Below are positions 1 through 60,964 of a stretch of 60,964 bases of DNA, piece by piece; within the stretch, counting starts at the first letter, position 1; each line of letters starts with the position of its first letter. The notes below the pieces were generated by a model. It saw only the letters and a program-made list of their open reading frames with translations. It was not told where the DNA came from and did no database searches. This stretch comes from Candidatus Nanopelagicales bacterium (GTDB taxonomy: Bacteria; Actinomycetota; Actinomycetes; S36-B12; UBA5976), in NCBI GenBank assembly GCA_016463095.1, contig JAEMSA010000006.1:1-60964 (forward strand), in the 5' to 3' direction. Both the position numbers and the translations under genes were made by a program.

Positions 1-93
1 GTATTGTGGGCGTGACACCTGCAAGGGGTGTTTTGGCGACTCGGCCAGAGGCTGATCGAGCGCTTGGGGATCTAGAAACAAAGGGGAGGCCTC

Positions 94-525
94 ATGTTTT
101 TGGGCACTCATGCCCCACGGCTAGACGACAAAGGTCGATTAGTGCTGCCCGCAAAATTTCGGGATGGTTTCTCAAACGACGTGGTCTTAACTAAAGGTCA
201 AGATCTCTCAGTTGTGATGTGGCCAGCTAGTGAATTTCAAATTTATGCTCAACGTTTACGTGAAGCATCTCGTAATGATGCGCGCGTTAGAAGTTATTTA
301 AGAGTTTTCTTTTCATCTGCTTTTGATGACCAAATAGATAAACAAGGTCGCATTACTTTGCCAACACCATTAAGAGAATATGCCCGACTTGAACGTGACG
401 TAATCGTGGTTGGTGCTGATACCACTGTTGAAATTTGGGATCCAAAAGCTTGGTCAACATATTTAGCTGTTGCTGAACCAAAGTTTGCTGCAACTGCCGA
501 AGAGGTGGTGCCAGGAATCTTTTAG
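94..525 (+). CDS. mraZ: Division/cell wall cluster transcriptional repressor MraZ
   Basis: MFLGTHAPRLDDKGRLVLPAKFR and second DKQGRI repeat; RBS GGGGAGG; first gene of dcw cluster. Confidence 0.97.
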   Translation: MFLGTHAPRLDDKGRLVLPAKFRDGFSNDVVLTKGQDLSVVMWPASEFQIYAQRLREASRNDARVRSYLRVFFSSAFDDQIDKQGRITLPTPLREYARLERDVIVVGADTTVEIWDPKAWSTYLAVAEPKFAATAEEVVPGIF

Positions 526-555
526 AAGCTAGATGAGTTAAACGAAGTTATTTTT

Positions 556-651
556 CGTTTCGCTTGAGGCCTCTCTCTGCAAATTATTGTCCGCCGACTT
601 TCTTCCCCGAAGCCGGAAGCAATGTTTGCAGAGGGGGACCTCGGTGAAACG
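556..651 (+). ncRNA. mraW RNA motif (actinobacterial cis-regulatory hairpin)
   Basis: Long hairpin (CGTTTC/GAAACG, GAGG/CCTC, CTCTGCAAA/TTTGCAGAG, ATTG/CAAT, CCG/CGG, CTT/AAG) with terminal loop CTTCCCC at 602-608, between mraZ and rsmH/mraW, matching the described motif and its position. Confidence 0.85.
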
Positions 652-687
652 CAAAGCCGAAATGTTAAGGGGAAGGGGAAACAGTAA

Positions 688-1647
688 ATGGCTGAAAAGT
701 CTTTGCAAGAACAACACATACCTGTGATGCGCGATCGTGTTATCGAAATGTTTGCCCCTGCACTAAATGTTGCAAACCCTCTCTTAATTGATGGCACTCT
801 TGGTTTAGCTGGTCACACAGAATCATTATTAAAAGAATTCCCCAATTTAAAAATTATTGGTATTGATAGAGATCCAATTGCAATCGAAAGAGCCAAACAA
901 AGACTAGGCGAACTTGCCAGTCGCGTTGAATTTGTTAATGAAACATACGACCAAATTGAAAAAGTGTTAGCTGGCAGAAAAGTTAATGCAGTTTTATTGG
1001 ATTTAGGGGTTTCTTCGATTCAATTAGATGAAACTAATCGTGGCTTTTCTTACTCTCATGATGCTCCACTTGATATGAGAATGAATGCCAATGATTCATT
1101 AACAGCTGCAGATATTTTAAATTCATATGATGTGAAAGATTTGACTTATATTTTAGGTACCTATGGTGAAGAAAAGTTTGCTAAACGAATTGCTCAAGAA
1201 TTGGTTAAAAGAAGAAGCAATAAAGCCTGGACTACCACTTTTGAATTAGTAGAACTTATAAAAGATGTAATTCCTGCACCAGCTCGAAGAACTGGCGGAA
1301 ACCCAGCTAAAAGAACTTTCCAAGCATTAAGAATTGCTGTCAATAACGAATTACAAATTTTAGAAAAAGCTATCCCGCAAGCTATGGCAGCTTTAATGGT
1401 TGGTGGAAGAATTCTGGTTTTGTCTTACCATTCCCTAGAAGATCGAATTGTTAAGAACGCCTTCAAGGAACAATCTTCAGTTATCGATGCACTTCCTGGT
1501 TTACCAATACTGCTATCTAAGAAAAAAGCCCCATTTGAATTAGTTAACAGAAAAGCCGAACAAGCATGTGATGCCGAAATTGTGTCTAACCCCCGATCCA
1601 CTTCAGTTCGATTAAGAGTTGCGCAAAGAGTGGAGGTGGCAGCATGA
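688..1647 (+). CDS. rsmH: 16S rRNA m4C1402 methyltransferase RsmH (MraW)
   Basis: HIPVM, DGTLGLAGH, DLGVSS, PLDMRM, TFQALRIAVN, SYHSLEDR motifs. Confidence 0.98.
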   Translation: MAEKSLQEQHIPVMRDRVIEMFAPALNVANPLLIDGTLGLAGHTESLLKEFPNLKIIGIDRDPIAIERAKQRLGELASRVEFVNETYDQIEKVLAGRKVNAVLLDLGVSSIQLDETNRGFSYSHDAPLDMRMNANDSLTAADILNSYDVKDLTYILGTYGEEKFAKRIAQELVKRRSNKAWTTTFELVELIKDVIPAPARRTGGNPAKRTFQALRIAVNNELQILEKAIPQAMAALMVGGRILVLSYHSLEDRIVKNAFKEQSSVIDALPGLPILLSKKKAPFELVNRKAEQACDAEIVSNPRSTSVRLRVAQRVEVAA

Positions 1648-2036
1648 GTGTTGCTCCAATATCACTTAGTAACCCTCAGGTAACACCGAAACAAATTGCT
1701 GCTGTTGGATTCGGATTAATTGTTTCAGGAATTGTACTTTTAGGAATGTTGGGCGGATTATTCGTCAACACTTTGTTGTCGCAAGGACAATATGAGATTC
1801 AAGAATTACAGAACAAATCAATTGTCTTAGCTGATGAGCACGAAATGTTGGCACAAAATGTGTCACGCATGGAATCACCAGAAATTCTTAAAATGCGTGC
1901 GATTGAAATTGGCATGATTCCAAATCCGGGTTCTGCATTCATTGATTTAAGAGATGGTCGACTAATTGGTGCAGGGGTCGACCCGGTCCTTAATCAACCA
2001 GATCCAAATGTTGTTACCCAAATGAGCACACCATGA
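1644..2036 (+). CDS. ftsL: Cell division protein FtsL-like
   Basis: Single TM helix, coiled coil, RAIEIGM motif; lies between rsmH and ftsI with ATGA overlaps. Confidence 0.75.
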   Translation: MSVAPISLSNPQVTPKQIAAVGFGLIVSGIVLLGMLGGLFVNTLLSQGQYEIQELQNKSIVLADEHEMLAQNVSRMESPEILKMRAIEIGMIPNPGSAFIDLRDGRLIGAGVDPVLNQPDPNVVTQMSTP

Positions 2037-3766
2037 ATCCAAACGAAGTAATCAAACTTAAAACTAGTCCGCGCAGAATGCGCGGAGCTTTAGCTTTCTG
2101 TTTAATTGTTTTATCAATTTTTGGGTTAAGACTTTTCCAATTACAAGCACTAGATGCACCAAGATTGGCTGCAGCTGCTGCTGAAAAAAGAACGAGAACA
2201 TTAATTCTGCCAGCACAACGTGGTGAAATAACTGATCGAAATGGCGCTCCACTAGCAATTACTGTGGATGCCAGAGACATCACAGTTGATCAAACAATGG
2301 TTACTGATCCCGTTGCCACCGCAAATGCTATCTCTCAAGTAACCGGTGCAGATATTACTACTTTAATTCCTGAATTAACTGGGGAGAGAAGATTCAATTA
2401 TGTTTTGAAAAAAATCACTCCAGAACAATGGAACAAATTAAAGCAATTAAAACTACCAGGAATTTTTAGTGAGAAAACAACAAAAAGAATTTATCCATCT
2501 AACACCCTTGCTGCTAGCACAATTGGTTTTGTAGGTGGGGAGGGCAAAGGTTTAGCTGGTTTGGAATATGGATTTGAAAGTGAATTAGCTGGTTCTCAAG
2601 GTGAAGTCACAGTTGAAATAAGTGCAGGAGGTAGACCACTTCCTTCAGGTATTGCTTCAGAGAAAAAATCTGTTCCAGGAATGGGAATACGTTTAACAAT
2701 AGATAGAGATTTGCAATTTGTTGCCGAACAATCTTTGGCTGCCAGAGTACAGTTTGCACAAGCAGATAGCGGCACACTTGTAGCAATTTCACCTAAAACC
2801 GGAAAGATTTTAGCGCTAGCAACTTATCCAACTTTTGATGCCAATTATCCCAGTGAAGCTCAACCAGGGGTAACGGTGAATCACGCATTAGTTGATGCAT
2901 ATGAACCAGGTTCAACAGCAAAAGTAATGACGATGGCAGGATTGTTAAACGAAGGTGTAGCAAGCCCTACAACTCCTTTTACTATCCCTCCGGTGTTGAA
3001 ACGAAATGGTAAAACTTTCAACGACAGTGAGCCGCATCCAACTTTGAAATTAACAATGACTGGTGTGCTTGCAAAATCGAGCAACATTGGAACAATTCAA
3101 GCAGCCGAATTAATGGGGGCAGAAAAATTTAATGATTACTTAACCAAATTTGGGGTGGGACAAGAAACAGGAATGCAATTTCCAGGTGAATCAAAGGGAC
3201 GATTACCTAAATTAGAAAAATGGTCTGGCACAAGTTTTCCTACGTTTGCTTTTGGTCAGGGCTATATGGTTTCCGCAGTTCAAATTGCCAGTATGTATGC
3301 AACTATTGCAAATGATGGGGTGAGAATGAATCCATCTCTTATTGAAGGCTACGTAATGCCTAATGGTGAATACCAAACTTCTGCACCTACTACCAGAACT
3401 GAAGTTATGTCTGTTGCTGCGGCAAAAACTTTAAGGGAAATGATGGAAACAGTTGTTTCAGATGAAGGTACTGCTCCATTGGCAGAAATTCCTGGTTATC
3501 GAGTTGCCGGAAAAACTGGTACAGCTGAAGTTGTGGATCCGATTTGTAAATGTTATTCCAATGACGTGATTGCCTCATTTATTGGAATGGCGCCAGCAGA
3601 AAATCCAGAAATTGTTGTGGCAGTGGCAATTCATAAACCACGAAATGGTCGTTGGGGAGGATCGTTGGCAGGTCCTGTTTTCAAGGAAGTTGCACAATAT
3701 TCCCTAAAGCAACTAAATATTCCTCCTTCTAATGGAAAGCCCACGGGCTATCCTGTGGAGTGGTGA
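2033..3766 (+). CDS. ftsI: Septal transpeptidase FtsI/PBP3
   Basis: RGEITDRNG, EPGSTAK (SxxK), KSSN (SxN), GKTGTA (KTG). Confidence 0.96.
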   Translation: MNPNEVIKLKTSPRRMRGALAFCLIVLSIFGLRLFQLQALDAPRLAAAAAEKRTRTLILPAQRGEITDRNGAPLAITVDARDITVDQTMVTDPVATANAISQVTGADITTLIPELTGERRFNYVLKKITPEQWNKLKQLKLPGIFSEKTTKRIYPSNTLAASTIGFVGGEGKGLAGLEYGFESELAGSQGEVTVEISAGGRPLPSGIASEKKSVPGMGIRLTIDRDLQFVAEQSLAARVQFAQADSGTLVAISPKTGKILALATYPTFDANYPSEAQPGVTVNHALVDAYEPGSTAKVMTMAGLLNEGVASPTTPFTIPPVLKRNGKTFNDSEPHPTLKLTMTGVLAKSSNIGTIQAAELMGAEKFNDYLTKFGVGQETGMQFPGESKGRLPKLEKWSGTSFPTFAFGQGYMVSAVQIASMYATIANDGVRMNPSLIEGYVMPNGEYQTSAPTTRTEVMSVAAAKTLREMMETVVSDEGTAPLAEIPGYRVAGKTGTAEVVDPICKCYSNDVIASFIGMAPAENPEIVVAVAIHKPRNGRWGGSLAGPVFKEVAQYSLKQLNIPPSNGKPTGYPVEW

Positions 3767-3771
3767 TTTAA

Positions 3772-5262
3772 ATGAAGTTTGCCCGCCCCAGAGTCAAGCC
3801 TGTGTCGTTAGGTGAACTTGCCCAAAAATTTAAAATTGAAACAAATAATTCTGATTTAAAAATAACTGGAATAACTCTCAATACAAAAAGTGTTGAACCA
3901 GGAGATCTATTTGTTGCTTTACCTGGAGAAAATAGTCATGGTGCAAATTTTGTTGCAGAAGCAAAATCAAATGGCGCAGTAGCTGTTTTAACAGACAGAC
4001 AAGGGGTAAAAGCACTTGTTGAAACAGATTTCCCAGTCATCAGTATTGAAAACCCTCGCCACCAGCTAGGTGAAATATCTTCCTTTGTTTTTGGTAATCC
4101 TTCTGAATCCTTGAAGATTTTTGGTATCACTGGCACTAACGGAAAAACCACCTCTGCTTGGTTAATGCGTTCTGGTTTAGAAAAATGTGGCATTCCTACT
4201 TCGCTATTAGGAACAGCAGGAATAACTATTGCGGGTACCAACTTACCTAGCACTAGAACTACTCCTGAAGCACCAGAATTACAAGCGTTGTTTGCTTTAG
4301 CTTTAGAAAAAGGTTCAAAAGCAATTTCAATGGAAGTTTCTTCCCATGCACTTGTTTTAGAAAGAATCAATGGCACAAAATTTGTTTGTACTGGGTTTAC
4401 AAATTTGAGTCAAGACCATCTTGATTTTCATAAGAATATGGATAGTTACTTTGAATCTAAAGCAAAACTCTTCACTAAAGAATTCTCTAACAAAGCTGTA
4501 ATAACAGAAGTAGATATTTGGGGTAAGAAACTAATAGATAACGTGGAAATTCCTGCGGTAACACTGGGCGGTGGTGTCCAAAACGACTGGCGAGTCAATG
4601 ACATCACCGCAGCTCTAGGACATGTTTATTTCGAATTAATTGATCCTAGGAAAAAATCTCACAAAGTTACTTTAGGTTTTGCAGGTGCATTCAATGCCTA
4701 TAATGCAGCTTTAGTAATTGCTATGGCAGATCAAATTGGTATTGATACAAGAGATTTTATTAATGGAATCAAAGACACCCAAATACCTGGCAGAATGCAA
4801 CCAATAGTTATTCCTGGTGCCGCACTAGGAATTGTTGATTACGCTCACACTCCAGCAGCAATAAACAATGTTTTGGTTGCACTCAAGAATCAAACTCAAG
4901 GCCAGTTAATTGTGGTACTTGGGGCGGGAGGAAATAGGGATGCTGAGAAGCGACCTTTCATGGGATCAGCCGGTGAAAAGTTTGCAGATAAATTAATTAT
5001 CACTGACGACAATCCTAGAGATGAAAATCCAGCAGAAATAAGAAACTCTATTTTAACTGGAATTAGCGATAAAGCTAAAACTTTAGATATTGCCAACAGA
5101 GCAGAAGCGATCAAAGAAGCTGTAAAACTTTCTTCCCCATATGACACAATCGCCGTTCTGGGCAAAGGTCACGAAACTTCCCAAGAAATAGCAGGACAGA
5201 TTAATGATTTTGATGACGCCAAACATTTATTAGAAGCATTACAAGAAAAGTTTGGTAAATAA
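3772..5262 (+). CDS. murE: UDP-MurNAc-tripeptide synthetase MurE (DAP-adding type)
   Basis: GITGTNGKTT, MEVSSHA, DHLDFH, DYAHTP, DDNPR (DAP-type) motifs. Confidence 0.97.
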   Translation: MKFARPRVKPVSLGELAQKFKIETNNSDLKITGITLNTKSVEPGDLFVALPGENSHGANFVAEAKSNGAVAVLTDRQGVKALVETDFPVISIENPRHQLGEISSFVFGNPSESLKIFGITGTNGKTTSAWLMRSGLEKCGIPTSLLGTAGITIAGTNLPSTRTTPEAPELQALFALALEKGSKAISMEVSSHALVLERINGTKFVCTGFTNLSQDHLDFHKNMDSYFESKAKLFTKEFSNKAVITEVDIWGKKLIDNVEIPAVTLGGGVQNDWRVNDITAALGHVYFELIDPRKKSHKVTLGFAGAFNAYNAALVIAMADQIGIDTRDFINGIKDTQIPGRMQPIVIPGAALGIVDYAHTPAAINNVLVALKNQTQGQLIVVLGAGGNRDAEKRPFMGSAGEKFADKLIITDDNPRDENPAEIRNSILTGISDKAKTLDIANRAEAIKEAVKLSSPYDTIAVLGKGHETSQEIAGQINDFDDAKHLLEALQEKFGK

Positions 5263-5264
5263 AC

Positions 5265-6710
5265 ATGATTTCAATGAGCCTTAAAGAAATATCTACAGCA
5301 ATAGCAGCCGAAGTAAAATTTGCAGATCTAGAGTCAAGAGTAACTGGAAAAGTTGTTATTGATTCGAGGAAAGTTTCACCAGGTGACTTATTCGTTGCCA
5401 TAAAGGGTGAAAATGTCGATGGCCATGATTTTGCTGCGCAAGCTATTAAGCAAGGAGCGATTGCGGTAATTTCGGATAAAGAAATACCTGGTGTAGCGAG
5501 TTTGATTGTCACTCAAGGAAATAGTAATTCTAAGGAAGTTGATCAGCCCACTGTTATTGCTCTGGGAAAACTTGCCAAATATCTTTTACAAAGATTACCT
5601 AATCTGTGGAAAGTAGCAGTAACAGGGTCTTCTGGGAAAACTACAACAAAAGACTTGCTAGCCGAATTAGGAAAACTTGTTGGACCAACAGTTGCTCCCA
5701 TTGGTAGTTACAATAATGAAATTGGTTTACCCCAAACTGTTCTAGAATGTGACGAAAATACCAAGGTCTTAATTCTAGAAATGGGCGCAAGGCAAGTTGG
5801 AAATATCAAACACTTATGTGAGATAGCAAAACCAGATACTTCTATAATCTTAAATATTGGAACTGCTCATGCTGAAATTTTTACTTCACCGGAAAAAATA
5901 TTTCAGGCAAAAAGTGAGATTATTGACTGTTTAACATCTACTGATGTTGCAATCCTAAATCAAGAAGATCCACAGTTTGCGCAACTTAAAACTAAAGCAA
6001 AAGTTATTAGTTTTGGGTTAACAGGATCAAATGTCAGTGCCAGTAATGTTATCTTAAATAAAAATGCTCAAGCTCAATATGAAATGGAATATGAAGGTAA
6101 AACCAGTTTGGTAAATTTGAAGTTAATTGGGGCTCACCAAGTTTCAAACTCATTAGCAGCAGCTGCAGCATTCCTACAAAAAGGTATTGCCATTGAGGAT
6201 ATTTCAAAAGTGCTCTCAAATGCGACCCCGAAGAGTAAATGGCGTTTACAAATCGAAAAGAGCAAAAATAACGTCACGGTAATTAACGATGTTTACAATG
6301 CAAATCCTGAATCTACTAAATCAGCGATTAAAACTCTGAAACAAATAGGGGAAGACAAGAATACTTTTGCTATTTTAGGTGAAATGCGGGAACTGGGAAA
6401 TCTTTCTAAACAATTGCATGAAGAAGTCGCAGCACTAATTCAAAAACTAGAAATCAAAAATACCCTTGTTATCGGAAATGGCGCTAAACCAATTTATGAT
6501 TATCTTTTAACCCATGAATATTCAGGAAAATTACTGTTCGTTGAAAGCGTCGACAGTGCCTTGGTTAAAGCCAAAGAAATCATCCAAACAAACGATGTGG
6601 TGTTAGTAAAGGCATCTAGATCTGTCGGACTCGAGCGAGTCGCAAATGCAATAGTTCAAGATTTCAGCGACAATTTAACTAACAATAGTAATCAGGAGGT
6701 CGGCTTGTGA
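5265..6710 (+). CDS. murF: UDP-MurNAc-pentapeptide synthetase MurF
   Basis: VTGSSGKTTTKD, YNNEIGLP, LEMG, DVYNANPES, VLVKASR. Confidence 0.97.
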   Translation: MISMSLKEISTAIAAEVKFADLESRVTGKVVIDSRKVSPGDLFVAIKGENVDGHDFAAQAIKQGAIAVISDKEIPGVASLIVTQGNSNSKEVDQPTVIALGKLAKYLLQRLPNLWKVAVTGSSGKTTTKDLLAELGKLVGPTVAPIGSYNNEIGLPQTVLECDENTKVLILEMGARQVGNIKHLCEIAKPDTSIILNIGTAHAEIFTSPEKIFQAKSEIIDCLTSTDVAILNQEDPQFAQLKTKAKVISFGLTGSNVSASNVILNKNAQAQYEMEYEGKTSLVNLKLIGAHQVSNSLAAAAAFLQKGIAIEDISKVLSNATPKSKWRLQIEKSKNNVTVINDVYNANPESTKSAIKTLKQIGEDKNTFAILGEMRELGNLSKQLHEEVAALIQKLEIKNTLVIGNGAKPIYDYLLTHEYSGKLLFVESVDSALVKAKEIIQTNDVVLVKASRSVGLERVANAIVQDFSDNLTNNSNQEVGL

Positions 6711-7774
6711 GGCTGATCATCATTGCTGGTGTTTTTTCCATGATGTTTTCACTTTTTGCCACACCACTATTAATTAAATTCTTACGACGAAGAGGTCGTT
6801 CTCAAGCAATAAGAATTTCTGATGGCAACATTAATTACCCAGAACATCAAGCAAAAGTGGGAACACCATCAATGGGTGGACTAGCAATTCTTGGTGGAAC
6901 ATTGTTTGGATATGGCATGGCGCATTTCATCTTATGGAGACCGCCAACACTTTCAGCAATTATGGCACTGGCATTAATGTTTGGTTTAGCAGCCGTTGGC
7001 TTTGCTGATGATTACTTAAAAGTTTATAAACAAAACAGTCGCGGCATCCGAGCTAGAACAAAGTTGCTTGGTCAAGCTTTTGTTGCTTTTGCGTTTGGTT
7101 ATGCATCCCTTAATTATCCTGACGAATTAGGTAGAACTCCAGGATCAACTGCTTTGTCATTTGTGAGAGACACCAACATTGTTTTACCAGCAATACTTTT
7201 TGTGTTATTGGTCTGGTTTTTAGTGACAGCGGCAACAAATGCTGTTAACTTAACTGACGGTTTAGACGGGTTGGCTGCGGGAGCAGCAGTATTGACACTT
7301 GGTTCATACATTCTTATTGGAGTTTTTCAATTCAACCAAAATTGTTCTTTTGACCGAAATGCAACTTGTTATGACGTAAGAGACCCACTTGATTTAGCTG
7401 TGTTTGCAGCAGCCGTTGCTGGAGCATGCATTGGTTTTCTGTGGTGGAACACATCTCCTGCCCAAATTTTTATGGGTGACACTGGTTCATTAGCAATCGG
7501 CGGGGCAATTGCAGGTTTAGCAATTATGACTAGAACTCAATTACTAATGGCGTTCTTAGCAGGTTTGTTTGTGTTGGTAACAGTTTCAGTAATTCTCCAA
7601 GTTAGTTCTTACAAGCTCACCGGTCGAAGAGTTTTTAAGATGGCGCCGCTGCATCACCATTTTGAAATGTTGGGATGGCCAGAAATACAAATCGTGGTTC
7701 GATTTTGGGTTATTCATGGTGCTTTAGTTGCCGGAGGATTGGCCTTGTTTTACGCAAGTTGGGTAAGGGCATGA
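6707..7774 (+). CDS. mraY: Phospho-MurNAc-pentapeptide transferase MraY
   Basis: GTPSMGG, NAVNLTDGLDGLA, FMGDTGS, MAPLHHHFE. Confidence 0.98.
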   Translation: MRLIIIAGVFSMMFSLFATPLLIKFLRRRGRSQAIRISDGNINYPEHQAKVGTPSMGGLAILGGTLFGYGMAHFILWRPPTLSAIMALALMFGLAAVGFADDYLKVYKQNSRGIRARTKLLGQAFVAFAFGYASLNYPDELGRTPGSTALSFVRDTNIVLPAILFVLLVWFLVTAATNAVNLTDGLDGLAAGAAVLTLGSYILIGVFQFNQNCSFDRNATCYDVRDPLDLAVFAAAVAGACIGFLWWNTSPAQIFMGDTGSLAIGGAIAGLAIMTRTQLLMAFLAGLFVLVTVSVILQVSSYKLTGRRVFKMAPLHHHFEMLGWPEIQIVVRFWVIHGALVAGGLALFYASWVRA

Positions 7775-9210
7775 TCGATTGGTCACGACACCATAGACAA
7801 AGTGACTGGACCAAAGTAAATGCTTGTGTGGTTGGTTTAGGAGTTGCAGGTTTTGCCGCTGCAGATGCCTTAATTGAAGTGGGCGCTCAGGTAACTGTTA
7901 TTGATAACGGTAACGGTGAAAAGCAAAAAGAACATGGCACAGTTTTAGAAATACTGGGTGCCAAAATTTACTTAGATTACAAGGGTGAAATCCCTAACAA
8001 CACAAACTTATTAGTACTATCCCCAGGAGTAAGACCAAGTGCAGAAATAATAAATGAAGCCCAACAAAAAAATATAGAAATTTGGGGAGAATTTGAACTT
8101 GCCTGGAGATTGAGAACTCTTGATTTCCCTGCTCCATGGTTATGTATTACCGGCACAAACGGCAAAACCACAACATCGATGATGTTGTCTTCAATTTTGA
8201 CTGCAGCCGGATTAAGAGCCCCTGCTGTAGGAAACATCGGTGACTCACTTGTCAGTGCGGTGATGGACCCAATTCCGGCAGATGTATTAGCAATTGAAGT
8301 AGGAGCACCCCAATTACCTTTTGTTAAATCAATGTCACCACATTCTGCAGTGGTGTTAAACATGGCACCGGATCACATTGATTTTTTTAATGGATATGAA
8401 AATTATGCTAAGACTAAAGCTAAAGTTTATTCCCAAGTTCAAAAGTCTGCTATCTATAACGTGCAAGATGTTGTCACGGAAAAAATGGTGGAAGATGCAG
8501 ATGTGGTCGAGGGAGCCAGAGCAATTGGTTTTACTTTAGGTTTACCTGGATTGTCAATGATTGGTGTGGTGGAAGATTTCATTGTTGATCGTGCTTTTCT
8601 TGAAGAAAGACAAACACATGCTCAGGAACTTTGTGCAGTCGATGACATACAACCAAACGCTCCACACAACATTGCTAATGCATTGGCAGCAGCAGCACTA
8701 GCTCGTTCCTACGGGGTGGAAGCAGCTCATGTTCGAGATGGTTTGCGAAGTTTTGTCCCCGCACCGCATCGAATTGCCACGGTGGGCCAATTTAACGGTG
8801 TTACCTACATTGATGATTCCAAAGCCACAAATTGTCATGCTGCGCAAATGTCTTTAAAAGCTTATGAAAACGTGATTTGGATTGCTGGTGGACAAGCCAA
8901 AGGCCAAGATTTTGCGGAACTTATTAAACAAAATAGTAAAAACATGAAAGCTGCAGTGTTACTCGGTGAAGATAAAGAATTAATTGCTAAAACGTTAAAA
9001 ATGATTGCACCAAATATTCCGGTAAAAATAATTGAAAGAACAGATGATGCAGCGATGCTAGATGTGGTAATTGCTGCTAGCGAGTTTGCACAAAGTGGAG
9101 ATACAGTTTTATTGGCACCGGGTTGTGCTTCTTGGGACATGTTTAAGGACTACCGGGCACGCGGTAACGCATTTGCTGAAGCCGTTATTAAAACACAAGG
9201 AAGTAAATAA
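7771..9210 (+). CDS. murD: UDP-MurNAc-L-Ala:D-Glu ligase MurD
   Basis: ITGTNGKTTT, GNIG, DDSKATN, LAPGCASWDMF; start moved to ATG 7771 (ATGA overlap with mraY stop). Confidence 0.95.
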   Translation: MIDWSRHHRQSDWTKVNACVVGLGVAGFAAADALIEVGAQVTVIDNGNGEKQKEHGTVLEILGAKIYLDYKGEIPNNTNLLVLSPGVRPSAEIINEAQQKNIEIWGEFELAWRLRTLDFPAPWLCITGTNGKTTTSMMLSSILTAAGLRAPAVGNIGDSLVSAVMDPIPADVLAIEVGAPQLPFVKSMSPHSAVVLNMAPDHIDFFNGYENYAKTKAKVYSQVQKSAIYNVQDVVTEKMVEDADVVEGARAIGFTLGLPGLSMIGVVEDFIVDRAFLEERQTHAQELCAVDDIQPNAPHNIANALAAAALARSYGVEAAHVRDGLRSFVPAPHRIATVGQFNGVTYIDDSKATNCHAAQMSLKAYENVIWIAGGQAKGQDFAELIKQNSKNMKAAVLLGEDKELIAKTLKMIAPNIPVKIIERTDDAAMLDVVIAASEFAQSGDTVLLAPGCASWDMFKDYRARGNAFAEAVIKTQGSK

Positions 9211-10403
9211 TGGTTACGCAAAGTGGTGTTAGAAATCCGATTCCAGTACGAGAACCAGATCTTTCAGGTAAACTTTATTACGCTTTAGTGATTGCCACTT
9301 TTGGTTTACTTTTTATAGGTATGGTTATGATTTTGTCAGCATCAACAACTGTTTCATATAAACAATTCAATAATCAGTACATAATTTTCTTAAGACAGTT
9401 AATGTTCGCCGCAATCGGTGTAGTTTTGATGATGGCAATTTCACGATTACCAAAGGTTTTCTTTTTGAAGTGGTCCGTAGTGGCTTTGGTGATTTCAATT
9501 GTGTTGCTGATTTTGGTACTAATTCCAAGTATTGGTATTTCGGTAGCAGGGCAAAGAAACTGGATTAGTTTGTGGGGGCCTTTTAGATTACAACCCAGTG
9601 AAGTTGCGAAATTGACTTTAATTGTGTGGGGATCAGCAGTACTAAGTAAACAGATTCGATCCAAAACAACGACATGGCAAAATTTATTAATTCCAGTATT
9701 CCCAGTGGGATTAATTATTACTGTATTAGTTATTTTTGAAGGAGATCTTGGCACAACTTTAATTATTGGCCCAATTTTATTATCCTTATTTTATGCAGTC
9801 GGTGCACCAATGAAATTATTCACTTGGTCAGCTATGGCTGGGTTATTGGCAATCTTGTATCTGTCGATTCAAGAAACCTATAGAATCCAAAGATTTTTGT
9901 CATGGATTAGTCCCACAGTTGAGAATCAAGATGCAGGTTGGCAGGTGACTCATGGAAAATATGCATTAGCTTCTGGTGGTTGGACTGGCATTGGCTTAGG
10001 AGCAAGTAGAGAAAAGTGGGGCTGGTTGCCGGCTGCTCACACTGATTTTATTTTTGCGGTAGTTGGTGAAGAAATCGGTTTAGTGGGCACAATTATTGTT
10101 TTGATTTTTATTGGCACCATCGCTTATGTGGCGCTAACTTTAGCCAGAGAAACAAACGATCGTTTTACTAAATTGATTGCAACATCAGTCATGGCTTGGA
10201 TTGTGGTGCAATCAATAATTAATATTGGTGCAGTTTTGGGATTGCTTCCAGTAACAGGTGTGCCCTTACCGCTGGTTTCTTATGGTGGTTCTTCTCTGAT
10301 ATTTACCTTGGCTGCAATTGGGGTATTAATGGCAGTTTTAAGATCTGAACCGACTGTGAAAGCTGACTTGAAAAAGAAAAAATCATCAAGAGTGAACAAA
10401 TGA
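9210..10403 (+). CDS. ftsW: Septal peptidoglycan polymerase FtsW
   Basis: LQPSEVAK, LPAAHTDFIFA, TGVPLPLVSYGGSS. Confidence 0.97.
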   Translation: MVTQSGVRNPIPVREPDLSGKLYYALVIATFGLLFIGMVMILSASTTVSYKQFNNQYIIFLRQLMFAAIGVVLMMAISRLPKVFFLKWSVVALVISIVLLILVLIPSIGISVAGQRNWISLWGPFRLQPSEVAKLTLIVWGSAVLSKQIRSKTTTWQNLLIPVFPVGLIITVLVIFEGDLGTTLIIGPILLSLFYAVGAPMKLFTWSAMAGLLAILYLSIQETYRIQRFLSWISPTVENQDAGWQVTHGKYALASGGWTGIGLGASREKWGWLPAAHTDFIFAVVGEEIGLVGTIIVLIFIGTIAYVALTLARETNDRFTKLIATSVMAWIVVQSIINIGAVLGLLPVTGVPLPLVSYGGSSLIFTLAAIGVLMAVLRSEPTVKADLKKKKSSRVNK

Positions 10404-11482
10404 CAGTCATTGCCCTTGCCGCAGGTGGAACGGCAGGTCACATTGAACCAGCAATAGCTTGTGCTAAAGCCATTAAGAACTTAAATAATTTGGTAGAAGT
10501 CTTTATTGTGGGAACAGATAAAGGTTTGGAAAGAAATCTTGTTCCACAAAGGGGTTTAGAACTTTCTTTAATTCCAGCTACTCCCTTGCCCAGGAATTTT
10601 AGTCTTACCATGATCACATTGCCTTTCAGAATGTTAGCTGCTCAAAGAATTGCTCAAAAATTACTAGTAGATAGAAAAGTTGATTGTGTGATTGGCTTTG
10701 GGGCCTATGTTTCCTTACCTGTGTATCTTGCTGCCCGAAAACTTAAAATCCCAATTGTTATTCATGAAGGGAACAAAAAAGCCGGCTTGGCTAATCGCAT
10801 CGGCAGTAGATTTGCCGCCCAGGTTTTTCAAATGTTTCCAGATTCAATTAAGGGTGCCCAAACTGTAGGTATGCCACTTCGCGCAGAGATTTCAAATTTA
10901 GATAAAATATTGATGCGAACAACAGCTAGACAGAATTTCAATTTAGATGAAAATAAACAAACTTTATTGGTTTTTGGTGGATCTCAAGGTGCATCCTCAA
11001 TAAATAGAGTTTTAGTTGATTGTCTTCCAGAATTTGAGAAACTTAACATACAAGTACTGCACGCCATTGGAAATAAAAACACAATTGATCAGAGCACGAA
11101 ACGATTTGGTTTTTATCATGCAGTTTCCTACATTGATAAAATGGAATTGGCTTATGCTGCCGCAGATTTGGTAATTTCCAGAGCAGGTGCCATGACTATT
11201 GCTGAACAAACCGTTTTAGCTATGCCAGCAATTTATGTTCCCTTTGCGGCAGGCAATGGGGAACAAACCAAAAATGTGGCACAACTTGTTAAAGATGGGG
11301 GAGGAATACTTATCCCTGATGCCGAATTGACAGCAGCATTGTTGGTGCAACGAGTAAGCGAACTGATACAAAACCCCAGCAAATTGCAAGAATTGTCACA
11401 GGCCGCCAGTGGTCATGGGTTGCGCGATGCTGACAAGAAAGTTGCTCAAAGCGCGTTAACCTTAGCAAATGCACATAAATAG
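10400..11482 (+). CDS. murG: MurG GlcNAc transferase
   Basis: GGTAGHIEPA, FGGSQGA, ADLVISRAGA. Confidence 0.97.
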   Translation: MTVIALAAGGTAGHIEPAIACAKAIKNLNNLVEVFIVGTDKGLERNLVPQRGLELSLIPATPLPRNFSLTMITLPFRMLAAQRIAQKLLVDRKVDCVIGFGAYVSLPVYLAARKLKIPIVIHEGNKKAGLANRIGSRFAAQVFQMFPDSIKGAQTVGMPLRAEISNLDKILMRTTARQNFNLDENKQTLLVFGGSQGASSINRVLVDCLPEFEKLNIQVLHAIGNKNTIDQSTKRFGFYHAVSYIDKMELAYAAADLVISRAGAMTIAEQTVLAMPAIYVPFAAGNGEQTKNVAQLVKDGGGILIPDAELTAALLVQRVSELIQNPSKLQELSQAASGHGLRDADKKVAQSALTLANAHK

Positions 11483-11491
11483 AGTCAGTAA

Positions 11492-12901
11492 ATGACATTG
11501 AACAAAGAAATTTCCGATTTAGGAAAAGTTCACATTTTAGGTTTAGGTGGTGCAGGCATGTCTGGCATTGCCAGACTGCTGTGTGCACAGGGAGTGGAAG
11601 TTAGTGGCACGGATGCAAAAGAATCAAGAAGACTTGAAGCTTTAAGAAAAATTGGGGTGAAAGTATTTGTGGGACATTCTCCACAAAACTTGAGCGATTG
11701 CCAAACAGTTATTCATTCCACAGCTATAAAAGAAAATAACCCTGAATTAAAAGCAGCCAGAGAAAAGAATTTAAAAGTATTAAGAAGAGCAGATGCTCTA
11801 GGAGTGCTCACCAGACAATTTGAAACTATTGCTGTCTCAGGCACTCACGGCAAAACCACCACTACCTCAATGGTCACCGTTGCCTTACAAGCTTGCGGTG
11901 AGGATCCTTCCTTTGCAATTGGTAGTGAGCTTTCCGAAACTGGTTCAAATGCGCACCTAGGTGAAGGAAACACTTTTGTGGTCGAAGCTGATGAATCAGA
12001 TGGATCATTTCTATTTCTATCACCAAAAGTTGCGGTGGTCACAAATGTTGAAGCAGATCACCTAGATCATTGGAAAACTTTTGAAAACATAGAAAATGCA
12101 TTTGTGGAGTTTTGTGAATTAACTAAAACTAGAGACGGTTTTACAGTTATCTGCTTGGATGACCAAGGCGGTAAAAATTTGGTAGAGAAAGTAAAAATAA
12201 AAGGTGTAAAAGTTATCACTTATGGAACAAACCAGTTAAGTGATTTACAAATTACAAACTTAAAACTGGGTCTTCCTGGACCAAGTTTTGAAGTCGTATA
12301 TCTTGGCCAGAACCTAGGCAAGATTCAATTGAAAGTGTTGGGTTTACATAATGCTCTCAACGCTGCTGCAGCTCTTTGCGTTGGGTTAGGTTTAGGAAAA
12401 GATTTTGCAAGTTTGAGAAATGGTATTTCCAAATTCACCGGTACAAAAAGAAGATTTGAATATAAAGGAAGTGCAGATGGGATCAGAGTTTATGACGATT
12501 ACGCCCATCACCCAACAGAAATTGAGGCAACACTAAAAGCTGCCCGAGAAGTTGTTCAAGGGGGAAGTGTTGTGGTCGCTTTTCAGGCGCACCATTATTA
12601 CCGCACTGCGCTATTTAATAAAGAATTCGGTGCAGCTCTTGGATTAGCAGATCAAGTAGTGGTGTTAGAAGTTTTTGCACCTGGAGAAGAGGCAATTCCT
12701 GGAGCAAGTGGTCAAACAATGGCATCACTTGTGCCGCTGCCACCAGATCAAGTTATTTTCGAACCTTCCTGGTCAAAAGTTGCTCAACAACTAGTTAACA
12801 GAGCAAAACCAAATGACATCATTATGACTTTAGGAGCTGGAGATATTGGACTACTAGCACCAGAGGTTCTTACTCTTTTAGAAGCCCGACAGAAATCGTG
12901 A
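11492..12901 (+). CDS. murC: UDP-MurNAc:L-Ala ligase MurC
   Basis: GGAGMSG, GTHGKTTT, EADESDGSF, DDYAHHPTE. Confidence 0.97.
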   Translation: MTLNKEISDLGKVHILGLGGAGMSGIARLLCAQGVEVSGTDAKESRRLEALRKIGVKVFVGHSPQNLSDCQTVIHSTAIKENNPELKAAREKNLKVLRRADALGVLTRQFETIAVSGTHGKTTTTSMVTVALQACGEDPSFAIGSELSETGSNAHLGEGNTFVVEADESDGSFLFLSPKVAVVTNVEADHLDHWKTFENIENAFVEFCELTKTRDGFTVICLDDQGGKNLVEKVKIKGVKVITYGTNQLSDLQITNLKLGLPGPSFEVVYLGQNLGKIQLKVLGLHNALNAAAALCVGLGLGKDFASLRNGISKFTGTKRRFEYKGSADGIRVYDDYAHHPTEIEATLKAAREVVQGGSVVVAFQAHHYYRTALFNKEFGAALGLADQVVVLEVFAPGEEAIPGASGQTMASLVPLPPDQVIFEPSWSKVAQQLVNRAKPNDIIMTLGAGDIGLLAPEVLTLLEARQKS

Positions 12902-13563
12902 TTAGAAAGAAAACTCGTCGAAGAATTCTTTTTGTCCTAATTTTAATATCAGCACTGGCTTCAACATTTTTTTATATTGGTTGGTACTCAAATTTATTAA
13001 TTGTGAAAACTATTGAAGTCAGGGGAGCCAAAGAAGTACCAGTTCAAGTAATCACTAAAACAGCCAATGTGAATTTGAATACCCAATTGTTTCGTGTGCC
13101 GATAGCCAGTGTGGCTGAAAGACTCAGCACGATCTCTCAAATAGGCAGAGCCGATGTGAGAAGAGGATGGCCTTCTACGTTGGTTATTGAAATTAGTGAA
13201 AGATCCCCAGTTGCGCTAACCGATATGGCGGCAGGCAGATTCTTAGTTGATCAATCCGGTTTCCCATATCTACCAGCACCAGTTGCTGCCAATTTTCCGT
13301 TAATAAGTGGACCAGATGATAAATCTCGGGCCGCCAGCATTTTAGTTTGGCAAAGTTTTCCTGACTGGTTAAAAGCCGAAATCACAATCACTAATGCAGA
13401 AAACCCAAACTCGATTTGGTTAATGATGACTAGTGGCAGAAAAGTTTTATGGGGCAGTGTTGATAAATCTCAAGATAAGAGTGCTGTGTTAAAAGTTTTA
13501 AGAAGAATGGCAGGTTCAACATACGATGTTTCCATACCTGAATTTCCGGTAGTCAAACCTTAA
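12898..13563 (+). CDS. ftsQ: Cell division protein FtsQ/DivIB
   Basis: Basic N-terminus, TM, POTRA region (VRRGWPSTLVIEISER), C-terminal YDVS motif; follows murC. Confidence 0.9.
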   Translation: MIRKKTRRRILFVLILISALASTFFYIGWYSNLLIVKTIEVRGAKEVPVQVITKTANVNLNTQLFRVPIASVAERLSTISQIGRADVRRGWPSTLVIEISERSPVALTDMAAGRFLVDQSGFPYLPAPVAANFPLISGPDDKSRAASILVWQSFPDWLKAEITITNAENPNSIWLMMTSGRKVLWGSVDKSQDKSAVLKVLRRMAGSTYDVSIPEFPVVKP

Positions 13564-15420
13564 TCAAAAAGGAATATCTTCATCGTTTTCGCTAACTTCA
13601 GCTAACGATGCAGAAAGACCTAAAGCTTTAGCAACCCGATCATCGTTACTTAGTAACGGGATCGAAGAATTCTCAATAATTTCACCAGTTTTAAGATCAA
13701 CTTGTAGTCCACCGATATCTGCTTTTACTTGTTCGGCATTGGCAAATTCGCACCACTGGCTTACTTTGCACCAATTACAAGGTGGATTAGCAGAAGGTGC
13801 AAAAAGTGTGTCACTAGCCCAGGTATCTACTTGCTCAGCTAATTGTGACCATGCTGCAAGTTTAACTTTTTCATCATCACAATCCCAGGTGATGATTTTA
13901 CATTCATCACTGGATATGAGTTCTAATTCAACTCGTTTATTTGTAAAATTACCAAGTTTTGTCAAAACATCTTTGGGTAAAGCATTTTCAACCATCAATC
14001 TTATTGCTAATGGCAATTGTGGATAAATGTTGAAATAGATATCATTTTCTAAATCTTTGATACTGGAAACTGTTTTCATTTCTCGCCACACCAAATCTTC
14101 ACCATTTTTATAAATAAGATCAGGTCTTGTGCTGACTGAAATATCTGCATCAGTATCAAGGGCCTCCACCGCTATTTCAGTGGCAACTTGAGAATCACTA
14201 TTTATAGGACAAGTTAATTGATGCTGAGCAAGAAACGGTAACGCAACATTTGCTTCATCTTGATTCCAACTGAGCTCTGTAGCTATTACTCCTAGTGTTG
14301 TTGGCGTTGGCAGCTCAGTTTTTTCGCAAGCTTTTGATCTTTTGTGTGCTTGCTCTAACCAAGCATGAACCAGCAAACCTCTTTGTTGAGCTGAGTTTTG
14401 AGTTTCCGGTTTGGTTCTTAAGCCAAGTTCATCTTGCAAAAAATACTGTCGCGGACATCTTCGATAAGTATGAAACTTTGAAGGTGAATAAGCCTTAGGC
14501 CAAGGAGCAAAAGCAGTAATACCTAGTAACCCTGGTCGATTAGGTAAAGTTTCACACATCGTGTTAGCTCTGCAGCTTCTACAATTTGGTCCAGACTTTT
14601 GTGTGCCTCCTTTAACGCGTTCAATAATTGTGGGCAAAGATTTTGTAAACATTTGACGAGCATCTTCCACACTTGTTGTTAAAACAATTGCTTGACTGGC
14701 ATCAAGGCAACCAATTTCCCTGATTCGGACATTTTGAGCTGGTGCTAAAACTTTATAAATTGGATCTCGTGGAGAACTCCAACTTGGTTCACTGTGTGGA
14801 ACCCCGTCGGCCAGAATTCGGGCTATCACTCCTGCTCTAACAGGGTTAAGCGTTGTCAAACCAGCTCTAGAAAATTTAAGAGCCCTAAATTCTCTAACTT
14901 TTCCATCATGGGAAGTTAAATAGATTCCCCAGGCAAACCATTCTGTATGTGAATCTTCGGTGTCATCAAATGCTTGAATTACTTCCAAGTCAGTGAAATC
15001 AATATTGTGTGCCATATCTTCAACGCGAGCTTTTTCCCAAGCAGTCAAATACCCAACTAATGCATCAATAGCCCATAACTTATGAGATTTTTCAACTTGG
15101 CCACGGGATTTACTAATCGCTTCAGTAATTGCACTTTCAGCGATCTCATCTTTGTCTTCAAATTCGTGAATCACTTTTTCGTTACTAATACTGGACAAAA
15201 GTGCATCTCTAACAATTCCTAATGGAAAAGATTCAAACGGGGGATAGCGAAGTTGTAAGTATCCTTCCCCAATTTTTGCGGCAGGTCTTGATTTAAGTGA
15301 AATAAAATCATGGCAAGCTCTGTTGTTTTCTGCACCGACTTGCGAAGCAGAAATTCTTAAGAAACCTGCTGTGGTTACCGGAAAACCAGGAAACCAGTCT
15401 TGCGGAATTTGAGTGGTCAT
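13564..15420 (-). CDS. Tandem-domain PD-(D/E)XK (RecB/Cas4-like) Fe-S nuclease family protein with acidic DIPF tail
   Basis: C-terminal domain: SPSKF..C322PRQY, RGLLVHAWLE, RP-D434, E447-M-K449, YPQL, C548xxC551x5C557. N-terminal domain repeats the S-x-S..C36 and C280xxC283x5C289 pattern. Confidence 0.85.
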   Translation of the reverse strand: MTTQIPQDWFPGFPVTTAGFLRISASQVGAENNRACHDFISLKSRPAAKIGEGYLQLRYPPFESFPLGIVRDALLSSISNEKVIHEFEDKDEIAESAITEAISKSRGQVEKSHKLWAIDALVGYLTAWEKARVEDMAHNIDFTDLEVIQAFDDTEDSHTEWFAWGIYLTSHDGKVREFRALKFSRAGLTTLNPVRAGVIARILADGVPHSEPSWSSPRDPIYKVLAPAQNVRIREIGCLDASQAIVLTTSVEDARQMFTKSLPTIIERVKGGTQKSGPNCRSCRANTMCETLPNRPGLLGITAFAPWPKAYSPSKFHTYRRCPRQYFLQDELGLRTKPETQNSAQQRGLLVHAWLEQAHKRSKACEKTELPTPTTLGVIATELSWNQDEANVALPFLAQHQLTCPINSDSQVATEIAVEALDTDADISVSTRPDLIYKNGEDLVWREMKTVSSIKDLENDIYFNIYPQLPLAIRLMVENALPKDVLTKLGNFTNKRVELELISSDECKIITWDCDDEKVKLAAWSQLAEQVDTWASDTLFAPSANPPCNWCKVSQWCEFANAEQVKADIGGLQVDLKTGEIIENSSIPLLSNDDRVAKALGLSASLAEVSENDEDIPF

Positions 15421-16343
15421 AATTCTGGTTCTCCGAAGGGCAACATTTCCATTCCAGCATTTGGATTACTTGCTTTACTGCGGACTCTTTTTTCGACGTT
15501 TAAAGTTGCTAACAAACTTTCAGATTCAGAGGTCCCAGGAATAGGGGCTTTGGAGGTTTTTGCTGGACAAGCTTTTATGAAGGCACAAGATTTGCAAGGG
15601 TTACCAGGATTTGCCATCCAAGTTTGTTTTTCTAAAGAAGAATCCATTTTTCTTCTGGTGGTAACTAAATGTTGAACAGCTCGATCAAGTGCAGATTTAT
15701 AGGTAGGTCTTCTAACTCGATCTCTGCCAGGTAAATAAATGAGTTCTACTTCTCCAACATCTAAACCGTTTTCTTTCAAACCAGCTGCATAAAGCATCAC
15801 TTGGCGTAGCGAATCAGTTAAATACTGTGGAGCTGGTCTTTTGGATGTTTTGTAGTCAGTAATGCGCACCACACCATCTCGAGTCATTCGATCTAGTCGC
15901 CCATAAAGTTTCACAGATTCAAAAATGGCGGTCACTGGTCGTTCTAGATCTTCCAGATCAATATTTAGTTGGGTAGGGTCTTCCAAGTCAAAATATCCCT
16001 TGAGTGACTCAGCACTTTTATCCTTAAGTGTTACTAAATCTTCCTCTTTTAACCAAGACTTGTTGTGATCAATAACAACTTCACCTGTATCGCGTAATAA
16101 ATTCCAGGCCACTTCTTTGGTTCTATTTTCTGCTTTAATCTTTAAAAAATTCTCTAAAACATCATGAACAAGTGTGCCAATTATTTGAGGCAAACCTGCA
16201 GGTTCACGCCATCCTGCAACAGATGAGAACCAGTAGGCCAAAGAGCATCTATCAAAACTTGATAGTTGACTGGGCGAGACATGCTTTGGTAGTTGATTAC
16301 CAATATCAGCTACTTGTACGGCAACCAGTTTTTCTTCTGACAT
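15417..16343 (-). CDS. RecB-family/Cas4-like PD-(D/E)XK exonuclease with Fe-S cysteines
   Basis: SPSQL..C33, GTLVHDVLE, GRL-D151-R, D163-Y-K165, QVMLYA, C250xxC253x5C259; ATGA overlap with the downstream nuclease gene. Confidence 0.9.
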   Translation of the reverse strand: MSEEKLVAVQVADIGNQLPKHVSPSQLSSFDRCSLAYWFSSVAGWREPAGLPQIIGTLVHDVLENFLKIKAENRTKEVAWNLLRDTGEVVIDHNKSWLKEEDLVTLKDKSAESLKGYFDLEDPTQLNIDLEDLERPVTAIFESVKLYGRLDRMTRDGVVRITDYKTSKRPAPQYLTDSLRQVMLYAAGLKENGLDVGEVELIYLPGRDRVRRPTYKSALDRAVQHLVTTRRKMDSSLEKQTWMANPGNPCKSCAFIKACPAKTSKAPIPGTSESESLLATLNVEKRVRSKASNPNAGMEMLPFGEPEL

Positions 16344-16373
16344 TGCTCTATTTTTCGAATGTGTAGAAAACTT

Positions 16374-16952
16374 TCATCTACATCGACTTAACAGCGGAAA
16401 CAACCTTGGACAATGAATCTTTAGCATCACCAAATAATAATGTTGTTTTGTCGTTGAAAAGTAATTCGTTTTCCACACCACACCATCTCGAGTCATTCGA
16501 TCTAGTCGCCCATAAAGTTTCACAGATTCAAAAATGGCGGTCACTGGTCGTTCTAGATCTTCCAGATCAATATTTAGTTGGGTAGGGTCTTCCAAGTCAA
16601 AATATCCCTTGAGTGACTCAGCACTTTTATCCTTAAGTGTTACTAAATCTTCCTCTTTTAACCAAGACTTGTTGTGATCAATAACAACTTCACCTGTATC
16701 GCGTAATAAATTCCAGGCCACTTCTTTGGTTCTATTTTCTGCTTTAATCTTTAAAAAATTCTCTAAAACATCATGAACAAGTGTGCCAATTATTTGAGGC
16801 AAACCTGCAGGTTCACGCCATCCTGCAACAGATGAGAACCAGTAGGCCAAAGAGCATCTATCAAAACTTGATAGTTGACTGGGCGAGACATGCTTTGGTA
16901 GTTGATTACCAATATCAGCTACTTGTACGGCAACCAGTTTTTCTTCTGACAT
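16374..16952 (-). pseudogene. Truncated/chimeric copy of the RecB-family nuclease (aa 1-159 identical plus 33 aa out-of-frame pntB-derived tail)
   Basis: Identical to the 15417-16343 product up to RDGVV; lacks DYK and the CxxC-x5-C cysteines. Confidence 0.85.
16378..16479 (-). pseudogene. Duplicated 3' fragment of pntB
   Basis: Same sequence as 16987-17088 (end of pntB), carried by the 609-bp duplication. Confidence 0.85.
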
Positions 16953-16986
16953 TGCTCTATTTTTCGAATGTGTAGAAAACTTTCAT

Positions 16987-18363
16987 CTACATCGACTTAA
17001 CAGCGGAAACAACCTTGGACAATGAATCTTTAGCATCACCAAATAATAATGTTGTTTTGTCGTTGAAAAGTAATTCGTTTTCCACACCTGCAAAACCTGG
17101 GCGCATGGAACGCTTCATAAATACAACTTGTTCAGCTTGATCGGCATTAAGAATTGGCATCCCGAAAATTGGGGAAGTCTTGTCTGTTCTGGCAGCAGGA
17201 TTTACTACGTCATTTGCTCCCACCACCACAGCTACAGTGGCACTGGCAAATTCGGAATTAATTTCATCCATTTCTTTTAATTGCTCATAAGGAACATCAG
17301 CTTCGGCAAGTAAAACGTTCATATGCCCAGGCATGCGCCCTGCCACTGGATGAATTGCGTATTCAACTTCTACACCTTTAGAGATTAATAAATCAACTAA
17401 TTCTCTTAAAGATTGTTGCGCTTGAGCAACCGCTAAACCATAACCTGGAACAATAATCACTTTCGATGCATAAGCAAGCATGATGGCAATGTCGGTTGGT
17501 CCAGCACTTTTAACTGGTCGATCAACTGCAGAAGTTGCTGCAGTAGTTGCTCTGGCAGTGAAGGCACCAAACAAAGTTGCAGTTAAAGGTCTTCCCATAG
17601 CTTTAGCCATAAGTTGGGTTAATAACGTTCCGGACGCTCCAACTAAAGTACCGGCAACTAATAACAAAACGTTATCTAATACGTAACCACTTGCTGCTAC
17701 AGATAATCCAGTAAATGCATTTAACAAACTGATCACAATTGGAACATCTGCGCCACCCACGGGAAGTACAAACAAAATTCCCATAACTAAAGACAAACCA
17801 ACCAGAGTCCACAAGGCCCAATTTTCTGGGCTAATTAATAAGTAAACAGACATTACTAAAGTTGCGATTGCTGTACCTATTGTTATGAAACGACCAAAAG
17901 GTAATACAACTGGTCTGGAAGTCATTAATTCTTGCAATTTTAAAAATGTAACTATAGATCCGGTAAAAGAGATTGAACCGATGACGACTGTGAAAACTGT
18001 GGCAAACAAAGCAACAAATCCATCTGTTGTTCCAGATTTTAAGAATTCAATTGAGGAAACAGCCATAGCTGCTCCGCCGCCCACACCGTTAAACAATGCC
18101 ACCATTTGGGGCATCTGTGTCATTTGAACTCTTTTAGCTGCTACATAACCAACAATTGTTCCGATTGCCACGGCTATTAAAATTAATGTTAAATGTTTTA
18201 AATTACTTTCAGAAAAGAAAACAATAGCTACAGCTGCAATCGCCCCAACAGCACCAATTCTATTTCCAAGACGTGCAGTTTTTGGTGAGGACAAAGCTTT
18301 TAGTGCCAAAATGAAAGCAAGTGCTGCACCTAGATTTGCTAACTGTGACCAGGCTGGTGTCAT
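16987..18363 (-). CDS. pntB: NAD(P)+ transhydrogenase beta subunit
   Basis: GGADVPIVISLLN, VPGYGLAVAQAQ, AIHPVAGRMPGHMNVLLAEA, GANDVVNPAA. Confidence 0.98.
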   Translation of the reverse strand: MTPAWSQLANLGAALAFILALKALSSPKTARLGNRIGAVGAIAAVAIVFFSESNLKHLTLILIAVAIGTIVGYVAAKRVQMTQMPQMVALFNGVGGGAAMAVSSIEFLKSGTTDGFVALFATVFTVVIGSISFTGSIVTFLKLQELMTSRPVVLPFGRFITIGTAIATLVMSVYLLISPENWALWTLVGLSLVMGILFVLPVGGADVPIVISLLNAFTGLSVAASGYVLDNVLLLVAGTLVGASGTLLTQLMAKAMGRPLTATLFGAFTARATTAATSAVDRPVKSAGPTDIAIMLAYASKVIIVPGYGLAVAQAQQSLRELVDLLISKGVEVEYAIHPVAGRMPGHMNVLLAEADVPYEQLKEMDEINSEFASATVAVVVGANDVVNPAARTDKTSPIFGMPILNADQAEQVVFMKRSMRPGFAGVENELLFNDKTTLLFGDAKDSLSKVVSAVKSM

Positions 18364-18665
18364 TTCTTCTCACCAACTTTGTTTGATTTCTTTGATTTAA
18401 ATAACTCAAGCATGCGATCAGTTACTACAAAACCACCGACCATATTAATAGTTGCCAAAACAATTGCAAATAAACCAAGAACTAATTCCAAATTATTATC
18501 GGCATGACCTGTGACGATGATTGCCCCAACAAGAATTACACCGTGAATTGCGTTAGCTCCAGACATCAAAGGAGTGTGCAAGATTGTGGAAACTTTGGAA
18601 ACAACTTCAAAACCAACAAAAATGCTTAAGATAAATATTGTTAAAAATGCAATTTCGATACTCAT
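18360..18665 (-). CDS. pntAB: NAD(P)+ transhydrogenase alpha-2 (membrane) subunit
   Basis: LHTPLMSGANAIHG, GGFVVTDRML. Confidence 0.96.
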   Translation of the reverse strand: MSIEIAFLTIFILSIFVGFEVVSKVSTILHTPLMSGANAIHGVILVGAIIVTGHADNNLELVLGLFAIVLATINMVGGFVVTDRMLELFKSKKSNKVGEKK

Positions 18666-18669
18666 CTAA

Positions 18670-19800
18670 TTATCCCTGTCCTAATTCAGTTTTAACAAAA
18701 TCATTAGTGATCTCACCATTGATTACTAAAGCGCTACCAGATACAACTTCATCGTCTTTGTCAATAACAAGTGATCCGTCTTTGACAATGAAGGAAAGTA
18801 ATGAGATGACATTTCCTGCAAAAAGAAATGATGCATCAGGTGCCATGGAAGAAGCGATATTTTGTCCGCCCCAGATTTTTACTCCGTTGACTTCAACAAT
18901 TTGTCCAGGAACAGATCCTTCAACGTTGCCACCATTTTCGGCTGCCATGTCTGCGATTACAGATCCATATTTCATACCTTTAAGCATTGCTGCGGTAACT
19001 AGTCTTGGTGCTGGTCTTCCGGGAACTGCTGCAGTTGTTACTAGAACATCTGCTGCTGTGATGTAAGGAGTTAAAAGTTCTTGTTGAAGTTTGGTACGTT
19101 CTTGATCCATTTCTTTGGCATAACCGCCACTTCCTTCCACAACTGGTAATGCTAATTCGATGAATGTGGCGCCAACAGATTTAACTTCATCTTTACTTGC
19201 AGCTCTAACGTCATAACCTGAAACTATTGCACCAAGTTTTTTAGCGGTTGCCATTACTTGTAATCCGGCAACACCTGCACCAATAACTAAAACTTTCGAA
19301 GGTCGAATTGTTCCTGAAGCTGTCATAACCAAGGGAAACATTTTTGGCAACAATGAAGCAGCTGTAACCATGGTGTGATAACCAGCAACGGTGGCCTGAG
19401 AAGTTAAAGCATCAGCACTTTGTGCTCGAGAAATTCTTGGAACAAAGTCAAATGATAATAAAGTTGCGTGAGCTTTAGCAATGGCTGCAATGTTCTCTTT
19501 GTCCCTTTTTGCTTGGGCGAAAGATAAACAAACTGCACCTGATTTAAGTGATGAAGCAAGTGTCACAGGAAGTATTCCAACTGATGCAACTACATCTGCG
19601 TTTTTGATTGCAGCGGATATGTCAGTGACGATCTTTGCGCCAGCTTCTTGATAATTCTCGTTAGTAAATAGAGCTGTTAAACCAGCGTTGCTTTCAACTG
19701 ATACTTCAAATCCAAGTTTTACTAATTTGGCAATAGTCACAGGCGCAGCTGCAACCCTTTTTTCACCCGCACTGGTTTCCTTAGGCACGACTAATTGCAT
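18670..19800 (-). CDS. pntAA: NAD(P)+ transhydrogenase alpha-1 subunit (domain I)
   Basis: VPKE..GEKRVA, PRISRAQS, GAGVAGL, DMAAENGGN; start set to ATG 19800 with RBS AAGGGGA. Confidence 0.95.
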   Translation of the reverse strand: MQLVVPKETSAGEKRVAAAPVTIAKLVKLGFEVSVESNAGLTALFTNENYQEAGAKIVTDISAAIKNADVVASVGILPVTLASSLKSGAVCLSFAQAKRDKENIAAIAKAHATLLSFDFVPRISRAQSADALTSQATVAGYHTMVTAASLLPKMFPLVMTASGTIRPSKVLVIGAGVAGLQVMATAKKLGAIVSGYDVRAASKDEVKSVGATFIELALPVVEGSGGYAKEMDQERTKLQQELLTPYITAADVLVTTAAVPGRPAPRLVTAAMLKGMKYGSVIADMAAENGGNVEGSVPGQIVEVNGVKIWGGQNIASSMAPDASFLFAGNVISLLSFIVKDGSLVIDKDDEVVSGSALVINGEITNDFVKTELGQG

Positions 19801-19891
19801 GAAATTTATTTCCCCTTGAATGTCGTTCCTAGTTTGATATTCCAACTCTATTGACTGCTGAGAAAGAATTTGTGAGGTGCTTATATATGAG

Positions 19892-19907
19892 CAACACGCC
19901 GAGTCGC
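19892..19907 (+). promoter_or_regulatory. WhiA-box-like element upstream of ftsZ (CAACACGCCGAGTCGC)
   Basis: GACAC-like half sites on both strands (AACAC forward, GACTC reverse); WhiA is known to bind GACAC at actinobacterial ftsZ promoters. Confidence 0.45.
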
Positions 19908-19960
19908 GTGCTTGGCTAAGTCCCATATGAAGTCTAAATTCTCATTGCTTAACACACGCA

Positions 19961-19995
19961 ACAACTTTTAGCCTCAAGTTGAGGTTAAGAGTTGT
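19961..19995. promoter_or_regulatory. Inverted-repeat operator upstream of ftsZ, FtsR (MerR-family)-like
   Basis: ACAACTTTTAGCCTCAA-G-TTGAGGTTAAGAGTTGT, 15/17 inverted repeat with 1-nt spacer, 17 nt before the ftsZ start; resembles the conserved actinobacterial ftsZ palindrome. Confidence 0.7.
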
Positions 19996-20012
19996 ACCAG
20001 GGGGTTATTTAA

Positions 20013-21167
20013 GTGGTTGCACCACAAAATTACTTGGCCATTATCAAAGTTGTTGGTATTGGTGGCGGTGGCGTTAATGCTGTTAATCGAATGATTGAAG
20101 CCGGCGTAAAAGGCGTTGAATTTGTGGCAATAAATACCGACGCGCAAGCTCTCTTGATGAGTGATGCTGACGTCAAATTAGATATTGGTCGTGAACTAAC
20201 TCGTGGGCTAGGAGCTGGAGCTGATCCCTCAGTTGGTCGACAAGCTGCAGAAGATCACATTGAAGAATTAAGAGATGTTTTAAAAGGCTCTGACATGGTT
20301 TTCATTACGGCTGGTGAAGGTGGCGGAACTGGAACAGGTGGCGCACCTGTGGTGGCAAAAGTTGCTAAAGAAATGGGCGCTTTAACTATTGGTATTGTCA
20401 CAAAACCTTTCAATTTCGAAGGCAAGCGACGTATCAACCAAGCTGAATCGGGTGTTGACGCTTTAAGAAATGAAGTTGATACTTTAATTGTTATTCCAAA
20501 TGATCGTTTGCTTTCAATTTCTGACAGAAACATTTCAGTAATTGATGCATTTAGACAAGCAGATCATGTTCTACTCCAAGGAGTAAGTGGAATTACCGAT
20601 TTGATTACCACACCAGGTTTAATAAATCTTGACTTTGCTGATGTGCGAAGTGTGATGGCCGGTGCCGGAACAGCTTTGATGGGAATTGGTTCTGCTCGTG
20701 GAGAAAATAGGGCTGCAATTGCTGCAAATAACGCGATCGCTTCTCCTTTATTGGAAGCAGATATTCAAGGAGCAAAGGGAGTATTGCTTTCTATTGCAGG
20801 TGGCTCAGATTTAGGTTTGTTTGAAATTAATGAAGCAGCCCGTTTGGTGCAAAGCGTTGCAGCTGTTGATGCCAACATAATTTTTGGTGCAGTAATCGAT
20901 GATACTTTAGGTGATGAAGTACGAGTAACAGTAATTGCAGCAGGATTTGTGGATAAAGATTTAGCATCAGCTCGAAGAAGTACTATGCATGCAGTTGCAG
21001 ATGGTGAACCAGAAATTCCCTCATTTGTGGCTAGAACAAGAGAACCAGCAGTTACCCAACCTGCAGTCGGTTCAACTTTTAAGGCAAGCACTGCATCTAC
21101 TCCTAGAAGAGTTGTTTTTGATGACACCTTGAATGATGATCTTGATGTCCCGGATTTCTTAAAGTAG
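20013..21167 (+). CDS. ftsZ: Cell division protein FtsZ
   Basis: GGGTGTG signature, INLDFADV, C-terminal DLDVPDFLK; actinobacterial N-terminus PQNYLA. Confidence 0.99.
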
Positions 21168-21174
21168 CTAACAT

Positions 21175-21903
21175 ATGTCGGTTCCCGCACCGATTTCATC
21201 TGGCAAGACAGGCAAAGCAAACTGGAGTTTCTTTGGTCGTCAGGGTGGAGTCAGTAAAAAACCTTTTGATTCTTTAAATGTGGCAGATCATGTTAAAGAC
21301 AAAGAAGAAAATGTTTTCAAAAACAGAGAAATTCTTGCTGAGAATTTAGCTATGCCTTTGGTTTATATTCAAGCAACACATTCCCCAAATGTGGTTAATG
21401 TGCAATCAGAATTTCCAGAAGTTCATGTTGATACAGATGCCTTAGTAACCAGGGAAACAAATCTGGGTTTAGTAATAATGTCTGCTGATTGTGCGCCTAT
21501 TGTTTTAGTTGATCCAATTGCTCACGTAGTTGGCGTAGTTCACGCTGGTTGGCAAGGAATGCTAGTTGGGGTAGTGGCAAATGCGGTTGAAGGAATGTTT
21601 GATTTAGGAGCTGAACCAGAAAATTTGAAAGCAATTATTGGACCAACAATAAGTGCCCAAAACTTTTTAGCCACTCAAGAAAGATTTGATGAAGTAAAAG
21701 ACATTGTGCCAACTGCTGCGGTGAAACTTGCTAACGGTCAGTTAGCAGTTGATATTAGAAAAGGGGTGAAGCATCAACTTGCTCAATACCAAATTAAAAC
21801 CACAGATCTAAATATTTGCACCTTTGATACCCCTGAACTGTTTTCTTTTCGCAGAGATCCTGAGACAGGAAGAAATGCTACTGTTGTTTGGTTAAGTCAA
21901 TGA
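21175..21903 (+). CDS. pgeF: PgeF/YfiH/YlmD peptidoglycan editing factor (laccase-domain protein)
   Basis: ADCAPI, HAGWQG, FSFRR..TGR; follows ftsZ. Confidence 0.9.
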   Translation: MSVPAPISSGKTGKANWSFFGRQGGVSKKPFDSLNVADHVKDKEENVFKNREILAENLAMPLVYIQATHSPNVVNVQSEFPEVHVDTDALVTRETNLGLVIMSADCAPIVLVDPIAHVVGVVHAGWQGMLVGVVANAVEGMFDLGAEPENLKAIIGPTISAQNFLATQERFDEVKDIVPTAAVKLANGQLAVDIRKGVKHQLAQYQIKTTDLNICTFDTPELFSFRRDPETGRNATVVWLSQ

Positions 21904-22601
21904 GTGATCGATTAGCAGGTATTAAAGATAATTTAGAAAAATTACAATCAAGGATTGACAAAGCCTGTCAAGAGGCAAAAAGAAGTAGCACAGAAATAAC
22001 TTTGATTGCTGTTACTAAAACTTATCCAGCTGATGACGTGGATTTACTTAAACAACTTGGCATTGATGATGTGGGTGAAAATAAAGATCAAGAAGCATCT
22101 TTAAAAAGATTGCAAGTGCAAGCAGATTTCAATTGGCATTTCATTGGGCAGTTGCAATCCAATAAAGCCAAGTCTGTAGTTAGTTATGCGCATTTGATTC
22201 ATTCGGTTGATCGACCATCCTTGGCAAAAGAAATTCAAAAAAGTGCTCAAGGTGTTGAAAAAAAACAAGCAGTTTTAATACAACTTGATTTAGATCAATC
22301 TGGACCTGACCCAACCAGAGGTGGGTTGTGGCCCACTGAATTGATGGCTTTAGCTCAACAAATCACAGATTCATCTCATCTGGAATTGAAAGGATTAATG
22401 AGTGTGGCACCACTTGGGGAGAACCCAGCAGATGCTTTTGCGAGATTAGCTGTGATCAGAGCTGATTTCCTAAAGGCTTACCCGCAAGCATCAATTTTGT
22501 CGGCTGGGATGAGTGATGACCTAGAAGCGGCTATTTTGCATGGGGCGACACACCTTCGAATTGGGTCTGCCTTACTCGGTGAAAGGCCAAAAATCGGGTA
22601 A
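21900..22601 (+). CDS. yggS: YggS/PROSC pyridoxal phosphate homeostasis protein
   Basis: LIAVTK, WHFIGQLQSNK, SAGMSDD, RIGS; start ATG 21900 (ATGA overlap). Confidence 0.95.
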   Translation: MSDRLAGIKDNLEKLQSRIDKACQEAKRSSTEITLIAVTKTYPADDVDLLKQLGIDDVGENKDQEASLKRLQVQADFNWHFIGQLQSNKAKSVVSYAHLIHSVDRPSLAKEIQKSAQGVEKKQAVLIQLDLDQSGPDPTRGGLWPTELMALAQQITDSSHLELKGLMSVAPLGENPADAFARLAVIRADFLKAYPQASILSAGMSDDLEAAILHGATHLRIGSALLGERPKIG

Positions 22602-22681
22602 ATTTATCTTTAGTCACAGGCGTAACTACAGCAACTTAAGAGTGCCTACGTGACATAGAGATATTTGACCAGGAGGAAGAT

Positions 22682-23182
22682 ATGCCAAAAGGCTTTCGCA
22701 AAATGGCTGTCTATTTAGGTCTAGTTGAAGATAATCAACACTATTTAAATGGTGAAATTGAAGAATTTTATGAAGAGCAAGCACCAGTTGTTCCAAGTTG
22801 GTCTCCCACTCCAAGAACTTTTTCCACTAGTGGTTCCACAGCTTTAGCTGAAAGACCCGAAGTAAGAATGAGCCCACAGGCAAGACCTGTTATGGCCGAA
22901 GCCGTTAGCAGAATCACCACACTTCACCCCCGCGCATTTAATGATGCACGAAGAATCGGCGAAGAATATCGCGATGGCACACCAGTCATCATCAACTTGT
23001 CTGAAATGGAACCTTCTGATCAAAAACGAATTCTGGACTTTGCTTCAGGATTAGCTTTTGCGTTAAGAGGAACTATCGAAAGAGTGACTAGCTCAGTTTT
23101 CTTAATTTCGCCAGCAAATGTAGATCTTGGGGCAGAAGCTCGTCAACAAGTCGCCCAAGATGGTTTCTTTAATCAAGTTTAA
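22682..23182 (+). CDS. sepF: Cell division protein SepF
   Basis: RKMAVYLGLVED N-terminus, DARRIGE..R.G.PVIINL, RILDFASGL; RBS AGGAGG. Confidence 0.96.
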   Translation: MPKGFRKMAVYLGLVEDNQHYLNGEIEEFYEEQAPVVPSWSPTPRTFSTSGSTALAERPEVRMSPQARPVMAEAVSRITTLHPRAFNDARRIGEEYRDGTPVIINLSEMEPSDQKRILDFASGLAFALRGTIERVTSSVFLISPANVDLGAEARQQVAQDGFFNQV

Positions 23183-23197
23183 TTAAGATAAATCAAT

Positions 23198-23473
23198 ATG
23201 GGTTCCCTAATTGCTCAACTACTTCAGTTATATCTGTTAGTGATGATCGGACGTTTAGTCTTTGATTATGTGCAAATGTTTGCCCGTTCCTGGAGACCAA
23301 CAGGATTTGTTTTAGTCCTTGTTGAAACTATTTATTCCTTAACCGATCCTCCTTTGAACTTTTTCCGACGTTTCATCCCACCGGTACGGATAGGTTCTGT
23401 TTCATTGGACTTGTCTTTTCTGGTTGTTATCATCCTGATTCAAGTAGCCATGGGCATATTTTCCTCCCTGTAA
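23198..23473 (+). CDS. YggT/YlmG (SepG) membrane protein
   Basis: TDPPL..RRFIPP.R.G...LDLS YggT signature. Confidence 0.92.
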   Translation: MGSLIAQLLQLYLLVMIGRLVFDYVQMFARSWRPTGFVLVLVETIYSLTDPPLNFFRRFIPPVRIGSVSLDLSFLVVIILIQVAMGIFSSL

Positions 23474-23533
23474 CCAACGCAATTTGAGGTCCTCAGGGTA
23501 GATTAGGCCTCGTTACTAAATTTTGGAGTAAAA

Positions 23534-24019
23534 ATGGCTTTAACCCCTGAAGAAGTATCAAGTGTGGTTTTTGATACCACCCGTTGGCGCACTGGTTATG
23601 ACATTAAACAAGTTGACGCATTTTTAGTAAAAATTGTGGAAGAAATAGCTTTTTTACAAAACGAAGTGGAAATGGCTAAAAGAGGTACAACTCTTTCTTC
23701 TTCTCAAAGTGTTGACACCAAATCACCCGTTGAAGTTTTAACTTTGGCCCAGCAAGCATTAACTGCAGCTACCAACGAAGCAGAAAGACTAGTAAGAGAA
23801 GCAAGAGCTAGAGCAGCATCAATTTCATCCAGTGTTGAATCAGAAAAAGCTGAAATTTCTGCACAAATAAAAAGACTTGAAGCAATAGAAGTGGAATACC
23901 GTACTCGTTTAAGAGGCTGGTTATCTGGACTACTTACTGATTTAGGTCCTCAGTTACATGAGTCAATTGATAGCACTGGACCAGTTAAAGTAATAACTGA
24001 AACACCACAAAACGATTAA
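23534..24019 (+). CDS. divIVA: DivIVA/Wag31 (short form)
   Basis: MALTPEEV..F...RTGYD..QVDAFL N-domain; coiled coil with EYRTRL motif. Confidence 0.9.
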   Translation: MALTPEEVSSVVFDTTRWRTGYDIKQVDAFLVKIVEEIAFLQNEVEMAKRGTTLSSSQSVDTKSPVEVLTLAQQALTAATNEAERLVREARARAASISSSVESEKAEISAQIKRLEAIEVEYRTRLRGWLSGLLTDLGPQLHESIDSTGPVKVITETPQND

Positions 24020-24025
24020 AAGCAG

Positions 24026-27000
24026 TTAAGCTTTTTCAATCCAAATTTCTAGATTCAAATCTTCATCTTTAGTGGTCGGATCACTCGTTGCCTTTTCTGC
24101 AGCAAAACTTAACGCTAAGACTTCACTTTTAATAACTTCCATATTTTCACTAATTGAACTCCCGACTTGTTCATCGGTAGTGTGATATTTCAAGTTGATT
24201 CGATCTGAAACGTCTAAGCCTGAAGTTTTTCGGGCTTCTTGAATCATTCTGATCACTTCGCGAGAAATTCCTAAACTTCTTAACTCAGGAGAGATTTCCA
24301 AATCAAGTGCAATTGTTTCACCATCTTGGCTTACTACAGACCAACCTTCTCGGGGGGTTTCAGTGATGATCACATCTTCTGTCGTGATTTCAAATTCCTG
24401 ATCTTCAAGTTTGATTACTGCTTTGTTGTTGGTTCTTAACTGTTTAACTAAAGATGGGGCATCTGCTTTAGTTATTTCTTTAGCAATAGCGGGGGTTTCT
24501 TGGGAGTATCTGGCACCAAGAGTTCGAAAGTTAGCCTTAAGTGCAACGTTAACCAAATCACCAGTTTCACCCAGTGATTGTAAATCTAGAATATTTAATT
24601 CTTCAGCTAGTTGGTCTCTTAAATCTTGGGGAACTTTATCCCAGTTTTTAGCCGCAACTAGTGCACGTGAAAGTGGCTGACGATTCTTAATTTTACCTTC
24701 AGCGCGAGCAGCTCTGCCCAGTTCAACTAAGCGTCTAATTAGTCCCATGTTTTCGATCAGATCAGTTCTGATTTCAGATTTATTTGCCTTAGGCCAATTA
24801 GCTAAATGAACTGATTGCAATGAAGTATCCGTGGTGGTTTTAAACATGTCTTGCCACACACGTTCTGTAATGAAAGGCACAAAGGGTGCCATGATCAAAG
24901 TTATGGTTCTTAATGCTTCGTGGAGAGTGGCTAGTGCAACCGGGTCGCCATCCCAAAATCTTCTTCTATTTCTTCTGACATACCAATTTGACATGTCATC
25001 CACCACATCGGCAAGTACTCGTCCAGCTTTTTGAGTGTCAAAGTTTTCTAAGGCATTAGTCACTTGCAAAACTGCATCATCAACCAAACTTAATAACCAC
25101 TGATCAATTTCTGGTCTATCTTTTCTAGCTAATACTTTGTCACCAGGATTATAGGTTGATAAACGAGTGTAAAGAGAAAGAAATGATGCAGTATTCCAAT
25201 AAGTAAGTAAAACTTTTCTGGTTACTTCTTGAATTGCAGCATGACCAACTCGCCTTGACTGCCACGGAGATCCTGAGGCCAACATGAACCAGCGCACAGA
25301 ATCTGCACCGTGTTCATCCATTAAAGCTATTGGTTCCAAAACATTTCCTAGATGCTTACTCATCTTGCGACCTTTTTCATCCAAGATGTGACCAAGTGTG
25401 ACAACGTTTTTGTATGAACTTTGATCAAAAACTAAAGTGCCAATAGCCATCAAAGTGTAGAACCAACCTCTGGTCTGATCAATTGCTTCGCAAATAAAAT
25501 CAGCAGGATAACTTTTCTTAAACAGTTCACTATTTTTTTGTGGGTAACTAAGTTGAGCAAAAGGCATGGCACCTGAGTCATACCAACAATCAATTACTTC
25601 CGGAACTCTCTGGGCAATTTTTTTACATTCCGGGCATGGAATTGTAATGTCATCAACAAAGGGACGATGAGGATCAGTGTTAGTCACATCTTGACCAGAG
25701 AGTTCACTTAATTCTTTTAATGACCCAACAGCTGTTTGGTGTTTATCTTCGCAAATCCAAATAGGAAGGGGAGTGCCCCAATATCTATTTCTTGATAAAG
25801 CCCAATCAATATTGTTGTTTAACCAGTCGCCGTATCGACCATGTTTTATGGTGTTAGGAAACCAATTGGTTTTTTCATTTTCTCTGAGTAGCGCATCTTT
25901 GATTTGGGTAGTTCTGATGTACCAAGAAGGTTGGGCGTAATACATCAAAGGAGTGTGGCAACGCCAACAATGCGGATATTGATGTTCGTAAGCTAAGTCT
26001 TTAAATAAAATGCCACGTTTCTTTAAATCTTTGACGATATCTTTGTCGGCTTTCTTAAAGAATTGTCCTGCCACCAATGGAGTATGTGGTGCGAAGTGCC
26101 CATCTGCCTGAACTGGATTTACAACTGGTAATCCATATTTTCTACAAACTTGTAAGTCTTCTGCTCCAAACGCAGGTGATTGGTGCACAATTCCGGTGCC
26201 ATCTTCAGTTGTTACATAATCTGCCAAAACCACACTATGAAGGGCTGCGGGGGCATCGTCTTCGAAAAGTGTTTTTCCAAATGGTGGTTGGTAGTGAATA
26301 CCTTCTAAATCTTTACCCTTAACAGTTTCCTTGACTTTAATTTCATCACCCAACAAAGCTACTAATGCTTCAGCGATCACAAAATGTTCATCTGCTAATT
26401 CAACAATTAAGTAATCAATTTTGGGACCAACAGCAGCTGCAGTGTTACTAATTGTTGTCCAGGGAGTTGTGGTCCACACCAGTAATGAAAGGTTTTTATA
26501 TTTCTGAAAAAGATCCCCATCAAGGACAGGAAATTTCAAATACACAGATTGGTCAGTGATGGTTTCATAACCCAGTGCCAACTCATGATCTGAGAGACCG
26601 GTGCCACATCGTGGGCAATAAGGGCTGACTCGGTAATCAGAAACCAGTAAACCTTTTTTATGAATCTCTTTTAATGACCACCAAACTGATTCAACATAAC
26701 TTGGATTCATAGTCCAATATGCTTTATCAAAATCCACCCAATAGCCCATGCGTGAAGTCATGGTGGTGAAATCGTTCACATTTCGTAAAACTGATTCGCG
26801 ACATTTAGCATTGAATTCAGCAACCCCATATTTTTCAATATCGGTTTTGCCGGTGAAACCTAATTCTTTTTCGACTGCTAATTCAACTGGTAAACCGTGA
26901 CAATCCCAACCTGCATATCTTGGAACGTAATAACCTTGCATGGCTTTGAATCTGGGAAAAACATCTTTGAAAACTCTTGCCTCAACGTGGTGAGCTCCAG

Positions 27001-27160
27001 GTTTACCATTTGCAGTTGGGGGTCCTTCATAAAAGATCCAACTATTATTTTCATCTCTTTGGTTTAGGGATTTATGAAAAATCTCCTCAGATTCCCACAT
27101 GTCCAATACTTCGCGTTCCATTTCAGGAAGGTTGATGCGATTGGGTACCTCGCGATACAC
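24026..27160 (-). CDS. ileS: Isoleucyl-tRNA synthetase, type 2
   Basis: EGPPTANG, GWDCHGLP, WTTTPWT, SRNRYWGTP, DQTRGWF, KMSK; HIGH replaced by GAHH. Confidence 0.98.
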   Translation of the reverse strand: MYREVPNRINLPEMEREVLDMWESEEIFHKSLNQRDENNSWIFYEGPPTANGKPGAHHVEARVFKDVFPRFKAMQGYYVPRYAGWDCHGLPVELAVEKELGFTGKTDIEKYGVAEFNAKCRESVLRNVNDFTTMTSRMGYWVDFDKAYWTMNPSYVESVWWSLKEIHKKGLLVSDYRVSPYCPRCGTGLSDHELALGYETITDQSVYLKFPVLDGDLFQKYKNLSLLVWTTTPWTTISNTAAAVGPKIDYLIVELADEHFVIAEALVALLGDEIKVKETVKGKDLEGIHYQPPFGKTLFEDDAPAALHSVVLADYVTTEDGTGIVHQSPAFGAEDLQVCRKYGLPVVNPVQADGHFAPHTPLVAGQFFKKADKDIVKDLKKRGILFKDLAYEHQYPHCWRCHTPLMYYAQPSWYIRTTQIKDALLRENEKTNWFPNTIKHGRYGDWLNNNIDWALSRNRYWGTPLPIWICEDKHQTAVGSLKELSELSGQDVTNTDPHRPFVDDITIPCPECKKIAQRVPEVIDCWYDSGAMPFAQLSYPQKNSELFKKSYPADFICEAIDQTRGWFYTLMAIGTLVFDQSSYKNVVTLGHILDEKGRKMSKHLGNVLEPIALMDEHGADSVRWFMLASGSPWQSRRVGHAAIQEVTRKVLLTYWNTASFLSLYTRLSTYNPGDKVLARKDRPEIDQWLLSLVDDAVLQVTNALENFDTQKAGRVLADVVDDMSNWYVRRNRRRFWDGDPVALATLHEALRTITLIMAPFVPFITERVWQDMFKTTTDTSLQSVHLANWPKANKSEIRTDLIENMGLIRRLVELGRAARAEGKIKNRQPLSRALVAAKNWDKVPQDLRDQLAEELNILDLQSLGETGDLVNVALKANFRTLGARYSQETPAIAKEITKADAPSLVKQLRTNNKAVIKLEDQEFEITTEDVIITETPREGWSVVSQDGETIALDLEISPELRSLGISREVIRMIQEARKTSGLDVSDRINLKYHTTDEQVGSSISENMEVIKSEVLALSFAAEKATSDPTTKDEDLNLEIWIEKA

Positions 27161-27201
27161 GTTTTGGACACCTTCCTAACTTTTAATAAACGAGAAATAA
27201 G

Positions 27202-27234
27202 AAAAAAGTGGGCTCTCGTAGTTTAGGAGAACCC
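27202..27234 (-). terminator. Terminator-like hairpin in the ileS upstream region
   Basis: Minus strand GGGTTCTC-ctaaactac-GAGAGCCC-ac-TTTTTT (8-bp stem with one G-U, then U6). Confidence 0.5.
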
Positions 27235-27256
27235 TGATACGCGTAGTGTTCGCTAG

Positions 27257-27775
27257 GTGAAGAGTCGCACATATTTGCAAGAATTAATGCTGAGAATGGC
27301 ACTAGGCGTAATCGTTCTAGATTTAATAACCAAAGACTTAGCTGTGCGGTTTCTGGAAAATTCGTCAAACATTGTGCTGATTCCAGCTATTTTTGGCCAG
27401 AGTGCTGGCCCTGTGCTGCAACTAACCTTCGTCAGAAACTCAGGGGCAGCCTTTAGTTTGGGTTCCAATACCACCTGGGTATTTACGCTGTTGGCCTTTG
27501 TGATTTCGTTCTATATATATAGAACAGGACGAAAAGTAGTCAGATTAAGTTGGGCTATTTGCTTAGGGGCAATGCTGGGCGGGGCAGTAGGTAATTTAAT
27601 TGATCGTTTATTTAGATCACCTGGGGTCTTTCGTGGAGCAGTGGTGGATTTCATCCAGATTCCCTATTGGGCCATCTTTAATATTGCTGACATGGGTGTG
27701 AGTATTTCTGCGGTAATTATTGCTGCCATGACTTTATTTGGAAAAGATCCTTATAAAAAGAGTTCAAAAAAATGA
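27257..27775 (+). CDS. lspA: Lipoprotein signal peptidase
   Basis: RNSGAAFS, GNLIDR, VVDFI, FNIAD. Confidence 0.96.
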   Translation: MKSRTYLQELMLRMALGVIVLDLITKDLAVRFLENSSNIVLIPAIFGQSAGPVLQLTFVRNSGAAFSLGSNTTWVFTLLAFVISFYIYRTGRKVVRLSWAICLGAMLGGAVGNLIDRLFRSPGVFRGAVVDFIQIPYWAIFNIADMGVSISAVIIAAMTLFGKDPYKKSSKK

Positions 27776-28695
27776 GTGAATATTTGTTAGAAGTTGAAGA
27801 ATCTCAAGAGGGTTTAAGAATTGATGCCCTGCTTTCTTCCAGTTTCGATCTATCTCGAACCAAAGTTGCCTCAGATATTGATGCTGGTTCTGTTTTAGTT
27901 AATGGCAAAATAGCTTTAAAGTCTCACCGTGTTACAACTGGTGACAAAATTATATATAACCCAATTATTAAAACAGCGATAAATCCAGCTGATCAGGTAA
28001 CAACAATTCCTATCTTGTTTGCTGATGAAGATATTGTCGTAATAGATAAACCAGTTGGTGTTGCAGTTCACGCCAGTCCTGGTTGGGAAGGTCCAACTGT
28101 CACAGCATCTTTGAGCGCACTTGGTCACACAATCTCTACAAGTGGTGCACCAGAAAGACAAGGTATTGTGCATCGCCTAGATGTTGGAACAAGTGGTGTG
28201 ATGGTTGTGGCAAAAAGTGAATTAGCCTACGAAAGTTTGAAAGATCAATTTAGAGATAGAACAGTGAAAAAGATTTATCACGCACTAGTACAAGGTCATC
28301 CTGATCCTTCCAAAGGAACAATTGATGCCCCAATTGATAGGCATCCACAAGAAAATTACAAATACGCGGTAGTAAATGGTGGAAAAGACAGTGTGACTCA
28401 TTATGAAACCATGGAAGCTTTTGCTGGTGCATCACTTTTAAAGATTGAGTTAGAAACAGGCAGAACACATCAAATCAGAGTTCATATGGCAGCCATTAAG
28501 CATCCCTGTGTTGGGGATTCAATGTATGGAGCAGATCCCAAGCTGGCCGTAAAACTTGAATTGCTGCGCCAGTGGTTACATGCCTCTGAGTTAACACTTC
28601 GTCACCCAAAAACTGGGGTAGATATGACTTTTAACTCCACTTATCCTCAAGACTTAACATTAAGTCTTACCCGCATCGCCGAGGCGTATAAGTAA
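27772..28695 (+). CDS. rluD: RluA/RluD-family 23S rRNA pseudouridine synthase
   Basis: S4 domain, IVHRLDVGTSG, LETGRTHQIRVH. Confidence 0.93.
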   Translation: MSEYLLEVEESQEGLRIDALLSSSFDLSRTKVASDIDAGSVLVNGKIALKSHRVTTGDKIIYNPIIKTAINPADQVTTIPILFADEDIVVIDKPVGVAVHASPGWEGPTVTASLSALGHTISTSGAPERQGIVHRLDVGTSGVMVVAKSELAYESLKDQFRDRTVKKIYHALVQGHPDPSKGTIDAPIDRHPQENYKYAVVNGGKDSVTHYETMEAFAGASLLKIELETGRTHQIRVHMAAIKHPCVGDSMYGADPKLAVKLELLRQWLHASELTLRHPKTGVDMTFNSTYPQDLTLSLTRIAEAYK

Positions 28696-28774
28696 AATTG
28701 TCAGCAGTAAGACATAAATTAGTAGTACAAATCTTCCCCTTGTATTTTTCAAAAGAAAGGACCTTTAGTTAGTC

Positions 28775-31700
28775 ATGTCCGATCGTGATTCTTTTGTTCA
28801 TCTTCATGTTCATACCGAATATTCAATGCTTGATGGTGCTGCTCGACTAAATCCGTTAATGAGTGAAACTAAAAGGCTAGGAATGCCTGCTATTGCTATT
28901 ACAGATCATGGAAACCTTTATGGTGCATTTGATTTTTATAAACATGCCAACGAGCAAGGTATTAAACCAATAATTGGCATTGAAGGTTATTACGCACCTA
29001 ACGGTCGTAAATCTAGGGAGATGTTGGATTTTGGTAGCAGTTCAAAAAGTGAAGATCAAGAGTTTGGGCGAGGTAAATCTCCTTACACTCACATCACCAT
29101 GTGGGCGACAACCACTGAAGCAATGCATAACCTATTTCGAATCTCATCACTTGCCAGCATTGAAGGTTATTACTACAAACCAAGATTTGATTATGAATTA
29201 TTCGAAAAATATGGCAAAGGATTAATTGCCACTACAGGTTGTCCATCTGGTGAAGTGAATAGATGGTTACAGGTCGGAGATGAGAAAAAAGCCCGAGAAG
29301 TTGCTGGTGCTATGCAAGAAGTTTTTGGTAAAGAAAACTATTTCTGTGAGCTAATGGATCATGGTTTAGATATAGAAACAAAAACTCGACCAGCATTACT
29401 AAAGATTGCTAAAGATTTAAATATTCCTCTAGTTGCCACGAATGATTTGCATTACACCTACGCCGCTGATGCTGCATCACATGAAGTGCTGCTGTGTGTT
29501 GGCACTAGAACAACTATGAGTGATCCAAATAGATTCAAATTTGATGCTCAAGATTTCTACTTAAAATCCCCAGCAGAAATGCGCTCCTTGTGGAAGGATT
29601 TTCCAGAAGCTTGCGATAACACTTTATTGATTGCTGAGCGATGTGATGTGAAGTTTACTGAAGGCGCCAATCTAATGCCCAGTTTTGAGGTACCAGCTGG
29701 TGAGACTGAAGAAACCTGGTTGGCTAAAGAAGTTCAAATTGGATTAGCAAAAAGATTTAAAAACCAAATTCCTGATACCCATCAAAAACAAGCAGAATAT
29801 GAAATAAACGTAATTAATCAAATGGGTTTTCCTAGTTACTTTCTAGTGGTAGCAGATTTGGTTAGCTATGCCAAAGTAAACAAAATTAGAGTGGGACCAG
29901 GGCGAGGTTCTGCTGGGGGATCGGTAATTGCATTTGCGTTAGGAATAACCGAATTAGATCCATTAAAACATGGTTTGTTGTTTGAAAGATTCTTAAATCC
30001 TGAAAGAGTTTCCCTACCTGATATTGATATTGACTTTGATGAAAAAAGACGCGCTGACATGATTCGTTATGCCACCACAAAATATGGATCAGATCACGTT
30101 TCACAAATCATCACCTACGGAACCATTAAAGCCAAAGCTGCAATTAAAGATTCAGCACGAGTTTTAGGTTATCCTTTTGCGGTTTCTGATAAAATTACCA
30201 AACTCATTCCACCACCAGTTGTGGGCAAAGACATGTCACTTGCCTCAATTTTTGATAAAACTGATGATCGCTTCAAAGAAGCAAACGAGTTTCGAAATCT
30301 TTATAAAGCAGATCCTGATGCGCAACGAATCGTTGACACAGCCCGGGGACTGGAAGGTTTAAGAAGACAACCAGGAGTACACGCAGCAGGCGTAATTTTA
30401 TGTCGCGAACCATTAATTGATGTGGTGCCTTTGTGGAAACGCGAACAAGACGGTGCCATCATCACTCAATTTGATATGGGGGCTTGTGAATCTTTAGGGC
30501 TTCTGAAGATGGACTTTTTAGGTTTAAGAAATCTAACTGTGTTAGATGATTGTTTAGCGCACATTAAACGAAACCAAAATATTGAATTTACTTTAGAAGA
30601 GCTAGAACTAACAGATAAACCAACTTATGAACTATTAAGTAGGGGAGACACTTTAGGAGTCTTTCAACTAGACGGGGCACCGATGAGAGCATTACTTCGC
30701 TCCATGCAACCAGACAATTTTGAACACATTTCAGCGGTGCTGGCACTTTATCGACCAGGACCAATGGGAGTAAACGCACACAATGATTACGCAGATAGAA
30801 AAAATAAAAGAACGCAAGTTAAACCAATACATGAAGACTTAGCTGAACCACTAGATGAAATTTTGTCTGATACCTACGGACTGATTGTTTACCAAGAACA
30901 AGTAATGGCCATCGCACAAAAAGTGGCTGATTATTCATTGGGTAAAGCCGATTTGTTAAGACGTGCGATGGGTAAGAAAAAGAAAGAAATTCTTGACCAA
31001 GAATTTGTGCCCTTTAGAGATGGGATGCGCGCCAATAAATACAGTGAAGACGCCATCAAAACTTTGTGGGACACCTTGGTTCCCTTCTCAGATTATGCAT
31101 TTAACCGTGCACATACTGCAGGTTATGGATTAGTTTCTTATTGGACTGCTTATTTGAAAGCAAATTTTCCAGCAGAATATATGGCAGCACTGCTATCCAG
31201 TGTTAAAGATGATCGAGATAAGTTAGCAATTTATTTAAACGAATGTCGTCGCATGGGCATCAAAGTTTTGCCACCAGATGTTAATGAATCCTTAAGTGAA
31301 TTTGCACCTGTAGGAAATGATATTCGTTTTGGTTTATCAGCAATTAAAAACGTGGGTGAAAATGTGGTGGAGGCTCTTATTAGTTCCAGGCAAAAAAATG
31401 AGAGATTTAGTGACTTTTTTGATTTCTTGAAAAAAGTAGATCCAGCTGTGTGCAGTAAAAGAGTTATTGAAGCACTAATTAAAGCTGGGGCATTTGATTC
31501 CCTAGGACATTCTCGAAAAGGTTTACTAAGTGTGCACATAGAAGCAGTTGAAAGTGCTAGTGAATCTAAACGAGCTGAATCAATTGGACAATATGACTTA
31601 TTTGGATCCTCAAGTGGTGAAACTGTTTCAATCACTGGAGCACAAATTTCAATTCCGGAAGGTGAATGGGATAAAGCAATATTGCTCAATTTTGAAAGAG

Positions 31701-32302
31701 AAATGTTGGGTCTTTATGTGAGTGATCACCCACTTTTGGGAATTGAACATTTATTAAACAGATTCTCTGATACTTCCATGGCAGATATTACCCACGGTAA
31801 CAAAAATGATGGCGAAATTGTTACTGTCGCAGGTTTAGTAACAAATATTCAACGAAAAGTTACCAAACAAGGTGCGTCATGGGCCATAGTCACGCTAGAA
31901 GATCTAGCCGGCGCTGTTGATTTAATGGTTTTTTCTCAAACGTATGCCAATGTGTCGGGACTAATTCATGATGATGCCATTTTGGCAGTGAAAGCAAAAA
32001 TTGATGCCAGAGAAGAAGAAAGTCCAAAACTTGTGGCATTGGAATTTTCAGTGCCAGATTTAAATAAACAACGCACTGGTCCAGTGATAGTTAAATTACC
32101 TTTAACCAGGTGCACTCCACCTGTGGTTGATTCCATTAAATCAGTTTTGCAAACACATCCTGGTTCAGTGGAGGTTCATTTGCATTTAACTAATGGAGAA
32201 AAAACCACAGTCATGAAAATTGATGAAAAATTAAGAGTGGAGCCAACTTCTGCATTGTTTGGTGAATTAAAGGCATTGCTGGGACCAAGTGCTGTTGCTT
32301 AA
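28775..32302 (+). CDS. dnaE: DNA polymerase III alpha subunit (DnaE1), no intein
   Basis: PHP motifs HLHVHTEYS, TDHG, TNDLHY; GPGRGSAGGS; PDIDIDF; LLKMDFLGL. Confidence 0.98.
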   Translation: MSDRDSFVHLHVHTEYSMLDGAARLNPLMSETKRLGMPAIAITDHGNLYGAFDFYKHANEQGIKPIIGIEGYYAPNGRKSREMLDFGSSSKSEDQEFGRGKSPYTHITMWATTTEAMHNLFRISSLASIEGYYYKPRFDYELFEKYGKGLIATTGCPSGEVNRWLQVGDEKKAREVAGAMQEVFGKENYFCELMDHGLDIETKTRPALLKIAKDLNIPLVATNDLHYTYAADAASHEVLLCVGTRTTMSDPNRFKFDAQDFYLKSPAEMRSLWKDFPEACDNTLLIAERCDVKFTEGANLMPSFEVPAGETEETWLAKEVQIGLAKRFKNQIPDTHQKQAEYEINVINQMGFPSYFLVVADLVSYAKVNKIRVGPGRGSAGGSVIAFALGITELDPLKHGLLFERFLNPERVSLPDIDIDFDEKRRADMIRYATTKYGSDHVSQIITYGTIKAKAAIKDSARVLGYPFAVSDKITKLIPPPVVGKDMSLASIFDKTDDRFKEANEFRNLYKADPDAQRIVDTARGLEGLRRQPGVHAAGVILCREPLIDVVPLWKREQDGAIITQFDMGACESLGLLKMDFLGLRNLTVLDDCLAHIKRNQNIEFTLEELELTDKPTYELLSRGDTLGVFQLDGAPMRALLRSMQPDNFEHISAVLALYRPGPMGVNAHNDYADRKNKRTQVKPIHEDLAEPLDEILSDTYGLIVYQEQVMAIAQKVADYSLGKADLLRRAMGKKKKEILDQEFVPFRDGMRANKYSEDAIKTLWDTLVPFSDYAFNRAHTAGYGLVSYWTAYLKANFPAEYMAALLSSVKDDRDKLAIYLNECRRMGIKVLPPDVNESLSEFAPVGNDIRFGLSAIKNVGENVVEALISSRQKNERFSDFFDFLKKVDPAVCSKRVIEALIKAGAFDSLGHSRKGLLSVHIEAVESASESKRAESIGQYDLFGSSSGETVSITGAQISIPEGEWDKAILLNFEREMLGLYVSDHPLLGIEHLLNRFSDTSMADITHGNKNDGEIVTVAGLVTNIQRKVTKQGASWAIVTLEDLAGAVDLMVFSQTYANVSGLIHDDAILAVKAKIDAREEESPKLVALEFSVPDLNKQRTGPVIVKLPLTRCTPPVVDSIKSVLQTHPGSVEVHLHLTNGEKTTVMKIDEKLRVEPTSALFGELKALLGPSAVA

Positions 32303-32976
32303 TTAGGACTAATAGTCACTCTTGTTAAAAACGGGGTAGGCACACTAGGGATTTCCTGCATCAAGATTGTTTCACGATTAATTATTTTCATCACAGCTTT
32401 CAATCTTAAGTTGGCATCATCCATGTTTAAAAGACTTTGTTGTTCTAGTGAAGTTAAAGGCAATAGTCCACCGATTAAAAAACTTAAAGCTGAAGGTTCT
32501 GAGGGTAAATCGTGAGCAGAGTTGTCATTGTCAGCATCCATCATCATCATGAAATCAGCACATTTTTCTTGAGCCAAACTAATTATTGCGGGATCAAAAT
32601 CAACTGGTAATTCTGGACGAACACTAACTTCACCAATCAAGTAGGGAGCTTTACTCACACTTAGTGATCGAATATCAAATCGTTCACCACCCATAACCAT
32701 TATTTCAAAAGTTCCATCATCATTTGCTGCAGTTTTTCTCAAAACTGCGATAGTTCCGACTTCTGCAATCTGGGGAAGATCATGGTCAGTTTCTGAACCT
32801 TTAACTATGGAAACAATCCCAAAACGTTGCTCAGGCTCAGGTAGCGCTAATAAATCGGCAATTAAACGTCTATATCTGTTTTCGAAAATGTGTAACGGCA
32901 TTAATTGATGTGGCATCAAAACAGTGTTGAGAGGAAATATTGGCAACATCAGCTGATTCGAATCTTCATCTCTCAT
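32299..32976 (-). CDS. LON peptidase substrate-binding (N-terminal) domain protein
   Basis: LPIFPLNTVLMP..MPLHIFENRYR, GGERF; start trimmed to ATG 32976 because the longer ORF overlaps hisD. Confidence 0.88.
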   Translation of the reverse strand: MRDEDSNQLMLPIFPLNTVLMPHQLMPLHIFENRYRRLIADLLALPEPEQRFGIVSIVKGSETDHDLPQIAEVGTIAVLRKTAANDDGTFEIMVMGGERFDIRSLSVSKAPYLIGEVSVRPELPVDFDPAIISLAQEKCADFMMMMDADNDNSAHDLPSEPSALSFLIGGLLPLTSLEQQSLLNMDDANLRLKAVMKIINRETILMQEIPSVPTPFLTRVTISPN

Positions 32977-33015
32977 GGCTTTAGAATATGACAAGAATCC
33001 AAAGTGAGCATCCCG

Positions 33016-33021
33016 TAGAAT
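33016..33021 (+). promoter_or_regulatory. -10 box (TAGAAT) of probable leaderless hisD transcript
   Basis: TANNNT 7 nt before ATG 33029; no SD. Confidence 0.6.
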
Positions 33022-33028
33022 TAAATAT

Positions 33029-34324
33029 ATGATTCGCCGTATTGACTTAAGAAAAATCGAGAAATTGCCTCGAACTGTAGTGCAGCGTGCCCAAGTTGAT
33101 GTTGATTCGGTAATTAGTGTGGTTAAACCCATTATTGAAGACATCAAAAACAATGGCGATAAGGCCATCATGGCCTGGACCGAGAAACTTGACGGGGTAA
33201 AGCCAGCATCGTTGCTGGTACCCATAGAAGTAATTGACAAAGCTTTTAGCGAAATGTCTACTGATGTTATTGAGGCATTACAAGAAGCAATTAGACGATC
33301 TCAAATCGTGCACAAATCTCAAATTCGAAAAGATTCAACAACAGAAGTTGTTGAGGGCGGATCAGTAAGTGAGCGGTGGCTACCTGTTGATCGCGTAGGA
33401 CTTTATGTTCCAGGTGGTAATGCTGTCTATCCATCAAGTGTGGTGATGAATGTAGTTCCGGCACAAGTTGCTGGAGTTAGATCTATTGCTGTAGCAAGTC
33501 CAGCTCAAAAAGAAAATAATGGATGGCCCAATAAAACAATTTTGGCTGCGTGCAAACTTTTAGGTATTTCTGAAATTTATTCAGTTGGCGGGGCACAAGC
33601 CATTGCCATGTTTGCTTATGGCACAGAAACTTGTGAGCCAGTAAATATGGTCACTGGACCAGGAAATATTTATGTCACAGCCGCAAAAAGAATCCTAAGA
33701 GGATTAATCGGAATCGATAGCGAAGCAGGACCAACAGAAATTGCCATTTTGGCAGATGAGAGTGGTAACGCTAACTGGATTGCTGCAGATTTGATTAGTC
33801 AAGCAGAACATGATGTTATGGCTGCAAGTGTGCTGGTGACTACTTCAGAAGAGTTAGCTGATGCAGTGGTGGCTCAATTGCAATTACAAGTACCACAAAC
33901 CAAACATTCTGCTCGTATTACTGAAGCCTTAGCTGGAATACAAAGTGCCATTGTCTTAGTAAAAGATTTAGATCAAGGCTTAGCAGTAGTCGATCAATAT
34001 GCTGCTGAGCACTTAGAAATACATACTGTAGATGCCCAAGCAATAGCTTTGAAAGTCAAAAATGCTGGTGCGATATTTGTTGGAGCACATGCACCTGTTT
34101 CTTTAGGTGATTATTTGGCTGGTAGCAACCACGTACTACCAACTGGAGGTTGTGCTTGCCACTCTTCTGGATTATCTGTACAAACATTCCTTAAAGGAGT
34201 TCATTACATTAATTACTCTGCAGATGCATTGCAAGAGGCGGCAAATCAAATAAGAACTCTTGCTCAGGCAGAAGATTTACCAGCACATGCTCAAGCTGTT
34301 GATATTAGGTTCGAAACACCTTGA
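33029..34324 (+). CDS. hisD: Histidinol dehydrogenase
   Basis: [44 protein letters not shown]. Confidence 0.98.
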
Positions 34325-34330
34325 CCGAAG

Positions 34331-34348
34331 TCAATGATAAATCATTGA
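34331..34348. promoter_or_regulatory. Perfect 8-2-8 inverted repeat between hisD and hisB
   Basis: TCAATGAT-AA-ATCATTGA. Confidence 0.4.
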
Positions 34349-34390
34349 TGAACGATAATTAGATAAAACCAAAACAAGAAGGAGTAAGTC

Positions 34391-34978
34391 GTGAGTAGAA
34401 AAGGGCGGGTAGCTCGCACTACTAAAGAAAGCGACGTACTTGTTGAAATAGATTTAGATGGAACAGGTGAAGTTGTAGTTGATACCGGCGTTCCTTTTTA
34501 TGACCACATGTTGAGTCAACTAGGTAAACACGGTGCATTTGATTTGAAAGTAAAAACAAAAGGTGATATTTCAGTTGATGAACACCACACCATAGAAGAC
34601 ACCGCTTTGGCACTTGGTGCTGCCTTTAAAGAAGCTTTGGGAGACAAAGCAGGAATTAGAAGATATGGTGATGCAACTTTGCCTCTGGATGAAGTTTTAG
34701 TTCGTGCAGCGGTTGATTTATCTGGCAGACCATATTTAGTGCACAGTGAAACAGATATTGCTCCCATGATTGGTACTTATGACACCACGCTTACGAAACA
34801 TATTTGGGAATCCTTTGTTAACAGCGCAGATATTACTTTGCACATAAAAGTACTTGAAGGAAGAAATGCTCACCACGTTGTGGAAGCCCAATTTAAAGCG
34901 GTTGCTAGAGCATTAAGAGATGCGGTAGCTTTTGACGCTAAATCTGTGGGTATTCCTTCAACCAAGGGTGTGCTGTAG
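34391..34978 (+). CDS. hisB: Imidazoleglycerol-phosphate dehydratase (monofunctional)
   Basis: R.TKES, DEHHTIED, NAHHVVEA, IPSTKGVL; RBS AAGGAG. Confidence 0.98.
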   Translation: MSRKGRVARTTKESDVLVEIDLDGTGEVVVDTGVPFYDHMLSQLGKHGAFDLKVKTKGDISVDEHHTIEDTALALGAAFKEALGDKAGIRRYGDATLPLDEVLVRAAVDLSGRPYLVHSETDIAPMIGTYDTTLTKHIWESFVNSADITLHIKVLEGRNAHHVVEAQFKAVARALRDAVAFDAKSVGIPSTKGVL

Positions 34979-35007
34979 ATAAAACTCATGTTTAAGAATG
35001 GGTTTTA

Positions 35008-35637
35008 ATGTCAAAAAATATTGTGGTGCTTGATTACGGATCAGGAAATATTAGATCTGCTCAAAAAAGTTTGCAACATGTTGGTGCCAATGTTGTTATC
35101 TCAAATGATTTCCAAACTTGTTTAGATGCAGATGGCTTAGTAATACCAGGAGTAGGTGCGTTTGCGGCCTGCATTGACGGGATCAGAAATGTTCGAGGTT
35201 TAGAAATAGTTGACAAGCGCCTAGCTGGTAGTCGTTTTGTTTTGGGAATTTGTGTGGGCATGCAAATTATGTTTGAAAATGGGTTAGAGCATGGTGTTAA
35301 AACTCAAGGATTACAACAATGGCCAGGTGATGTCACTCAAATTGATGCCACAATTTTGCCTCATATGGGTTGGAACAATATTGAAGTATCACAAGGAAGC
35401 AGACTGTTTGATGGTGTCGCAGAAGAAAAATTTTACTTTGTTCATTCTTTTGCAGCAAAGAATTTGGATTTAGTGGGAACTGAGAAAATTGATCCTCCGT
35501 TAAAGCACTACACAACTCATGGCGAAAGATTTTTATCAAGTGTTGAAAACGGTCCATTATCTGCCACCCAATTTCATCCAGAAAAATCTGGCGAAGCTGG
35601 ATTACAACTACTTGCTAATTGGTTAGGTTGTGTTTGA
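35008..35637 (+). CDS. hisH: IGP synthase glutaminase subunit
   Basis: DYGSGN, PGVGAF, GICVGMQ, QFHPEKS. Confidence 0.97.
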
Positions 35638-36364
35638 TTTGAAACCACTAATACTTTTACCAGCCGTTGATGTTGCAGATGGTCAAGCAGTTCGTTTAGT
35701 GCAAGGAGAATTAGGAACAGAAACTTCCTACGGTTCCCCCCTTGAGGCAGCACTAGCTTGGCAAGAACAAGGTGCGCAATGGATTCATTTAGTGGACTTA
35801 GACGCGGCGTTTGGAAAAGGCGATAACAGAGAAATACTTAAAGAAGTCACAGCCAAACTTGATATCAAAGTTGAAATCTCTGGTGGTATTCGCGATGACG
35901 AATCTTTGGAAAACGCTGTGGCAATTGGTGCCCAACGAATTAATTTGGGTACAGCCGCTTTGGAGAATCCAGAGTGGACAGCCAAAGTGATTAGTAAATA
36001 CGGAGACATGATTGCTATCGGTCTTGATGTGCGAGGCAGAAATTTGGCGGCCCGGGGTTGGACTAAAGAAGGTGGCGAACTAATTGAAACATTACTTAGA
36101 TTAGATAAAGACAACGCTGCCAGATATGTAGTTACAGATGTTACAAAAGATGGAACCTTACAAGGACCTAACACTGCGTTATTGAAAGAAATTCTGGATC
36201 ACACTAAAAAACCTGTTATTGCATCTGGTGGAATTGCCTCACTAGCTGACATTGCTGCTTTAAGACAATTAACAAATATTGGTGTTGAAGGTGCCATTGT
36301 TGGCAAAGCACTTTATGCACAAAAATTTACATTGAAGGACGCTTTGAAGATTGCCGGAGATTAA
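35630..36364 (+). CDS. priA: Phosphoribosyl isomerase PriA (HisA, probably also TrpF)
   Basis: [32 protein letters not shown]; actinobacterial type; no trpF in the nearby trp cluster. Confidence 0.93.
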
Positions 36365-36369
36365 TAACA

Positions 36370-37146
36370 ATGCCCTTAGCAACCAGAATTATTCCTTGTT
36401 TAGATGTTGATAATGGTCGCGTAGTAAAAGGTATAAATTTTAAGAATTTAGTTGATGCTGGTGATCCAGTGCAATTAGCAAAAATGTATGCCGAGCAAGG
36501 TGCTGATGAAATCACTTTTCTTGATATTTCTGCGTCAAGAGATAACAAGGAAACAATGCTGGATGTGGTGCGAAAAACTGCAGATGCAGTTTTCATTCCC
36601 TTAACTGTCGGGGGAGGAATAAAAAGTGTTGCTGACGTTGATTATTTATTAAGAGCAGGCGCCGACAAAATATCGATAAATACTAGCGCGATTAATAACC
36701 CCGATTTGATAAACGAAATCTCTAATCGTTTCGGTTCACAAGTTTTAGTTATCTCAATTGATGCCAGGAGAACAAGTGAAAAATATGCCACCTCTGGCTT
36801 CGAAGTCACAACACATGGCGGCACCAAGAGTTGTGGACTGGACGCTTTAGCTTGGACTATTGAAGCGGTGCAAAGAGGAGCAGGTGAAGTTCTACTAAAC
36901 TCCATGGACAAAGACGGAACTAAAGATGGATTTGATTTGGAATTAATAGAAATTATTAGATCAAAAGTTTCAGTTCCCTTAATTGCAAGTGGAGGAGCTG
37001 GAAAAGTCAGCGATTTTTACCCTGCAGTTAAAGCCGGGGCAAATGCGCTACTTGCTGCTAGTGTTTTTCATTTTCAAGATATTAAAATTGAAGACGTTAA
37101 AAAGGAACTACAAGCAAACAACGTGGAAATTAGATCCCAAATTTAG
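36370..37146 (+). CDS. hisF: IGP synthase cyclase subunit
   Basis: [36 protein letters not shown]. Confidence 0.98.
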
Positions 37147-37759
37147 CTTCTTTTATTATTTGTATTGCGTCATCTACGCCTTCGAATTTGATATTAGCTG
37201 CGGATTTTCTTCCATAAGCAAACAAAACCAGATCTATTACTTCCCCTTGAATTGTTACACAACTTTTACCTGACTTTATGGTGTATGTCCCTTGATCAGA
37301 TTTTGCAATTATTCCGATTTTAGCCTCACGCATGAAAATTTTGCCTGAACGAGTAAAAAGCTTCCATAAGAATTGTTTATCCTGGTCACTAAAAAATCTG
37401 GGCACATAATTTGGTTGCGCTCTTAAAAGATCTTCGTGATGAACTGTGAACTCAATTGAGTTGGCAAACTTTTCAACCCCGGGGAGAGCAAATGGTGAGA
37501 ATTTTTTAGGACCGTCTTGGAATTCTTGAACCAAGGCCTCAAAGCCTCGTTTTTTTATTTGAGTGGCAACCTTGTCAGCGTATGAAGATAGTGCTGGAAT
37601 AAATATTCCAAGAGCGGCATCAGGTCTAGTTTCTCTGGCAATCAAATGGACAAGTAAATCAAAAGAAGTCCAACCTTGACACAAAGTTGGTGAACCTGGG
37701 CCCAGATTTCTTAAAGTTTGGGCTAGTGCATATCTTTCACGTTTTGCTAAAGAGGCCAT
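37130..37759 (-). CDS. TIGR03085-like (MDMPI/DinB superfamily) metal-binding protein
   Basis: PTLCQGW..DL..HL..RE, E...HHEDL.RA, L.LF.YGR; usual neighbour of hisI in actinobacteria. Confidence 0.82.
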
Positions 37760-37825
37760 AAGTAGAGATTAGACGAAAAGATACCTAGCGATAAATCAGG
37801 TGGCACCCTAAGCAAGAATAAGCAC

Positions 37826-38185
37826 ATGACAGATCTAAACCAAGGCTCAATATCTGCGTATTGGCATTCTCTGAAAGCTAATGAAAATGGTTTAGTCCCG
37901 GTAATAACCACTGAAGAAGTTAGTAATCAAGTTTTGATGATGGCTTGGATGAATGAGGAAGCTTTCACCAAAACTTTAGAATCAAAAAAGGTCACATATT
38001 TTTCGCGTAGCAGAAATAAACTTTGGGTTAAAGGTGAGGAATCTGGGAACACTCAAGAATTAGTTGAATTACGAATTGATTGTGATGCAGACACAGTTTT
38101 ACTTAAAGTCAAACAAAAAGGATCAGCTTGTCACACCGGGGATAAAACCTGTTTTGATGGCGTTGTCGTGTGGGCTGCGAAATAG
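37826..38185 (+). CDS. hisI: Phosphoribosyl-AMP cyclohydrolase
   Basis: FSRSR..LW.KGEESG, DCDAD, ACHTG..TCF. Confidence 0.97.
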   Translation: MTDLNQGSISAYWHSLKANENGLVPVITTEEVSNQVLMMAWMNEEAFTKTLESKKVTYFSRSRNKLWVKGEESGNTQELVELRIDCDADTVLLKVKQKGSACHTGDKTCFDGVVVWAAK

Positions 38186-38188
38186 TTG

Positions 38189-39715
38189 ATGGACCAATAC
38201 AGACTTGGGGTCACAACACCTGATTTAGAAGAATTTAAAGATTTTGCGCAAGAAAGAAAAGTAATTCCAGTGGTTAGGCGTCTAATCGGTGATTCATTTA
38301 CTCCCGTTGGCTTATACAAAGCGTTAGCTAATGAAAGACCAGGCACATTTTTGTTGGAATCAGCTGAGCATGGTCAAAGTTGGTCCAGGTATTCATTTAT
38401 TGGAGTAAGCAGTGCTGCAACTTTGCGCAGCGAAAATGGTCAAGCTTTGTGGTCTGGGCATGCGCCCAAAGGTGTGGCACTAGATGGTGATGTTTGGGAG
38501 GTATTCAAACAAACCCTAGATTTTCTAGCCACGAAACCTTTTCCAAACTTGCCGCCCTTAACTGGTGGCCTAGTTGGTTATCTGGCTTATGACATTGTTC
38601 GACTTTTTGAAAGAATCCCTAACCAAAATCCTGATGAAACAAAAGTGCCCGATTTAGTTATGTTGCTAGCAACTGATTTTGCAGTGCTGGATCATGTTGA
38701 TGGATCCGTGTGGTTGATCGCAAATGCAGTTAACTATGACGGCACCGCTGAAAGAGTTGATGTTGCTTATCTTGACGCTGTAGCCAGGCTTGATGCCATG
38801 CAGGAGGCGTTAAATCAACCCCAATCACAAATTGGTTCCACTTTTAATAATGACGCTAAACCAGATTTCACAAACAGAACTATCAGCAAGGATTATCAAG
38901 AATCCGTGCAAAAAGCCATTGAATATGTGGAAGCAGGAGATGCTTTTCAAATAGTTTTGTCGCAAAGATTTGACATAAAAACCACGGCAAAAGCTATTGA
39001 CATATATAGAGTGCTAAGAACCTCCAATCCCAGTCCTTATATGTATTACCTAAACATTCCTACCAAAGATTTAACTGCCACAGAATTTGAAATTATTGGC
39101 TCAAGTCCAGAAGCTTTAGTCACAGTTAAGGACAGAAAAGCTGTGATGCATCCAATTGCGGGAACCAGACCTCGAGGTAAAAGCACAGCTGAAGATGAAA
39201 AAATTGCTGTTGAATTATTAAATGATCCCAAGGAAAAAGCTGAGCATCTGATGTTGGTTGATCTAGGAAGAAATGATTTGGGAAGAGTTTGTAAACCGGG
39301 CACAGTGGAAGTTATCGAATTTATGCAAGTAGAAAAATATAGTCACGTGATGCATTTAGTCTCCACTGTGACTGGAACATTAAATGAAAACATCACCACG
39401 GCCGATGCGTTGAAGGCAACATTTCCTGCTGGCACATTATCTGGCGCACCTAAGGTTCGGGCCATGGAAATAATAGATGAACTAGAACCCGTGAAACGTG
39501 GTATCTATGGCGGAGCATTAGGTTATTTTGATTTTGCAGGCAACATGGATGTGGCAATCACAATTAGGACAGCATTACTTAAAGATGGGGTTGCCTACGT
39601 GCAGGCAGGAGCCGGCGTTGTTGCAGACTCTGTGCCAAGCAGTGAAGATAAGGAATGTCAAAACAAGGCAGCAGTGGTACTCAAAGCAGTTGCCGTAGCG
39701 TCCTCATTAGGCTGA
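38189..39715 (+). CDS. trpE: Anthranilate synthase component I
   Basis: FLLESAE, NPSPYMY, SSPE, PIAGT, EHLMLVDLGRND, GTLSGAPK; start ATG 38189 or TTG 38186. Confidence 0.96.
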   Translation: MDQYRLGVTTPDLEEFKDFAQERKVIPVVRRLIGDSFTPVGLYKALANERPGTFLLESAEHGQSWSRYSFIGVSSAATLRSENGQALWSGHAPKGVALDGDVWEVFKQTLDFLATKPFPNLPPLTGGLVGYLAYDIVRLFERIPNQNPDETKVPDLVMLLATDFAVLDHVDGSVWLIANAVNYDGTAERVDVAYLDAVARLDAMQEALNQPQSQIGSTFNNDAKPDFTNRTISKDYQESVQKAIEYVEAGDAFQIVLSQRFDIKTTAKAIDIYRVLRTSNPSPYMYYLNIPTKDLTATEFEIIGSSPEALVTVKDRKAVMHPIAGTRPRGKSTAEDEKIAVELLNDPKEKAEHLMLVDLGRNDLGRVCKPGTVEVIEFMQVEKYSHVMHLVSTVTGTLNENITTADALKATFPAGTLSGAPKVRAMEIIDELEPVKRGIYGGALGYFDFAGNMDVAITIRTALLKDGVAYVQAGAGVVADSVPSSEDKECQNKAAVVLKAVAVASSLG

Positions 39716-39746
39716 GACCACTAATTTCTTTAGGGAGAATTTGTTA

Positions 39747-39938
39747 ATGCCGAAAGATAATCACGGCCAAACACCAGCTGCATGGACTGGTACTTTTCTT
39801 ATTATTGCGGCATCAGCTGTTTCCACAGTTGGTTTGGTGCGTAATGATTGGCAAATGTTTTGGATAGGAATCGGAATTGCGTTTCTGGGCGGATTCATCT
39901 GGATTGTCTGGGAAAAATTATCTTCGAGAAGAAAGTAG
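39747..39938 (+). CDS. HGxxPAAW family small membrane protein
   Basis: [10 protein letters not shown] followed by two TM segments; typical position between trpE and trpC. Confidence 0.85.
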
Positions 39939-39951
39939 AAAAGGAATAATA

Positions 39952-40761
39952 ATGTCGAGCGTTCTAGACGAAATTATCGTTGGCGTTCGTGAAGATTTGG
40001 CATTGAGACAAGAAAAAGTTTCCATAGATGAATTAAAAAATCAAGTTGAAAAAGTTGCTAAGGCAATTGATCCTTATCCTATTTTTAATGAAGCTGGCGT
40101 TGCTGTTATCGCTGAAGTTAAAAGATCAAGTCCTTCAAAAGGGGATCTGTCCGAAATCACAGATCCAGCTTTACTTGCCAAAGAGTATGAAGCCGGTGGA
40201 GCAAGTTGTATTAGTGTTTTAACCGAGGAAAGAAGATTTAAAGGTTCTTTGGCAGACTTAGCAGCTGTGAGAAAAGCAGTTGAGATTCCAGTGTTACGAA
40301 AAGATTTTATAGTTTCTAGTTATCAACTTTGGGAAGCCAGAGCATACGGTGCAGATTTGGCTCTTTTGATTGTTGCGGCCCTTGATCAAGAAGCTTTAGT
40401 TTCATTAATTGAAAGATCAAAAAGTATTGGATTGACTCCTTTGGTAGAGGTCCATACAGAAGAAGAAGTTAAAAGAGCAGCAGCTGCTGGAGCAAAACTA
40501 ATTGGGATTAATGCACGAAATCTTAAAACCCTAGAAGTAGATAGGAACACTTTTATAAGACTTGCACCTCTGGTGCCAAGTGAATGCATTTTGGTAGCCG
40601 AATCGGGAGTTCGTGACAAACATGATTTGATTACTTATGCCAATGCTGGAGCCCACGCTGTTTTAGTAGGCGAAAGCTTGGTAGTTCATAAAGATCCCAG
40701 AGCAGCAGTTCACGAATTAGTAACAGCTGGTGCTCATCCTGCAACCAATCATGGACGATAA
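39952..40761 (+). CDS. trpC: Indole-3-glycerol phosphate synthase
   Basis: [33 protein letters not shown]; start ATG 39952 with RBS AAGGA. Confidence 0.97.
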
Positions 40762-40765
40762 TTAA

Positions 40766-41977
40766 ATGACAACTTTTTTGCAAGATTTACATAAAATCGA
40801 TGATCAAACGGGACACTTTGGTCAATTTGGCGGCAGGTTTGTTCCTGAAGCTTTAATATCTGCTCTTGATCAACTTGAAGCAGAATATTTAAAAGCCGTA
40901 ATAGATCCAAAATTCAATGAAGACTTTCAAAACTTACTAAAAGATTATGTGGGCAGACCAAGTCCATTAACCGAAGCAAAAAACTTTTCCAAACATGCCG
41001 GTGGTGCTCGAGTATTTCTAAAAAGAGAAGATTTAAATCACACCGGATCCCATAAAATAAACAACGTAATTGGACAAGCTCTACTTACGGTACGAATGGG
41101 TAAAAAAAGAATTATTGCTGAAACCGGAGCAGGTCAACATGGTGTTGCTACTGCGACTGCAGCTGCGTTATTTGGTCTCGAGTGCATAATTTATATGGGA
41201 GAAGAAGACACCGTACGCCAATCATTGAATGTGGCTCGAATGAAACTATTGGGCGCCACAGTTGTGCCTGTTACCTCTGGAACAAAAACATTAAAAGATG
41301 CCATCAATGAAGCAATGCGTGATTGGGTGACCAATGTTGAAACCACACATTATTTACTGGGCACAGTTGCTGGTCCTCATCCGTTTCCTACTATTGGTAG
41401 AAATTTTCATAGCATCATTGGTGTTGAAGCAAGACAACAAATTTTGGAAAAAACAGGTAAACTTCCAACCGCTGTTACTGCTTGTGTAGGTGGTGGATCA
41501 AATGCTATTGGTTTATTTCATCCATTTATTTTAGATAAAGATGTGCAACTGCATGGCTATGAAGCAGCAGGTGACGGAATAGAAACTGGAAGACATGCCG
41601 CAACACTTTCTGGGGGCACGATCGGAATATTGCACGGAACACGATCCTATGTTTTACAAGATGAAAATGGTCAGACTTTGCCGAGTCATTCCATCTCTGC
41701 AGGACTTGATTATCCAGGAGTTGGACCGGAACATGCTTGGTTGAAAGACTCTGGTCGAGCTTTTTATCATCCCATAACTGACACAGAAGCAATGGATGGA
41801 TTTTCTTTATTGTCTCAAACTGAAGGAATTATTCCAGCAATTGAAACAGCACACGCCATTGCCGGAACAGTTAAATTAGGAAAAGAATTAGGTAAGGATG
41901 CAGTAATTGTTATTAATTGCAGTGGTCGAGGCGACAAAGATGTTGAAACTGCTGCGAAATGGTTTAAGTTAACTTAG
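40766..41977 (+). CDS. trpB: Tryptophan synthase beta subunit
   Basis: [41 protein letters not shown]. Confidence 0.99.
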
Positions 41978-41983
41978 AAAATC

Positions 41984-42781
41984 ATGAGTTCAATTCACCA
42001 AGTATTTGATAAAGCTAAATCTGAAAACAGAGCAGTGTTAATTGCATATTTGCCCGCAGGTTTCCCAACTATCGATGGTTCGATTGCAATAATGCAAGAA
42101 ATGCTAAATAGCGGAGTTGATTTAGTTGAAATTGGTGTTCCTTACAGTGATCCATTGATGGATGGTCCAATTATTCAACAGGCAGTAGATGTGGCATTGC
42201 ATAACAAAACTGGAATCAATGAAGTTATGCACATAGTTAAAGAAGTTTCCAAAAGTGGCAAACCAGTTTTAACCATGAGTTACTGGAGCCCAATTGAAAA
42301 ATGGGGAATAGATAAATTTGCTCAACAAATGAATCAATCAGGTGGAGTTGGGGTAATCACCCCAGATTTACCACCCGATGAATCAGAAGCATGGATCACA
42401 GCAACTGATGAAAATAAAATTGATCGAGTGTTTGTTGTGGCCCCAAGTTCAAGTGACGAAAGATTGAAACTTGTCACAAATAAAGTTACAGGTTTTGTTT
42501 ATGCGGCAAGTTTGATGGGTGTTACTGGAACTAGAAGTGAAGTATCCAATAGAGCAGAAGAGTTAGTAAATAGAGTTAGAAAACATACGCAGTTGCCGAT
42601 TGCAGTCGGTTTAGGTGTTTCAAACTCTGAGCAGGCTCATGAAGTTGCACAATTTGCTGATGGGGTAATTGTAGGTAGTGCGTTTGTGAACGTGATTTTA
42701 GAACAACCCAACCTTAAAGATTCCATCGCTGCTGTGGCCCAATTGTGCAAAGATTTCGCCAGAGGCGTTCACAAAGACTAA
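41984..42781 (+). CDS. trpA: Tryptophan synthase alpha subunit
   Basis: EIGVPYSDPLMDGPIIQ, GVTG, ADGVIVGSA. Confidence 0.98.
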   Translation: MSSIHQVFDKAKSENRAVLIAYLPAGFPTIDGSIAIMQEMLNSGVDLVEIGVPYSDPLMDGPIIQQAVDVALHNKTGINEVMHIVKEVSKSGKPVLTMSYWSPIEKWGIDKFAQQMNQSGGVGVITPDLPPDESEAWITATDENKIDRVFVVAPSSSDERLKLVTNKVTGFVYAASLMGVTGTRSEVSNRAEELVNRVRKHTQLPIAVGLGVSNSEQAHEVAQFADGVIVGSAFVNVILEQPNLKDSIAAVAQLCKDFARGVHKD

Positions 42782-42851
42782 CCAGAATTAGCACTAAATC
42801 GGAACAACGGTTAGATTGAATTAAACCTCAAAACATATTCGGAGATTCTAA

Positions 42852-43649
42852 ATGTCTAGCCCAGATGATATTCGTAATAAAGCAGCCCAAGTTCGAGCCA
42901 GCGCAAATTCTTCAGAAAATAAGAAAGCTAAAACCATCCAAGTGATAGGTGGACTTTTTGTTTTAACATTAGTTGTGTGTTTAATCGGTGCTGGGGTTTA
43001 TGTGAAAAGTCAAACAGCTCAAAACAGTATTACTCCAGAAGAAGTCACTGAATATAATTCAGCGGCGCAGCTTCCTACAGGGGTAACCGCGCAAGGTGGT
43101 TATGGTGTGCCAGTTGGAAAACAAGATTCCACTGCACCAAAAGCTGAACTTTACGAAGATTTTCAATGTCCAGCATGTGGCTTTCTAGAAAAAGCTAATG
43201 GCGAAAACATTATTGCTGCTGCTGTTAAAGGTGACATTAATTTGACCTTACATCCAATGATTTTTCTAGACAGAAATTTTCCACAATCACAACTTGCTTC
43301 ACTAAGAGCAACAATGGCATTTGGTTGTGCGGTTGATGCTGGTAAAACTGCTGAATATCATGCAGGTATTTTTGCCATGCAACCATCAAAAGAGGGCGAT
43401 GGGTTCACCGATCAACAATTACTTGATCTAGCAAAAAATGTTGGCATCAAAGATGATGCGATCACAACTTTTGAAACATGCTTAACTTCCAATAAATACA
43501 AAGGTTGGGCACAAAATTCACAACTTCACGCCCAAGATCGTGGCGTGCAAGGTACTCCAACTTTCTATCTGAACGAGAAACAAATTGAAAGTGCAATTCT
43601 TGTTGATCCAACAAGTTTTGCCGGGGTTGTCGCTGAAGCAAGAAAGTAA
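42852..43649 (+). CDS. Membrane-anchored DsbA/MdbA-like thiol-disulfide oxidoreductase
   Basis: TM anchor, YEDFQCPAC, GTPT cis-Pro loop. Confidence 0.9.
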   Translation: MSSPDDIRNKAAQVRASANSSENKKAKTIQVIGGLFVLTLVVCLIGAGVYVKSQTAQNSITPEEVTEYNSAAQLPTGVTAQGGYGVPVGKQDSTAPKAELYEDFQCPACGFLEKANGENIIAAAVKGDINLTLHPMIFLDRNFPQSQLASLRATMAFGCAVDAGKTAEYHAGIFAMQPSKEGDGFTDQQLLDLAKNVGIKDDAITTFETCLTSNKYKGWAQNSQLHAQDRGVQGTPTFYLNEKQIESAILVDPTSFAGVVAEARK

Positions 43650-43655
43650 TTTGAA

Positions 43656-44489
43656 TTGATTCCGTTAACTATTCCCAGTCCCAGTACCGGAGTTTTATAT
43701 CTGGGACCACTTCCACTACGGGCCTATTCACTTTTCATCATTGTGGGAATTTTTTTAGCCATTTGGTTAGGAAATAAAAGGTGGATAGCTCGTGGCGGTA
43801 AAACAGGCGAGATAAGTGATGTTGCAATCTTTGCTGTTCCCTTTGGAATAATCGGTGGACGTATTTATCATGTAGCTACCGATTGGGAAAAATACTTTGG
43901 ACCAAATCAGAACTGGGTTGATGCGTTCAAAATATGGAATGGTGGATTAGGAATATATGGCGCTATTTTCTTTGGAGGAATTGGGGCATGGATCGGTTGT
44001 AAATATTACAAAATTTATTTGCCACCATTTGCCGATGCCATCGCTCCGGGAATAATTTTTGCGCAAGCAATTGGCAGATTAGGTAATTATTTTAATCAAG
44101 AGTTATTTGGCAGACCCACCAATGTTGCCTGGGCTTTAGAAATAGCGGAAAAAAATAGGCCCACAGGTTTTGAGTCTTTCGCTACTTTTCATCCCACCTT
44201 TTTATACGAGATGCTTTGGAATGTGATGGTGGGATTCTTGCTGATTTATTTGGATCGTAGATTCAAATATGGGCATGCCAGACTTTTTGCTTTATATGTT
44301 GTCTTCTACAGTCTGGGCAGATCTTTCACTGAAAGCCTGAGAATTGATGAAGCACGAATAGTTCTGGGTTTAAGATTCAACGTAATTATGAGTTTGACAG
44401 TTATAGTGTGTGGTCTGGCCTACTTTGTTATTAGTAATAAAACCAAGCCTGGGATCGACACCAAAATTTATAGGAGTGCTCAAAAGTGA
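43656..44489 (+). CDS. lgt: Prolipoprotein diacylglyceryl transferase
   Basis: GGRIYHV, WNGGLGI, QAIGRLGNYFNQELFG, HPTFLYE. Confidence 0.97.
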   Translation: MIPLTIPSPSTGVLYLGPLPLRAYSLFIIVGIFLAIWLGNKRWIARGGKTGEISDVAIFAVPFGIIGGRIYHVATDWEKYFGPNQNWVDAFKIWNGGLGIYGAIFFGGIGAWIGCKYYKIYLPPFADAIAPGIIFAQAIGRLGNYFNQELFGRPTNVAWALEIAEKNRPTGFESFATFHPTFLYEMLWNVMVGFLLIYLDRRFKYGHARLFALYVVFYSLGRSFTESLRIDEARIVLGLRFNVIMSLTVIVCGLAYFVISNKTKPGIDTKIYRSAQK

Positions 44490-45211
44490 AACAAAGTCAG
44501 AAAATGATGGACGGGGAAACAATCCATAGAAATATTAATGGTGGATGGATGCGTCCTGCAGTTTTTGGTGCCATGGATGGGCTTGTTTCAAATTTCGCGT
44601 TGATGGTTGGTGTGGCGGGTGGATCTCAAGCAGTCGGTGCAGAAAATACAACCGCAATTGTGCTAGCTGGTTTTGCAGGACTATTGGCTGGTGCTTTTTC
44701 AATGGCCGCTGGTGAATACACCTCAGTAGCTAGTCAAGCCGAATTGGCTATGGCTGAAATAGAAATTGAAAAAAATGAATTAAGACAAAATCCTGAAGCA
44801 GAAATAAAAGAACTAGCTGAAGTGTGGATTAAGCGTGGGGTTAGCGAAACTGTGGCCATGCAATTTTCTAAAGAGTTAAGTAATAATTTTGAGGCGTTCG
44901 CTGATGCTCACACCTCAGAGGAATTTGGGGTAACGGCAGGTGATTTGCCTTCCGCAAAATTGGCAGCAATCTCTTCATTCGTTGCTTTTGCTGCTGGTGC
45001 AACTGTTCCTTTGGTTCCTTACCTGTTGGGATCAACCAACATTGTTTATTCCATGATCATTTCTTTAATCGGACTTTTTGGTGCTGGGGCATTGGTTTCA
45101 TTGGTGACCACCAGAACTTGGTGGTATTCGGGAACTCGTCAACTACTCATCGGTAGCGGGGCAGCAGCAATTACCTGGTTTCTGGGCACCACAATCGGAG
45201 CAGCGCTATAA
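44486..45211 (+). CDS. VIT1/CCC1 family Fe/Mn transporter
   Basis: RPAVFGAMDGLVSN, AGAFSMAAGEY.SV. Confidence 0.93.
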   Translation: MKQSQKMMDGETIHRNINGGWMRPAVFGAMDGLVSNFALMVGVAGGSQAVGAENTTAIVLAGFAGLLAGAFSMAAGEYTSVASQAELAMAEIEIEKNELRQNPEAEIKELAEVWIKRGVSETVAMQFSKELSNNFEAFADAHTSEEFGVTAGDLPSAKLAAISSFVAFAAGATVPLVPYLLGSTNIVYSMIISLIGLFGAGALVSLVTTRTWWYSGTRQLLIGSGAAAITWFLGTTIGAAL

Positions 45212-45251
45212 CACTTGGTGAGGTAAGATTTAGTAAGTAAGAGCAAGTTTT

Positions 45252-45297
45252 GGGCCATCGTCGTCCCGCCGAAAATATCTAAAATGGCCAGGGACAA
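45252..45297 (+). promoter_or_regulatory. Candidate structured leader of gltB
   Basis: GC-rich island with crossing helices GGCCAT/ATGGCC and GTCCC/GGGAC, downstream of a -10-like TAAGAT (45224-45229). Confidence 0.45.
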
Positions 45298-45307
45298 TTT
45301 TTTGAAA

Positions 45308-48300
45308 ATGTTAAGCAACAACAACCAAGGTCTTTACAATTCATCTTTTGAACATGATGCTTGCGGTGTTGCCTTAGTTGCTACTTTAAATAAAACACCT
45401 ACCTACAAAATTGTTGCCTCAGGTTTAGAAGCCTTAAGAAATTTAGAACACCGCGGAGCATCTGGAAGCGAACCTGACTCTGGTGACGGGGCAGGAATAT
45501 TAATTCAAATCCCGGATGACTTTTATCGACAAGTAGTTGATTTTGAGTTACCTAAACAGGGTTTCTATGGTGTGGGAATTGTTTTCTTACCAAAAGACGA
45601 ATCCGAATATAAGGAAGCCAAAGAAAAGATTAATTCTGTTGCCAAGCTAGAAGACATAACCATTTTGGGTTGGAGAGATGTTCCGACAAATTCAAATGAA
45701 ATTGGTCAAACTGCGCAACGTGTTATGCCAAGATTTGAAATGATTTTTATCCAACTAGCAAACAAAAAACTGAGTGATATCGATTTAGATCGAGCAATTT
45801 ATCCTTTCAGAAAAATTGTTGAAAATAGTTCCACAGCATATTTTGCTTCACTATCTGCGCGAAGTGTTGTTTACAAAGGAATGTTAACCACAGGTCAATT
45901 AGAACCATTTTATCCAGATTTATCAGACACCAGAGTGGTGTCAAAGATTGCTTTAGTTCATTCACGTTTTAGCACAAATACATTTCCATCCTGGCCTTTG
46001 GCGCATCCCTACAGATTGATTGCACATAATGGTGAAATCAATACGGTAAAGGGAAACCGAAATTGGATGCACGCAAGAGAGAATTTAATTAAAACAGATT
46101 TAATTCCAGGTGATTTAGCAAGAGTGTTTCCTATATGTTCAAACGAAGCAAGTGACTCTGCATCATTTGATGAAGTGCTAGAACTAATTCATTTAGGTGG
46201 AAGATCACTACCACATTCAATATTGATGATGATTCCCGAAGCTTGGGAAAATAATCCCAGCATGGATCCAGCGCGCAGAGCATTTTATGAATTCCATGCT
46301 TCATTTATGGAACCTTGGGATGGTCCAGCTTGCGTAACTTTTACCGACGGACATGTAATTGGGGCAGTACTTGATAGAAACGGATTACGCCCTGGAAGAT
46401 TTTGGGTAACCAATGACGGGCTAGTCGTCTTAGCAAGTGAATCAGGAGTGTTGCCAATTGATCCAGCAACAGTTATAAGAAAAGGACGGTTACAGCCAGG
46501 AAAAATGTTTTTGGTTGATACCGATAACGGGCGAATAATTGAAGATGAAGAAATCAAAAACAGTCTTGCTAGCCAACATCCTTACCAGGATTGGTTGCAC
46601 GCTGGGTTAGTTCACTTAGAAGAATTACCTGACCGCGAACACATTGTTCACACGCATTCATCTGTACTTAGAAGACAACAAACTTTTGGCTACACAGATG
46701 AAGAGTTAAAAATTTTGCTTACCCCCATGGCTAAAAACGCTAATGAACCTTTAGGTTCGATGGGAACAGATACACCTATTGCGGTTTTAAGTAGTCGCCC
46801 CAGATTAATTTTCGATTATTTCACTCAATTGTTTGCTCAAGTAACCAATCCACCACTTGATGCCATAAGAGAAGAAATTGTTACTTCACTTTCTTCATCG
46901 GTTGGGGAAGAAGGCAACTTATTGATTCCCACACCTGCTCATGCCAGACAAGTGGTTTTGCCTTTTCCTGTGATTGATAACGACGAGTTGGCAAAGTTGA
47001 TTCACATAAACCGAGATGGAGATCAACCAGGTTTTGCTGCTCAAAAGTTTTCGGGTTTATACAAAGTAGCCCAAGGTGGCATAGGGTTAGAAAATCGTAT
47101 TGAAGAAATATTTATTGAAGTAAATGAGGCCATTAAAAACGGTAAACATTTACTAATTTTGAGTGACCGTGACAGTGATGCCGATAATGCACCTATCCCG
47201 TCTTTGCTATTAGTAGCAGCTGTTCATCATCATTTGATTCGTACCAAACAAAGAATGCAAATAGGTTTGATAGTTGAAGCAGGTGATGTTAGAGAAGTTC
47301 ATCATGTGGCACTTTTAATTGGTTATGGTGCAGCCGCAGTCAATCCTTATTTGGCGATGGAAACTGTTGAAGACATGGTTAGACAAAAAAGAATGGGTGA
47401 TATTTCACCTGAAAAAGCGGTTAGAAATTTGGTCAAAGCTTTAGGTAAAGGTGTTTTAAAAGTTATGAGCAAGATGGGTGTTTCAACTGTTGCTTCTTAT
47501 CGTGGAGCTCAAATATTTGAGGCCATAGGTATTTCAAATGAAGTTATAGATAAATACTTTACTGGAACAGTTTCTAGACTCGGCGGAGTTGGTTTAGAAG
47601 TAATTGCACAAGAAGTATCTAAGCGACACGATGTGGCATACCCATTTAGTGGAATTTCACCTGCGCACAGACAACTTGCAATAGGTGGGGAATACCAATG
47701 GCGCAGAGAAGGTGAACCACACTTATTTGATCCCGAAACTGTTTTCAAATTACAACATTCCACCCGCACAGGACAAATGGATGTTTTTAGAGATTACACC
47801 GAAAAAGTTAATGAGCAATCAAAAAGATTAATGACCATTAGAGGACTATTTGAATTTAAGGGCGATCGTAAATCTATCTCTATTGAAGAAGTGGAACCAA
47901 TCGAGAAAATCCTTAGCAGATTTAGCACAGGAGCTATGTCTTATGGATCAATTTCAGGTGAAGCTCATGAAACATTAGCAATTGCCATGAATCGTTTGGG
48001 TGCTAAATCAAACACTGGCGAAGGTGGAGAAGATCCAGAACGTTACCAAAAAATGGCAAACGGTGATTCCAAACGTTCATCTATTAAACAAGTTGCTAGT
48101 GGCAGATTTGGTGTGACCAGTGAATATTTAGTCAACGCCGATGATATTCAAATAAAAATGGCGCAAGGTGCTAAACCTGGAGAAGGTGGACAACTACCAG
48201 GAAACAAGGTTTATCCCTGGATTGCTAAAACACGACACTCAACACCTGGAGTGGGATTAATTTCACCTCCACCGCATCATGATATTTATTCCATTGAGGA

Positions 48301-49822
48301 CTTAGCGCAATTAATTCACGATTTGAAAAACGCAAACGATAAGGCCAGAATTCATGTCAAACTTGTTGCCGAAGTTGGGGTGGGAACGGTGGCTGCAGGA
48401 GTTGCGAAAGCTCATGCTGATGTGGTTCTAATTTCAGGTCATGATGGGGGAACAGGTGCAAGTCCCTTAACTTCTTTAAAGCACGCAGGTGGTCCTTGGG
48501 AAATTGGTTTAGCAGAAGCTCAACAAACTTTGTTATTAAATGGTTTACGTGATCGCATTGTTGTGCAAACAGATGGACAATTAAAAACAGGTAGAGATGT
48601 AATAGTCGCAGCACTTCTTGGTGCAGAAGAATTTGGATTTGCTACCGCCCCGCTAGTTGTGATGGGTTGTGTGATGATGAGGGTTTGTCATTTAGACACT
48701 TGCCCTGTTGGTGTTGCAACACAAAACCCAATATTAAGAGAGAAATTTACTGGTGAACCAGAATTCGTAGAAAACTTTTTCAGATTTATTGCTACCGAAG
48801 TTCGTGAGTACTTAGCTGAATTAGGTTTTAGAACATTGGATGAAGCAATAGGTCATTCTGAAGTTCTTAATACCAAGAAAGTAATTGAGCATTGGAAAGC
48901 AGCCGGGTTAGACTTATCACCAATATTGCATAGAGTAACAACCACAAAAGACGCAGTTTTGCATCAAACCACTATGCAAGATCATGGTTTAGTCGATGCT
49001 TTAGATAATGAATTAATTGAAATCTGTAAACCAGCACTAGAAAAGAGTGAACTGGTCAGAGCGCAAATTGCCATCAGAAATGTTAATCGCACGGTAGGCA
49101 CCATGCTGGGAAGTCGCATAACAAGAAATTTTGGTGGAGCAGGATTACCAGAGGGAACCATTGAATTAACTTTCAACGGTACAGCAGGTCAATCATTTGG
49201 AGCATTCATTCCAAAAGGTCTGACATTAAGACTTGAAGGCGATACTAATGATTATTTGGGTAAAGGCTTATCTGGTGGAAAAATAGTAGTGCGACCAGAT
49301 CGCAATTCTAAATTTGATTCAGGTGTCAACGTAATAGCTGGAAACGTCGCTGCATATGGAGCAACTTCGGGAACATTATTTGTTAGAGGTTTAGTAGGAG
49401 AAAGATTTTGTGTAAGAAATTCTGGAGCTATTGCCGTAGTTGAAGGTGTGGGAGATCATGGCTGCGAATATATGACTGGTGGTCGAGTAATAGTGCTTGG
49501 ACAAACAGGTAGAAATTTTGCTGCTGGCATGAGTGGTGGAATTGCCTATGTAGTTGATCTGAATGTTGAAAACATTAATCCAGAAATGGTGGAACTAGAA
49601 GAATTAGATGATCTGGATAAAGAATTTTTATCTAAAACAATTAAAAGTTATGCTGAAGAAACAGATTCACCACTAGCCAAAGAGTTGTTGATTGATTCAA
49701 ACTTTAAGAAATTTACTAAAGTTATGCCTCGTGAATATAAACGAGTTTTATTAGCACAAGCCAAAGCTGAAAAAGAAGGCACAGATCCAATGCAAGCAGT
49801 AATGGGGGTGTCTGGTGGGTGA
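45308..49822 (+). CDS. gltB: Glutamate synthase large subunit
   Basis: EHDACG N-terminal Cys, [23 protein letters not shown] Fe-S motif; start 45308 preferred (45284 possible). Confidence 0.98.
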
Positions 49823-51266
49823 TCCAAAAGGCTTTATAAATAACAGAAGAGAGACCGCTAAAAGAAGACCAGTTGATTTGCGTTTGATGGATTGGCGTGA
49901 AGTTTATGAACCTTTTGAAACCAATAAATTAAAACTGCAAGCAGGACGATGCATGGATTGCGGTATTCCATTTTGTCATAACGGCTGTCCACTTGGAAAC
50001 TTAATACCTGAATGGAACGATCTAGTTTTCAATGAGGACTGGCGAGAAGCATCTGAACGTTTACACGCCACAAATAATTTTCCAGAATTCACTGGTCGAC
50101 TTTGTCCTGCACCGTGTGAAACTGCTTGCGTTGTTGCGATAAACAAAGAATCTGTGACCATAAAACAAATTGAAGTCGAGATTGCTGATCGAGCTTTCGC
50201 GCAAGGTTTCGTTACTCCACAGCCACCGTCAAGACTTAGTGGAAAAACTGTGGCAGTAATCGGTTCAGGTCCTGCGGGACTTGCTGCTGCGCAACAATTA
50301 GCCAGAGCAGGTCACACTGTGGCGATTTATGAAAGATCAGACAAACTTGGTGGTTTGCTTCGATACGGAATCCCCGAATTCAAAATGGAAAAAATTCACG
50401 TTGACAGAAGACTTGAGCAACTTGCAGCTGAAGGAATTAAATTTAGAAGTGGTGTTGAAATAGGTGTAGACATTGATGCAAATGAATTGCGCAAAAGATA
50501 TGACGCTGTGGTGATTGCAGTTGGGGCAACGGCTTGGCGTGATCTTCCAGTTCCAGGACGAGAATTTTCTGGCATATATCAAGCAATGGAATATCTACCC
50601 TTTGCTAATCGCGTTGCTTTAGGGGAATTAGCTAAATCTCCCATTGATGTGAAAGATAAAAATGTTGTGATTATCGGGGGAGGCGACACTGGTGCTGATT
50701 GTTTAGGAACAGCACATCGTCAAGGTGCCAAGAGCATAACTCAATTAGAAATTTTACCTCTACCACCAGAAACCAGACCAGATTATCAACCATGGCCAAC
50801 TTATCCAATGACATATCGAGTCACGAGTGCTCACGAAGAAGGTGGCGAAAGAATATTTAGTGTAAATACTCAAAAATTCTTGGGTGAAAAAAATCAGTTA
50901 ACAGGATTGGAAATAGTCGAAGTTATATTTAAAGATGGCAAATTTGAATCAGTAAAAGGAACTGAGAAAGTTATTCCAGCTGATTTTGTTTTTCTGGCAT
51001 TAGGATTTATCGGTCCTGAAAAAGCTACATTTATTGATCAATTGAAACTAAACCTTGATCCTCGGGGCAATATTGCTAGGGATGAAAATTTTGCTACCAA
51101 TGCTGATGGTGTTTTTGTTTGCGGAGATGCCGGACGAGGCCAATCACTAATTGTGTGGGCAATTGCTGAAGGAAGATCAGCTGCTGCTGCGGTAGACAAA
51201 TATTTGATTGGTGAAACTAATTTGCCTGCTCCAATTGAACCAACTTCAAGACCGATCAATGTCTAA
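49815..51266 (+). CDS. gltD: Glutamate synthase small subunit
   Basis: [37 protein letters not shown]. Confidence 0.98.
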
Positions 51267-51280
51267 AATGTCCAATCAAA

Positions 51281-51286
51281 TAGAAT
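51281..51286 (+). promoter_or_regulatory. -10 box (TAGAAT) of probable leaderless pyk transcript
   Basis: TANNNT 7 nt before ATG 51294. Confidence 0.55.
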
Positions 51287-51293
51287 AGAAGAT

Positions 51294-52721
51294 ATGAGAA
51301 GAGCCAAGATTGTTGCAACACTTGGACCAGCAACAGATGATTTAGCAACTGTTCAAAAATTAATTAAAGCAGGATTAAATGTGGCCAGACTTAATATGTC
51401 ACACGGTGATCACGCCGATCATAAGAAAAGACTTGGTTTAGTAAGAGCAGCAGCCAAACTAGAAGGCAAAGAAATTGCTGCGTTAGCAGATTTGCAAGGA
51501 CCGAAAATTCGGGTTGGAACTTTTGGAAATGGGCCTGTTTCGTTAGTTAACGGTCAAAATTTCATCATCACAATAGATGACGTTATTGGCGATAAAGAAA
51601 AAGTCTCCACAACATATAAAGGCTTAACAGGTGATGTTAAAAAAGGCGATCCAATACTTATCGATGATGGCAAAATTAGATTAGAAGTTATCGAAGTCAA
51701 AGGAAACAACGTTCTTACAAAAATAATTGAAGGTGGCACAATCTCAAACAGTAAAGGTATAAATCTTCCTGGTGTTGCTGTGAATGTTCCTGCGATGTCG
51801 GATAAAGATGAAGCAGATTTGATCTGGGCTCTTGATAATGATTGTGATTTGATTGCTCTTTCTTTTGTTAGAAGCGCAAAAGATATTGAAAATGTTCATA
51901 AAATTATGGATAAAAAAGGTAAAAGACTTCCTATTGTGGCAAAGATTGAGAAGCCTCAAGCTGTTGAAAACTTGGGAGAAATTTTGCAAGTTTTTGATGC
52001 CATCATGATTGCTCGTGGTGATTTAGGAGTAGAACTTCCCTATGAAGTAGTTCCAATGGTTCAAAAACGAGCAATTCAAATGGCCAGACAAGTTGGAAAA
52101 CCTGTGATTGTTGCAACGCAAATGCTGGAATCAATGATTAATTCATCTCGCCCAACTAGAGCTGAAGCAAGTGATGTTGCCAACGCTGTGCTTGATGGGG
52201 CTGACGCATTAATGCTAAGTGGCGAAACCAGTGTGGGCGATAACCCAGTGGGCGTTGTAGAAACTATGGCCAGAATTATTGAACATGTTGAAGTAGAAGC
52301 ATTAGAAAAATTACCAAAACTTGAGTCAGAAGACCAAGGCAGCACTGGTCGAGCAGTTACAACAGCAGCTGTGGCAGTTGGAAAGGCAACTAAGTCCAAG
52401 TACTTGATTGCATTTACTGAAACAGGACGAAGTGTTCGACTAATGGCCAGACATCGCTCCAGTACACAAATTTTAGCTTTCACCACCGATGAAAAAGTAC
52501 AACGCCAACTTGCCATGATTTGGGGCACAGAAACTTTTCACACCGACACCGTTCAACACACTGACGATATGGTTGCCACAGTTGATCGCCATTTAACATC
52601 AAATAATTTGGCTAAATACGGTGAATTAGTTGTGGTAGTGGCAGGTGTTCCACCTGGGGTACCAGGCACAACCAATGGCATGCGAGTACACAAAGTTGGT
52701 ACTGGTGCAGACGAAAGTTAA
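51294..52721 (+). CDS. pyk: Pyruvate kinase
   Basis: KIVATLGPA, RLNMSHG, DLQGPKIR, AKIE, ARGDLG, ATQMLES. Confidence 0.98.
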   Translation: MRRAKIVATLGPATDDLATVQKLIKAGLNVARLNMSHGDHADHKKRLGLVRAAAKLEGKEIAALADLQGPKIRVGTFGNGPVSLVNGQNFIITIDDVIGDKEKVSTTYKGLTGDVKKGDPILIDDGKIRLEVIEVKGNNVLTKIIEGGTISNSKGINLPGVAVNVPAMSDKDEADLIWALDNDCDLIALSFVRSAKDIENVHKIMDKKGKRLPIVAKIEKPQAVENLGEILQVFDAIMIARGDLGVELPYEVVPMVQKRAIQMARQVGKPVIVATQMLESMINSSRPTRAEASDVANAVLDGADALMLSGETSVGDNPVGVVETMARIIEHVEVEALEKLPKLESEDQGSTGRAVTTAAVAVGKATKSKYLIAFTETGRSVRLMARHRSSTQILAFTTDEKVQRQLAMIWGTETFHTDTVQHTDDMVATVDRHLTSNNLAKYGELVVVVAGVPPGVPGTTNGMRVHKVGTGADES

Positions 52722-52754
52722 TTTCCTCTGCTAATCTAAATTTTTAGTAAGACA

Positions 52755-52790
52755 TCCTTTAATACCGTCCCGTGAGGCGGAGAAGGAGGT
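52755..52790 (+). promoter_or_regulatory. PyrR binding RNA loop overlapping the pyrR Shine-Dalgarno
   Basis: TCCTTTAA-taccGTCCCGTGAGGCGG-agAAGGAGG: CUUUAA and GUCCNGNGAGGC-type consensus, with TCCTT pairing the SD AAGGA; same architecture as mycobacterial translational repression by PyrR. Confidence 0.88.
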
Positions 52791-52800
52791 CGAGAAGCAC

Positions 52801-53361
52801 ATGAGTGCAAATTCTCGTAACTCTGCTCGTGTAGTACTTGAATCATCAGATATTTCCCGGGCATTAACTCGCATTGCTCATGAAATTTTAGAAAACAACA
52901 AAGGTTCCAAAGATTTAGTTCTTTTAGGTATTCCTTCCCGCGGTGTGCCGTTAGCAAAACGGATCGCACAAAAAATTAGTGAATTTGAAAAAGTTGTAAT
53001 TCCTGTTGGGTCACTGGATATAACTATGTATCGAGACGACTTGAGACTCAGACCACCGAGAGCTTTGGCTCCCACCGAAATTCCCGAAGGTGGAATTGAT
53101 CATAAAGTTGTTATTTTAGTTGACGATGTTTTGTTTTCAGGAAGAACAATAAGAGCAGCACTTGATGCATTAAATGTGATCGGTAGACCTTCAATGGTGC
53201 AAGTAGCAGTGCTCATAGATAGAGGACATAGAGAATTACCAATCAAGGCTGACTATGTGGGAAAAAATATTCCAACATCTTTGATTGAAACAGTGCAAGT
53301 AACTTTGGCTGATTTTGATGACGCAAGTGAAAACGTGACACTTTTTGGTGGTGAGGGGTGA
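52801..53361 (+). CDS. pyrR: Bifunctional pyr attenuation protein/UPRTase PyrR
   Basis: [39 protein letters not shown]. Confidence 0.98.
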
Positions 53362-54311
53362 AGAAACATCTAGTTTCGGCCAATGATTTAACTAAAGATG
53401 ATGCAGTGCTTGTGCTCGATACTGCTAAAGAATTAGCTGCAATTTCTGATGGTCTTGTAAAAAAACTTCCAACTCTCAGAGGTAGAACTGTAGTCAATTT
53501 ATTCTTTGAAGACAGCACACGGACCAGAATATCTTTTGAAGCAGCATCGAAAAGACTCAGCGCTGATGTAATCAATTTTAGTGCTAAAGGATCAAGTGTT
53601 TCCAAAGGAGAAAGCTTAAAAGATACAGCGCAAACCTTGCAATCAATGGGGGCTGATGCTGTAGTGATAAGACACGGTTCATCGGGTGCACCACATTTGT
53701 TAGCCACCAGAAATTGGATTAATGCTGTTGTAATAAACGCTGGTGATGGCACACACGAACATCCCACCCAAGCATTACTTGATGCGTACACGATTCGTAA
53801 ACACTTAAGAAACAACACCGGTGATCTAAGTGGTTTAAGAGTTGCGATTGTGGGAGATATTTTGCACAGCAGGGTGGCTCGAAGTAATGCCATCTTGTTA
53901 AAAACTTTAGGTGCAACACCAATCATGGTTGCCCCACCAACTTTGCTTCCAGTGGGAATAAAAGACTGGAGTGGAGAATATTCCTACAATCTTGATGAGG
54001 TTTTACCTGAAGTTGATGCGGTAATGATGTTGAGAGTGCAGCAAGAACGAATGAATGATGCATATTTTCCCACCGCCAGAGAATACGCGAGAAATTTTGG
54101 TTTAAATATTAGAAGACAAAAAACAATGCAAAAACATGCTCTAGTGCTCCACCCGGGTCCAATGAATAGAGGTATGGAAATAACTGCAGAAGTTGCCGAT
54201 AGTGCCAATTCTGTGGTTATTGAGCAGGTAGCAAATGGAGTAAGTGTGCGCATGGCTGTTTTGTATTTATTACTCGGTGGAACAAATAACGAAACTGGTG
54301 ATAAAAACTAA
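53358..54311 (+). CDS. pyrB: Aspartate carbamoyltransferase catalytic subunit
   Basis: [24 protein letters not shown]. Confidence 0.98.
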
Positions 54312-55603
54312 TGAAAATTTTACTCAAGAATGGTTCGATCAAAGGTGAAAAAGTATTAGACATATTGATCGAAAATGACAAAATTATCAAAATTGGTGCA
54401 CCTAACACCATCAAAGATACAGAAGCTGAAATTGTTGATTTGACAGGTTTAATTGTGTTACCTGGGCTGGTTGATTTGCATACGCATTTAAGAGAACCAG
54501 GTAGGGAAGACGCTGAAACAATCTCAACTGGAAGTGCCGCTGCAGCTAAAGGTGGTTACACAGCTGTGCACGCTATGGCAAACACTCTGCCCGTGGCAGA
54601 TACTGCAGGTGTTGTTGAACAAGTATGGAATCTAGGAAAAAGTGTTGGCTTGGTTGATGTTTATCCAGTTGGAGCTGTCACCATTGGTTTGTTAGGTGAA
54701 AATCTTGCCGAACTCTCTGCCATGGCTGATTCAAAAGCGCGGGTCAGAATTTTTAGTGATGATGGTAATTGTGTTTCAGATCCTGTTTTGATGAGACGGG
54801 CTTTGGAATATGTGAAAGCGTTTAACGGTGTTATTGCTCAACATGCACAAGAACCAAGACTTACCCAAAATGCGCAGATGAACGAATCAACTTTGTCAGG
54901 ACAACTTGGACTAACGGGTTGGCCCGCGGTAGCAGAAGAAGCAATTGTGGCAAGAGATGTGTTACTAACCGAACACGTGCAATCAAAACTACATGTTTGT
55001 CATGCTTCAACAGCCGGAACTGTAGAAATTTTACGATGGGCAAAAGATAAGAAAGTAAATGTTACAGCTGAAGTGACCCCGCACCATTTGTTCTTGAGTC
55101 AAATTCATTGCGAATCATATGACGCAAAATTCAAAGTAAATCCTCCACTTCGTAGAGTAGAAGACGTAACAGAATTAAGAAATGCACTGGCTCAAGGAAT
55201 CATTGATGTGGTTGCAACAGATCACGCACCTCATCCCAGGGAAGATAAAGAAGGCGAATGGAATAGTGCTGCTTTTGGAATGACCGGTTTAGAAACAGCT
55301 TTAGCTGTTGTGGCAACTGCAATGATTGATACAAAGTTGATGACCTGGTCTGATGTGGCAAGAGTGATGAGTGAGAAGCCAGCTGAAATTGGTCAATTAA
55401 CTGAACACGGTAGACCAATTGCAGAAAATGAAATAGCAAATCTCTGCATAATCGACCCAAATACGTCATGGAAAGTTGACGCTAAAGACACGCATTCACT
55501 AAGTACTAACAATCCATTCGATGGCATGACGTTAAAAAGTAAAGTTGTGCACACAATCTTTCGTGGCAAATTCAGTATGAAAAGTGGGCAAGTTCAAAAA
55601 TGA
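54311..55603 (+). CDS. pyrC: Dihydroorotase
   Basis: DLHTHLREPG, EVTPHHL, KVNPPLR, ATDHAPH. Confidence 0.97.
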   Translation: MKILLKNGSIKGEKVLDILIENDKIIKIGAPNTIKDTEAEIVDLTGLIVLPGLVDLHTHLREPGREDAETISTGSAAAAKGGYTAVHAMANTLPVADTAGVVEQVWNLGKSVGLVDVYPVGAVTIGLLGENLAELSAMADSKARVRIFSDDGNCVSDPVLMRRALEYVKAFNGVIAQHAQEPRLTQNAQMNESTLSGQLGLTGWPAVAEEAIVARDVLLTEHVQSKLHVCHASTAGTVEILRWAKDKKVNVTAEVTPHHLFLSQIHCESYDAKFKVNPPLRRVEDVTELRNALAQGIIDVVATDHAPHPREDKEGEWNSAAFGMTGLETALAVVATAMIDTKLMTWSDVARVMSEKPAEIGQLTEHGRPIAENEIANLCIIDPNTSWKVDAKDTHSLSTNNPFDGMTLKSKVVHTIFRGKFSMKSGQVQK

Positions 55604-56724
55604 TTTTTTCACCGGCGCTCTTGGTTCTGGAAGATGGAACAACCTTTACTGGTCGAGCCTTTGGCGCTACGGGGGAAACATTTGGTGAAGCAGTTTTTAC
55701 AACAGGGATGACTGGTTACCAAGAAACTTTAACTGATCCATCTTATTTTCAACAAATAGTAATTCAGACAGCCCCGCATATTGGAAACACTGGAATCAAT
55801 GATGAGGATGACGAATCTTCACGTATCTGGGTTTCTGGTTATGTGGTTAGAGATCCTGCCAGAGTTGCATCTAACTGGAGATCAAAAAGAACACTTGATC
55901 AAGAATTAGTTCAGCAAAAAATAGTTGGTATCGCTGGCATAGACACCAGGGCACTTACTAGACACCTACGCGACAAAGGTGCCATGAGAGCTGGCATTTT
56001 TTCTCAAAACATTGATGATCATGAAAAAGAATATTTCTTAAATAAAGTTAAATCTTCTCCCCAAATGAAAGGTGCAGATTTATGTGGCATGGTTTCCACA
56101 AAACAATCATTTGTGGTCCCAGCGGTTGGTAAAAAGCTTTACCAAGTAGCTGCTATTGATTTAGGTATGAAGAATGCAATCTTGCAAAATCTAACAACCA
56201 GAGGAATTGAATTAACAGTTCTGCCTGTTACAGCAAGTGCCGATGAAGTTTTAGCGGCAGGAATTGACGGGGTTTTTTTAAGCAATGGCCCTGGGGATCC
56301 AGAAACAGCCACTCATGCGATAGCTGTGACAAAAGAAATATTGAAGGTGAATAGAACATTATTTGGAATTTGTTTTGGTAACCAAATACTTGGAAGGGCA
56401 CTTGGTTTTGAAACATATAAATTAACCTTTGGTCACCGAGGAATTAATCAACCTGTGTTGGATAGAACAACTGGCAAAGTTGAAATAACTACACACAATC
56501 ATGGATTTGCAGTAAAAGCTCCACTTGATCGTGAAACTGAAACAGAATTTGGCAGAGTTGAAGTTAGTCATATTTGTTTGAATGACAACGTGGTTGAAGG
56601 TTTGGCTCTAAAAGATAAACCAGCTTTCAGTGTGCAGTATCACCCAGAGGCAGCAGCAGGTCCACACGATGCAGGTTACTTATTTGATCGATTCACCGCT
56701 TTGATGGATAAAAATAATGCCTAA
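55600..56724 (+). CDS. carA: Carbamoyl-phosphate synthase small subunit
   Basis: GMTGYQE, SNGPGDP, GICFGNQ, VQYHPE. Confidence 0.98.
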
Positions 56725-59700
56725 AAGAAAAGACATTAACTCAGTCCTAGTAATTGGTTCAGGACCAATTGTTATTGGTCAAGCATGCGAATTTGATTAT
56801 TCAGGAACTCAAGCTTGTCGAGTCTTAAGAGCAGAAGGTATAAGAGTAATTCTGCTGAATAGTAATCCGGCCACAATCATGACCGATCCAGATTTTGCGG
56901 ATGCAACATATGTGGAACCAATCTCAACAGAAATTTTAGAAAAAATAATCATCAAAGAAAAACCAGATGCAATTTTGCCCACCCTTGGTGGCCAAACCGC
57001 TTTAAACGCGGCAATGGCCTTACATAAAGCTGGGATACTTAAGAAATACAACGTGGAGCTAATTGGTGCCAAAGTTGAGGCAATTGAGAGTGGCGAAAAC
57101 AGAGAAAAGTTTAAAAAAATTGTTAACAAAATTGGTGCCAATTCTGCACAGAGCGAAATATGTCACTCACTTGATGAATGTTTAAAAAGTGCGCAAGTTT
57201 TGGGATACCCCTTAGTTGTTAGACCTTCTTTCACCATGGGTGGAGCTGGATCAGGAATTGCCTACACCGAAGAGGATTTAATAAAATTTGTTGCATCAGG
57301 CCTACAAGCATCACCAACTAGCGAAGTTCTATTAGAAGAAAGCATCATTGGTTGGAAAGAATACGAACTTGAATTAATGCGGGATCATCATGACAATGTT
57401 GTGATTATTTGCTCAATCGAAAACTTTGATCCCATGGGTGTTCACACGGGTGATTCAATCACTGTGGCACCAGCCATGACCCTGACTGACAAAGAATTCC
57501 AACACATGCGTGATGTTGCGATTTCAGTAATCAGAGAAGTTGGTGTCGATACTGGTGGATGCAACATTCAATTTGCTATCAATCCGCAAGATGGTCGAAT
57601 GATTGTTATCGAAATGAATCCCAGAGTCTCACGATCTTCAGCTTTAGCATCAAAAGCAACTGGTTTTCCTATAGCTAAGATTGCTGCAAAATTGGCCATT
57701 GGTTACACACTCAATGAAATTCCAAACGACATCACCAAAGAAACACCTGCTTCATTTGAACCCACCCTTGATTATGTGGTGGTAAAAATTCCAAGATTTG
57801 CTTTTGAGAAATTTCCTGGAGCAAACACAACCTTGACAACCCACATGAAGAGCGTGGGCGAGGCGATGGCTATTGGGAGAAACTTTTGTGAAGCGTTACA
57901 AAAATCTTTACGTAGTTTGGAGAAAAAAGATGCTCCGTTTGATTTTTCTGCCAGTAGTGAAGATGTAAAAGAATTAGTTAAATCAGCTGCCATACCAACT
58001 GATGGAAGAATCAACACGGTACAAAGAGCTTTGTGGGCTGGTGCCAGCGTTTCGCAATTACACGAGAGCACCAAAATTGATCCTTGGTTTTTAGATCAAA
58101 TTCAATTAATTAATGAAATAGCCTTGGAAATTCAAAAGGCCAAGCCTATAGATGCACATTTGTTAAAATATGCCAAACAGCATGGATTCTCTGATCTGCA
58201 AATTGCACAACTAACAAATTCAACTGAATCTCAAGTACGTCAAGACCGTCACAAATTAAACATCAGGCCCGTTTACAAAACTGTGGATACTTGTGCCGCT
58301 GAATTTGAAGCTAAAACTCCATATCACTATTCCAGTTACGATCAAGAAACGGAAGTCACAAAATCAAATAAGGAAAAAGTAATAATTTTAGGTTCAGGGC
58401 CTAACAGGATTGGTCAAGGAATCGAATTTGATTATTCCTGTGTGCATGCTGCTCAAACACTAAAAAAAGCAGGATACGAAACCATCATGGTCAACTGCAA
58501 TCCTGAGACAGTTTCAACTGATTACGACACATCAGACCGACTATATTTTGAACCGTTGACTTTAGAAGATGTATTAGAAATTGTTTACGCTGAGCAATTA
58601 TCTGGAAAAGTTTTGGGAGTAATCGTCCAATTAGGTGGACAAACACCTTTGGGGTTAGCACAAAAATTGAAAGATAATGGTGTTCCCATTGTGGGAACCA
58701 GTCCAGAAGCAATTCATTTAGCTGAAGAACGCGGTGCATTCGGAAAAGTATTAGAGAAAGCAAACCTACGTTCCCCAGCACATGGGATGGCTGCTTCTTT
58801 TGCTGAGGCAAAAAATATTGCAAATAAAATAGGTTATCCAGTTTTGGTCAGACCATCTTATGTTTTAGGTGGTCGCGGTATGGAAATTGTTTATGACGAA
58901 AAAAGACTGGCTCAATATATTGAAAATGCAACTGAAATAACACCAGATCATCCGGTGCTAGTGGATCGTTTTCTTGATGACGCGGTGGAGATTGATGTTG
59001 ATGCGCTGTTTGATGGTACAGAAATGTTTCTAGGTGGGGTGATGGAACACATTGAGGAAGCAGGGATCCATTCCGGAGACAGTGCTTGTTCACTTCCACC
59101 AATTTCATTATCAAAGGATCAAATTGAACAGATTCGTGAAAGTACTTACGCCATTGGTAGAGGAGTAGGAGTTATTGGTTTACTAAATGTGCAATATGCC
59201 TTAGCTGACAATGTTTTGTATGTATTAGAAGCAAATCCTAGAGCGTCTCGCACCGTACCTTTTGTTTCTAAAGCAACAGGAATATCTTTAGCAAAAGCTT
59301 GTGCACGAATAATGTTGGGAACCAGTATTAAAGATTTGAGAATTGAAGGTTTATTGCCCAAACATGGTGACGGAGCAGACTATTTGAGTGGTGCACCTGT
59401 GGCAGTAAAAGAAGCGGTGCTTCCGTTTGGTCGCTTTAGTGGTGTTGATTCTGTATTAGGACCTGAAATGAAATCAACAGGTGAAGTTATGGGAATTGAT
59501 GCAAAATTTGGTATGGCATTTGCTAAATCCCAAAGTGGTGCCTACGAGGGAGGATTGCCTCTTAAAGGAAACGTCTTTGTTTCGGCCGCTGATAAAGATA
59601 AAGAACAAATGGTTTCTTCAATCAAAAAATTGAGTGAACTTGGATTTAAAATATTTGCCACTACTGGAACATCTCAATTCATTGCTCAACATGGCATAAA

Positions 59701-60016
59701 ATCTGAGGTGCTACGTAAAGTTCAGCAAGGACATGTTGATGGGGAAGTTACCACCACAGAAGCAATCATGAATGGTGACATTGATTTAGTTGTGAACACA
59801 CCACATGGTGGTGGCACTAGAACCGATGGTTTTGAAATAAGAACAGCGGCAACTGCTAGAAACGTGCCTTGCATAACCACATCGCAAGGACTGAAAGCTG
59901 CAGTAGCTGGAATTGAAGCATTACAAAAGTCTGGTTTTACTGTTAAATCATTGCAAGAATGGGCAATAGAAATAGCAAAAGCACGTGAAACTTTCTATAA
60001 AGAAAACGGTCTGTGA
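56717..60016 (+). CDS. carB: Carbamoyl-phosphate synthase large subunit
   Basis: [17 protein letters not shown], duplicated ATP-grasp domains, [13 protein letters not shown] domain. Confidence 0.99.
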
Positions 60017-60870
60017 TGCCCATCGTTCATAAAGGCACGGTGGTCGAAAATAAAAAAGTAGGCAGCTATTTCGTTTTAACAGCAACAGCTGCTGAGATTC
60101 CAAATGAGTTTAAACCCGGAAACTTTGTGGCAGTGGCAATTGGAGATGAGCGAAGTTCATTAATACTTCGTCGCGCTTTCAGTATTTATCAAGTTAATGA
60201 TCGAGGTGTATATGGAGGAACCATTGACATTGTGGTTTCACCCCATGGGCCGGGCACAGATTATTTAGCAAACTTGAAAAGAAATGACGCCATAAATTTA
60301 GTGGGACCATTAGGCAAACCATTTAGTTTACCTAAAGATCCTGTTCCTTGTGTGCTAGTTGGAGGCGGTTATGGAGCTGCTCCTTTATTTACTTTGGCTG
60401 AGGCACTAACTGCTCGTGGTTGCAGAGTTGATTTTATTTTGGGAGCTTCAACTCAAGAAAAACTTTTTGGCATGCTGGAAGCAAGAAGAATCTCAACCTC
60501 ACTTTCTGTAACGACAAATGATGGCACGGCTGGTCAAATGGGTCTGGTAACAGATGTACTACCTGATGCCATAAAGAAATCAAACGCGGCAGTTGTGTAT
60601 GCGTGTGGTCCTATGAAAATGTTGCAAGCTGTTGCCGAAGTGGCAGCACTTCATGGAATTGTTTCTCAAACCAGTGTTGAGGAATCTATGGCTTGTGGAA
60701 TTGGTGTGTGCATGACTTGTGTGCTCCCAATTATTGGTGATGACGGTGTGACCAGAATGCTTCGCTCTTGTGTGGATGGTCCAGCGTTTCGGGGAGACAA
60801 AGTTCGTTGGCAAGACATAGGTCAAATACCAGATGATACTTACGGTGCACCAGTGCCAGGAAACCATTGA
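60013..60870 (+). CDS. pyrK: Dihydroorotate dehydrogenase electron transfer subunit
   Basis: [36 protein letters not shown] 2Fe-2S motif. Confidence 0.93.
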
Positions 60871-60964
60871 TGAAAAGAGTTCCCCAAAAAACAAGTGTTG
60901 ATATGTCAACAAGTGTTGCTAAATTAAATTTTCTTTCCCCAGTTTTCACAGCTTCTGGATGTGC
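60870..60964 (+). CDS. pyrD: Dihydroorotate dehydrogenase family 1B catalytic subunit (5' part, truncated by window end)
   Basis: ATG 60870 reads [31 protein letters not shown]; P...ASG motif, directly after pyrK. Confidence 0.75.
   Translation, partial: MKRVPQKTSVDMSTSVAKLNFLSPVFTASGC

Follow-up and report, generated by a model that had tools for sequence, protein, structure and literature searches.

The window, that is the whole 60,964-nt stretch of DNA analysed here, carries on its minus strand two overlapping nuclease genes, SMALL and BIG. SMALL (15417-16343) is a 308 aa ORF of the Cas4/RecB-type Fe-S nuclease kind, and BIG (13564-15420) is a 618 aa ORF with two nuclease folds and a tail. 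The stop codon of SMALL and the start codon of BIG share the ATGA at 15417..15420 (minus strand), an arrangement indicative of translational coupling, and the same or a similar reading-frame overlap is found in relatives of the pair. Jointly the two proteins hold three Cas4/RecB/AddB-type folds, with the 1+3 cysteine set conserved in each; PDDEXK_1 was the only Pfam domain found in either protein by Pfam search, and a PDB sequence search with SMALL or BIG gave no match at E values up to 1. The GC content of both genes (0.39-0.41) is like that of the remainder of the window. The first-pass annotation, made from the letters alone, had described the ATGA overlap, three 1+3 cysteine sets and a host-like composition, and all of this was borne out: both ORFs and the shared ATGA were confirmed, the three cysteine sets are conserved in aligned relatives, and the GC content matches the window. 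It had further counted three PD-(D/E)XK domains; three folds were indeed found, but catalytic residues are present in two only, the N-terminal fold of BIG being degenerate. SMALL lies about 35 nt downstream of pntB on the same strand, and a scan of positions 13300-20100, covering consensus matches only, found no terminator-like or promoter-like site on the minus strand of the pntB-SMALL gap. We propose that a single coupled message gives rise to both SMALL and BIG. Contigs from RNA libraries (two runs from two studies) cover part of each gene and give no more than a weak hint of transcription. Over the 250 nt preceding SMALL at 27 loci, LexA-box and PafBC-type (RecA-NDp-like) motifs, in the forms that we assumed for them and with 1-3 mismatches allowed, gave scattered single matches and nothing recurrent, so that nothing connected the pair with a DNA-damage regulon.

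In SMALL the PDDEXK_1 domain spans residues 21-260 (E 9.3e-27). Its predicted active site consists of H60, D151, D163-x-K165 and Q181...Y185; the catalytic D151, D163 and K165 are all invariant in 20 aligned relatives, as is the iron staple C33/C250/C253/C259. Scored against curated families, SMALL falls below the cut-off of NCBIfam cas4 TIGR00372 (45.5 bits vs 65) and just below that of Pfam Cas_Cas4 (22.5 vs 22.7; E 1.4e-4). The C-terminal domain of BIG (aa about 300-561; 13738..14523, minus strand) similarly appears to be an active RecB-type nuclease, to which hhalign matched SMALL at 98.4%. PDDEXK_1 spans residues 311-558 here (E 1e-24), the predicted site is H352, D434, E447-x-K449 and Q468, and both the catalytic D434, E447 and K449 and the staple C322/C548/C551/C557 are invariant among 30 relatives. 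In a model of BIG with a pLDDT of 86.2, this domain superposes on AdnA with Z 12.1 (rmsd 4.4, 229 aligned residues) and on ACE1 with Z 10.9. Judging from their residues, both SMALL and BIG's C-terminal half retain the complete D...(D/E)xK site and look catalytic.

The N-terminal domain of BIG (aa 1 to about 295; 14536..15420, minus strand) is an AddB/AdnA-like Fe-S fold which carries its own staple, C36/C280/C283/C289. Among the 30 relatives C280, C283 and C289 never vary; C36 is conserved there to at least 90%, and it shows no variation across 23 N-domain sequences. PDDEXK_1 gives no match in residues 1-300. Modelled alone, this segment reached a pLDDT of 86.5, with ACE1 as its top Foldseek match (E 6.3e-7), and VIA-align placed it on the nuclease domains of AddB (Z 10.9, rmsd 4.7, 246 aligned) and AdnA (Z 10.9, rmsd 4.7, 228 aligned). 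The D...(D/E)xK triad is absent and the aligned positions are not conserved; besides the cysteines, the only invariants in the 23 N-domain sequences are R22, E160, W164, R176 and A186. By its sequence, the N-terminal fold is a degenerate nuclease copy whose catalytic residues are lost. Inactivated modules occur also in AddAB and RecBCD, and the degenerate half of BIG would most likely serve as a DNA-guiding or end-binding scaffold, comparable to the inactive modules of RecC and AddB.

Beyond the second nuclease domain BIG ends in a disordered tail (aa 562-618; 13567..13737, minus strand), with pLDDT below 50 for residues 598-618 and a conserved VDLKTGEII/ALGL stretch inside it. The last residues before the stop codon are E-N-D-E-D-I-P-F, at the free C-terminus, and the terminal D-E-D-I-P-F (13567..13584, minus strand) is an SSB-C-terminus-like sequence motif. 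The excerpt of PMC3159472 from which we took the motif definition describes the SSB tip, with the consensus D-D-D-I-P-F, as the place where at least a dozen repair proteins dock. Every complete BIG among 50 paired loci closes with an acidic run and then [ILVF]-[PA]-F, the tip being conserved and the linker variable. An acidic ending with [PA]F occurs in 41 of the 150 best of at least 216 family representatives, and several of these 41 end in DDEPPF. The main SSB of the window's genome ends in NDEAPF, and DEPPF was the SSB ending in all four legible tails among five relatives checked. The tips of BIG and of the organism's own SSB are thus alike and not identical, the position occupied by I, L, V or F in BIG being A or P in SSB. 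The genome has 1625 ORFs of 100 aa or more, and of these none but BIG and SSB end in this way. The SSB-like tip on BIG is a new observation, absent from the first-pass annotation.

Wherever a locus included upstream DNA, BIG was immediately preceded by SMALL: in 30 of 30 close loci and in 20 of 20 distant ones (50/50). SMALL is also present in 33 of the 34 BIG-positive genomes among 201 genomes of the order. The distant paired loci range in GC content from 44 to 71% and lie in unrelated neighbourhoods without pnt or fts flanks, so SMALL and BIG move as a unit. When the two proteins were submitted to complex prediction, three runs gave an ipSAE of 0.82-0.83, as against 0.00 for the best of three controls, with a pLDDT of at least 87 for the partners and contacts agreeing at 100%; among 157 solved complexes 116 attain that mark, as do 2 of 215 mismatched pairs. 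SMALL is predicted to dock on a face formed by the C-terminal domain of BIG together with the PGLLG linker (aa 296-304), and interface residues G297, L299, G300 and A523 of BIG and L179, R180 and P213 of SMALL are invariant or at least 90% conserved. SMALL and BIG are therefore predicted, from these models, to form a heterodimer. Both the single two-gene module and the two-protein complex suggested earlier agree with these results, the former through adjacency and co-occurrence, the latter through an ipSAE of 0.83. One may argue instead that the two are independent nucleases and mere neighbours, SMALL acting as a solo Cas4-like enzyme and BIG alone or with other partners, since SMALL-like genes without BIG occur within menaquinone genes in 19 of 20 genomes of the sister genus g200, and no SMALL adjoins the Ppr-type or plasmid relatives of BIG. 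We consider this improbable in view of the unbroken adjacency with overlapping or abutting frames in very different genomic contexts, the complex prediction that beats all three controls and the conservation of the predicted interface.

Genes of the dcw, pnt and ileS groups occupy about 10 kb on each side of the pair, and no helicase, cas gene, array, methylase or integrase was found within that distance, in keeping with what had been noted on first reading. TRF detected no tandem array in the window, and no Cas1 match turned up in the 88.6%-complete genome. An AdnAB-like helicase-nuclease pair lies on another contig of the genome, and UvrD-helicase matches are likewise confined to other contigs. 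The order pntAA-pntAB-pntB-SMALL-BIG, between ftsZ and ftsQ, holds the same position in relatives down to 33% identity, and the pntB-SMALL-BIG arrangement is kept in 25 of 25 close loci that reach pntB. This constancy, the common strand with its gap of about 35 nt and the lack of a recognisable terminator or promoter site in that gap would suit a pair that serves its own operon, with a role tied to NAD(P) transhydrogenase or to cell division (dcw), for example in processing chromosome-end or septum-trapped DNA. Such a role is highly improbable and largely refuted, as 20 of 20 distant pairs have neither pnt nor fts neighbours; the pnt linkage is hence lineage-specific synteny and no functional rule.

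All 12 genomes sampled from the genus carry the pair, as do all five from a second genus, and these genomes measure 1.0-1.4 Mb; that streamlined freshwater genomes of 1.2 Mb retain it suggests that its function is under steady selection. Strong matches to BIG occurred in 34 of 201 genomes of the order, in none of 20 genomes of a sister genus and, in the phylum sample, in 2 of 300 other genomes. This patchy distribution suits accessory or defence genes and counts against a maintenance role. For the metagenome scan the profile was built on a 12-sequence alignment, since the full set of 30 relatives proved too divergent. Metabolic genes surround the pair at 13 distant loci, and no integrase or transposase was seen there; Ung lies directly upstream in two of the distant loci, a RecQ-family helicase is adjacent in two and a photolyase is nearby in one. 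We considered RecQ as a general partner and rejected it, because neither the window's genome nor the two streamlined genera (0/12 and 0/5) yielded a RecQ-family match.

We tentatively favour the view that the pair is a motor-less heterodimeric nuclease of ssDNA or DNA ends, plugged into the SSB interaction network and working in genome maintenance. The substrate, the function of the tail and the cellular role are inferred. On this proposal the heterodimer would combine three [4Fe-4S] iron-staple modules of RecB/Cas4 type, without a motor, and SMALL and the C-terminal half of BIG would supply two Mg-dependent D...(D/E)xK sites, each of which, by analogy with AdnA, AddB, ACE1 and Cas4, may cut ssDNA that passes through a narrow channel. 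In this way the complex could trim both strands of a frayed end, flap, gap or fork without unwinding of its own, unwinding and targeting being supplied in trans. The DEDIPF tip would let the nuclease attach to proteins that have a pocket for the SSB tip, such as helicases and other repair enzymes, or might act in regulation in cis. Within the clade, the pair would be a stably inherited factor for resection, flap or gap processing and not a strain-variable defence island. Counting against this maintenance reading is the AdnAB-like enzyme already in the genome, which makes a second end-processing system not obviously needed. A more general proposal is that BIG, by carrying a copy of the SSB tip, can dock on any helicase or repair enzyme with an SSB-tip pocket, or competes with SSB, so that an AddAB/AdnAB-like machine is assembled in trans as a 'plug-in' resection nuclease, a trick that the plasmid relatives would share; we regard this as unlikely.

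The main competitor, which we hold to be doubtful, is that the pair is an anti-phage or anti-plasmid module, kin of PprPDDEXK and of Argonaute-associated Cas4, which lost or never had a PIWI partner, was domesticated and degrades invading linear or replicating DNA. The tip would in that case find SSB-coated foreign DNA intermediates, or would sense or decoy SSB-binding phage proteins. For such a role speaks first of all the match of BIG to the PADLOC PprPDDEXK profile (E 1.5e-60; BIG 106-561 against profile positions 18-445 of 449), a profile which has no curated cut-off and on which true members score far more strongly (E 1.9e-221). True PprPDDEXK sits in PprRE-PprDinG-PprPIWI islands together with a methyltransferase and a Ser/Thr kinase in both of the large-genome (Streptomyces-type) loci examined; that the nearest catalogued relative of BIG lies in a candidate defence island also counts against maintenance. 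ACE1, which the excerpt of PMC12094033 describes as a booster of pAgo interference, is among the top structural matches, and many ACE genes are found in genomes without pAgo according to the same excerpt (PMC12094033). The patchy spread across order and phylum fits as well. Tail-bearing plasmid relatives of BIG adjoin ImmA/IrrE, an EcoRI-type methyltransferase, DUF262 and transposases or IS elements, and GmrSD_C (two loci) or PIN (one locus) flanks the pair at 3 of the 13 distant loci, both of which weigh against the maintenance reading too. Opposed to these observations are the fixed position in all sampled genomes of two genera, strain-variable islands usually behaving otherwise, and flanks made up of dcw/pnt or metabolic genes, with no adjacent methyltransferase or other self/non-self device. 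None of PprPIWI, PprDinG and PprRE is among the window neighbours. In the genome, 88.6% complete, neither Piwi (PF02171), for which controls rang in two genomes, nor Cas1 was matched, and pPIWI-RE (PF13032) also gave no match, a weak negative as that search rang in no control genome. No phage record searched holds a relative, and in a quick IQ-TREE phylogeny with midpoint root the Ppr-type proteins split off as a separate tail-less clade on a fully supported branch. Of the earlier suggestion of repair, recombination or anti-phage defence, the defence part is thus little supported by the context in the clade, where the pair is genus-fixed, flanked by housekeeping genes and outside any variable island. 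The maintenance reading, plugged into SSB, remains the one that we tentatively prefer.

Iron-staple nucleases are otherwise known to be welded to helicases (AddAB, AdnAB, Dna2) or to serve as helpers of Cas1-Cas2 and of Argonautes. Here, three iron-staple folds are distributed over two obligately paired proteins without a motor, and the larger one bears a tail resembling an SSB-recruitment element. If the tail works as inferred, this would be a modular way of building end-processing machines, and a nuclease would join the SSB interaction network of Actinomycetota; if the 'plug-in' reading were true, the family would be the first conserved bacterial enzyme family shown to mimic the SSB tip.

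Among known systems, AdnAB and AddAB provide the best structural matches of both BIG domains (Z 10.9-12.1), and they share with the pair the iron staple and two nuclease modules per complex, one per strand. They differ in the motor, as SMALL and BIG have no fused or adjacent UvrD-type motor domain; the longest of the 150 best family representatives has 759 aa, and proteins of 1083-3090 aa included no fused, longer form, although this negative is weak. ACE1/ACE2 resemble the pair as helicase-less iron-staple nucleases forming a heterodimer with a partner, ACE1 being a helicase-less ssDNA endonuclease with a threading channel in the excerpt of PMC12094033. The partner in the SMALL-BIG pair is a nuclease and not a pAgo, and identity is only 10-14%; with no Piwi match, the co-encoded long pAgo that defines APACE (pAgo with ACE1/ACE2) was not found. 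SMALL has the layout of Cas4 and of solo-Cas4, the latter described from Methanosarcina (PMC12501428, excerpt), with the 1+3 cysteines and D...DxK; it differs in scoring under both curated cut-offs and in its dcw/pnt neighbours, without a cas1 match or an array, and so does not class as a CRISPR-associated Cas4. With the SSB C-terminus BIG has in common an acidic-hydrophobic-Pro-Phe tip at a free end on a disordered tail, but the carrier is a nuclease in BIG and an OB-fold ssDNA binder in SSB. The closest catalogued kin is PprPDDEXK. On sequence grounds BIG is a distant member of this uncharacterised family, the fourth gene of pPIWI-RE islands, and the initial description of an undescribed system therefore needs amending insofar as BIG has a catalogued relative in PADLOC. 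Our literature search found no paper naming the protein and no biochemical or genetic study of any BIG or SMALL family member, and the excerpt of the pPIWI-RE founding paper (PMC3702460) does not mention PprPDDEXK. A 323-aa ORF upstream of a Streptomyces-type BIG was considered as a SMALL and rejected, being not SMALL-like and belonging to no Pfam or PADLOC family. True PprPDDEXK members differ from BIG in lacking SMALL and the SSB-like tail and in standing beside PprRE, PprDinG and PprPIWI. What they share with it is a degenerate and an active iron-staple fold in about 550 aa with all eight cysteines in common, and this common two-domain core offers an entry point to the pPIWI-RE islands' uncharacterised fourth gene.

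The nuclease pair lies on the contig that constitutes the window, in a genome of 1.22 Mb (88.6% complete, GC about 40%), and freshwater actinobacterial MAGs are the closest named relatives of the window. The gene for a 308-aa Cas4/RecB-type Fe-S nuclease (SMALL; 15417-16343, minus strand) is followed by that of its 618-aa partner (BIG; 13564-15420, minus strand), an ATGA being common to the SMALL stop and the BIG start. With gene names interpreted from Pfam domains, the pair is preceded on the same strand by pntAA-pntAB-pntB and sits between ftsQ and ftsZ of an otherwise ordinary cluster, murE-murF-mraY-murD-ftsW-murG-murC-ftsQ / ftsZ-pgeF-ylmE-sepF. The insertion of pntAA, pntAB and pntB (16987-19926, minus strand) and the nuclease pair in the ftsQ/ftsZ gap of this dcw cluster is kept within the genus and outside it as well. 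A gene for an aldehyde dehydrogenase of 505 aa is placed between BIG and ftsQ in related loci L002 (9897-11414), L003, L004 and most loci of 79-88% identity, and is absent from the window, L001, L015, L026 and L037. L001, a contig 96% identical to the window locus, is titled a Bifidobacterium breve MAG and looks like a mislabel or contaminant. In two older metagenome contigs of 99% identity (L038:5081-6004 and L039:2887-3812) SMALL is split into two or three pieces by frame breaks, which are probably sequencing errors.

We noticed in the window a perfect tandem duplication of 609 bp (units 15867-16475 and 16476-17084; whole span 15867-17088), which reaches from the 3′ end of pntB across the spacer to codon 158 of SMALL, makes a truncated ORF (16374-16952, minus strand) and has the microhomology CCACACC at its junction. 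It is missing in relatives of 96-99% identity; a DNA contig from sequencing run X2 passes from 14657 to 16479 and then directly into the sequence after 17088, that is, without the duplication; and in run X1 the 613-nt unit is present as its own contig at the depth of the flanks. We argued from these observations that the duplication is most likely an assembly artefact and that the intact SMALL gene is 15417-16343. RNA-library contigs from two runs of two studies overlap parts of SMALL and BIG, a weak hint that both are transcribed.

SMALL and BIG constitute one module, which is real, conserved and uncharacterised. Of 35 close loci from genomes and metagenomes, 30 have DNA upstream of BIG, and in all 30, with BIG identity as low as 33%, SMALL comes directly before BIG in the same pnt...fts position; the remaining five start within BIG. 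When 201 genomes of the order were searched with a BIG profile, 34 strong and five marginal matches (near E 1e-4), 39 in all, were obtained. Of the distant strong matches 20 were retrieved, and SMALL was directly upstream in 20/20, in many cases with overlap; these loci have a GC of 44-71% and neither pnt nor fts genes beside them. A SMALL match was present in 33 of the 34 BIG-positive genomes, the sole exception being 78% complete with a truncated contig. The presence of BIG does not follow from that of SMALL, since in 19 of 20 genomes of a sister genus (g200) a SMALL-like gene of about 36% identity stands by itself among menaquinone genes. One such solo nuclease (L102:5953-6810, 285 aa) retains the active-site residues and is surrounded by menaquinone biosynthesis genes, with BIG absent.

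Complex prediction with BIG 1-565 and SMALL 1-275 gave ipSAE 0.82-0.83 in three runs (highest of three controls, 0.00). The same mark was attained in 116 of 157 cases among solved complexes and in 2 of 215 among mismatched pairs, a calibration that is only rough owing to custom alignments. Partner pLDDT was at least 87 and 100% of contacts agreed between runs. The predicted interface takes in the invariant PGLLG linker (296-304), residues 423-426 and helix 517-533 of BIG, and residues 157-158, 172-183, 197-198 and 210-218 of SMALL. The prediction supports binding of SMALL to BIG, and with it the two-protein complex proposed in the first-pass annotation. No complex of this type is known to us to have been solved.

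Three iron-staple nuclease folds had been counted from the sequence, and Pfam, the conserved cysteines and structure and profile matches uphold that count. PDDEXK_1 covers SMALL 21-260 and BIG 311-558 and nothing else in the pair. The cysteines C33/C250/C253/C259 of SMALL are invariant in aligned relatives, as are C280/C283/C289 and C322/C548/C551/C557 of BIG in a 30-sequence alignment, where C36 is at least 90% conserved. In its AlphaFold model (pLDDT 86.2, pTM 0.82), BIG consists of two globular halves followed by a tail that is disordered. Its C-terminal nuclease domain (BIG-C, about 300-561) matched that of AdnA (Z 12.1, rmsd 4.4, 229 aligned), and further AddA, ACE1 (Z 10.9), Dna2 and Cas4. 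The N-terminal 300 residues modelled alone (pLDDT 86.5) matched ACE1 in Foldseek (E 6.3e-7), and an independent structure search with this domain (BIG-N) returned the nuclease domains of AddB and AdnA (both Z 10.9), its top 15 rows being all PD-(D/E)XK nucleases. By profile comparison BIG-C and SMALL are one family (98.4%), while the alignment of BIG-N to BIG-C, though in register, was weak (48%, E 1.9e-4). However, invariant catalytic residues are confined to SMALL (H60, D151, D163-x-K165, Q181, Y185) and BIG-C (H352, D434, E447-x-K449, Q468). None is reliably retained in alignments of BIG-N, which we therefore read as a putatively degenerate, non-catalytic module. A third small iron-staple nuclease paralogue (L007; contig C73:37945-38724; PDDEXK_1 E 3.6e-36) in the same genome is 27% identical to SMALL.

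BIG terminates in ...SENDEDIPF, and all complete BIGs of 50 paired loci end in acidic residues, then I/L/V/F, then P or A, then F, behind a freely varying linker. Among the best 150 family representatives an acidic pair with [PA]F ends 41, several in DDEPPF, at 24/32 of those of at least 580 aa vs 17/118 of shorter ones. The main single-strand-DNA-binding protein (SSB) of the genome ends NDEAPF (DEPPF in 4/5 relatives checked), and only BIG and SSB carry such an end among its 1625 stop-to-stop ORFs with 100 aa or more. In other lineages two kinds of enzyme known as SSB-tip binders in E. coli are encoded next to the pair: Ung, directly upstream of SMALL at two loci within one genus, and a RecQ-family helicase, at two loci within another. 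No RecQ-family member was found in the window's genome or its genus. In the parts of PMC3159472 that treat it, the terminal Phe of the SSB tip is described as fitting a hydrophobic pocket and its acidic residues as meeting a basic ridge. From the SSB-like ending and this pocket binding we propose that the BIG tail would engage the same pockets as the SSB tip or, alternatively, would serve as a DNA mimic that inhibits BIG in cis. Within the otherwise variable BIG tail (aa 562-607; 13600-13737, minus strand), the stretches 'VDLKTGEII' and 'ALGL' are conserved in several lineages, and SMALL C-termini (15420-15500, minus strand; related loci L070-L089) carry lineage-specific acidic/hydrophobic motifs such as '...GMEMLPFGEE', 'EFLPLELSE' and 'GDLLDMLDDE' behind a conserved GL(E/Q)(K/R)R. 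Judged by its predicted complex, the pair is a heterodimer of iron-staple nucleases that has no helicase, one degenerate fold and an SSB-like tip.

This SSB-network-like tail favours a role in host maintenance, which we hold tentatively, as do fixed synteny and presence (12/12 and 5/5 sampled genomes of two streamlined genera), the GC of the locus, host-like as the first-pass annotation had described its base composition, and flanks that are housekeeping or metabolic in the window and 13 distant loci, with no integrase or transposase found there. An AdnAB-like pair is encoded on contig C7 of the genome, and no recurrent SOS or PafBC-like motif was found. GmrSD_C or PIN neighbours at 3/13 distant loci, the patchy spread in order and phylum and the structural likeness to ACE1 (PMC12094033) point instead to defence, which we consider less likely; its further support comes from the relatives of BIG. 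PADLOC profile PprPDDEXK matches BIG (E 1.5e-60), and a homologue matching it at E 1.9e-221 lies just upstream of a three-gene pPIWI-RE island in two genomes (8-9 Mb) from a single genus, presumed Streptomyces. The island encodes a REase-Y protein, a DinG-type Z-domain helicase and pPIWI-RE, with an N6 methyltransferase and a Ser/Thr kinase nearby; therefore 'Ppr' stands for pPIWI-RE and the entry for a four-gene candidate system. The founding PIWI-RE paper has three genes, and its passages on RecB, Cas4 and cysteine do not mention the nuclease (PMC3702460). Our literature search found no publication naming PprPDDEXK. PIWI and Cas1 matches were not found in the window's genome at its 88.6% completeness, nor was pPIWI-RE, in a search that was also positive in no control genome.

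The BIG family is small (216 representatives at E ≤1e-30 among 1.84 billion), mostly 500-670 aa and largely actinobacterial, with a strong match in just 2/300 other genomes of a phylum-wide sample. Relatives were not found in phage records; four plasmid records carry them, and such mobile contexts also speak for defence. In the two plasmid loci examined, from Streptomyces albidoflavus and Rhodococcus antarcticus (L106:8986-12688 and L107:8539-12110), next after the BIG-like gene come genes for a protein of about 265 aa that fits no clear family (a weak PIN_4 match, E 9e-4, in one of two) and for a divergent ImmA/IrrE peptidase, with IS elements in the surroundings; the R. antarcticus locus additionally has a methyltransferase and a DUF262 gene. 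This arrangement may be a third system type. In a quick maximum-likelihood tree, rooted at the midpoint and with SH-aLRT support only, a fully supported branch parts two groups: 17 proteins without the tail, the two linked to pPIWI-RE among them, and 29 that include all SMALL-paired BIGs and the plasmid forms. The first-pass annotation had put the pair forward as a candidate undescribed system; the module is indeed uncharacterised, but BIG has distant kin in the PADLOC catalogue. The pair is a new variant within a known enzyme kind, distantly akin to a catalogued, unstudied defence-island protein.
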